64,000 nt of DNA from Eledone cirrhosa. Its lineage: Eukaryota. Of this stretch, positions 1 to 64,000 are shown one piece after another. Position 1 is the stretch's first letter, and every line of letters starts with the position of its first letter. The DNA is taken from positions 262,694,001 through 262,758,000 of the forward strand of contig OZ024743.1 in the NCBI GenBank assembly GCA_964016885.1, in the 5' to 3' direction. The notes under the pieces are model-generated. The model searched no databases and was not told the DNA's origin. It saw only the letters and a program-made list of their open reading frames with translations. A program made the translations under genes and the position numbers.

Positions 1-52
1 TATATATATATATATATATACATATACACACATATATACATACATACATACA

Positions 53-281
53 CAAAATAAAAATAAAGGGAAGGAAGGGGTATTCAAATAGTAGGGCATA
101 CGACAAATAAAAAACAAAGATATAAATGTTTATAGCTGATTAAGAGCACTCAACAGTTCATTGGAGCAAATAATCAATAAAAGTAAGCATTGAAAAACTC
201 TGTATGTAATTATGCATATACATACAAAACCATACATACACACACACGCACACACACAACCAACTACATACAAATATATAT

Positions 282-380
<99 letters not shown>

Positions 381-552
381 TATATATATATACACACATA
401 TATATATGTATATATATATACACACACACTAATATACACACACACATAAGTACAAAGGGTTACAACACCACATAAATAAAAATACACACACACACATATA
501 TATATATATACATACACATATACATATATATAAAAAATGTATACATACTTAT

Positions 553-616
<64 letters not shown>

Positions 617-3001
617 TTATATACACATATACACACATATACACGACAACATACATACACGTAAAATTAATATCTAAAAATCAAAAGGGGGTGGGTATGT
701 AAAGAATAAGATAGAGAGTAGGTGGGAATAAGGAAAATAAATAACATAAGAAAAAGTTAAAAAATAAGAGGAGATAAGAGAGAAAAAGAAAATAAGGGTA
801 CAGAAAGTGAGTTCAGAGAGTAATAAAAGTCGTAGTAGATGTAAGGCGTAAAGAGCAAAGAAGAAGTTCAAGGAGGTTAAGTCATCGTAGTAAAGAAGAA
901 GTTCAAGGTGGTTGAGTCATCGTAGGAATGTCAATCCAGTTACAGAGCAGATGTGATTTCAGGTGAGGACAACATCTGAAGATCTCGATCTTGGAGTTAA
1001 GGCAAGTTGAAGTGGCTTTCAAATTCTGTAGAATTCTAAACTTTTCAGTGGTACACAAAGAACAATTCTTTGTGCCCCTTTGGTATTCCCTCGAATGGTC
1101 TAAAATAGACCAATCGATAGAGTACGGGATGTTATTATCTTTGAATTCTCACACCTTATTAGCGAGGGCCGTTGCTGTTCTTTTATCAGAGTGTTTAAAA
1201 GAAGCGACATGTGCATAAAACCTGGTTTTGAACCTGTCTTGAATCATACCAACATATCGTTCACTCCTGGCTGGCTGGTTGTTAATCAAAGGTGTTACTT
1301 TGGCCTCATATACAACGGATTTGGTGTTACATTTGCCCTGTAATGGGCATTCATCCGGATTCCTGCAACTGCATCCTGGATTTATTCTCGTACGATTAGA
1401 GTTGGTGATTTTAGACTTCATAGATGGGCAGCAAAAGTAACTAATTTTAACTACATTTCTATTAAATACCTTATAATATCGATCATTAGGGGGAAAATGC
1501 TTATCTAGGAGGTCAAGGAATTTCCTTCCTACATTAGTTTTGACAGTTAGAGAGAAGGGGGTGTAAACCAAATAATTTTCCTTTTCCTATTATTGTGATT
1601 AGTTTCAGGGGGAGGGGTAGGTAAATATGTAATCTGTTCTGTAAAGCCGCTGTTATTGAGGGCTTTATTATAATAAGGGGCAGCTTTATTAAAAATGTCT
1701 AGAGAAGAAGATAAAGTAGAAATCCTAAGACTAATATTGGGAATAAGATTTTTTTAAATTATAGGGGGATGGCAAGACTCTTTGTGTATATATCTTAGAT
1801 TCTCGTTAGGTTTATGATAAGGTTTTAAAAAGGCAGTAAGTAGATCAAGATAGTATATCGATATTATGGGTGTGGAGAAGGAATAATCCTACCAAGTCAC
1901 ACACATCTGCACTGTCATATGAACCCATTGCAACATCGAAAGAGTAGAGTTTTCCTAGCACGAAAAATAATGTCTTCTAATTTAGAAATATTAATGAAAG
2001 GTCTTGCAAAATCTAAGGCTTTATTTAATAAGGAAACAGTAATAGAGGGGTTAAATTCAACAATATCGAATTGGGTAAATCTACACTTATTTGTACATTA
2101 TTAAACCAAGAAATAACAGAGGGTGTATTTAACCATTGTGATAAGTCAGTCTTAGTTCTAATTTTGAAAATTATTTTTCTTAAGATTTTTTTACTTGCAA
2201 AGCCAACTTCGGATTTAGCCGGGTTAATCAATCTACAACTAGGTCGATTAGTAAAGTCTAATTTATGGTCTTTAAGGGTAATATAAGTTTTACGTTTAGC
2301 TAGGCTTTCAATCCGGTTGTCTATTTAAAAAAAAACTAGCTAGTTCTTTAGCTTCGTTATTAATAGTATTGTAGGTGTTATTGTTAGTTAATTGATATTT
2401 GTAGGTGATACTATTGGTTAAAAGTTGGTTATACAAAATACTATTAACTTCAAAGAGATTTTTAGTTTTATCGGAAAGAACAAAGGTGTTTGTAGAATTT
2501 TTAAGATAAGAGATATCGTTAGAAAGTTTAGTTTGAAAGTTATTGTTGTACTTACGAAATTTGATATCACTAATTAAATTAACAAGGTCTAATTCGAAGT
2601 TGGCCATGTCTATTTACGGGATTTTATGTCAAAACAATCATTTGTATCAGCACTGAATAGTCCATCGTAAACCATGCCTTCCATCTCATTCTTTTAACGA
2701 CTTGTTCAATTTTATCTATAAGCAGTTTGGTATAAGTTGTGTTGGAAGGAGTAGGTATATTTTTGATTGAATAATCCAAATCATAAAGGTCCATGGTGTA
2801 TGTTGGTTAAATTCCTGAAAACTGTAGAGTGCTCAACTTTTCGGGCTGGAAGGTGCCAATCATATATGTAATATAGAATATGCTTCAATCAATCCCGGTT
2901 GGAGCTGTATAAATGAGCTATAAACATTTATACCTTTTTTTTTTATTTGTCGTATGCCCTACTATTTGAATACCCCTTCCCTGATTTTATTTTTATTTTG
3001 T
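53..3001. repeat. ~85-bp inverted repeat pair (53-135 / 2917-3001) bracketing the first PLE
   Basis: ggggtattcaaatagtagggcatacgacaaataaa at ~77 is the reverse complement of tttatttgtcgtatgccctactatttgaatacccc at ~2942. Confidence 0.8.
950..2794 (-). mobile_element. Penelope-like retroelement, decayed RT + GIY-YIG ORF with internal deletions
   Basis: N-terminus MDLYDLDYSIKNIPTPS..KRMRWKAW from ATG at 2794; fragments SDKTKN (2308-2607) and LINPAKSEVG (2025-2231); GIY-YIG CSCRNPDECPLQGKC..VVY..YVG..FKTRFYAH (1149-1571); frameshifts and stops. Confidence 0.9.
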
Positions 3002-3068
3002 GTATGTATGTATGTATATATGTGTGTATATGTATATATATATATGTGTATATATATGTGTATATATG

Positions 3069-3116
<48 letters not shown>

Positions 3117-3142
3117 AAATTTAAAATAAATTTTTATGTATT

Positions 3143-3213
<71 letters not shown>

Positions 3214-3252
3214 ATATTAATAAATGGAAACTATATTTATAAAACCATATTT

Positions 3253-3316
3253 ATTTTATTATATATATTTCAAGGGCAACCAAGGCAAATTATGGTGCAC
3301 TTTCATCAGATAAAAT
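3253..3316 (-). ncRNA. Type I hammerhead ribozyme
   Basis: Reverse complement of the 3469-3532 motif. Confidence 0.8.
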
Positions 3317-3468
3317 ACAGATTTGTTTTATAAATAAATATTGACATACCCGGAAAAAAAGACAACCTTAACGGTTGGAGATTCCTGGATAGGCTATCCA
3401 GGAATCTCCAACCGTTAAGGTTGTCTTATTTCCGGGTATGTCAATATTTATTTATAAAACAAATCTGT

Positions 3469-3532
3469 ATTTTATCTGATGAAAGTGCACCATAATTTGC
3501 CTTGGTTGCCCTTGAAATATATATAATAAAAT
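3469..3532 (+). ncRNA. Type I hammerhead ribozyme
   Basis: attttat CTGATGA aag..ctt GAAA tatata TA ataaaat; stem I attttat/ataaaat; palindromic minimal stem III. Confidence 0.8.
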
Positions 3533-3978
3533 AAATATGGTTTTATAAATATAGTTTCCATTTATTAATATATTGTGTATTTACTCCACTAATCTGTTGA
3601 GTGCTTTATATCAGTTATAAACATGTTTAAGCTTGTTGAATCCCAACAAATTAAATATAACCTCTGCATATATATATATATATATGTATATGTGTGTATG
3701 TCTGCATGTGTGTATGTATATATATGTATATGTGTGCGTGTATATATATATACATATATTTATATATATATATATATATATATATAAATATATGTATATG
3801 TATATATATATACACGCACACATATACATATATATACATACACACATGCATACATACACACATATACATATATATATATGTATATGTATATAGAGTATAA
3901 ATATTGAGTTTTCTCATCAGTTAATCACTACCTTGATTAAATCTTAACCATCTAACATGTCAGGGTATGTCATGTATC

Positions 3979-4043
3979 ATTTTATCTGATGAGGACGTAC
4001 TATTGAACTTAATTCAGTACCTCTGAAATATGTATAATAAAAT
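3979..4043 (+). ncRNA. Type I hammerhead ribozyme in pLTR fragment 3895-4087
   Basis: attttat CTGATGA ggacgtact..agtacctct GAAA tatgta TA ataaaat. Confidence 0.75.
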
Positions 4044-4084
4044 TTAATTGATCACAAGAATATCTATTTTGTTAATATTTGAAT

Positions 4085-4117
<33 letters not shown>

Positions 4118-4143
4118 TATATATATGTAAATACATATACATG

Positions 4144-4174
<31 letters not shown>

Positions 4175-4176
4175 CT

Positions 4177-4271
<95 letters not shown>

Positions 4272-4313
4272 CGATATTAAATAAATGGAAACTATATTTA
4301 TAAAACCATATTT

Positions 4314-4377
4314 ATTTCATTATATATATTTCAGGGATATCATATTAACAATATGTTATGCCTTCTTCAGACAAAAT
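4314..4377 (-). ncRNA. Degenerate hammerhead ribozyme (CUGAAGA core)
   Basis: revcomp attttgt CTGAAGA agg..cct GAAA tatata TA atgaaat; downstream flank matches the 3532-3576 family. Confidence 0.6.
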
Positions 4378-4698
4378 ACAATATAGACAGTTTTATAGAT
4401 AAATAGATTTGACATACCATTCAACATCGACTTGTATTTGAAAAAGTTGATTTGGCAGTGAAAAATTGTAAACAGAAAGAAAGAAAGAAAGAAAGAAGGA
4501 AAGAAAGAAAGAAAGAAAGAAAACGAAGAAAAAGAAGAAAAAGAAGAAATGCATGCAACAAAATAGAGAGATGGAAAGATAGATAAAGAGAAGAACTTCA
4601 TGTAAAGAAACAGAGAGAGATATATAGAGAGAGGAAATAGATAGAGATAGATATATATAGAGAAAAGTAGGTAGTTGGACGACGTATCAATGATACAT

Positions 4699-4729
<31 letters not shown>

Positions 4730-5766
4730 GCTCTAGTATTAATGTAAGGGAGAAATATGTCGTTAGGAAAGAAACCAGCCGTTATATATAGAGAAAAATG
4801 AAAAGTAACCAGACATAGGCGAGGCAGAATTCAAAAACCCTATGTTTTAATGTAGAAGTATTAGTTCGTATAAAAACCAGGCACTATAATGTAAATATCA
4901 GTATTCCTGAATGAGATACGTATCTATAATGTGTGAAAAGTAATGATCTTATGTCTAGTTTTAAAAATTCATATGTTTATATGATAACTACAAACATCGA
5001 TGTGAATTTACGTGATCAACTCTGCAAACCCCTATTTCACACGGAGAACATTCTCATTGTGCTATAAAAATTTAAGTATACATATATGTGTATATATACA
5101 CACATATATATAGAGTCTATATTAATTTTAACAATACTATTCTTGTCTTTACTCTACATGATTATCTATCAAGCAGAAATAGAGAACAGATTTCAATATA
5201 TTAATAAAAATATCAGAAACAAAAACAAAAAATAATAATAATAATAATAATAAAAATAAAAATAAAAATAAAAATAAAAATAAAAATAAACAAATAAATA
5301 AAATAGAAAACTAAAAAATATTACATATTAAAAATGAAAATATTAAAAATATTAAAAAATATTATTAAAAAATATTAAAATAATAAAAATAAAAACATAA
5401 TATGCCACGCAAATCGACCACAAAGATCAACCCTTCAAAATAAATTGACAATATATTGCCAAGTTCATTATAAGCATCAGAGTCGAAAACAGATAAAGCT
5501 AAAAATTATTTACCAAATCGCGTCTAGCAGAAATCATTTCAAAAGTTTAGGATGCCCATTTGGTCTACATATGTTCTTATATTTAATATAGAAGTTTATC
5601 TAGTGTAACGTTTATTCGATATATTTGGAGCATCAACTTTTAGGGTAGTTTAATTTTTCATGAAGAATGTTTAAAATAAAAATAAAAATAAAAAGAAGAA
5701 TAAAAAGAAGAAATCGAAAGATTTATCGGCTAGTTTCCCAAATAATTACAAATCAAACTAAATATA

Positions 5767-6650
5767 CTACATTTTAAATTTAAATTTATATTTAAAAGTT
5801 GAATTCAATCTATGTTTGCAGCAACTGAATAAATTTGTCCGTAGATTAAGGGAATTTTTAGATTTTAGTATAAAGAATATCTCCTCCGCGCAGAGGTCAC
5901 ATGTCTCGGAGGATGAATTAAAAGGAATCCCTTTTGAGACTATATTCCAAGCCGTCGAATATCTAACGTTATCTTGCCTAAGTTGCCAGAGTACGCCTGA
6001 TAGTGCTGTTGAAGATTTTTTGCTTGGATCTGTGAAAGAATTCTTGTGGTTATTATAGCGAAGTTTAAATTCCGTCGATGTGGAACCGACGTAGTTAAAA
6101 GAATTAGAGTCCGTTTTAACATTACAGTTGTATATTATATTTTTAACTAAGCAGTTGTTATTTAACGGACATTTAGATCTATCTCTACAGTTACATTTGT
6201 TAACTTGTATATTATTTATGCTATTATCGCTAGGTTTTAAGTTCCTATTATTTATTCTATTAATATTTTGTGCTAAATTTTTGGTGGATGAGTAGGTTAA
6301 TTTTATAGTATGTCTATTGAAAATTGAGTGATACCTATGTGTTCTAGGGAAGCGATTATCAAGAGCTTTAAAAAATAGTTTAGCGATGTGGGTTTTAATG
6401 TTTAGTGAGAAAGGGGGGGGGGGGGGCAAACCATATTATGTTTCTAGTTCTATTTCTTTTTTTGGCTTTTGGAATTATTGTAATGCTTTCTATTATAGTT
6501 GTTAAGATTGTGGCCGTAATTAAAATAGTTGTTATTTTGTTTAGTTTGTCTATCATTATCTATGTACATAATCTTATCACTATATCCTGCTCTAGCTAAC
6601 GCTTCATTGTAGTAATGGGCTTTTTCGTCGAAAATCTTTCTATTAGACGA
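5767..6650 (-). mobile_element. 5'-truncated Penelope-like element (RT thumb end + GIY-YIG)
   Basis: YYNEALARAGY; PPFSLNIKTHIAK..CNCRDRSKCPLNNNC..IIY..YVGST..FKLRYNNH..CDLCAEE. Confidence 0.9.
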
Positions 6651-7084
6651 CACACACACAAACACATATAGGTTTGGCGGTTAAATTTCAAAATATTTAA
6701 TTTATGTTATTTCAGGGTAAAGAATCAACATTTTATGTTTTAAAAGTTGATGGGTATTTGTATTAATATTATAATATAATTATGTTAAATTTCTAAAATT
6801 CAAAATTTTATGAAGACAAATTTAAAGGATTTACGAAGCCCGCGAAAGAAAGAAAATATACATATAGTGTTCAATATTCCCACAAAGGTAATCTTTAACA
6901 AAATTACTTATAACACTGACAACATTTTCTATAATATAATTTATGAGATATTTTCAGTTATAACTATTAAAGAATTTATTGTTAAATAGTTATAGTGCCT
7001 AAAGTATTAGCAGGTCTTATAATTAAACCTAAAGAAGTCAGAGTTTTCAGCTATATATATATGTGTGTATTGATCATAATACCA

Positions 7085-7235
7085 GGACTATAATTTATTA
7101 TTTGTTCATATATTATATTAAGTAAGTGATTATATAAGTTCGACCTTCTAGGGAAAACCGAACTATAATTTATTATTAGTTCATATATTATATTAAGTAA
7201 ATGATTATATAAGTTCGACCTTCCAGGGAAGACCA
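7085..7235. repeat. Tandem repeat, ~75-bp unit x2
   Basis: actataatttattat..ttcatatattatattaagtaa.tgattatataagttcgaccttc.agggaa occurs twice. Confidence 0.8.
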
Positions 7236-7279
7236 AACACTTATAATAATGTCATTTGGGTGTTTACATTATCTATATA

Positions 7280-7685
7280 AGTGTAACTACGGTTATGTTA
7301 TTATCCTAGATAAAAAATATTTGTATAAAACTATATATAGATGTACTAGGTATTAATGAAATGGTAAACATTTAATAAAAATAGTAATTATAATCATTGT
7401 TATTAGTTTTATACAAATGTAACTATGATTATGTTATTATACAATATAAATATATTTGTACAAACTATACATAGAGATATACTAAGTATTAATGAAATGG
7501 TATACATTTAATAACGAATAACCATTATAATCTTTGTTAGTAGTTTCATACATGTGTAACTACGATTATCTTATTACACTAGATAAAGATATTTGCACAA
7601 ACTATACATTGATATACTAGATATTAATGAGACGGTATATATCCAATAAAAAATAGCGATTACAAACACTGTTAGTAGTTCTACC
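7280..7685. repeat. Tandem repeat, ~135-bp unit x3
   Basis: tgtaactacg.ttat.ttatta at ~7283, ~7418 and ~7555, each followed by aaactata..actar.tattaatga. Confidence 0.75.
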
Positions 7686-8199
7686 TTCAGTTCAGTGGAG
7701 AGATAAACCAATATTTGTCTGCTAATATAGTTTGTTAAATATACATAAAAAGCAAAGCGCAAAACCAACTTTCTGAGCCCTCAAAATGAGTAAAATACAT
7801 ATATATATATATATATATAAAATATATACATATATATAAAAATGTAAACGCATGAATGATCCACATTTCAAATTAAAGTTGGTAAAATTTACAGGTTAGA
7901 TATCTAAACTATATATTTAAAACAGAAATAGAAAAATAAAGATCTGAATCAAAGTTAAAAATATCCCAAAAAAAACATAGGTTATGCATATCCATCCAGC
8001 AAACAAGTTATTAAACAAGTGTCACTCATTCAAACATTAGTTCCATTATTAATGATTAAAAGATAAAGCATTATTAAAGTTTTATAAGCCGTTATGATTT
8101 ATATGTTCAACAGTTGATGATGTACGTCGAAAACCAGGCTTGGTTGCTTACTGTTTTTTCCTGACTTTATTCGAGGCTTGGAATGTAGATAAAGCTTTA

Positions 8200-10033
8200 T
8201 GAAGGCAGTTTGAGAATAATTCACTTTTTTTGTTAATTAAGTTTTCATAATTATTAATTATGTCTCCTTTGTACAGAGGCCACAGTTAATTGATATACTT
8301 GAGTTGAGATAAACTCCACTATTACAAAGTTTCGTCCAAAAGATCGAGTATTTAAAATTTTTGTCTTTTAATGACCATATAAGCTGTGATAAAGAAGTCG
8401 AAGATTTCTTATTAGAATTCGAGAATGAGCATTTATGATTCGCAAATCTAGCCTTAAATGTAGAAAAAGTCGCTCCTATGTTGTTGTATGTGTTGTTATT
8501 TGTTTTTACGGGCGGTGAATTGGCAGTATCGGTAGAGGGTCGGACGCCATGCTTTGACGTATAGAGTTACGGCCCTTGCCATTCTGAGTTCAAATCCTGC
8601 CGAGGTTAACTTTGCCTTTCATCCTTATGGGGTCGATAAAATAAAGTACCAGTAATCTACTGATAATTGCTGGCCTTGTGCCAAAAGTAGAAACAGTTAT
8701 TTGTTTTTACGGTGCATTTATACACCAAATTTCTATCCAAACAATTATTTTGCAGAGGGCAATCTGGTTTATTTCTACAATTACATTTTGATTATTATTA
8801 TTTATGTTAACACTATCATTAATATCATTATGTTGATTTTGATTTAGAATTTTACTGTTTATTTTAGCAATGTTTTGGGCCATATTCATAGTTGTAGAAT
8901 AAGATAATTTAATAGTGTGTCTATTAAAAATGGAATGGTATTTATGTTGACTAGGGAAAGAGCTATCCAAAGCTTTAAAGAATAGATTAGCTATTGGTGT
9001 CCTTACTGCTACAGAAGCAGGGGGTGGGGGGCAAACCATATAACTGATTTAGTTCTGGTTCTTTTCCTCGATTTGTTCACAGTATAGGTGTTTGAATTAT
9101 AATTACTAGAATTTATAGAATTTCGTTTATATATGCCATTATTTTTATCAGGATTAAAACTTGGACTATTATTATCTACATATTCTATATTATTTTCATA
9201 ACTTGCCCTTTTTAGCGCTTCATTGTAATATCCTGCATTTTCATCAAATATTGCTTTATTGGCAGATATTCTATTAATATGTTTTTGCACACTATTTACA
9301 ATTGCTTTTTTCACTGACTTAGGGTGATTGGAGTAATAACTAACGTAATTTAAGTTTTCATTGGGCTTATGGAAAGGGTAATAAAAACCAGAGTTTAAGT
9401 TAAACGTAGCATCAAGGATATTAACTATTTTGGTACCACTTTCTACTTCTAGCTTAAGGTCATACATTTTAAAGAATTCAATTATATTTTTCTTTATTCT
9501 ATTTAGTTCAATATTGTTGTGTTTGACAACCGTACATAAAATGGCGTCCCTATATAAACCACCGGTAATCTCCGGCAGTTTTCTATTTATAATATTTAAT
9601 ATGAACATCCCCAGAAGATCTGTGATTTGCGCTGAATCAGATGACATTATGGTAATATCAAAGTTTCTATTTCTATCTGAGCGGGTCCAATATTCATTGT
9701 CGAAGTTAATAAGAGTTCTTCTAGCTGTTAATATGATATCAATTTCATCCATAGTTATATCAGTATGCTTGTAAGCGTATGATAGAGCCTTATTTAGTAG
9801 GTTAGGCGTTATGGAAGAATAATAGCTTGTTATGTCCATCTGGATGAATTTACAGTTTTTCTTATCATCTATATTCTTATACCATTCAATGACTTCGTTT
9901 GTATCTTTCCACAAGCTCAATTTAGACCTCAATTTCAGAGTAGGTAGAATACTATCAATAATATTTTTACTGATTACTCCAATATCCGATTTGGATGGAG
10001 CAATCAGTCTAACTGGCAGGTCCTCCTCGAAGT
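8200..10033 (-). mobile_element. 5'-truncated Penelope-like element (RT + GIY-YIG), interrupted by a SINE
   Basis: RLIAPSKSDIG, FIQMDITSYYSSI, GLYRDA (YRDD motif), SNHP, WFAP; GIY-YIG continues past the SINE to ~8200. Confidence 0.92.
8511..8695 (+). mobile_element. tRNA-headed SINE family A with 16-bp TSD
   Basis: A-box-like tggcagtatcgg, B-box gagttcaaatcc, body gcctttcatccttatggggtcgataaa; TSD gttatttgtttttacg at 8495-8510 and 8696-8711. Confidence 0.9.
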
Positions 10034-10206
10034 TTCAGTACCTCTGAAATATGTATAATAAAATGTAATTGATCACAAGAATATCTATTTTGTTAATATT
10101 TGAATTAATATTAATAACTCTGAAAAATATCCTCTGTAGAGTGCTTCCAATCTACTGTAAAACTCATTCTTTGATGTACTCATTGAATCTTGTTTAACTC
10201 TTTAAT
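10034..10206 (+). mobile_element. pLTR 3' fragment (half HHR + tail) fused in inverted orientation to the PLE 5' junction
   Basis: Nearly identical to 4012-4087, then continues ~100 nt to (TA)n. Confidence 0.75.
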
Positions 10207-10216
10207 ATATATATAT

Positions 10217-10285
<69 letters not shown>

Positions 10286-10286
10286 C

Positions 10287-10329
<43 letters not shown>

Positions 10330-10339
10330 AACCAGTAAG

Positions 10340-10433
10340 ACCCCGACAGCTGAGCTCAAGCCGTTTCGACGGCTAATTCTGGACTAAATGAAAATTTATC
10401 CTGGTATTTAAATAGCCGATCTTCTCAAGGGGT
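10340..10433 (-). ncRNA. Hammerhead ribozyme, U3-A8 variant
   Basis: Reverse complement of 11486-11579. Confidence 0.8.
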
Positions 10434-11085
10434 AATTCCATATATGGTCAAAGTGATTGTCAAAAATCAGTAGTAATTCTGTGGTTGCAAATTAGTAGGG
10501 GAGATGGTGGCTAAACCTGCCAGTAGGAGAAAGAGGGGAGGGGGTGGAGTAGACCCAATCAAGCGTTGGTAGTGCCAGCTACAGCTGGGCATGAGGTCAA
10601 AGAAGATACAGGGGAGGGGGAGGGGGAGGAAGTCGGAACGGTAGGTAGAACAATGGGGGGTAGAAATAGGAAAGAAAAAATACTGAGAGTGAAGAAAAGC
10701 AAATAAGTGTAAAGAAAAAGAAAAAGTAAAGTAAATTAAATTCAACGACCTAGGTGTCAGGCTATTGTTAGGCGAGAATAAAATAAAGAAAGAAGTAAAT
10801 AAATAAATAAATAAATAAATAAGGAAATAAGTAAGAGAACTAGGTGGGACGGATAAGGCAAGGACCCTTTTAAGAGGTATAAGTACGTAAATGATACGGT
10901 GACGGGTCAACAAAAGGGGCCAAAATACTAAAGAGACTACCACGAAATAAACATTGTTTATTTCGTGGTAGTCTGTTTAGTATTTTGGCCCCTTTTGTTG
11001 ACCCGTCACCGTATCATTTACGTACTTATACCTCTTAAAAGGGTCCTTGCCTTATCCGTCCCACCTAGTTCTCTTACTTATTTCC

Positions 11086-11116
<31 letters not shown>

Positions 11117-11485
11117 CTTCTTTCTTTCTTTCTTTATTTTATTCTCGCCTAACAATAGCCTGACACCTAGGTCGTTGAATTTAATTTACTTTACTTTTTC
11201 TTTTTCTTTACACTTATTTGCTTTTCTTCACTCTCAGTATTTTTTCTTTCCTATTTCTACCCCCCATTGTTCTACCTACCGTTCCGACTTCCTCCCCCTC
11301 CCCCTCCCCTGTATCTTCTTTGACCTCATGCCCAGCTGTAGCTGGCACTACCAACGCTTGATTGGGTCTACTCCACCCCTCCCCTCTTTCTCCTACTGGC
11401 AGGTTTAGCCACCATCTCCCCTACTAATTTGCAACCACAGAATTACTACTGATTTTTGACAATCACTTTGACCATATATGGAATT

Positions 11486-11579
11486 ACCCCTTGAGAAGAT
11501 CGGCTATTTAAATACCAGGATAAATTTTCATTTAGTCCAGAATTAGCCGTCGAAACGGCTTGAGCTCAGCTGTCGGGGT
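11486..11579 (+). ncRNA. Hammerhead ribozyme, U3-A8 variant
   Basis: acccc TTGAGAA gatcggcta..tagccgtc GAAA cggcttgagctcagct GTC ggggt; stems I, II and III all pair. Confidence 0.8.
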
Positions 11580-11671
11580 CTTACTGGTTCCTATTACCCA
11601 CTCTACTACCTCAAGTATTGAGTACTTTGGTGCGTTATGGTCCACCTGGTTCCTTACCACATTTCCTTCGT

Positions 11672-11705
<34 letters not shown>

Positions 11706-11745
11706 TACAAATATAAATAAAATAGATGTTCTTTTGATCAATTAC

Positions 11746-11798
11746 ATTTTATTATATATATTTCGGATGTACAACAGTACGTCCTCGTCAGACAAAAT
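11746..11798 (-). ncRNA. Type I hammerhead ribozyme in pLTR fragment 11700-11880
   Basis: revcomp attttgt CTGACGA ggacgtac tgtt gtacatcc GAAA tatata TA ataaaat. Confidence 0.82.
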
Positions 11799-11878
11799 AT
11801 AATGATACATGACATACCCTGAGATGTTAAATGGTTAAGATTTAATCAAGGTAGTGATTAACCTAATGATTATACCCT

Positions 11879-11972
<94 letters not shown>

Positions 11973-12139
11973 ATGTGCGTGCGTGTGTACGTACTTATGC
12001 GTATGTGTGTATGTAACTTTATAGCTTTTATATTTATGTTTTTATCTTTAAGAAATGTTTATACTATATGTGTGTATGTGGTTGTATGCATTTATGTGTG
12101 CGTGTATATGTATTTGTATGTATATACTCTTTTGTGTCT

Positions 12140-13012
12140 GTGCTGTGGGCAAGTGCGACGACGCACTCGGAGAGGCTCTGGGAGTCAACGAAGTCGAACT
12201 AACCAGTCTGTACCGGAGGATTTTCGAGCCGGGGACGATGGATAATTTCCAAAAATCCCTCGCTTGGCAGTGCTACCGGGGGGCACTTCCGGTTCGAGAT
12301 AAACTCTACAGGCACGGAAGTGCTGCCAGACGGACCTGCCCGAGATGCGCGCAGAGCGACGAAACCGTTCTGCACGCACTCGTCCAGTGTCCGTGCATTA
12401 CTGACTTGTGGAGTTATGTTGAACAGCTGTTGTCGCGTGTAGAACGGATCCGGCTATCGGCTGATTCCATAGTGAAGATCGACCCGCCGCCTTCTTTTGG
12501 CCAGGAAGGGCAGGCAATTTTCCTCTGTCTGGTGGCAGTAGCGAAAGAGGTTGTATGGTGGACGAGGTTGAAAGGACTGAAGACAGACACTTTTCTCTTC
12601 GGCCAATCCCTCATCAACTGTTTCAAGTTTCACTTGGAAAGGAAGGTGAGGGTGGAGAGAGAAGTGCTGGTCCCCAGTACATTTGCTGAAAGGTGGGTGA
12701 ATGTGGCGAGAATGGCCCGTGTGAGTGGGCCTACTCTGGTCATGCGGCTGTAGGTAGGTAAATTTGAAGAGGAGAGGGGTGCCCTTCCAGGGTTCTCTCG
12801 AAGCGTCGGGTCGTTCAGGACTGGTGGGGTACCTGAGCGAACCCTAGGTGGTCATCCCCCCTATTGGGGAATTTTTTCTTGTAATTTTCTTGTTACTTTG
12901 TTATTGTTACTTTGTTTATTCATATTGTTTACTCGATTTTTCTGTAAAACCCCACTGTCCCAGTCTTTTGTATTGTCCCCTATATGTCGGCCCTTGTGGC
13001 CAATAAATGAAA
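12140..13012 (+). mobile_element. 3' end of an L1/Tx1-clade LINE (zf-RVT CCHC domain and 3' UTR)
   Basis: WQCYRGALPVRDKL..CPRC..ETVLHALVQC..W; aataaa at ~13002 followed by (att)n. Confidence 0.85.
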
Positions 13013-13054
<42 letters not shown>

Positions 13055-13559
13055 TTTTAAATTTTGCCGTCTTGTATCGCTGTCAACTTAATAATATTTT
13101 TTATTTTTATTTTTTTTAAATTTTATTAATCCTTAATTTTTATTTGCTTATTTGTATGTGACGGCCTACTATGATTATTTATTCTTATTTGTGTGTGCAT
13201 ATGTATCCTTTTATATGTAAGTACGTATGCATGTGTGTATATATGTGTGTATGTATGTGTGCGTATATGTGTATGTGTATATATGTGTATATATATATGT
13301 ATGTGTGTGCATGTATATATATGTGTTGGTGTGTTTATGTATGGATATGTATATATATATATATATGTGTGTGTATATGTGTCCCTGTGTATATATATGT
13401 GCATATATGCGTGTATATATGTATATGTATATATGTGTGTATATGTGAGTGTGTGTGCGTGAGTGTGTGTACGTGTGTGTTGTTATATATTCTTATTTAT
13501 TATTCCCCCCCCCCTTTTTTTTCCTCCAGCCTCACTTTCATATCTGTAATATTTTTGTT

Positions 13560-13743
13560 TTCAAATCCACTGTCAATAAAGACACCAGCATTTTTTCATT
13601 CTGATAAATGAAAGCAACTTTGGTTGCTTTCAAGAAACCACTGGTAAATGAAATAATTATCTTATGTTGTTTATTACATAACTAATAAGCTCTGTAATTT
13701 ACATAGAGCACTCTTTTTTCCTGAACCTTTCCGACGGAATTAC
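13560..13743 (+). mobile_element. PLE pLTR fragment with degenerate HHR (CUGAUAA core) and tail
   Basis: tttcatt CTGATAA atgaaagcaac tttg gttgctttcaa GAAAC cactg GTA aatgaaa; homologous to 16317-16515. Confidence 0.6.
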
Positions 13744-13799
13744 ATATATATATATATATAAATATAATTATATATATATTTATATATATATATATATAT

Positions 13800-15410
13800 T
13801 AATAAAAGGAATTCCAACTTTGTCTGATTTACTCGTTTTATTTACAATCCTTTAAAATTATAATGGTAATAGAATGAAATAGTAGAATATTAAATGTTAA
13901 GGGTTAATTGAACAAGTACTTTCATGCTTTTGCAATCTTCAGGTCATATTCTTTGGTGACAGTCAAGTTTGCAATTTTCAACTGTAATGAGATGGGTAAA
14001 TTTGGTGCCTTATGAAATAGCATTTTCTAGTAATCATCACCATCAACATAACTTTTATTATTTATTATTGTTCATTTAGCTTGGGTTGGAATTTATAACT
14101 AAAATTCTTTTCTTTGATTTTTCTCTTGATTTCACTTGGGCTGTGTAATTTGTAGAATGGAAATATTATAAATATTTTCTGACTACATGTTGCTAGATGG
14201 TTACTCAGGGGTATCTGCCGGACATTTGGGTCTCTAATTTGCTGTCGGTGCACCCGTGCACGTTCCGATAGTGCATTTCCAGTTTGACCGACATATAGTT
14301 CTTCACAATTCGGGCATTTAATGCAGTAAATTAGATTTCTGCTTTTGCAGTTCATATTTGCATTTGGGAATATTTTCCCAGTTTTTGTGTTCATATATTG
14401 ACCGGTGTGTATGGATTGCCATGTGCCACATCGACTATCATTGCATTTAGATGATTGGTCTTTGTTGTTAAGGTCAAACTTTGCTTTTGTTAGTAATTGA
14501 TTCAAATTTTTCGGCTGTCTTTTACTAAGAGTCAAAGATCGGTCTGTAATTCATTACTTTGAGCAATGATCGGTAGGTTTACTTCGGCAGTGTTGAAGAT
14601 ATTCTGGTGACATGGGTTGTGTGTCATTATAAATGGTATGACCAGTTCTTGGTTTCTTCTTCCTTGGGTTGTCCTAAGTTGTTGTATAGGTATTTTTATA
14701 GCCCGCCGTATGCCATTTTCTATAAGTAGAGATGGGTATTTTTATTGAGCAAAAATTCTCTCAGTTCTGTTAGGCGTTGTTTGTTCCTGGTATTCGTATC
14801 TTCTACAATGGTACAAATTCTTCTGGTTAGGCAGTATGGGATGTTGCGTTTTGTATGAGGTGGATGGCATGACTTAAAATTCAGATATTGATGGGTGTCT
14901 GTTTATAATATATATCCATGGTAATGGTGGTGTCGTTTTTGATTACCATTATATCTAGGAATGGTAATTTGGTACTACTCATCTCTTTTGTGAATTGGAG
15001 AGATGGGTGAAGGTTATTCAGTAGGATATTGAACTCACCCAGAGTATCTAGAGATTCTGTCCAGATAATGAAACAGTCGTCAAGGTATCTCTTCCAAGAT
15101 TTTTCAATGTACTTTCTAAAGTCAGTGCTATATTTTTCCTCTATTTCTTGGTAGAGTTGTTGTTCTAAGTACCCCATTACAGAGTTCGCGTAAACGGGAG
15201 CAAACTTCGTTCCCATCGCTGTGCCTCTAATTTGGATGTAATTCTTTCCATTGAAGAAGAAAGTGTTGTTTTCCAGAATAAGTTTGACTGCGTCTAATAT
15301 AAATAGCGCTGTGAATCTGGTGGGAATCACTTCTCTATGTTTTTCGACCCAGTATTTAACCGCATTTATTCCTAAATCATGTGTAATGTTGGTGTAAAGG
15401 CTTACCACAT
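13800..15410 (-). mobile_element. 5'-truncated Penelope/Poseidon-type element (RT + GIY-YIG + pLTR)
   Basis: SLYTNI, GTAMGTKFAP, RYLDD, LPFLD; NCKSRNLIYCIKCPNC..YVGQT; frameshifts. Confidence 0.93.
13908..13947 (-). ncRNA. Minimal hammerhead ribozyme in the 3' pLTR
   Basis: revcomp atgac CTGAAGA ttgc aaaa gcat GAAA gtac TT gttcaat; palindromic AAGTACTT. Confidence 0.6.
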
Positions 15411-15445
15411 CAAAACGAAGTTTGCTCCCGTTTACGCGAACTCTG

Positions 15446-16277
15446 GAGGAGGAGGGCTACGTTTCATACAAGATGAGGAAAGGACAATTTCTGTCAAAAG
15501 CGATGCAAGAAGAGCGACTGAAGCACGCAAAGAAGCTGATCAACAAGTTGAAACACCCACTGGAGCCAGACATGCTGTGGTTTTTCTCCGACGAGAAAAA
15601 CTTCTGCCAAAACCAGAAGATCAACTCCCAGAACAACAGGTGGCTCGCTGTCTCATCCAAAGACGTGCCCAGAGTCATGCAGACAAAGTTTCCAGCGACA
15701 ACATTGGTCTTAGGTGTCGTCAGCAATCAAGGTGACGTCATGCCACCTCACTCTTCCCTGAGGGCCTCAAGCTGAACACCGATAGTTACATCCGCGTTCT
15801 GAGCGAGGTAGTAAAGCCCTGGATCGACCAGGTAGCTGCAGGTATGCCGTACGTGTGGCAGCAAGACTCAGCGCCCTGCCATACCAGCCGAAAGACCCAA
15901 GCCTGGTTGTCAGAGAACTTCGTCGACCTCACTTCACCTGACATCTGGTCCCCCAGCTCGCCTGACTGCAACCCGCTCAACTTCCTTGTGTGGGGCGCAT
16001 TAGAACGAGACACCAACAGATATAGCTGCAATACGAAAGATGATCTGAAGGCCAGGATCACAAGTGCCTCTAGGGCACTTGTGATCCTGTCGGGGGACAG
16101 TGACGAAGGCCTGTAGCCGGTTCCGAGGCCGCCTTGAGGCCGTCATCAAAGCCAATGGCGGGTTTATCGAGTAAGATCGAAAGAACAAGTCATGAAGACA
16201 AACTGACCCAAGTTTGCTAAATATACCTTAAAAAATAAAACTACTGTGTTACTTTTTCTAGACAGTAATCTTGCGAA
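15446..16277 (+). mobile_element. Tc1/mariner DD37D (maT-like) transposon, 3' half
   Basis: WFFSDEKNF; QQDSAPCH followed by 37 aa to SPDCNPL(N), third Asp mutated; ends ccgcaccatg|TA. Confidence 0.88.
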
Positions 16278-16316
16278 CAAATATCGTCCGCACCATGTAT
16301 ATATAAATATTAAGTG

Positions 16317-16511
16317 TTTCCGTAGGAAAGGTAAAGGAAAGGAGAGTGCTCTATGTATGCTACAGAGCTATTTAGTTATGTAATAAACAACATAAGACAA
16401 TTATTTCATTTACCAAAGGTTTCACGAAGACAGACGAGCTTGACACAGATGCCAGCCTTCGTGAAACCTTTGGTAAATGAAATAATTGTCTTATGTTGTT
16501 TATTACATAAC

Positions 16512-16518
<7 letters not shown>
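16317..16518. repeat. pLTR-derived inverted repeat (arms ~16369-16428 / 16456-16518) with tail
   Basis: tttaccaaaggtttcacgaag..27 nt..cttcgtgaaacctttggtaaa. Confidence 0.85.
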
Positions 16519-16573
<55 letters not shown>

Positions 16574-16818
16574 TATATATACAAATATAATTTCAGCGAG
16601 ATCGTATTTCGGCGGTGGCCAAAAACAAAGCGAAAGCAATCCTCGAGATATGTGGCAAGCGCTCAATGAACTAAAAGAAGACCAGAGCAATTAACATACG
16701 TTATAGAGGCCAGACAAAATGAAAACGGTGGTCGTGAGGCCATCAGCAACCGGAGCCAAAACAACGAAGCAAGCTGAACAGGTTAACAAAAGAATTTTGA
16801 AGTATAATTATATATATA

Positions 16819-16902
<84 letters not shown>

Positions 16903-16907
16903 TATAT

Positions 16908-17334
16908 ATTTAAGTATCAGCCGTACTAAGAGTGAGAAATGAAATTTCATTTTTTCCATTTATCGTTTTCGGTTCGCCCGGTCGACTAACGCACTCGATA
17001 TGCAAATTAGGCTGCTCAGCCGTTAATATGCATAAGGAAAGTATATACTTTCAAACGTTCAATCAACTGACATGAAGGTATACGGTGCTGATGACAGATA
17101 ATAACCTAGAAACTAGTTCATCGTTCCTTTGTCAATGTTGAACAAAAGGCAACGACGGTTGCCGAACACTGTACGGCTAATAATTCGGGCTGTTTGTTTA
17201 CAAACAAACCGAGCATTATAATAAATGTTCGGTAAACCCATACGTACATATATATATGTATGTATATACATACTACTGTACGTCTGTATACATATATATA
17301 TGTACTAAGAGTGAGAAATGAAATTTCATTTTTT

Positions 17335-17338
<4 letters not shown>
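16908..17338 (+). mobile_element. Non-coding HHR-bearing repeat unit (retrozyme-like family C)
   Basis: gtactaagagtgagaaatgaaatttc repeated at ~16923 and ~17302; homologous to 23590-24105; flanked by (TA)n. Confidence 0.8.
17082..17124 (+). ncRNA. Minimal hammerhead ribozyme
   Basis: acggtg CTGATGA cag..cta GAAA ctag TT catcgt. Confidence 0.75.
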
Positions 17339-17369
<31 letters not shown>

Positions 17370-17407
17370 TATATATATGTATATATATGTTGGTAGATAT
17401 ACTAATT

Positions 17408-17460
<53 letters not shown>

Positions 17461-17497
17461 TATATATATATGAGAAAAATCACAGACCCTCCAAATC

Positions 17498-17653
17498 AAC
17501 TGCGAAACCGGTAAAAGAACCAAATAAATATATATATATTTTTAAATAAAACTCCAGTTGCATTTTCGAATTCATCTTTATTTCTTTATACTTTCACTCG
17601 TGTACGACACCTCGGTTATTTTTCATTTTGTAAAAAAAACCTCACTTTCTAAT
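17498..17653 (+). mobile_element. pLTR-like fragment beginning inside an HHR (second copy 30520-30690)
   Basis: aactgc GAAA ccgg TA aa.gaacc..cctcactttctaa(TA)n in both copies. Confidence 0.6.
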
Positions 17654-17662
17654 ATATATATA

Positions 17663-17852
17663 ATTGTTTCTACTTTTGGCACAAGGCCGGCAATTATCCC
17701 AGTGTATTACTGGTACTTTATTTTATCGACCCTTTAAGGATGAAAGGCAAAGTTAACCTCGGTGGGATTTGAACTCAGACCATAAAGGGCCGTAGCTCTT
17801 TGCTGCAAAGCATGACATCCGACCCTCTACCGATACTGCCAATCCACCGCCC
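17663..17852 (-). mobile_element. SINE family A
   Basis: Reverse-complement homolog of 8511-8695. Confidence 0.88.
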
Positions 17853-17885
17853 TATATATATATAATTATATATATAATTTTATAT

Positions 17886-18260
17886 AAGGCGATGACACAC
17901 GACCGTGTCTGGCGTCACACAGTAATACAGCGTACCCGACCTCCCATGGGTACAAGCTGAAGCATATAGACAATATGCCCCCACACCCTCCCACTGCAAA
18001 GTGGTCGTGGAGGTGCCACGGCAAAAAAGCACCCAGCCCATACTGTAAAGTGGACGTGTAGGCGCCACGGAGAAAAGCACCCAGCACTCACTGTAAATGA
18101 GGTTGGTGTTAGGAAGGGCATCCAGCTGTAGAAATCAAGCCAAAATCAGTTCCTGTATGAGCAAAGCATGGTCAGCCGACCAGACACTGCCCACAACAGG
18201 ACAACCCGTCTAACGCATGCTAGCATGGAAGAACGGACGTAAAACGGTGATGATGATGAT
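17886..18260 (+). mobile_element. Non-autonomous bipartite RTE derivative
   Basis: RTE 5'UTR-like ggtgttaggaagggcatccagc plus RTE-type 3' end gcatggaa..cggacgtaaaa(tga)n. Confidence 0.7.
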
Positions 18261-18397
18261 ATAAGCAAATAGATATTTAATTTGTTGGTTATTCAACAAA
18301 TTTATTTATAACAGATTCGAAGCACTCTACAAAATTATTCTGGAGTATAATATCAATGATATTAATACATGGAAACTATCTTTATAAAACCATATTT

Positions 18398-18456
18398 ATT
18401 TTATTATATATATTTCAAGGGTACCAAAATTTTTGTACGCCCTCATCAGATAAAAT
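18398..18456 (-). ncRNA. Type I hammerhead ribozyme in pLTR 18262-18530
   Basis: revcomp attttat CTGATGA gggcgtac..gtaccctt GAAA tatata TA ataaaat. Confidence 0.8.
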
Positions 18457-18527
18457 ACAAAAATTGTTTTATAAATATTGACATATCCAGAAACAAGAAC
18501 TTATCGTTTTAAGTTCATTTTGGATAA

Positions 18528-18567
<40 letters not shown>

Positions 18568-18572
<5 letters not shown>

Positions 18573-18945
18573 GTTAGAGCATTGGCCTTGCAATCGAAAG
18601 GTTGAGTTCAATTCTCACACCGGGTAATGTGTTGTTTCCTTGAGCAAGACACTTTATTTCACATTGCTCCAGTTTACTCAGCTGTAGAAATGAGATGATA
18701 GGGACTGGGGTCCATATCATTCCACTGCAAAGTGGTCGTGGAGGTGCCATGGCAAAAAAGCACCCAGGTCACACTGTAAAGTGGACGTCTAGGCGCCACG
18801 GAAAAAAAAAGCACCCAGCACTCACTGTAAAAATGAGGTTGGTGTTAGGAAGGGCATCCAGCTGTAGAAATCAAGCCAAAATCAGTTCCCATCCCACCCT
18901 TGCAAGCAGGGAAAAGCGGACGTAAAATGATGATGATGATGATGA
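18568..18945 (+). mobile_element. tRNA-headed SINE family B with RTE-derived body and tail
   Basis: tagtggttagagc..gagttcaattc; ccttgagcaagacac; tail cccacccttgcaagcagggaaaagcggacgtaaaa(tga)n. Confidence 0.85.
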
Positions 18946-18955
18946 TATATACATG

Positions 18956-19320
18956 CATGAGGGATGACTGAACATTTTTGAGCCTCCAAGAAACAGTAAC
19001 ATATACAAATATTTTCTTGTTTTATTTTTCAACATAGTTTTCCTTTGAATCGACACACTCCTTCCACCAGAGTGCCTGGATCCACTGAAGTAGAACTCCT
19101 TTGTTTGGTCCTCCAGCTAGGTGTCCTAAGCATCCATGGCATCATCTGTGGCACAGTGTTGTTTGGCCATATCTTTTTTCACGTTTGGGAACAGGTGAAA
19201 GTTGGAGGATGCGATGTCTGGTATGTATGATGGAGGAGGGATGAGTTGGAACCCACAGTAACTGATTGTTGCCATTGCCACTATGAAGTATGGGCAGGAG
19301 CATAGTCATGAGCATCCTTC
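18956..19320 (-). mobile_element. Decayed mariner remnant
   Basis: TIR-like gagggatgactgaacatttttgagcct; minus-strand remnant resembling HxPYxP.IAxSxF.LF.NVK. Confidence 0.5.
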
Positions 19321-19734
19321 TGCATAGCTTAGGGAGCCACGTCTGTCCCGTGCTTATTTATTTTATTGAGTTTTGAGTCACTGGCCTCCTAGCTGAGTTG
19401 GCTTCGTCCTGGCTTATGGAATACATATCTGTTTCATGCAGTCTTGTTTTGTTTTATGTGTAGTAACCTTTCTCCCACATGGACAGTATTATCAGGCAAT
19501 CATGTTTTAAAAATTTATTCTGAGTGACAGCACCTCCCATTGGGGATAGCATGCTTGTCAGACGGAACCCTCATCCATCATTCTCAGTGTAGTTGCAAGC
19601 TGCAGGATGAGCTGCCATGTTGCATATTACAGGAGCAGAATGCTGTAATATGGTGTAGGTTGCCAGATTAATACAATGCTAGTTTGAATGTTAAGGTTGT
19701 CAGATTCATGGCAGCACAGTAATATATATATATA

Positions 19735-19766
<32 letters not shown>

Positions 19767-19769
19767 TGT

Positions 19770-20352
19770 GTGTTGGTGCACTGAAATAGCGATGTATATA
19801 TGAATGTACATATTGTATATTTAATAATATACTGCATGTTTATTTAAAAACTTTGAATTTAAGGTAGCGACTATAGTCACATACCTAGCTTCAGTAAAGA
19901 CAGGGGGAGCTAGGTATGTGACTATAGTCGCTACCTTAAATTCATAGGGAAAGGTCTTCAAAATGTTTTTAAATAAACATACAGTATATCATTAAATATA
20001 CAATACGTACATTCATATATACATCACTATTTCAGAGCACCAACACAAATTTCTAATTGTTGCTGGGCCGGCAACTGCTCTGTATGTTAATGAGTTTAAA
20101 CAGCTCATAAACATAATTGGTATTCTATAAGAATCCAGCTTCTACAGCTCACAGCAAAAACAGAGGCAATATATAGCCTTGATAAGCGCTAAACAACGAG
20201 AAACGATTGATTGAGGTTATTTCACTTTGTCTTCGCTGAAGCTAGGTATGTGACTAGAGTTGTTACCTTAAATTCATAGCAAAAGGCTTTTGAAATGTTT
20301 TTAAATAAACATACAGTATATTATTAAATATACAATATGTACATTCATATAT
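19770..20352. repeat. Inverted plus partial-tandem ~325-bp non-coding unit
   Basis: agctaggtatgtgacta.agt.g.taccttaaattca at ~19908 and ~20240, inverted at ~19854-19890. Confidence 0.8.
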
Positions 20353-20367
20353 ATATATATATACATA

Positions 20368-22955
20368 GTTTTGCTAGATGACGAGACAGAGGCACAGTTC
20401 ACCATAGCTAGAAATAAGATTAGACAAATAGTAGACCGGTATACTAAGAGACAAAGCAGACCAGAGGTCCAACAACTTGGGAGGGAACCTGTAGAAGGCT
20501 TGGTTAGCCTCAAGCAGCGCACAAGGGATGGTGAGGTAGTATGTCTACCCACGGATAAGTCTGGTAGGATGTCAATAGACAGCATGCCGAACTACATCAA
20601 GACTATGCAACCCCACATCAACAACACGAGCGAAATTGCACACCAAATACATGAGGGGAGAGAGAAAATCCTCAACGATCACATGATGATGTGGACCGAC
20701 ATCCTAAAGCCAAGCAGACGCACTGCCAACAACTTCCAGGCGTCTAACAATGGCATACCACCCTTGTATGGGCTCCGCAAAGACTATTAGACAGTTGACG
20801 ACCCGACGACAGGACCACCAACAAGACCTGTATGCGGAGCCAATATCGCTAGCAACTACAGGATCTCCTACTTCCTCTCAATGGTTATACGCCCCATAGT
20901 CAAGATGTCCCCAGATGTATGTGACAGTACAGAGGACCACCTCAGCAGAATCAGTGAGTGCAACAAAAACAAAAACCTATCCAACTGCATAATAGGCAGT
21001 TTGGATGTGGTATCACTGTACCCATCCATTAACATTGATTTTGCTGTGGAAAAATGTGTGGAGATGATCATTGAGAGTGAGGTAGAGTTCTGCAACGTCA
21101 ACACAGACGAACTGGGTCTCCTATTTAGACTTACCTATGACACTGACTACCTAGACAGCCATGACCTTAAACGTTTCTACCCCAGTAGACACATAAGAGG
21201 TAGACCCCTCACCAAAACTTCAATGGCAAAAAAGACTCCCATGGGAAGGTGGATTGGGTGGACCAAAGCTATACGGACCCCCCAAAACAATGATCAGGTA
21301 AGAAAAATGGTCGCACATGCAATAGGGGCTAGTATCAAAAACTACCCTAAAGGGCCATATATTCAAATTTAATGAGAAGATCTACACCCAAAATGAGGGA
21401 GCAGCCATTGGCGTCAGCATAGCTGGTGACGTTGCCAACCTTTTTATGGTATGGTGGGGAAGGAGACTTAAAGATCTCCTTGATGAGAGCTCCAGAGACC
21501 TCATCATGTACTCTCGTTACGTAGACGATATCAATATAGTTATAAGAACATCCCCACAAGAGAGCACTAACAAGTTTGATTTAGAACGTAGCACAATGGA
21601 AAGCATCCAGCAGATATCTAATTCCATACACCAGAGTATAACTGTAACTATCGACTACCCTTCCAAACACCCTAACAATAGACTACTTGTATTAGACATG
21701 GAACTCTGGATTAACACTATAGACGAGAGAGCCCAAATTCTCCACTCACACTACGCTAAACCCATGGCCTCCAAATACTTGAATCTCAAAAACTCAGCAA
21801 TGTCCAGTAGTGTTAAGTTTAATATTCTGATCGCAGACTTGGTACGAGTGATGAAGAACGTGTCCCGCATGTGCGACCCAACAGAAATGGAAAGACACAT
21901 CCAACACTTCATCAACCGCATGCAGTTCTCTGGCTACAACCAAAGAGACAGAATCAGAGTATACGAAGGAGCCACGGAGAAGTATAAGACCCTCATAGAA
22001 CTGGACATGAAAGGAATTTTCCCATTATACAGGAGCAAATCATGGAATAGCTTAGAAAGGACTAAACATAAGATAGGGAAAGCCACCTCATGGTACGACA
22101 ACCAGAGATATCAGAGTGTCATGTTTGTGGACGCTACCCCTGGAGGGAAATTAGCTAACCAATGTAGAAAAGCGCTGAGAAAGACCCACTTAAAGATTAA
22201 GGTGGTAGAAAAGCCAGGAACCACCATAAAATCCCTGATCAGCAAAACCTACCCTTTTAAGAAAACCCACTGTACTAATAGGAAATGTATTATATGTAAA
22301 GTTAACCCCCAGATAAACTGTAAAACTAGAAACGTAGTCTATAGCATAAGATGTACAGAGGGTACTTGCAGAAACATGACAACAACATACATAGGCGAGA
22401 CAGCTCGTAGCATAGGTGAAAGGATAGATCAACACTGGGGAGAATTAAAAGGACGAAAAAACGGTTCAGTACTATACGAACATGACGGTAACATAGACAA
22501 CATAGAAATTAAAATAATATCTAAACATAGAAATGACCCAGCAGATAGGCAAATCAGAGAGGCCAGCGAAATAAAACTTAGACGGCCAAAGCTAAACAGA
22601 AAAAATGAATGAAATAACAACAACACCCAAACAAACAATACTGACCTAAGAGAAGTATAAATAAATAAATAAATAAATACATACACAAGAACAATAACAA
22701 CAAACACATATAAACACACACTAGTAAACTAAGACAGAATACAATAACCAATACACACTCACCCAAACGCGAACACACATCAAACACTATACACACACGC
22801 AAACGCATGCACAGAGAAGAAGACAAAAATAAATAAATAAATAAATAAACCGATTAAATAAAGATGGCGTAGACATACAATACAACAAGAGGAAACACAA
22901 TAGCACCACTGACGATGTTGCAGATGTGCAACGAAAGAACTTTGTTAGACTATAT
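20368..22955 (+). mobile_element. 5'-truncated PLE, probably Naiad-like clade (RT + GIY-YIG + pLTR)
   Basis: TDKSG, PPLYGLRKD, PTRPVCGA, SLDVVSLYPSI, GAAIG, RYVDD, MFVDATPGGKLA, IKVVEKPG, CKTRNVVY..YIGETAR; stop at 20788-20790 and frameshift near 21340. Confidence 0.9.
22900..22953 (+). ncRNA. Probable hammerhead ribozyme at the 3' end of the Naiad-like PLE
   Basis: CTGACGA t gttgca gatg tgcaac GAAA gaac TT; stem I imperfect. Confidence 0.55.
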
Positions 22956-23136
22956 ATATGTGTTTGTGTCTATATTATATCTGTATTTTTGACCGTTGGT
23001 CAGTCAATGGTAAACATTGAAGACCGAATAAATTAAATTAACTGATATAAAAGATACAGAAGCGAAAACCAACCAAACAGTGAGTGTGTTCTGTTATTAA
23101 TTCTGGCAATATTATTACACAAATATGACCCTCCCC

Positions 23137-23274
<138 letters not shown>

Positions 23275-23277
23275 AAT

Positions 23278-24107
23278 GTATACGTACATACATATATGTA
23301 TACAGACGTACAGTAGTATGTATATATATATATATACATGCACGCATATATATATATGTACGTATGGATTCACCGAACATTTATTATAATGCTCGGTGTG
23401 TTTGTAAACAAACATCCCGAATTAAGCCATACAGTGTTTAGCAACCATCGTTGCTCATTTATTCAACACTGACAAAGGAACGCTGTATTAGTTTCAAGCT
23501 TATTAGCTATCATCAGCAACGTATATCTTCCTGCCAGATGGCTGAACGTCTGAAAGTATATACTTTCCTTATGCATATTAACGGCTGTATACATATATGT
23601 ATGTACGTATACATACTTATATTTAAGTAACAGCCGTACTAAGAGTGAGAAATGAAATTTCGTTTCATTTTTTTCCGTTTATCGTTTTCGGTACCCCGGC
23701 CGATTAACTCACTCGATATGCAAATTAGGCTGTTCAGCCGTTAATATGCATAAGGAAAGTATATACTTTCAGACATTCAACCATCTGGCAGGAAGGTATA
23801 CGTTGCTGACGATAGCTAATAAGCTTGAAACTAGTACAGCGTTCCTTTGTCAGTGTTGAACAAATGAGCAACGATGGTTGCTAGACACTGTACGGCTTAA
23901 TTCGGGATGTTAGTTTACAAACACACCGAGCATTATAATAAATGTTCGGTGAATCCATAAGTACATATATATATGTGTGCATATATGTATATATACATAC
24001 TACTGTACGTCTGTATACATATATGTATGCACGTATACATACTTATATTTAAGTAACAGCCGTACTAAGAGTGAGAAATGAAATTTCGTTTCATTTTTTC
24101 CGTTTAT
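23278..24107. mobile_element. Retrozyme-like family C: inverted copy (23278-23587) plus ~1.2 tandem units (23588-24107)
   Basis: ~426-bp period (ttaagtaacagccgtactaagag at ~23623 and ~24049); HHRs at 23480-23522 (-) and 23800-23842 (+). Confidence 0.85.
23800..23842 (+). ncRNA. Minimal hammerhead ribozyme
   Basis: acgttg CTGACGA tagct aata agctt GAAA ctag TA cagcgt. Confidence 0.78.
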
Positions 24108-24184
<77 letters not shown>

Positions 24185-24559
24185 AAGGAAACACGAAATT
24201 AATAAACAAAAGGATGCAATAACATGATGTGTATAGATTCACGCTTGGAGAAAGAAGAATGAGTTACATAGTCAATGTATTGGGCATTTGCCCTTCGTCA
24301 GGAATAACATAAAAGGAAAATAGCAAACAAAATAACGTTAAAGAATAAAAAAAAATGTATATGTATATATTTTTAGTAAGGTTTTGCTTAACTGGCTTGT
24401 TTCATTCACACCATGGTTGTTTAAAGAGATTCAGCAGCATTTCAAAATGAAATGAAGTGTAAATTTGTTTAGTAAAATAATAACACAGGCATCATAACAT
24501 AACCAGATACTATATTTGGATGTATAATGTTAATGTGCAAGAATGTTAACGTATGGATG

Positions 24560-24845
24560 AACTGAGGAAGAAACTGGGTATAAGGGGAATCAGAAATCGT
24601 GTGCAGGAGAGGAAACTGTGTTGTTATGGACATATGATGTGCAGGTAATCCCAGCGTGAGGAAACCACAGTTGAGGAAGACCAAAGAAGAGTTGGATGGA
24701 AGTGGTGAGAGCTGATCTAAGATTGCTGAAGCTCACGGAGGAGATGACATAGGAACTCGACAAGTAGAGAGATGCTATACTGAGAAAGACCTATCCAACC
24801 CATGCAAGTGTGGAACAACAGGCATAAAATGATGGTGATGATGTT
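24560..24845 (+). mobile_element. Decayed RTE 3' fragment
   Basis: Homologous to 30130-30480. Confidence 0.75.
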
Positions 24846-25251
24846 GACGTTTTTACACGTGTATGTGTTTAAGTGTATATATGTATGTCATTTAATTAAG
24901 TGGCCTCTTCTTAACAACGGTGTACTACTAGCAAAGTGCTTGTATACACTCTGCTACACACTCACACATATATTTGCATATATGTATCTGCTTGTCAATA
25001 TATGTGCGTGGAAGTGTGTTGCGCTTGTGTATATAGCCCATATAAATGATTGTGTATGTGTGTGTGGGTATATGTATATATATAAAGAGCTTTTCCACCT
25101 TCAAGTATGTACTTTTTCCTAAATATTATATGCTTTATATATATATGTGTACAAAATACTGTTTCTGTAATGAAATATGGCTCTTTCTCTGTATGTATAT
25201 ATATATATATATATATATATAAGATCAAAAGATGGTTAAAAGAGTTCCAAG

Positions 25252-25320
25252 TATTTTATTATGCGCATTTCAAAAACAAATATCATCATGAGATGATATC
25301 CGTTTTCATCAGATAAAATA
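25252..25320 (-). ncRNA. Type I hammerhead ribozyme
   Basis: revcomp tattttat CTGATGA aaacggatatcatc tcat gatgatatttgttttt GAAA tgcgca TA ataaaata. Confidence 0.85.
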
Positions 25321-25738
25321 GGGATACATGATATGAAGGTTAAAAAACACTTGTGAATAGTGAAGTTTTAAATCAACCATCTTTTGATCTTATATTATTT
25401 ATAATTGTTTCTACTTTAGGGCGGTGGATTGGCAGTATCGGTAGAGTGTCGGACGCCATGCTTTGCTTATGCTGACAGAATAACTATGTAGCTTGTGCCC
25501 TTCCTATCTACGGTTAGCTTTCCTCTTTGTTGTTACTTGTCTCACTCACTTTACGCGTTTTAATTGTCCTAATAACTTAATTTAGTTATTATTGCACCAA
25601 CGTGAGGTATATGATTTTTAATGCAATGAAATATCTATGATCGTTGGCAAATCACTGATGAGGGACTCATTTTATAACATGTTATCCATGTGCAACCTGC
25701 AGTATTCTTCTCCCCATTTGTTCACATATATATATATA

Positions 25739-25922
25739 TATAACGAAGGAATTGTGGTAAGGAACCAGATGGACCATAACACACCAAAGTACTCAATACT
25801 TAGGGTAGTAGAGTGGGTAATAGGAATAAAGTATGACCCCGATGGCAGAGCTCAAGCCATTTCGACGGCTATTTAATAGCCGTCGAAACGGCTTGAGCTC
25901 TGCCGTCGGGGTCATACTTGTT

Positions 25923-25927
<5 letters not shown>
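25739..25927. repeat. Short fold-back palindrome of a family-B-related pLTR end
   Basis: Centre cggctatttaatagccg; long arm reaches ataacgaagg, short arm ends ttcctat(TA)n. Confidence 0.88.
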
Positions 25928-25976
<49 letters not shown>

Positions 25977-27013
25977 TTTACATATTTTAATTTTAATTAT
26001 TGATGCTATGGACAAACGTTCATTTTGCTTTTCTACTGAGAAACATAATCATCATACATATTATATATGTTATGATACCTTAACTTAGTATATGTATGCA
26101 ATCACGGAGAATCGGATGTAAAATGATGATGATGATATATATATATATATACCCACACACTCAAAATAGAGGTTGTGGTTGTTATGGAGGTGAGGGCTGT
26201 GAGAATCACCATGATAGCAGAAGTGAGAATACCAGTGAGAAGGGTGGTATGATGGAAAATGGTTGGAGATGAAGTAGTTCCACTATCGTAAAAGTCCCTT
26301 AGGGGGTGGAGGAGGAGGGTAGCTTACATACCTCCATGTTTCTTTTTGTAAAGAGTGATTTTAAGAGCTTGTATAAGTGCCATATATATATATTTAAGTG
26401 AAGTGTTTTGGTTGTTGTTGAAGAGGATGATAAACATAACAAACACCAATAATTTTGGTTAGATGTATAACTTTACTTCACTTCAGCAAAAATGAAAACA
26501 AATATGATTACTTCAAGTCATAAAAATATAAAGTTTGATGGTAACACTCACAAATGAATACAGTGTTCAAAAAGCTTCTGTGTTGAGCTGGAGTATCTTT
26601 GTTTAATATGCTATGTTCGATTATAAAGTCACAAGTTGTAGTCAGATAGTATTACCAGCAGAGGTAGTAGTAAGTTTGCAGTGGTAAGGAAACTGTGTTG
26701 TCTATATGAAGAAGCAGATGACTTTGTGGTTGAAGTGCCGATGGAAGAATTGCCACAGGGCCATAGCATTTTGCTAAGAGCTATATCTTGCTACTTGCCT
26801 GAGCAACTTTAAGTAATCTTTCTCTTCCGAGGAACGAGAGTCGAATGATCCCAAAAAAGACTTATCTCACTTCACCTCAAGCTGGCCAGCCTCTTCAGAC
26901 CACTGATGTCAAGCGAGATAAAGAGAAATAGCAACCAAATGTCATTTGAGGGTTAGTATGTGTGAAGAGATTTTGCTACCCCCCCCCCCCCCCTCCATAT
27001 ATGTGTGTGTATA

Positions 27014-27053
<40 letters not shown>

Positions 27054-27539
27054 TATACACACACATATATATATATATATATATATCACTGGCACCATCC
27101 ACCACCACCGCCATCACCACCATCACTAACACCATCCAGCACCACAACCACCACCATCACTGGCACTGTCCGCCACCGCCGACATCACCACAATCACTGA
27201 CACCATCCACTACCTTCACCACCACCACTACTACCACCGCCACCATCACTGGCACCATCCACCATCAGCAGCATAAAGCAAACAATTATTATTATTATTA
27301 TTATATAAAAACTGAACTGGACTGGGAAAAGTCAACAGTTGACATGATTTTGATTTTTTATCAGTACTGCCGGTAATATATATATATATATATGTACGTG
27401 AGTGGTGTGCGTGTTTGTATGCATGAGTGTTGGTGTGTGAGTGACGTGTGTGTTTGTAGTTTGTATGCATGAGTGTTGGTGTGTGAGTGTGTGTGTGTGT
27501 GTGCGTGTCGTGTCAATAAGTGTTTTTTTTATGACCATG

Positions 27540-30484
27540 CTGTAAAATGGAGGGGTAGAGAGGGCCCTTGAGTCTAATAAGACATCCTCTCTAGTGCTGG
27601 TGGCATAAATAAAAGCACCCAGTCCATGCTGTAAAGTGGCACTGGTGTTAGGAAGGGCATCCAACCAGTGTATCAATGCCAAAACGCTTATCAGCACAGC
27701 AACAAATAGATAGGAACAATAACAAAATATGAAGATGTCGCATCTCAGAGTTGCAACACTTAATGTTGGCACTCTCAGAGGTAGATCTGCTGAAATAGTG
27801 GAGATGCTGGAGAGAAGGCATGTGGATGTGTGCTGCGTGCAAGAGGTGAGATGGAGAGGTACCTCTGCGAGACTAGTCGCAGGCAAACATCTTAGCTATA
27901 AGCTTTTCTGGGTAGGTAAGGATGATGGGTTAGGGGGGGGGTAGGCATTTTCCTGGTTGAGAGATGGATCAATAAGACAATAGAGGTAGTTCGAGTTAGT
28001 AATCGAATAATTAAGCTTAGATTAGTTGTAGGCAGGAGACTACTGACAATCATCTCTGCCTATGCTCTCCAAGCAGGCCTAGGCAAAGATGAGAAAGACT
28101 GCTTTTACAAACAACCACAATGACAGAGGATGGAGACATCGTTATGCTAGCAGGGGACTTCAATGGTCATGTTCGACAGCTCCAGGATGGTTACACTGGG
28201 GTACATGGTGGGCACGGTTATGGCTCAAGAAATGAATGAGTGGGACTTCTTGAATTTTGTGATGCAAGTACACTGACTATTTGCAACACACACTTCCAGA
28301 AACCTGCCAACCACCTAATAACCTACAAATCTGGCGAGCACATAAGCCAGATTGACTTCTTACTAGTTAGGCAGCGGGACAGGCAGATAGTGTCTAATAC
28401 CAAGGCATACCCTGTGGAAGAATGTACCCCACAGCATAGGTTAGTCGTTAGTGATATCTCAGTAAGCAAGAGATGGAATGAGACATACAGGAAGGTGTGG
28501 AGAAGAAAGGTCTGGAAGCTAAAAGACCTCTCACTAAAATACAAATTTAGGAAAGCCCTTCAAGATGTGTATGACGAAAAAGAAGATGATTTAGAGACGT
28601 ATGACATAGATAATAACTGGAATTTCTTACGTGACAACTTACTGCAGGCTACTGATGAAACTTGTGGCTGGAGAAGAGCTCCAACCAGACAGAGAGTGAC
28701 CTGGTGGTGGAACAGCACAGTAGATAAGGCCATTAGAGACAAAAACTAGCATGGAAGGCTTGGAAAAAGGGTGGGAGTAGGGAAGAATATACAGCTGCTA
28801 AGAGAGAAGCTAGACGTCAGGTGTACTTAGCACGCAGGGAGGCTGAGAATAGGAGGGTTGCCAATGTTCTGCGACAGGAAGATCAGAGGCGTGCGGTGTT
28901 CCACAATGCAAGGCAGCGTGTCAATGCAAATCAGGATGTTGTTGGAGGTGTCATACTCAAAGACTGGTGCAGCAGTATTCTCATAAATTTCTACAAAGGT
29001 AAAGGGGATGCTCTGGAGAGGAGCAATTATAGGGGTATAAAACTGATGGATCAGGTTATGAAAGTGGCAGAAAGGATATTAGAACAACTAATTAGAGAAA
29101 GGGTCAAACTAGATGAGATGCAGTTTGGTTTTGTTCCTGGGAATAGTACAACAGATGCCTTCTTTTTGGTGAGACAATTGCAAGAGAGGTTCTTAGAGTA
29201 AAATAAGCCACAATACTTAGCCTTTGTTGACCTAGAGAAGGTCTTTGATAGGGTACCCCGATTTGTCATCTGGTGGTCCCTAAGGAAACTAGGTGTTGAG
29301 GAATGGCCTGTGAGGACAGTGCAAACTTTGTACAGAGGTAGTGTCAGTAAAGTCAGGGTAGTTTAGTAAGGAATTCCAGATACAAGTAGGAGTACATCAA
29401 GGTTCGGTCCTCAGCCCGCTCTTGTTCATTATAGTCCTCCAAGCCATAACAGAGGAGTTTAAGACTGGCTGTCCATGGGAACTTCTCTATGCTGACGATC
29501 TGGTTCTTATAGCAGAATCAGTAGAGGAGCTAGAGAATAAATTCTGGCTATGGAAACAGCAGTTGGAAGCAAGAGGACTGAGAGTGAACCTAGCTAAGAC
29601 AAAAGTGTTGATGAGTAGAAAAGAGGACAAAACTCTGATTCCATCAGGGAAATGGCCATGTTCGATATGCAGAAAAGGAACTGGCATAAATTCTATAAAA
29701 TGCACACAATGCAGATCCTGGGTACACAAGAGATGTAGCGGGATTAGCAGGCAAACTAACAGGTAGGGAGAAATATCTATGCAGTAGATGTACAGGGAAA
29801 TTAGACAGTAGAAGTCGCATTGATAGACACATTTTTCAAATGCAGGCGGGTGCTATAGAAGTGGTGGATAGCTTCCGGTACCTAGGAGATCAGATTAGCA
29901 TGGGAGGTGGATGTTCCGAGGCCATAGTATGTAGAATAAGGACGGGTTGGAAGAAGTTTAGGGAGCTGCTTCGTCTGCTGATGAAGAAGGGTTTCTCCCT
30001 GCGTACAAAAGGCCGGTTATATGATACCTGTATGAGGAGCGCGATGTTGCATGGTAGTGAGACATGGGCAGCAACTGCAGAGGATATGCGACGGCTGGAG
30101 AGAAATGAGGCAAGCATGCTCCATTGGATGTGCAGTGTCAATGTGCGTGAACGACCCAGCATGAATGTGTTGAGAGAGAAACTGTGTCTGAGAGGGATAG
30201 AATGTAGTGTGCGGGAGAGGAGACTGAGGTGGTATAGACATGTGATGCACATGGAGGATGACCGATGGGTGAAGAAGTGCCAGAAAATGCCAGTTGAAGG
30301 AAGACGTGGTAGAGGTAGACCACGAAAAACATGGGCGGAGGTGGTGAGAACAGACCTCAGATCGCTGAAGCTCACGGTGGAGATGACGAAGGACCGTGAC
30401 AAGTGGAGAGATGCTGTGCTGAATAAGACCCGTCCCACCCTTGCAAGCAGGGAAGAGCAGACATAAAATGATGATGATGATGAT
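27540..30484 (+). mobile_element. Near full-length decayed RTE-clade LINE (APE + RT + PHD-like finger)
   Basis: LRVATLNVGTL..CCVQEVRW, AGDFNGHV, SQIDFLL, QHRLVV, NYRGIKL, QFGFVPG, LLYADDLVL, RGRGRPRKTW; (tga)n tail; internal deletion near 28948. Confidence 0.95.
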
Positions 30485-30701
30485 ATATATATATGCACAC
30501 ACACATACTTATATATATATGAAAAGCAGAAGAACTGCGAAACCGGTAAAGGAACCAAATAAATATATATATTTTTTTTTAAATAAGACTCCAGTTTCAT
30601 TTTCGATTTCATCTTTTTTTCTTTATACTTTCACTTGTGTAGGACACCTCGTTTATTTTTCATTTTATAAAAAAACCTCACTTTCTAATATATATATATA
30701 T

Positions 30702-31038
30702 GGAGGCACATGGCTTAGTGGTTAGAGCATTGGCCTTGCAATCGAAAGGTTGTGAGTTCAATCCTCAGACTGGGTGATGTGTTGTTTCCTTGAGCAAGAC
30801 ACTTTATTTCACATTGCTCCAGTTTACTCAGCTGTAGAAATGAGATGATAGGGACTGGGGTCCATATCATTCCACTGCAAAGTGGTCGTGGAGGTGCCAC
30901 AGCAAAAAAGGACCCAGCACTCACTGTAAATGAGGTTGGTGTTAGGAAGGGCATCCAGCTGTAGAAATCAAGCCAGAATCAGTTCCCGTCCCACCCTTGG
31001 AAGCAGGGAAAAGCGGACGTAAAAATGATGATGATGAT
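30702..31038 (+). mobile_element. SINE family B, full length
   Basis: ggaggcacatggcttagtggttagagc head; homologous to 18568-18945. Confidence 0.88.
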
Positions 31039-31799
31039 ATATATATATATATATATATGAAAATGTTTAACCCCGTCGGCAGAGCTCAAGCCATTTCAAC
31101 GACTATATATACATCATCATCATCATCATCATTTTTCGTCCGCTTTTCCTTGCTTGCAAGGGTGGGACGAGTGGGACTGGCTTGATTTCTACATATATAT
31201 ATATATATACACACACACATATAGACACAAACACACACACACACATATATACACATATACTTACATACATTCAAAAATATACATGTTAAAATAACTATGA
31301 ATATAAACATGCATACACATCATCATCATCATTTTTAACATCTATTTTCCATGTTAGCATATGATTCCTTTAAAAAACAGCTATGTATATATGTATGCAT
31401 GCATGCATACATGCATATATGTGTTGTATTCATGTCTATACACACACATATATATTCAATCGATCTGTACTACAGAGGTATGTCTGCATTTGTGTGTAGT
31501 AATGATATCCAAAAGATTTTAGGAATATAAAATACAACAAAAATAAAACAAAACAGGAGTGTAATGTAATTCATTTTATGTTGTACATTAGAAACTAGGG
31601 TGACTTCATTGTTTTGGGCAGTGGCTATTCATCGAAAAAAGCAGCGAAGGAAATTTTGAGGGAGCAATGTTTTATGATGAAAGCTTCTTGATGAATGAAA
31701 AAATGATAGAATGGTGTTTTGCAGCCAGAAGAATCCTACAGAAACTTTCATCCCCTCCAATCTGACCCATGTATCTGCTTCAGTCAATTATTATTCTAC

Positions 31800-32790
31800 C
31801 AAACAGCCTCTTCTGAGTCAACCTTCTCCACTACAGCTCTCATCTTTTCTTCTCATCCAGTTTAACTGTGTTAAAAAAGAATAATGGAGGGATTTGCCCC
31901 ATTGTATTTGGCAATATTTTTCCAGTGACTTACAGCTAAAATAGCCTGCAAATTAACTGTGCCCCATTAAACTCAGAGTCAGTGTCAAATATAGATGTGA
32001 GATAGCTGTTCACATAGCCAGACACTTTATCATGCATGTATCCCTATCTTCATCTCACTTCCTTGTAAAGCTGGAAATGTATAATGCCTTCAATAGTGTT
32101 AGGTATGATCATCCCCTAAAGATGGAGGACTTTCAATACTACCATTGGCACATCTTTCTTTCAAGGACCCATAACATGATCATTGTTGCTGGTAGTATTA
32201 CTACATTTGACACTGGTATCTAGCAATATGGCCTACTTTGACTGCTTCAGTTTGTGTTTGCTATTGTCAAATTACCAACTCAATCTATTTGCCATTCAAT
32301 GTCTAGTACCTGGATGATGCAAAACTAGGTGGCCTAATGAATCTGTTGTTGACAACTTTGACAAAACTTTTCCAGTCTTATCACTCCTTTGACTCAAGAT
32401 TAACTTGTTCAAGTTAGGTGATAAATGTAAGTTACAGTGAAACTCAATTTGATAATGCTGTACACACATTTGATCTGCTCTGATTAATGTGCAATTAACT
32501 CTGAAAGACAATGCCTGTGTTCTTGGCTCATTTATTCTCTTGACTGTCATTCAAGAGTGCATGGTGATCACAAAAGATAACCTGATGAGTATAACTGACT
32601 GATTGTGCCTGATAGATCCCCACTCCATTGTCTTTCTGTTTAAGAACTGCTTCACTTCCAAGACTCTGCTTTTTGCTGTGACTATGCCATATTATCCCAA
32701 CTCAGAACATCTCAGCAAACTCAATGCCACCATATGCTTGTGTGCATAATTCACATATAACCTCAGTTTTTTATGATAAAGGCTATTAAC
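31800..32790 (+). mobile_element. Highly decayed CRE-like non-LTR RT
   Basis: LVKLEMYNAFNSV, GI*QYGLL (GxQQGDP-like), (W)YLDD near 32305. Confidence 0.6.
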
Positions 32791-33417
32791 TCCCTGTGAG
32801 TTTCTCCATAACACATCTAAACCCAATGTGGAACATAAATTTAAATTGGCCCTGCCGTTTGGGATAACTTTGGTTTCACTCTCTCACAATACCCAGGTAA
32901 CAGCACAACTGTGATGATATAAAAAGCAGTTCAGCCAGAGTCATAAAATTCAACAGTTTGCCTGGATATGTTCTACCTTGCAGCAAAATAGCTGCATGTT
33001 ACTCAATTAAGTGCTCTCTTCTGAACAATGGAGTGCTACTAGTAAAGTGTTTGTATACAACCTACTGCACACTCGCACATGTATTTCCATGTGAGTGTCT
33101 GCCTGTCAGTATGTGTGATGTTCTTGTGTATATAGTCTATATAAATGATGGTGCATGTGTTTGTGTCTATTTTGTTTATGTGTGTAGATTGGAGCCAGAC
33201 TGTATTTGTGTATATATCACAACATGTGTAACTTTGTATATCAGTATATAAACATACTGTATATCTTTAGATATATGAAATTCACATACATATATGTATA
33301 CAGCAATACCAAAGCTAAATTTTAATATATATATATGTATATATGTACATATATATATGGAGTGTTTGCAATGCATAAATCAGAGTAGCACTTGATGCAT
33401 AGTGCGAAGTAGGGTGA

Positions 33418-33470
<53 letters not shown>

Positions 33471-33482
33471 CATATATACATA

Positions 33483-33745
33483 TCATCATCATCTCATCAT
33501 CATCTTCGTTTAACGTCCATTTTCCATGCTAGCATGGGTTAGACGGGAGTTGTCCCACTTGAGGCAAGGTTGGTCGGGTGACCGTGTCTCGCTCATATAG
33601 GACTATCTGGCAGGTTTTCTACAGCTGGATGCCCTTCCTAACACCAACCACATTTACAGTGTGGAACTGGGAACTTTTTACCATGTTACCTACACGGCCA
33701 CACTACAGCATGGACTGTGTGTTTTTTTGTCGTGACACCTACACA
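33483..33745 (-). mobile_element. Bipartite RTE derivative (second copy 55764-55995)
   Basis: (cat)n-cgtttaacgtccat..ctagcatgggttag..ggatgcccttcctaacacca. Confidence 0.75.
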
Positions 33746-33811
33746 ATCTCGATCTCATTATCTCATTTATTTGGACTAGAAGCTTTTAAGTTTTCAACTC
33801 CATTTTATTTC

Positions 33812-33921
<110 letters not shown>

Positions 33922-33939
33922 AATTACAGTTATATAAAC

Positions 33940-34455
33940 CTTTTGCAGTTACAAGAAGGATCCATAGTAGTGGTTGGTAGCTTCTGTTACCTAGGTAACC
34001 TAAGCAGCAGTGGAGGGTGGTGGTCCAAGTGCATAAGAGCTAGAATGATGATAGAATGGAAGAAGTTCAGAGAACTACTTCCACTGCTGACAACAAGAGG
34101 TTTCTCCCTACCAAACAAACGGATGGCTGTATGACATCTGAGTGTGAAGTGTGATGCTGCTGCATGGTAGTGAAACATGGGCAGTGACTGCAGAGGATAT
34201 GCGTTGGCATAGATATATGATGTGCATGTATGATGATCATTGGAAATCCCACTGGAAGGAAGCTGCAGTAAAGGTAGACCAAGGAAGACCTAGGCAGGAG
34301 TGGTGAAAGCTGATCTCAAATAGTTGAGATTTACAGAAGAGATGACAAAGGAATGTGGTGAGTGGAAAGTTGCTGTGCTGAAAAGGACCCGTCCAACCCA
34401 TACAAGCTTAGAAAAATGGATGTAAAAACGATGATGATGATGATGATGATGACGA
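33940..34455 (+). mobile_element. Decayed RTE 3' fragment
   Basis: VVGSFCYLG..WKKFRELLPLL; (tga)n tail. Confidence 0.8.
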
Positions 34456-34722
34456 CGATAAATAATAGGCATTGTGTATATGTCTAGGCAAGAGGAAAGT
34501 GATGAGGAAGGACATTGCTGACCAATGACTAGAGAGAGAGAGAGAGAGAGTGAGGAGAATTTGGTGAGTGAGCAGGGGTGAAGTAGAAGCATGTGTGTGT
34601 GGGCGTTGTTGAGAGTGGAATGTAATATGTGTTAATGCATTCCTGAATGTATGTGGATGTGTGAGGAGAGAAGGAGGGGCAGGAGGTGGCAGAGATGATG
34701 ATGATGTTCGTGATGATGGTGT

Positions 34723-34757
<35 letters not shown>

Positions 34758-35227
34758 TTGGTAATGAGGATGGTGATGTGATGGTGATGTTGAAGTGCCA
34801 CTACATATTTTTTTTCAAGGATCACTTAAATTTGAGTGAAAACAGTTATAGAGATGCTAGGGGTGGGGCAGCAGATGGTGACATAACGTGGGTGGGGTAA
34901 AATAGAGTTAGTGCGGTGTGGGGGGAGTGAGGACAAGAAAGTATCTGATATAGCAAGAAGAAAGGGACTACTACTACTACTACTACTACTATTACTACTA
35001 CTAGCAACAATATAAGCAGCAGCAGCAGCAGTAGTAATAGTAGTAGTAGTAGTAGTTTATGTCAATAAATTGTCTGTGTTATATTGAACTAATGTTTTTC
35101 TCTTTTGAAGGAACGGTACTGAGAATGGTAAATACACACATAAAATATTGTTCAATTCTTTGAGGACATCTTTTGATAGCTCTAACTTTTTTCTTAGATG
35201 TTCTAATTATCAATTATTTTCAGATAA

Positions 35228-35772
35228 ATGATAACAGACATCAAACTAACTCAGCAAATGAAAATGCATGCTGTAATCATTGCTTTAAAGGCAGAGCATG
35301 GTGAATGTAGTGAATGCATGGTTGTTTGTTTTCAAAGTCACCAAATGCTGGAAGCCACTGACAGGGATTCTACAGCAGCAGCCAAATGTAAAATGCCTGC
35401 AAAAGGTCCTAATACCATCAGAACACCCAAATTTTTACAAAAGGTGCAGAAAATTATCGATGAGATCCCCAGAAAGGCAATTAGCAACTTTGTTAAAGAA
35501 CTCAAGGTTTCAATGGACACTGTTGGAAGAATTGTGCACAAGGTCTTTTGATACAAGTCATATGTGATGTGGAGAGGCCTATTTATGTCTGCAAAGACAA
35601 AAGATAACCATCTGATCTGTGCAAAGTGCTTGTTGAGCAAGTTGAAGCATCAAGAGCCTGGAAAGCTTTGGTATTTCTCTGATAAGAAAAACTTTAATCA
35701 GGACCAAAAAGTCAACCAAAGGAATGACAGATAGTTATGCAGAGACCCTAAAGAAGTTCCAATAGTCATGTA
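35228..35772 (+). mobile_element. Decayed DD37D/maT-like transposase, 5' half
   Basis: RTPKFLQKVQKIIDE..ELKVS..YKSY..WYFSDKKNFNQDQKVNQRNDR; similar to 15446-15700. Confidence 0.75.
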
Positions 35773-35859
35773 CAGCATTTATCATGTGTGTATATTTATA
35801 AATGAATATATGTGTGTGTGTCTACATCTATGAGTGTATAAATGTGCAAAGTGCAATGC

Positions 35860-36308
35860 TGACACCTGTGTGCAAAGTACAATGTTGCATGGTAGTGAGA
35901 TATGGCTAGTGGATGCAGAGGACATATGAAGACTGGAGAGAAATAAGGGAAGCATGCTTCGGTGGATGTGCAATGTTAATGTGTGAGAACGACAAAGCAT
36001 GGATGAACTGAGAGAGAAACTGGGTATGAGAGGAATCAGATGTAGTGCGCCAGAGAGGAGACTGTGATGGTATGGACATGTGATGCACATGGATTATGGT
36101 CACTGGGTAAAGAAGTACCAAGTAATCCCAGTAGAAGGAAGCCACAGTAAAGGACAACAACCAAGGAAAACCTGGGTAGAAGTAGTGAGAGCTGATCTCA
36201 TATCACTGAAGCTCACAGAAGAAATGACAAGTAAAGAGATGCTGTACTGTGAAGGACTCACCCAACCCATGCATGTGTAGATGAATGGCTGTAAAATAAT
36301 GATGATGT
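35860..36308 (+). mobile_element. Decayed RTE 3' fragment
   Basis: Homologous to 30020-30480. Confidence 0.8.
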
Positions 36309-36434
36309 GTCTACATGTATATGTGTATAAGTGTATTTAAGTATGTGTCTACATGTATGTGTTTAGAAGTGTTCATGTCACTCATTATTAAGAGGGTCAT
36401 GCCCAACCAAGCCTGTAGCTTGTTACTGTAGTTA

Positions 36435-36838
36435 TTTACCACAACTGCCAATACCACTACCACCACTACCATCACCACTATCCCCACCACTGCTATTACC
36501 AGCACACCCACCACTACCACCACCACCACCATTTCTATCACTGCCACCACTACCACCACCATTATCCCCACCACCTTCACAATTGCCACTCCCTCCACCA
36601 TTACCACCACTTTCATAACTGCTACTCCCACCACTACCACTCCTATCAGCACCACCATCATAACTGCCACAACTACCACCACCATCACCACAGCATTCAT
36701 AACTGCTACTCCCACCACTACCACTCCTATCAGCACCACCATCATAACTGCCACTGCCACAACTACCACCACCATCACCACCACATTCATAACTGCTACT
36801 CTCACTACTACCACTCCTATCAGCACCACTCCCCACAA
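36435..36838. repeat. (ACC)-rich repeat with ~85-bp higher-order unit
   Basis: ttcataactgctactc.cac.actaccactcctatcagcaccac at ~36612, ~36696 and ~36786. Confidence 0.7.
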
Positions 36839-36964
36839 CCCATTATACTACAAACACCAGTGAAACAGTCAACAGGAAGGCATTATTTTTCTCATTTCCT
36901 GGAAGTTGTAATTAGACATTTTATGCTGGAAAACATGTGTTTAAAGGTGTTTATATATATGCAT

Positions 36965-37046
<82 letters not shown>

Positions 37047-37314
37047 ATATGTGTGTGTGTGTATATATATGTGTGTGTGTGTGTGTATATATATGTGTGT
37101 GTGTGTGTGTATATATGTATGTGTGTGTGTGTGTGTATATATGTAGGTGTTTGTATATGTGTATATAGGTATGTGTTAATATATGTGTCTACATTTATGC
37201 GTGTATAAGTGTTTATATGTGTGTATATAGGTGTATATGCACATGTATTTCTGTATGTGTTTATATGTGTATGTATATAAGTAATTATAGATGTTCATGC
37301 AAGTATGCACCTAT

Positions 37315-37668
37315 TATCATCATCATCATTTTATGTCCGCTTTTCCCTGTTTGCAAGGGTCGGATGGGTCTTCTTCAGCACAGCATCTCTCCACTTGTCA
37401 CGATCCTTCATCTTCTCCTCTGTGAGCTTCAGCAATCTGAGGTCAGCTCTCACCACCTCCCCCCATGATTTTCATAGTCTTCCTCTACTGTGTCTTCCTT
37501 CCACTGGGATTTCTTGGCACGTCTTTACCCAGCAGTCATCCTCCATGTGCATCACATGTACATACCAACGCAGTCTTCTCTCCTGCACACTACAGCTTAT
37601 CCCTCTTATACACAGTTTCTCTCTCAACTCGTCTATGCTTGGTCGTTCATGCACATTGACATTGCAAT
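37315..37668 (-). mobile_element. RTE 3' fragment
   Basis: ERPSIDELREKL..RRLRWY..PVEG. Confidence 0.82.
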
Positions 37669-37759
37669 GAGTATATAAGTTTTTATTATGTGTATATACC
37701 TTTCAAGGTATATACATGTATGTGTGCTTATAGTGTTTCTAAGTATGTGTATGTATATA

Positions 37760-38200
37760 ACATTGGTTTGTCTTGCCACCTGAAAGCTGGTCGCTTTGCC
37801 TGTCACACTGAACTAAACCTGATCATTAAGCAGGCCCTAGCTCAGATAAATATCCCCTCAGTTCTAGAATTGTCCAGAATTGATGGTAAGAGACCAGATG
37901 GTCTTACCCTTTATCCCTGGGTAAGAGGAAGATGTCACATCATGGATACCACAGTCAGTGATTCTTTTGCTCCCTCCCACATCCTGGGTGCTTCGGTAAA
38001 TGTGAGAGTCACTGCTTCCATAGCCAAATGGAATAAAATTCTAAAGTCCTGGGACTTATGAGTTAATCACTTCTTGCAGCCTGTGGTGTTTGAGATGTTT
38101 GGAGGAACTAGGCTGCAGCTCGGCTTACTGAGTTTTCAAGTGATGCCCGTAAGGGTGCTTAGTTGTTTCAGTGCCTTCTTAGCTTTGCCATCACCCATGG
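37760..38200 (+). mobile_element. CRE-like restriction-like endonuclease fragment
   Basis: HTELNLIIKQAL..DGKRPDGLTLYPW..MDTTVSD..PVVFEMFG. Confidence 0.75.
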
Positions 38201-39817
38201 TAATGCATCGAGAATGTTGGCTTGCCTCAAAAATTTCTGATGACCCTTGTGGTGTGTGACTGATTGGCATATGCTTTGATTGTATATTTTTGTGTATTAA
38301 TTGATTATTTATAAGGTTCAAATCTCGCCGAGGTTGACTTTGCCTTTCATCCTTACGGGGTCGATAAAATAAGTACCAGTAATGCTGGCCTTGTGCCACA
38401 AGTAGAAACAATTATATTTATAAGGTTCCTAGCAATAATTAATTGATTATGTGTATGTGTAGCAGTAATTTGATCTCTCAGTAAAGTAGGTTAGGTCTCC
38501 ACATATACTGACGCCTGGGCAACACGGTGTTCATTTTTCTTTGTGTCGAATTATTGATGTCAGTTTGTCTAGAGAAAACAAACCAACTAAGATCAGTGCC
38601 AGTTTATTTGAGATAAGATTTTCTTAAGGACATTCTGGAAGAGACAGACATCAAACAGAGTTGCTCTACCAAGTAGAGAGGTGTAGTGCTTAGCCAGACA
38701 CTCCGGCTTTCTCAACAAGGGCTAACAGCAATTCTCCCATTGGTACTTCAACAAAGATCAGTCCACACAACCATCTTCTGAATCATTGCACACACTCATT
38801 CACCACAACACAAGTCTTGTTTTCTTATATTGTCAACAATAGTCTCATCGCAGGTTTTTGAACTAATAAATATATTTAAGTAGAAATTTGGTTTTTATTT
38901 CATTACCTATGTGATCAGAGTAAATCACTCACACAAAAAACCATCATAGCCTCATCATCATAATGAACATTGTAGCCTACTTGCACACTCACAGTCTCTG
39001 GTCATGCTGTATCAAGCACTTCAGTTTCCTTTGTCTACACTCTACACAAACGTGACCACCACTCTATACAAACCAATCCACGAGTGAACAACAAACCTCA
39101 GTACCAACATCACCAACTCATCTCTTGCGCTACATCAAAACAATTTTATCATTACATATGTACTTCTGTTTAATCTTGTATATTTGTTATATGATAATAA
39201 AATATATATGTAATAAAAAAAAATCAAACATTGGTTGTATATATGGAAAACATCCTTTCTTTTAGATATGTTGTATTGAAAACATGACTGTTCTTATTTT
39301 ATCGTTGTTTTATCACAGTTTTGTAAGAGTTTCTTCCAGTTTGTTTTGAATAATAAAATCCTCAAATCAATCATCAGGTCCTCCTCCCCCATCATTTCTT
39401 TAAATGTTAGACATTCTATCCTTAACATTCATTAATATATGTGTGAGTTTATATATGTGTATATAAATGTGTCTCTATGCATCAGTTGATACATATGAAT
39501 ATAGGTATGTGTCTATATATATGTGTGTTTATGTGTATATAGGCATGTGTCTATATGTATGAGTTTATATATGTGTATATTGGTATGTATCTATATATGT
39601 GTGTGTTTATATATATATATGTATATATAGGTATCATGATACTTTCAGTTGTGTTTTCAAAAGTATACATACATACATTCATACATAATGCATACATACA
39701 TATATACATACGTACATGTTGATGTTGTGTAAATTCCACTGAGAGAGTATTGTGTCTATGTTAGAAACCGACTCTCTCTCTATTGGAAAACATTTGTAAA
39801 ATTATAAAACCAGAAGA

Positions 39818-39905
39818 ACATACATACATACACACACACATACATACATACATACATACATACATACATACATACATACATACATACATACATACATACA
39901 TACAT

Positions 39906-39945
<40 letters not shown>

Positions 39946-39981
39946 ACATACATACATACATACATACATACATACATACAT

Positions 39982-40028
<47 letters not shown>

Positions 40029-40053
40029 TACATACATACATACATACATACAT

Positions 40054-40100
<47 letters not shown>

Positions 40101-40176
40101 TACATACATACATACATACATACATACATACATACATACATACATACACACACACATACATACATACATACACACA
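39818..40176. repeat. Compound (CATA)n/(CA)n microsatellite
   Basis: Direct inspection. Confidence 0.95.
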
Positions 40177-40429
40177 TAGTGGAAGCCAACTTGAGTCCAA
40201 GTACAGTCATTTATTAGAAAAAAACACATTGACAAAAACGTGTTATTGATGTTGCTGCCTCTGATGTTGCCTTAGATGGCTCATAAAACCAGGAAGTGAC
40301 TTACATTTCATATCACACAGTGTGCAGGTACATTTCCCACCTGCTTGAGTTTGATTGGCATTGCATGCCTTGTGGTGCCATATTAGCCCACTTGCAGAAT
40401 GACACACTTTGGTACAGATGCCACAGGAA

Positions 40430-41890
40430 AAATCAAGGTGTATGATTTACTAAAATATATTATTTCCATGAATATTACATCTGCTATTTCTTAGTAGTCC
40501 AGCCTTTAACATACATGCACATCTGCATCTATCACAGTATACTTAGCTACTCACATCCCTTCAGCTAAGGACTTCTGCTTCTTTTCAAATTCCTTAACAG
40601 CAGTAGCAATCAGATTTTGCTACTGAGCTATGTCTGTTGCAAAATTTTCCCATATTTTGGTGTTGATATTGTCTTTCTTCAGGGTATCTTTCAAGCAGTC
40701 TTTAAAGTGTTTATGTTTGCCTTGCAATAGTTCTCCATACAATACTTGTTTTGAGAGACTGCAACTGCACCTTACATTCTTTGTCAGTAAAGATTTTTCT
40801 GCACTTTTCTTGGAGCATGACAAGAACTTGTCCAGACATGCTTTCATTTCCCTTAAAAAGATTTCCACTTGTGGTAACCCAGCCCTGACATGCCTCATGA
40901 AGATGTTTCCTGAAAGACAGACATGCATTATCACTGTTGATGACTTCAATTTGCTGAACTGCTTCTTGAAAATTCTTTGAGTGACAATATCCAGTTGATA
41001 CCGCTGGAACTCTTTACAGGTAAGAGAAGTCCGACATTCAGGATGATTTGAGCCTGGTAAATCCAATAGTGTTTGTACATTCCAGGATGCAATATTCAAA
41101 GCTGTCATTGAAGATTTATTCTGTCCATGATTTGTCTTATTATACATTTCTTTGTTTGCATAAGTGATGGCGGTGGATTGGCAGTATCGGTAGAGGGTCG
41201 GATGCCATGCTTTGCAGCATAGAATTATGGTCCTTTATGATCTGAGTTCAAATCCCGCTGAGGTTAACTTTGCCTTTCATCCTTATGGGGGTCGATAAAA
41301 TAAAGTACCAGTCAGGCACTGGGTCGATTTAATCAACTTTCCCCTCCCTCAAAATTGTTGGCCTTGTGCCTATATAAGAAAACATGTTTGCATAAGTGAA
41401 CAGCTGCCAGCCATGGGTTGCTGGCCAGCTTAGATATAGCATTGCCTAAGTTAGGAGACAAAATGACCAATATCCCAAGTCACCTATGTGCGGGCTTGCC
41501 ACAATGTCCTTCCAGCTTGTTAGGCCTGTATGTACCACAGTTCTCCCCATCGCCACAGGTCTTTTGATTGAAACATTGTCTGTTATCAGTTCAGGGACTA
41601 AGAAGTTCCTGTACATGAATTTGATTATAGTGAATGTGACCTGCACAGAACCATGCCAACCTTTCAGACAACACCAGCAGGAAAAAAATCAATGGACCAG
41701 CATAGGTTGGGACGACCAGCAACTGATTCATCTTCAGGTTTAGTATTAGAGTTTCTCTCTCCTAGTAAACTTTTAGATGACTATTGATTCTTATGAGTTC
41801 CTCTGCTCATTGATGGGTTTTGTTTTCTTCCCTTGACATGTCCAAAAATTCACCCTCCTCACCAAGCCAGAATGAGGCAGCATAATGATG
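40430..41890 (-). mobile_element. Internally deleted RTE (BovB-like) element
   Basis: LNIASWNVQTLLD..RTSL..QLDIV joined to QVLYGELLQG..KDCLK; 5'UTR-like sequence beyond the SINE. Confidence 0.65.
41168..41384 (+). mobile_element. SINE family A with 15-bp TSD
   Basis: TSD tgtttgcataagtga at 41153-41167 and 41385-41399. Confidence 0.9.
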
Positions 41891-42807
41891 AAGGTTACGG
41901 AGGGAGTGATGTCTATCTAGGTGGATAGTCTGCTTTGTCATTTTATGGTGTTTTTTTTAGCCTAGTTGGTATCAAAAGAGTTACGTCTAAAACCTGTCTC
42001 AAGCCCAGAGACTCATCAGGCTGGTGCTTATCCTGGTTTCCACGGCGTGAAGTGACTGAGAGCACAAGACTCTCCCCCAGGACAGGATGTCAGTCCATCA
42101 CCGGGTTAAACCCTGGTACACATTTCAGCTGAGTATACTGGAGCAATATGAACTCAATAACATAACACACAGTCCAGTCCAGGAATCAAACCCATGTCAT
42201 GTGCCTGCACATTAAAGTAGTTAACCTAATCATTAATCCACTGAATATCCTATTTAAAGAATTATTAGAGTTAGCAATTTAACAAACTATTTATAACATC
42301 ATATACTATTGAAAATTAGATGCGGAGGTTTGGGGGGGGGGGGGGGCTCAGTACCATCCAGTACCCCTTCTCCTTCCTTAGTGACAGGTTCAGATTCAAC
42401 CATTTTTATTGGTGGCAGTAGATTGATAGAATCTATAGAGCATCAAACAAAAGATATTGTGGCATTTAGTGACAGCCCTTTTCATTCTGAGTTCAAATCA
42501 CACCAAGGTAGTGTACAATCATGCTGTTTTCAGTGGATGACATAAAAACATGTTCTTTCTGGGTGCCAGCACTATACATTGCCAGAGTTACAACACCATT
42601 GGATTAAAAGCCTTGATTTTTATTCTATCTTTCTGTGTTTTTAGTTCAAATTCTCCTCAAGTTGAAATTTCTCTTTCATTGTTTTAGTCCAGGGACAGTG
42701 GATTAGTGGAATTGTTAATGCCCCAGATGGAATACTTTGTGGTATTGATTCTGACTTTGTGTGTTCTCAGTACAAATCCCCAGTGACACTTTTCTAGGAA
42801 TTGTGAC

Positions 42808-43242
42808 CAACAGATAATATCAGCAATGGAAAGACCAAATGAAACATAGTTTCCTTGATCTTCCTTTTTGCCAGGAGTTGTAACCACCAGATAATATCAA
42901 CAATGGAAAGATCAAATGAAACAGTTTCCTGGGTCTGATCTGACAATCAGCTCCTTTCTTCTGCTGGGGGTTGTAACCACTAAATTATATCAGCAATGGA
43001 AAGACCAAATGAAACATCGTTTCCTTAGACTGATCTGAGAATCAGCTCCTTCCTTCTGTCAGGAGTTGCAACTAACAGATAGTTTCAGTAATAGAAAGGC
43101 CAAATGAAATATAGTTTCCTTGGTATGATCTGACAATCGGCTCATTCCTTCTGCCTGGGGTTGTAACAACCAGATAATATCAGCAATGAAAAGACCAAAT
43201 AAAACATGGTTACCTTGGTCTGATCTGACAATCAGCTCTTTC
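42808..43242. repeat. Minisatellite, ~88-bp unit x5
   Basis: Recurring cagataatatcagcaatggaaagaccaaatgaaaca..tctgatctgacaatcagctc. Confidence 0.88.
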
Positions 43243-43436
43243 CTCTTCTTTCCTTCTGGATGCTAGATTATTTAAATATAAAAGTTACAATAAAGTACCA
43301 GTCACATACTGAGGTTGATATAATAAACTGTTCTGACTTTCCCCTCAAAATTTCTGGTCTTCTACCTAGGAAAGAAATCATTATAACATGAAATAAAACA
43401 GTAGTAGTAGCAGCAGCGGCAGTAGTAGTAGTCGTG

Positions 43437-43488
<52 letters not shown>

Positions 43489-44292
43489 CGCTAGTAGTAG
43501 TAGTAGTAGTAGTAGTCGTTTTATTATTATAATTAAATTCTAAAGTTACATGTGTTTTCTCATAAACATTTTATCCAACATCTTGTTGGCTATTACAACA
43601 ACAACAACAACAACAACAAAAATGCAATTATTAAAGAGAATATATTTGAGGCTCTGTGTGTTTATGTGTATATATATATATATGTGTACACATGATCTTA
43701 CATATACACATACATATAGGTAGACATGCACACACAGGTATATATATACTGGGAAATGGCTAAATTCATAACAACACATTCATTAAAAAACACACATACA
43801 GATAAAAAAACACATGTATAAAAACATATACACATACATATAGAAACACATTTCTATACACATGTTGAAACATAAACAATTATACACACATACTCATACA
43901 CACACAGAATACACACACATATAGAAACATATATCCACATATGTCTAGAAATACACATAAACAATTATATATACACACATATGCACCCATACATTCACAC
44001 AGTCAGTACCATTATATATATACACATAATCATATACACATGCATGCACATGCACACATATAGAAACATATACATGTAGTCCTATAAACACATATATAGA
44101 CACAATTAGTGTGTACTATTAATTATATGCATAGCTAACAGGAAGTGCAAAAGATATCTCGCACCACCAATCTATAGATATGACAAGCTGCAACTTATAG
44201 TGCAGCAGTGCAACTGTGCATCAAATTAAGAGACTCATACATACACATACATAAATATACACATACATGTATATATACACGCATACACACAC

Positions 44293-45274
44293 ATACATGG
44301 TGGCTGCCAACTCGTTTTCGAGTACGGCCACTACTTTATATCCATGTAGGAGAACCCCTACCGATACGCTGAACGAGTGTGACTTTTTAGTCCAGCCAGC
44401 GACTTGAAAACTCTGGTACAAACACTACACTTGTGACAATTATTGACACATAGTGCTGGGCCCATGGTACCATGTGACGACAAGTGCAGAGAGATCTCCA
44501 GATATAAAGCAATGCCTGTGCCATGAAGCTTTTATAGTGAGCAAAGGCACTGCACAAAGCCAGTCCCACTCTCTTAACCAAGATGATATTTACCAAAAAG
44601 AAGAACAAGTCAACATCATTGGATACCATCAGGGTTGCAGGTGTTATATCAGAGTTTTCCTTCTCCTAGAATTCTGCCTTGACAAAAGCTAAGGGGTCAC
44701 TCTGATTTTGGATGGCCATTGACTCTTAAGAGCTCCTTTTCCCATTGACAGGTTTTGTTTTTAGTCCTGCAAGATGTCCAAAATCACCCTCCTCACGAAG
44801 AAGCCTTGGTGGGGTTGCCAGTTTAGTTGCCAACGACCCGACCATGAGACAGCTTGTACTGGGATACAACATACATGGTGGCTGCCAACTCGTTTTCGAG
44901 TATGGCCACTACTTTATATCCATGTAGGAGAACCCCTACCGATGCGCTGAATGAGTGTGACTTTTTAGTCCAGCCAGCGACTTGAAAACTCTGGTACAAA
45001 CACTACACTTGTGACAATTATTGACACATAGTGCTGGGCCCATGGTACCATGTGACAAGTGCAGAGAGATCTCCAGATATAAAGAAATGCCTGTGCCGTG
45101 AAGCTTTTATAGTGAGCAAAGGCACTGCACAAAGCCAGTCCCACTCTCTTAACCAAGATGATATTTACCAAAAAGAAGAACAAGTCAACATCATTGGATA
45201 CCATCAGGGTTGCAGGTGTTATATCAGAGTTTTCCTTCTTCTAGAATTCTTCCTTGACAAAGACTAAGGGGTCA
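44293..45274. repeat. Direct duplication with ~577-bp period
   Basis: atacatggtggctgccaactcgttttcgag at ~44293 and ~44871; ORFs 44387-44629 and 44965-45204 are near-identical. Confidence 0.9.
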
Positions 45275-46676
45275 TCTCTCCCGGACAACATACATACATA
45301 CCTACTATGGTGCTCCTTCCTGGCACAAAACTATATTGCATCTTATGTAGTTCGACTCTTTCCCTAATTAGGTTTTACTATAACTCTTTCTGTCACTTTC
45401 ATAACTTGAATATAAGTTTTCTGCCTCAGTAGTTATTCCTTTCGGGTAAACCAGCTCTTTTTCTTGGGTATGGTACCATCATGTATTACCTGATTGACTA
45501 TGTGGGTGCTTGGTTCAACTCCTACTTCATTAGATAATCTCAGCATTTCAGCAACTATGCTCTAGCAGTTTTTTTCATGTCACTTTGTTTATCTCCTCTT
45601 CCCTCTCATCATATGTCTCACACAGAGCTTTTTTAAACCTATATTTAACAGAGAGGTCTTTTAGATTCCATATCCCTAGCTTCTCTAGATTTTTCTGCAT
45701 ATTTGATTTCGACTGATCCTTATTTTGATGTTACTAATAACTAATTTATGTTGGAAGGTGCATTCTTCTCTGGTGAAAAGCTTTAGCATTTCTAACCATC
45801 TGTCTATCCTGTTTTCCAATGTGCATGAAGTCAATTTTGTCTGCATGTTCATATGATTGGTGGGTGGGTGATCAAGTGACTAGCCAGTTTCTTGAAATTT
45901 ACAGAATTCTAGGAGCCTTCATCCCTCTTAATTTCTCAAGCCATCTCCATTGAAGTCACCATCCTAGATGATGGTGTTTCTGTCATCTGTTAGTGAAGTC
46001 ATCTGTAAGAAGTCCTCAAAGAAACAGTCCTTTTGTTCTTTACTTGTCCTGATTATGACACATAAGTAGTGATAACTGTTGTCATTCTATTGCCTATTAC
46101 TCTCTGAGCTTGATAATTCTATCATTTACTCTAACTCCTACTTCAGTTACCTTATCTATCCACTTCCTGACTAGTAAAATGTTTTTTTGTGTCTACCCCA
46201 TTGCACACACACACACACTTACATACACACACACACATACACATTCACCCATATTCACACATACACATAATTACAGGCACACACATGCACACATACATAC
46301 ACATTCACACACACACATGCACACACACACACACACAGAATTATAGGTACACACGCACATGTACACACACAAACACACACAAATTTACAGGCACATACAA
46401 GCACACATTACTGTTTCAGTTTGTAGAAAGTGGAAGGTCATTCACTATATACAGCTGGTTCCAATTTTGATACACTTTACTGTGTGTGGGTGTGTGAGTG
46501 TGGGTGAGGAATTTTGTGCGTGTGGGTGAGTATTTATGTGTCTATGAATGTATGTATGTATGCTTGTATGGATAGATGGATGTATGGATGTATGTATGGA
46601 TGGATGGTTGGATGTGTAATATGTAACAGGAAGTTTATAATATAACACAAATTATATAACAATATTATAGATTATA

Positions 46677-46858
46677 CGGTGGATTGGCAGTATCGGTAGA
46701 GGGTCGGACGCCATGCTTTGCAGCAAAGAGTTACGGCCCTTTATGGTCTGAGTTCAAATCTCGCCGAGGTTAACTTTGCCTTTCATCCTTACGGGGTCGA
46801 TAAAATACTAGTAATGCACTGGGATAATTGCTGGCCTTGTGCCAAAAGTAGAAATAAT
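46677..46858 (+). mobile_element. SINE family A
   Basis: Homologous to 8511-8695; further fragments at ~25420 and ~38315. Confidence 0.88.
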
Positions 46859-47019
46859 TATAGATTGTACTATATGATACATGTAATATATGCATAGATT
46901 GTTATATGTCAAATTTAATATAAGATAACATCCCAGCCTGGAAAAACATGTAAAAAGATGATAATATATTATAAAGTGTAACATAATACATACCAGATGT
47001 TATAATACAATATATACCA

Positions 47020-47180
47020 GCTGGAACATAACACACCAGAGTACTCAATACTTAGGGTTGTAGAGTGGGTAATAGGAAAAATGTGAGGACCCCGATGGCT
47101 GAGCTCTGGCTGTTTCGACAGCTAGATCCATTTGGATCTAGTTGTCAAAACAGCCATCGGGATCCTGACTCTTTTCCTAT
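47020..47180. repeat. Diverged fold-back palindrome of a family-B-related pLTR end
   Basis: gacagctagatcca-tt-tggatctagttgtc; short arm ends ttcctat(TA)n. Confidence 0.75.
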
Positions 47181-47500
47181 ATATATATATATATATATAT
47201 AAGTTTTCATGAAATAGTCTTTTAAGACTATACAGAGCATTTGATGTTATTCCAAATTGAAGGATAAGTGTTTCAAACTTTATTTTATCATGAGTTAAAG
47301 GTCTATAGATTTTTCCCTGGATTTTACTAAATTCTGTGGATGAATTTATATCCTGATTCTCTTTTGAGATGAGTTTGAGTTATTTTTCCTAAATCTTTCG
47401 TTAACTACTTTTCCCATCTTGACGTTATAGTCGCATATATGTTATAGAATGCCGTTAGCTTCTTGCTAAAACAATCTCTATACCTCTCATTTATATATAT

Positions 47501-47578
<78 letters not shown>

Positions 47579-47793
47579 GTTAAAAATGTACATCCACATA
47601 TGTATACTGAAATACTAGTATGCATATGAATACACACACGTATACATATGTAGATGTACCGAGTTTTTCACTGGTCACTTTACTGTGAGTGTCCAGCTAT
47701 TCTGTATGTAAACACACAGACAAACCGGTTTTTAGAGTCATACTGGTTTTTGAGGAAACACCTTTCCTCTATTCTCCAGAAAGCCAGACAAGG

Positions 47794-47838
47794 AATATTG
47801 AACTAGTTTCGATGTTGTTACATCTCATCAGCAATATT
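47794..47838 (-). ncRNA. Minimal hammerhead ribozyme
   Basis: revcomp aatattg CTGATGA gatgt aaca acatc GAAA ctag TT caatatt. Confidence 0.85.
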
Positions 47839-48248
47839 TACCTATCTTCCGGCCTTTCTAGAGAATCGTAAAAGCACGTATCGTTATATGCTTTTTCTAT
47901 GAAAATTAGTAGTGGGCAGACTAATTTGCATAGAGCGTGAGTACGTACCGGTTCAACGGAGACGATAAAAACAAATAACGAAACGAAATTAAATTTCGTT
48001 TCGTTTGTAACTCACTTTTGTATGACTGACGCTTAAACAATTAAGTTAAAAATGTACATCCACATATGTATACTGAAATACTAGTATGCATATGAATACA
48101 CACACGTATACATATGTAGATGTACCGAGTTTTTCACTGGTCACTTTACTGCTCTATGCAAATTAGTCTGCCCACTACTAATTTTCATAGAAAAAGCATA
48201 TAACGATATGTGCTTTTACGATTCTCTAGAAAGGCCGGAAGATAGGTA

Positions 48249-48293
48249 AATATTGCTGATGAGATATAACAACATCGAAACTAGTTCAATATT
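48249..48293 (+). ncRNA. Minimal hammerhead ribozyme
   Basis: aatattg CTGATGA gatat aaca acatc GAAA ctag TT caatatt. Confidence 0.8.
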
Positions 48294-48587
48294 CCTAGTC
48301 TGGCTTTCTGGAGAATAGAGGAAAGGTGTTTCCTCAAAAACCAGTATGACTCTAAAAACCGGTTTGTCTGTGTGTTTACATACAGAATAGCTGGACACTA
48401 ACAGTAAAGTGACCAGTGAAAAACTCGGTACATCTACATATGTATACGTGTGTGTATTCATATGCATACTAGTATTTCAGTATACATATGTGGATGTACA
48501 TTTTTAACTTCATTGTTTAAGCGTCAGTCATACAAAAGTGAGTTACAAACGAAACGAAATTTAATTTCGTTTCGTTATTTGTTTTTA

Positions 48588-53552
<4,965 letters not shown>

Positions 53553-53554
<2 letters not shown>

Positions 53555-55220
53555 AACGAAGGAAATGTAGTAAGGAACTAGGTGGACCATAAGTGCAACG
53601 CGAGGACGGACACCTACAACAAAGCTTATATACGATTAACCGCATGTGACTTCAAGACCCGGCTATACCAACACAGACATACCCTCCGAAACCCGGCCCG
53701 GTGTCACGCCACTACACTTTCGGGCCACATATGGGACCTCAAGGACAACATCACCTATGATCTCATTTGGAGATTACTGTCCAGAGCCAACTCATACACG
53801 GGAGGACGCCGTCCGTGCAATTTATGCTCGGAGGAAACTTTACAAATGCTGTTTTCGACGGACCAACTCCTAAACAAGAAAGATGAACTGGTTACTGCAT
53901 GTAAACAGAGATTGCGTAGGACTTACCCCGCCCTCAAACCCCATAATGACCCGGGGGGTAGACTAGGGCTATAACACCCCACTTGCCGATTTTGTAATGG
54001 GTAACCCCTGCTTGCCAAGGGAGACGTAAGATCTTCTTTTATATTCTTTTATCGCTTCCTCTATATTTCCTTCTTCCCTCCATCCCTCCCCAGTCCTTCT
54101 ACCCCAGTTCTTTTTCTTTGTCGGCATCTTTTTCTCGCCCACCCGAGGCAGCCCCTCTGGCCCTTGTAGCCTCAGTACCCCCACCCCTCCCCTATTCTAT
54201 GATAGATTTGGCGGACTCCGCTTTTTATAGCAGTTGTGTTAGACCTCGGATACTACCCCTCTTATCCGACCGCTGCACCTTTTTTCCGTGCCTTCTATAT
54301 TTCTTAGTGGCATCTTTGCTTTAATTTCTCGTTTATTCAGTATTTCTTTCTTCTCTTTTCTTTTGGGCGGGGGGGGGGGGATTCTGAATTAATTTTCCGT
54401 ATTTTACTTTTACTTCGTACAAACTTTCATGTAGCTTGTATAAGAACTTTTGTAGCGTGGCGGTACCCTTAGAGTTAGCATTAGTATATTTTTTTCGGGA
54501 CTCTGAATTATTATTTCGTACTAGTTTACTTTTCTGCACTGGGTGGTTGCTGGCCTTGTGCCTGGGGTAGAAACCTTTATTAATTATTTCGTCGTAGTTT
54601 CTTTAGTATTTTGCCCCCCCCCCCCTTGTTGACCCGTCACCGTATGATATACGTACTTATACCTCTTAAAAGGGTCCCTTCTTATACCGTTCCACCTAGT
54701 TTATTTATTTATTATTATTATTTTTAAATTTATTTATTTATTTATTTATTTATTTATCTATTTATTTATTTCTTTAGCCTAGCAATAGCGAGAGACTTAG
54801 GTCGTAGAAATTGCTTATATTTTTCTTTACATTTATTCGCTTTTTATCACTCTCAGTATTTTTTTTTAATATATTTTTACCCTTCATTGTTCTACTTACC
54901 GTTTTGACTTCCTCCCCCTCCCTAGTATCTTCTTTGACCTCACGCCCAGCTGTAGCCGGCACTACCAACGCATGAATGGGTCTACTCCACCCCTCCCCTT
55001 TTTCTCCTACTGGCAGGTTTAGCTACCCCTTCCCCCACTAATTTGCCATCACAGAATTACTACTAACTTGTGACCAATCTTTGTGACAATCACTTTGACC
55101 ATATATGGAATTACCCCTTGAGAAGCTCGGCTATTTAAATACCAGGATAAATTTTCATTTAGTCCAGAATTAGCCGTCGAAACGGCTTGAGCTCAGCCGT
55201 CGGGGTCTTCCTGGTCCCTA
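53553..55220 (+). mobile_element. PLE family B, diverged copy: 40-nt inverted tail + GIY-YIG end + pLTR with U3-A8 HHR (55113-55206)
   Basis: AYIRLTACDFKTRLYQH..CNLCSEE; pLTR homologous to 58511-59743. Confidence 0.92.
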
Positions 55221-56111
55221 TATATTATATATATATATATATATATATGTGTGTATGTATGTATATAAATATATATATTTAATTAATCAGATTATGTGTC
55301 AGATTAACACCAACACTTCAGTATGCAGGGTAGAGCACACAACAAAGTCCACAAGAGGGACTATTAACTCCAGAGTAAACTTATAAATAAGAGGTCCACA
55401 TTTCATAGGAGGTCATAGCTGTTGAATTGTGGCTATCACCAAAATATATATTATGGTAATAAAAGAAGTGAATTGTGAATTTTGAAATGTGGACTTATAC
55501 CTCTTGTTTATCTATATATATGCGCCAATTGTGTATTGTTGCATAATATATGGGGACAGAGGGTACTGTGCACTCTATTGCTGCATTAAGTGTGGCTGAA
55601 ACTCGAGTTCAGGAATAATTGAAGGGACCCATTTACGTGTGTTGTATTGAAGCGAATAACTATGTGTATACTCTGGGAGTTTATTTAACATTGCCTATTG
55701 AGTACGCTGAGATGTAATCGGTCCTAGCAGTGATAACCATGCTAGTTCTGTCAACTTATTACTATCATCATCATAATCATCGTTTAACGTCCATCTTCCA
55801 CGCTAGCATGGGTTAGGCGGGAGTTGTGCCACTTAAGACAAGGTTGGTCGGGTGACCGTGTCTCGCTCGTATAGGACTATCTGGCAGGCATTCTACGGCT
55901 GGATGCACTTCCTAACACCACCCACATTTACAGTGTGGAACTGGGAATTTTTTACCGTGTTACCTACACGGCCACATTACAGCGTGGACTGTGAGTATTT
56001 TTTTTTTTATTTTTTTTTTACTATATATATATATATATATATACAGTGTATATATATATATATATATCAATAATATTAATAAATGGAAAATATCATTATA
56101 AAACCATATTT

Positions 56112-56170
56112 ATTTTATTATACGTATTTCAAGAGTACTAATATTTTAGTACGCTTTCATCAGATAAAAT
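56112..56170 (-). ncRNA. Type I hammerhead ribozyme
   Basis: revcomp attttat CTGATGA aagcgtactaa aata ttagtactctt GAAA tacgta TA ataaaat. Confidence 0.85.
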
Positions 56171-56408
56171 ATAATAATTGGTGTTAAGATAGTGACATAT
56201 CTTCATATGAACTTAATGTTATAAGTTCAGTGAGGATAGTGAATAGAGATGTACAAATGTTCAACACTCAAGGGTAATATGCTAATGAGGATAACGTTAA
56301 AACTGAAAAGAACCGTTAAGTTTAGACGCTAGATAAATTTTAAATACTTATTTAAATTTTTTTAAGAGTTTGCTATTAGATTTCTTGAATAATCAACAAA
56401 ACAATACA

Positions 56409-59770
<3,362 letters not shown>

Positions 59771-59771
<1 letters not shown>

Positions 59772-59810
59772 TAGCAGCAGTACCCAGCGTTGCCTGGGTA
59801 GGTAAAATAA
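59771..59810 (-). mobile_element. Helitron-like 3' terminus
   Basis: revcomp tacccaggcaacgctgggta hairpin, then ctgctgCTAG|T. Confidence 0.6.
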
Positions 59811-60559
59811 TATCTGCTTTGATGAAAAGGTGTTGATCTTAGCGACTGCTTCTCGATGACTCATCTATGGCCACACACAGGCCATGCGGAGGAGGATGGT
59901 GATGACCTCTATCACTGAGAAACGCGGGTGACTGACGAAGGGGAATGCTGGGGGAGGGAGGTAATGACCTCAAGCACTAAGCTAAATTTCCTCACGCTAC
60001 TTGATTGGAAACCGATGAATTCTCAAATACACAACTAAAAGCTCAGACGACGTCAGTGGCCATCGTTTTGCCTTTGACCATCAACTGGATAATTGGATGG
60101 AATTATAGAATCGTAAACATCATTTGCAGCAAATGGTGAAAAGTTAAGATAATTTGCTGCAAATGCTGAGAATTTAGAAGAAGTCGTATTAAAGATTGAA
60201 GTGGTTGCCACGCCGTCCCTGACCAACAAATACGAAATGTGAAGCAATTAGAAGATGTGTAATGGAAAGTTCTATCTGAGGATTGAAGTTGACAGATGGT
60301 AATGTCACAATGGTGAACGCGATGGCAAAAGCTAGAGCCGAAAAGGCGGAAATTAAAGTGTTAAGACGTGAAATAATCAGATCTAGCGCACTGTAAAATT
60401 TGAACAAAGCAGGTTGATTAATGTGGGAGCTAGAGCCGAAAAAGTGGAAATTTTAGTCTAAAAGTGATATTTTTGAATATTTAAGCGGCTGCCGCGCCGT
60501 ACCTGAACAACAAATGCAAAATATAAACCGAACTAAAGGTATTTACCCAATCATGAGAT

Positions 60560-61995
60560 TAATATGCAATTTCGAAACTCTATTAATAATTAATAATTAT
60601 GGTAATTTAATTAATAAGAAAAATGAGTTATTTGCATCTTGCCTCCACAAATCTGCAAAAACATTTCAAGCATCATATAAATTTAGAAAAAAACAGTGAG
60701 TGAGTGAAAGAAAAAATATTGACTTTTATTAATAATTCTTGAAATGCTACTGTTGTTATTATGTATGATGTTTTACCTTACCTTATAAAATTGCATATTG
60801 GTTCTTTTATATAGTAAGTTAATCTCATGATTGACTAAATACCTTTAGTTCGGTTTTAGAATCGTCTTTGTATAACTTGAATTTTCTAAGTTTGCGATTT
60901 GAAATACCTCATGGCTTCAAAGCATTTAGCTAATTTAAATGATCAGATATGCTGTACGGAGTTCATTTGTTTACATTCATCGTATATAATTTTCGTTTTA
61001 TCCAAATGGATTAATAATGTATATTTAACATAATTTATACTGTTGCATATAGTAAGATTTGGTTGAATCGAAATAATAATACTTTCAAGAGGAAATATAA
61101 CTATTAATTAATCCTATATGTAATTGACAACTATTGATTTAAACTGTTTGTAATGTTTTTAATGTTAATAATTCTAAACATTATATAAAATGCATATACA
61201 GATGGTGATATGCGATTAAGTTATTATAAATATCCTCATACATATTTACTATATTTGTAAACTTCATTGGTAGGTTAAAATGTCTCCGATTTTTGAATTT
61301 TGTAACAAAATATTGAATATATTTATTAATTTAACTATGCTTCTGATTATCATTGAAAATATTTTATATTGTTTAATTTTGATATAATATATTAGTAGAA
61401 TTTGCTCAAACATAACCAAATACAATAGATAGTAAAAATTTCACGGTATTTAATTGGTCGCTTCTACCTGACTTAATATTTGAAAACAACTGTCACGCAT
61501 CATGTCCTCTCTTCTTTCTTTCTTTCCTGTTGCAGTTACGTATTCCATCCTCTCTTTTATCTCCCTCCTTCTTTTTATCTTTTTTCCCTCTTCTGTTATA
61601 TTTGGCACTCCCTCTCTCTCTTCTGTTTCTTCTCTAACATGGATATTTACGCATTTAAATATTTAACATTTATGTACTTATGTGTTTATTTATTTCTTCT
61701 ATATTTTCTCATACTCACCCCCTTTTGATACTTATATCTCGCTCCACATTCCTCTCTTCATCATATTTAGTTTGTCATGTTATTTCTTGTGGTATATAAA
61801 TATTGAGTTTTGTTGCAATAAATCACTGCCAAGACTGGAATTGAACCATCAAGACAGTTGAGGTATGTCATACATCAATTCATGTATTTTATCTGATGAG
61901 GACGTACTGAAAAAAACACCACACTACCTCCGAAATATATATAATAAAACATATTTTGATTATGTGAATGTCTTCATTTGTTAATATTTTGAATA
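60560..61995 (+). mobile_element. 5'-truncated PLE 3' end with HHR at 61887-61949
   Basis: ICNFETLLII..LINKKNELFASCLH; ttttat CTGATGA ggacgta..tacctcc GAAA tatata TA ataaaa; continuity of the intervening DNA is assumed. Confidence 0.6.
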
Positions 61996-62015
61996 TATAT
62001 ATATAAATATATACA

Positions 62016-62077
<62 letters not shown>

Positions 62078-62086
62078 ATACACACA

Positions 62087-62127
<41 letters not shown>

Positions 62128-62198
62128 TATATACAGTATATATACAGTATATATATATATAAATACATATATATATACAGTATATATATATATATACA

Positions 62199-62250
<52 letters not shown>

Positions 62251-62348
62251 TATATATATATATATACAGTGTATATATATATATATATATATACACAGTA
62301 TATATATACAGTATCATCATCATCATCGTTTATATATATATATATATA

Positions 62349-62427
<79 letters not shown>

Positions 62428-62442
62428 TATATACATATATAT

Positions 62443-63324
62443 AGGTGTGTCAGAAAAGTTCCAGACTGATGTCACAAAAGATTTATTTCAAACCCAAACT
62501 TCACACTAAGAGTTTTCTCCTTCAAAATAATCCCCCTGGAGTCTAATGCACTTTTCTATCCCTTTCTGCCACGCTTGCATGCACTCCTGGAAGGATTCTT
62601 CCGGGATCCTCCGCAGTTCCGTCGTCACGGCCTTTTTGATGTCGTCCACGTCTTCAAAATGGGTCCCCTCCAGGTCGTACTCGAAGATGCATGACTCATC
62701 ACCGGTGATGACTGTCCCTAGCAAGTCTGGTTCGGTTTCAAGACGCTCGAGGATGTCCTGGCACACTTGCATATGTCAACCCTTCTGGTCATCGTTCAGC
62801 AGTTTTGGCATCATCTTCGCGCAGACTTTCCGCATATCCAAATCTTCAGTGAGAATCTTCCAGACACTGTCCCGATTCATGCCCAGCTCATTTGCCATCA
62901 GTCGAACAGTCAGCCGACGATCGCTACGCACCATCTGCCTGACGCGCTCAATGTTGACCTCAGTCCTGGTTGTTGAGGCCTTCCGCTCTTGGGGTCATCT
63001 TGCACCACTCAAAAACACGTGAGCGTGACATCGTCTCATCTCCATACACTTGCTGCAGCAATCCCAGAGCTTCTGACGGAGTTTTCCCCAACCGTACCAG
63101 AAACTTCAAGTTTGTCGGTTGCTCTGTGCTCATTGCTTGACAACCTGAAACAGAGGACATGTATATAAAATTATGAAGAAAAAAGTTTGATCGCTGCAGA
63201 GAGCTAAGATTACAGTTACATACTCCAGGGGGATAACTTTGAAGGAGAAAACTCTTAGTATGAAGTTTGGGTTTGAAATAAATCTTGTGTGACATCAGTC
63301 CTGGAACTTTTCTGACACACCTCG
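62443..63324 (-). mobile_element. Internally deleted mariner with ~100-bp TIRs
   Basis: TIR aggtgtgtcagaaaagttccag../..ctggaacttttctgacacacctcg|TA; KFLVRLGKT..VYGDETMSRSRVFEW; ITGDESCIFEYD joined to GTHFED..GDYFEG. Confidence 0.92.
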
Positions 63325-63489
63325 TATATATATATACAGCATATATATATATATATATATTTTAATAAATATATATATATAAAGATTTACATATACACAA
63401 ACTAAACAAAGTCACAGATATATATGTGGCAACCATTCACGATGTGGCTCAATGAAGAATTAATAAATTAAATAATCAGAGCAATATAT

Positions 63490-64000
63490 CATAAAGTATG
63501 TCCATAGAATCATTTGATAATATATATACACCATTTCCTCTCCCAATTAGCATAATTAACCACATAAAAAATCATTTTGAATCTGTTTCTGGCGGGGATC
63601 GCTTTGGAAAATTACCTGTCCTATGAGTTTGTTTCCTGACGAGTTCGAAACTCGAGATTTTATCCTTAATAGGATATCTTAAAACGTGAACGAAACCCGA
63701 GGGTAGAGACATAATCCTGGTAAGAGTGTACGCATTTCTTCTAACTTTAATTTTATACCTAATTGTGTATGGTTGACGGTATATTTAGTCAGTTTCCACG
63801 TGCTGTTGAAATGTTGGGTAAATATTCTATTGCGGTCGGCCGCGAAGAGGCTGGTGTCGTTTATTTATCAAATATTTCTTCATAGGAGCCTTTAATCTTA
63901 TAGCCTGGTCTAATTGATATTTTTATGTGGTTAATTATGCTAATTGGGAAAGGAAATGGTGTATATATATTATCAAATGATTCTATGGACATACTTTATG
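63490..64000. repeat. Inverted repeat (63490-63575 / 63915-64000, runs off window) enclosing an HHR
   Basis: cataaagtatgtccatagaatc..ccacataaaaa versus its reverse complement at the window end. Confidence 0.85.
63630..63711 (+). ncRNA. Hammerhead ribozyme with extended stem II
   Basis: tgtttc CTGACGA gttcg..tatcct taat aggata..tgaac GAAA cccgagg GTA gagaca. Confidence 0.75.

Follow-up and report, generated by a model that had tools for sequence, protein, structure and literature searches.

Penelope-like elements and hairpins in the window

The window, by which is meant the whole 64,000-nt stretch of Eledone cirrhosa DNA analysed, is AT-rich and crowded with fragments of Penelope-like elements (PLEs), in an animal genome of 3.0 Gb. 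The initial annotation had reported six small hairpins and ten sister copies stopping at (TA)n; all six hairpins were recovered at their positions, and each of the ten copies ends at (TA)n where it had been placed. Five further copies, at 16345, 16658, 25788, 47040 and 56606, and a hairpin of a second type at 2828-2905 were absent from that annotation. The features are listed below, where hairpin 1 and hairpin 2 are the stem-loops that follow the first and the second of two copy-end positions (site 1 and site 2) and HHR denotes a hammerhead.

145..167, minus strand: orphan hairpin in the 3' UTR of a family D element
2828..2905, minus strand: hairpin 2 of family D, which has a long loop and precedes the start codon (ATG at 2794) of a decayed Hydra ORF by 33 nt
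3209..3514, minus strand: inverted partner of the family A copy, with a site 1 end 6-7 nt short of hairpin 1
3469..3532, plus strand: type I hammerhead of family A, core at 3476-3517, about 57 nt upstream of hairpin 1
3577..3667, plus strand: family A tail, the interval from site 1 to site 2, holding hairpin 1 and the 5' arm of the linker helix
3583..3605, plus strand: hairpin 1 of Hydra family A, with ACUC stem, UU bulge and GAGU-GCU
10117..10145, plus strand: hairpin 1 of family B, in a copy truncated within its HHR, with a site 2 end near 10205
11487..11578, plus strand: predicted hammerhead variant of family C, with U3-A8 replacing C3-G8 and position 7 free
11600..11626, plus strand: hairpin 1 of family C, with the copy end at site 2 (11671) and an inverted partner at site 1 (10325)
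13689..13712, plus strand: hairpin 1 of family D, with G-C at the base and a UA bulge
16345..16368, minus strand: hairpin 1 of a family D copy, whose inverted partner has a site 1 end near 16514-16518
16658..16688, minus strand: hairpin 1 of a G-type non-coding mini-element
18321..18346, minus strand: hairpin 1 of family E, a relative of A
18412-18449: HHR of family E, upstream of hairpin 1 at 18321
25788..25814, minus strand: hairpin 1 of a family C copy, partner end at 25927
47040..47066, minus strand: hairpin 1 of a family C relative, partner end at 47180
56606..56632, minus strand: hairpin 1 of a family C copy, partner end at 59743
57835..58746, minus strand: C-terminal part of a family C Hydra ORF, with CxCX5C linker, GIY-YIG-type endonuclease, CxxC and CxH

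The carriers had been described as otherwise dissimilar, which is true of families A, C, J, H, N and D, unalignable outside the hairpin cores (14 of their 15 pairs fall in the shuffle range), but not of the hairpins at 3583, 10117 and 18321, which belong to related subfamilies. The hairpin at 145-167 does not mark a copy end, being an orphan before which no copy stops. It represents an E-like tail and hairpin captured, on the minus strand, in a family D 3' UTR at least 600 nt upstream of the HHR, and the same capture is present in the family D 3' UTR at loci L142, L149, L156, L162, L165, L168 and L283. Candidates dropped from the analysis, as they have neither the bulged stem nor repeat-bounded ends, are the GCTCCCACAGGAGCACT family (5 hits) and a match at 33001-33037.

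Other repeats in the window include a fragment at 14065-15456 (minus strand) with Pfam RVT_1 and GIY-YIG hits, presumably part of a further GIY-YIG PLE, as well as sequences which, from their motifs, are taken to be a Tc1/mariner-like transposase fragment (15398-16116, plus), an RTE-like LINE fragment (28240-30466, plus) and an L1/Tx1-like LINE end (12052-12753, plus). A fold-back repeat family with inverted copies (19774-20356) adjoins a non-Hydra PLE, and 48700-53500 is an irregular (TA)n tract of about 4.8 kb, nearly pure and containing an assembly gap.

Hammerheads

All hairpins but that at 145-167 had been placed just downstream of an HHR. A canonical core is indeed found upstream of 3583 and 18321, whereas the copy at 10117 is truncated inside its HHR, the core near 13689 is mutated and the sequence near 11600 lacks CUGAnGA. 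The predicted family C hammerhead retains U3 and A8 in 25 of 27 copies, and because of this core the family C hammerheads would be missed by CUGAnGA searches; more of them lie at 55100-55210, 56650-56750 and 59630-59730 and at L363:4707-4800. Families A, B, D, E, H, I and J carry a canonical pLTR hammerhead, family C carries the U3-A8 variant, and none was found in the mini-elements K and G.

Carrier elements

On the evidence of their protein motifs, the ORFs behind the hairpins are those of Hydra-clade PLEs. They contain the RWK-type N-terminal motif (as RLRWR, RLRWT or RMRWK) and SDKT, that is DKT in place of DKG (P0001, P0002 and others). Inspection by eye of P0001 and P0002 revealed the CxCX5C linker (CNCPDRSIC and CNCRIKNKC, respectively), CNLC in both, CKH in the former and CLH in the latter, these last motifs flanking the conserved E and N, and no CCHH in either. 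Copy ends adjoin simple repeats, in line with the (TA)n insertion of this clade. Full-length ORFs comprise 717 and 800 aa, some of them in near-identical tandem arrays, and the ORF proteins of families C and J are 37% identical. No Pfam hit was obtained for pieces of the Hydra ORFs and no sequence-level match for the Hydra protein among solved structures; the best structural matches of a predicted monomer model are telomerase RTs, with TERT on top.

Intact 3.5-kb family C units with open 717-aa ORFs are arranged head to tail at L361 and L363 (G000:C1:91475000-91484500 and 437199000-437208500), adjacent units being 99.97% identical, and represent a candidate active PLE. A long tandem array of the 620-nt G-type mini-element is present at G000:C1:150084000-150124000 (L171-L200), and where G and K are dispersed, their copies form partial tandems in direct orientation and end at site 2 only.

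Fold, enrichment and covariation of the hairpin

At the base of each hairpin is a 4-bp RCUC/GAGY stem, above which, past a 3'-side bulge of 2 nt, comes an upper stem that covaries; RCU follows as a tail. The loop varies freely in length from 2 to about 80 nt. The paired pattern occurs 12 times in the window against 0-6 times in 20 block shuffles. In 794 kb of genome sampled blind to content, the pattern of the initial annotation was found 63 times (17-33 in 3 block shuffles), in at least a dozen repeat families. A refined, bulged descriptor was found 41 times against 0-1 in 10 shuffles of the 794 kb sample from which it was itself derived, and 8 times against 0-1 in 91 kb of held-out loci.

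Units for the structural comparison were collected from ORF starts recognised by the N-terminal protein motif, chosen so that the hairpin played no part in selection. This gave 129 starts in 35 clusters, 7 from Eledone cirrhosa and 28 from environmental or MAG-filed contigs. Two hairpin cores precede the ATG in 29 of the 35 families, and 3 of the remaining 6 have less than 100 nt of upstream sequence. Covariation was assessed in 26 units with 52 hairpins, 3 of the 29 clusters having been dropped as no 5' arm was found for hairpin 1.

Five pairing registers were compared, and the upper stem resumes past the 2-nt bulge: in this register 50 of the 52 hairpins retain an intact first upper pair (C-G in 32, U-A in 17), two of the 52 being misassigned, against 1-11 in the other registers. 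Pairs 1-4 score 134, compared with 89 ± 5.5 in 5000 partner shuffles, none of which scored as high. RNAalifold returned the same fold from an ungapped alignment of 20 sequences, with 92.9% of cells paired and none of 500 shuffles as high, in a test that takes no account of relatedness among the sequences. This alignment was drawn from 31 equal-length matches, leaving out 6 near-duplicates of family D and 5 with a CAC arm; with hairpins of unequal length, MAFFT misaligned the 5' arm. The stem therefore covaries by both the partner shuffles and RNAalifold, whereas an absence of covariation had been named in the initial annotation as speaking against the motif. Single hairpins are thermodynamically marginal (z from +0.3 to -2.8), and the support for the hairpin comes from comparison. 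At basal position 3, a compensatory A-U pair is present in two loci from outside this genome. The AGYRCT core is a degenerate palindrome in which all four central YR steps are present, and an antisense GAGYRCT count (34 of 61 against 49 of 61) was for that reason rejected as an invalid control.

A second hairpin and a linker helix

The idea of a single tail hairpin has to be replaced by that of a pair, one after each of two start sites. Read-through copies of families A, I, D and K have a second, similar hairpin about 6-9 nt past site 2, followed by the ATG; in family A the tail stops 6-9 nt before hairpin 2, as is visible in read-through copies L003, L014 and L338. Between hairpin 2 and the ATG lie 18-62 nt. 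For families C and H, the second hairpin was predicted beforehand and sought with a query consisting only of the tail end and CTC, yielding 469 matches for C and 37 for H; among the matches listed, the full second hairpin was present in 12 of 14 loci and 17 of 20 loci, respectively. These C and H read-through loci mostly run on into an ORF start, and one of them has a mutated core; the listed loci that lack the full second hairpin are (TC)n tracts. A generic two-core pattern gave 755 matches, against 195 for the reversed pattern.

The 3' flanks of hairpins 1 and 2 pair with each other, more strongly in cognate (on average -10.6 kcal/mol) than in non-cognate combinations (-5.8 kcal/mol), and the cognate partner ranks first or second in 17 of 26 units. 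Single-sequence folds, which are weak, recovered the twin topology for A, C and 4 of 5 further modules, the fifth folding otherwise, and hairpin 2 is modified in minis K and G. The twin module thus comprises two bulged stem-loops and a covarying long-range helix, located between the hammerhead and the start codon. RNA runs gave one with a word share of 0.09 and one 200-nt contig, which lies outside the module.

Copy ends and inverted insertions

Copies end at two places: site 1 directly precedes hairpin 1, and site 2 lies 31-76 nt beyond it; the spacing of the sites ranges from 57 to 93 nt and more, and the ends keep a fixed distance from the hairpins. Mapping against nine family references, families E and N being left out, gave 259 distinct copy ends, of which 60 precede hairpin 1 and 123 hairpin 2 by 0-14 nt, 22 are read-through and 54 lie elsewhere, many of the last being spurious, from a rearranged family I reference, or +1 calls from TA microhomology. 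In the blind sample, 85 of 94 copy ends adjoin simple repeats, and 77 of these 85 lie 0-14 nt ahead of one hairpin or the other, most often at 3-6 nt. In other organisms, 16 of 27 self-alignments of the 3' against the 5' copy stop 2-12 nt before a hairpin, and several of the other 11 are coding-region alignments. Far from being scattered, a result that the initial annotation had set against its own proposal, the ends cluster before the hairpins in both data sets. Both ends could be assigned in 32 inverted insertions, and in every one a site 1 end is combined with a site 2 end.

The 8-nt leader before the hairpins contains TA in 88% of 50 cases, compared with 46-48% of control windows. Two DNA runs from the same organism contain loose (TA)n ends at both family C sites, and depth drops roughly 100-fold past family C site 2; as the runs may be from the source sample, these ends are not independent evidence.

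Minis K and G possess hairpin 1, yet none of 48 K copies and no G copy ends there; both end at site 2 only and are almost always inserted without an inverted partner. Together with the orphan at 145-167, these copies indicate that the hairpin alone is not sufficient. A (TC)n stutter at site 1 was considered as a trace of reiterative synthesis and rejected, its frequency (5 of 9 in family I, 1 of 9 in family H) being indistinguishable from background (29 of 73).

Distribution among PLEs

In the published Hydra consensus file, inspection by eye located the hairpin in Hydra-2_Amil and Hydra-2_Ajap, both hairpins in Hydra-1_Ajap and variants in Hydra-1_Crog and Hydra-1_Obim, with no hairpin at the end of Hydra-1_Amil; the carriers include coral and sea cucumber sequences. 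The 7 exact 9-mer hits in the Craig supplement comprise 4 in the small Hydra file and 3 in Naiad/Chlamys, away from ends. No relatives were found among viral contigs. Hammerhead-bearing Hydra-clade PLEs on bacterial-MAG contigs (L459-L469) are most likely eukaryotic contamination.

The non-Hydra coding PLE of the window (20305-23136, plus strand; L470-L499) has an HHR at 22909-22936 and, about 200 nt downstream of it, two AC-rich ends about 42 nt apart; GAGYRCT was found at the ends of none of its 27 copies. The HHR mini-elements of the window likewise have two ends from which the motif is absent. They form two related non-coding families (16910-17342, 23272-24107 and 47576-48588) whose ends are separated by about 55-75 nt and in which a long-range helix, GAGUGAG/CUCACUC, is predicted across site 2. 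RCUC/GAGYRCU is absent from them, and the arrangement is possibly an analogous module of another PLE lineage. Since these other PLE families have two ends without the motif, it is specific to the Hydra clade: it crosses families, as the initial annotation had supposed, but only within that clade. The two-site rule is general and already known, and the motif is the Hydra version of it.

Proposed mechanism and alternatives

The data establish the twin structure and its conservation, the UA-rich leaders, the two end positions and the rule of one end of each kind per inverted insertion. Because copies stop before either hairpin, one each per inverted insertion, the pair likely sets the start of copying. 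The initial annotation had proposed a cross-family docking signal for RT and endonuclease. Part of this survives, as the ends are not scattered, the stem covaries and the motif crosses families, but the element is a pair, it is confined to the Hydra clade and its docking partner would be the RT rather than the endonuclease.

Taken together, these features suggest that the module is probably a two-site RT-positioning element, in which the hairpins are bound in sense RNA, (TA)n ends prime at the leaders and the cDNAs join into a tailed inverted insertion. The twin module would fold in a transcript that continues past the end of one unit into its neighbour, and the RT would bind a hairpin in the element RNA and start copying a few bases upstream. 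The GIY-YIG domain would cut both strands of a (TA)n tract, after which each 3' DNA end would anneal to the UA leader before one hairpin and prime cDNA synthesis. Head-to-head joining of the two cDNAs, each through its 5'-truncated end, would then leave an inverted insertion of which only one end has the inter-site tail. As hairpin 2 would never be copied at the 3' end, only tandem copies could template again.

A more tentative extension, for which the odds are somewhat below even, is that this pseudo-twofold RNA, with its hairpins at opposite ends of the linker helix, takes up a telomerase-like RT as a homodimer, each hairpin receiving one subunit, and that a single RNA thereby primes the two ends of a double-strand cut, aligning them on its UA leaders as telomerase does. 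If correct, twofold loading would constitute a mode of retrotransposition in which the second strand is not primed separately. It would account at once for the tails of PLEs, their inverted copies and their dependence on tandem copies, and would offer a portable loading module of 100-150 nt for programmable insertion.

The main alternative, unlikely by comparison, is that the hairpins act in DNA, as cDNA or duplex, with the GIY-YIG endonuclease trimming longer-than-unit cDNA in the TA-rich leaders so that the ends are cuts. Such trimming would accord with Craig 2021 (PMC8557442), which attributes the tail to EN-mediated resolution, with the requirement of the D. virilis tail for EN to recognise plasmid DNA, as reported in PMC11167929, and with the palindromic core. 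The strand test is also compatible with it, single mismatches being G-U in 15 cases and A-C in 14, with linker-helix energies equal on both strands; basal-stem probabilities lean towards the sense strand, both stems exceeding 0.5 in 14 of the 25 units on that strand and in 7 on the other. However, PAc tail ends coincide with RT starts mapped in vitro (PMC11167929), and the fixed 2-nt bulge, variable loops and long-range helix call for a single strand rather than a duplex.

A role of the hairpins in translation or RNA handling, whether in 5' UTR autoregulation or hammerhead control, is quite improbable. It would account for the position of hairpin 2 shortly before the ATG, the ends then lying nearby through TA-rich patches that anneal (TA)n primers, as the leaders are rich in TA, and the PAc protein does assist its own hammerhead (PMC11167929). 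Yet TA-rich patches are common in these AT-rich UTRs and ends occur at two places only, their distance from the hairpins is fixed while that between the sites varies, the motif is kept in non-coding minis, and in family I the site 1 end falls at a base not matching TA. That the motif is an inherited sequence relic, or arose by tandem duplication where the RT starts, with no selection on its structure, is very improbable: every carrier descends from one clade and end-segment tandem duplications are common in these loci (L339), but the core is nearly invariant while the flanks are unalignable between families, the upper stem and linker helix covary and basal position 3 is compensated.

Comparison with known systems

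The twin module is a real, clade-wide and apparently undescribed cis element. Five module-bearing loci gave no match at the Rfam gathering score, and an Rfam scan of the window returned only microsatellite noise and two weak hammerhead hits. Full-text searches of the literature, whose coverage lay outside subscription journals, Repbase notes and some supplementary figures, found no twin-hairpin motif, and none appears in the available portions of PMC10085705, PMC2377424, PMC4209133 and bioRxiv 10.64898/2026.07.22.740005. As a short signature, the motif can also be used to recognise Hydra elements and the non-coding elements that ride on them.

The protein of PAc, the Poseidon element of Anolis, is predicted to be dimeric; it cleaves both strands of the DNA and extends each, synthesis beginning at the two internal positions of the RNA that bound the tail and depending on RNA 3' of the start (PMC11167929). 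The Hydra elements resemble it in having two discrete sites that bound a tail, in an AT-rich target and, presumably, in the extension of both strands and a need for RNA 3' of the start, their ends being known here from genomic copies. The PAc study, as far as its text was available, left the start-site signal unidentified. Inspection by eye of the RNA template printed there (PMC11167929) located an AUCUC/GAGAU stem 6 nt after the +111-118 start, closing at +163. Lying inside the minimal 172 nt, this stem is a possible Poseidon analogue.

The elements share with the Hydra clade of C-terminal EN+ PLEs, as described in PMC8557442, the protein signatures, (TA)n targets, pLTR hammerhead and a tail at one end of inverted insertions. 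They depart from it in the length of the tails (57-110 nt here, against 30-40) and in the non-canonical U3-A8 hammerhead core of family C. The word "hairpin" has no occurrence in the main text of that paper (PMC8557442).

The 3' stem-loop of the LINE UnaL2 and its SINE partner, which is required for retrotransposition of UnaL2 (PMC1636434), is likewise a bulged cis-acting hairpin in coding and non-coding partners. It is single, upstream of a 3'-terminal start and copied, whereas the Hydra hairpins are two, each downstream of an internal start.

PLEs are the closest mobile relatives of telomerase, and a near-invariant, covarying twin at fixed spacing, together with young, intact elements, makes their choice of two internal starts and the origin of their tailed inverted insertions directly testable. 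In telomerase RNA, an internal template is bounded by neighbouring RNA structure, and a short primer-template alignment takes place on a simple repeat. The template-positioning elements of telomerase RNA share this internal-template logic with the Hydra module, with the difference that a PLE copies kilobases once and telomerase a short repeat many times.
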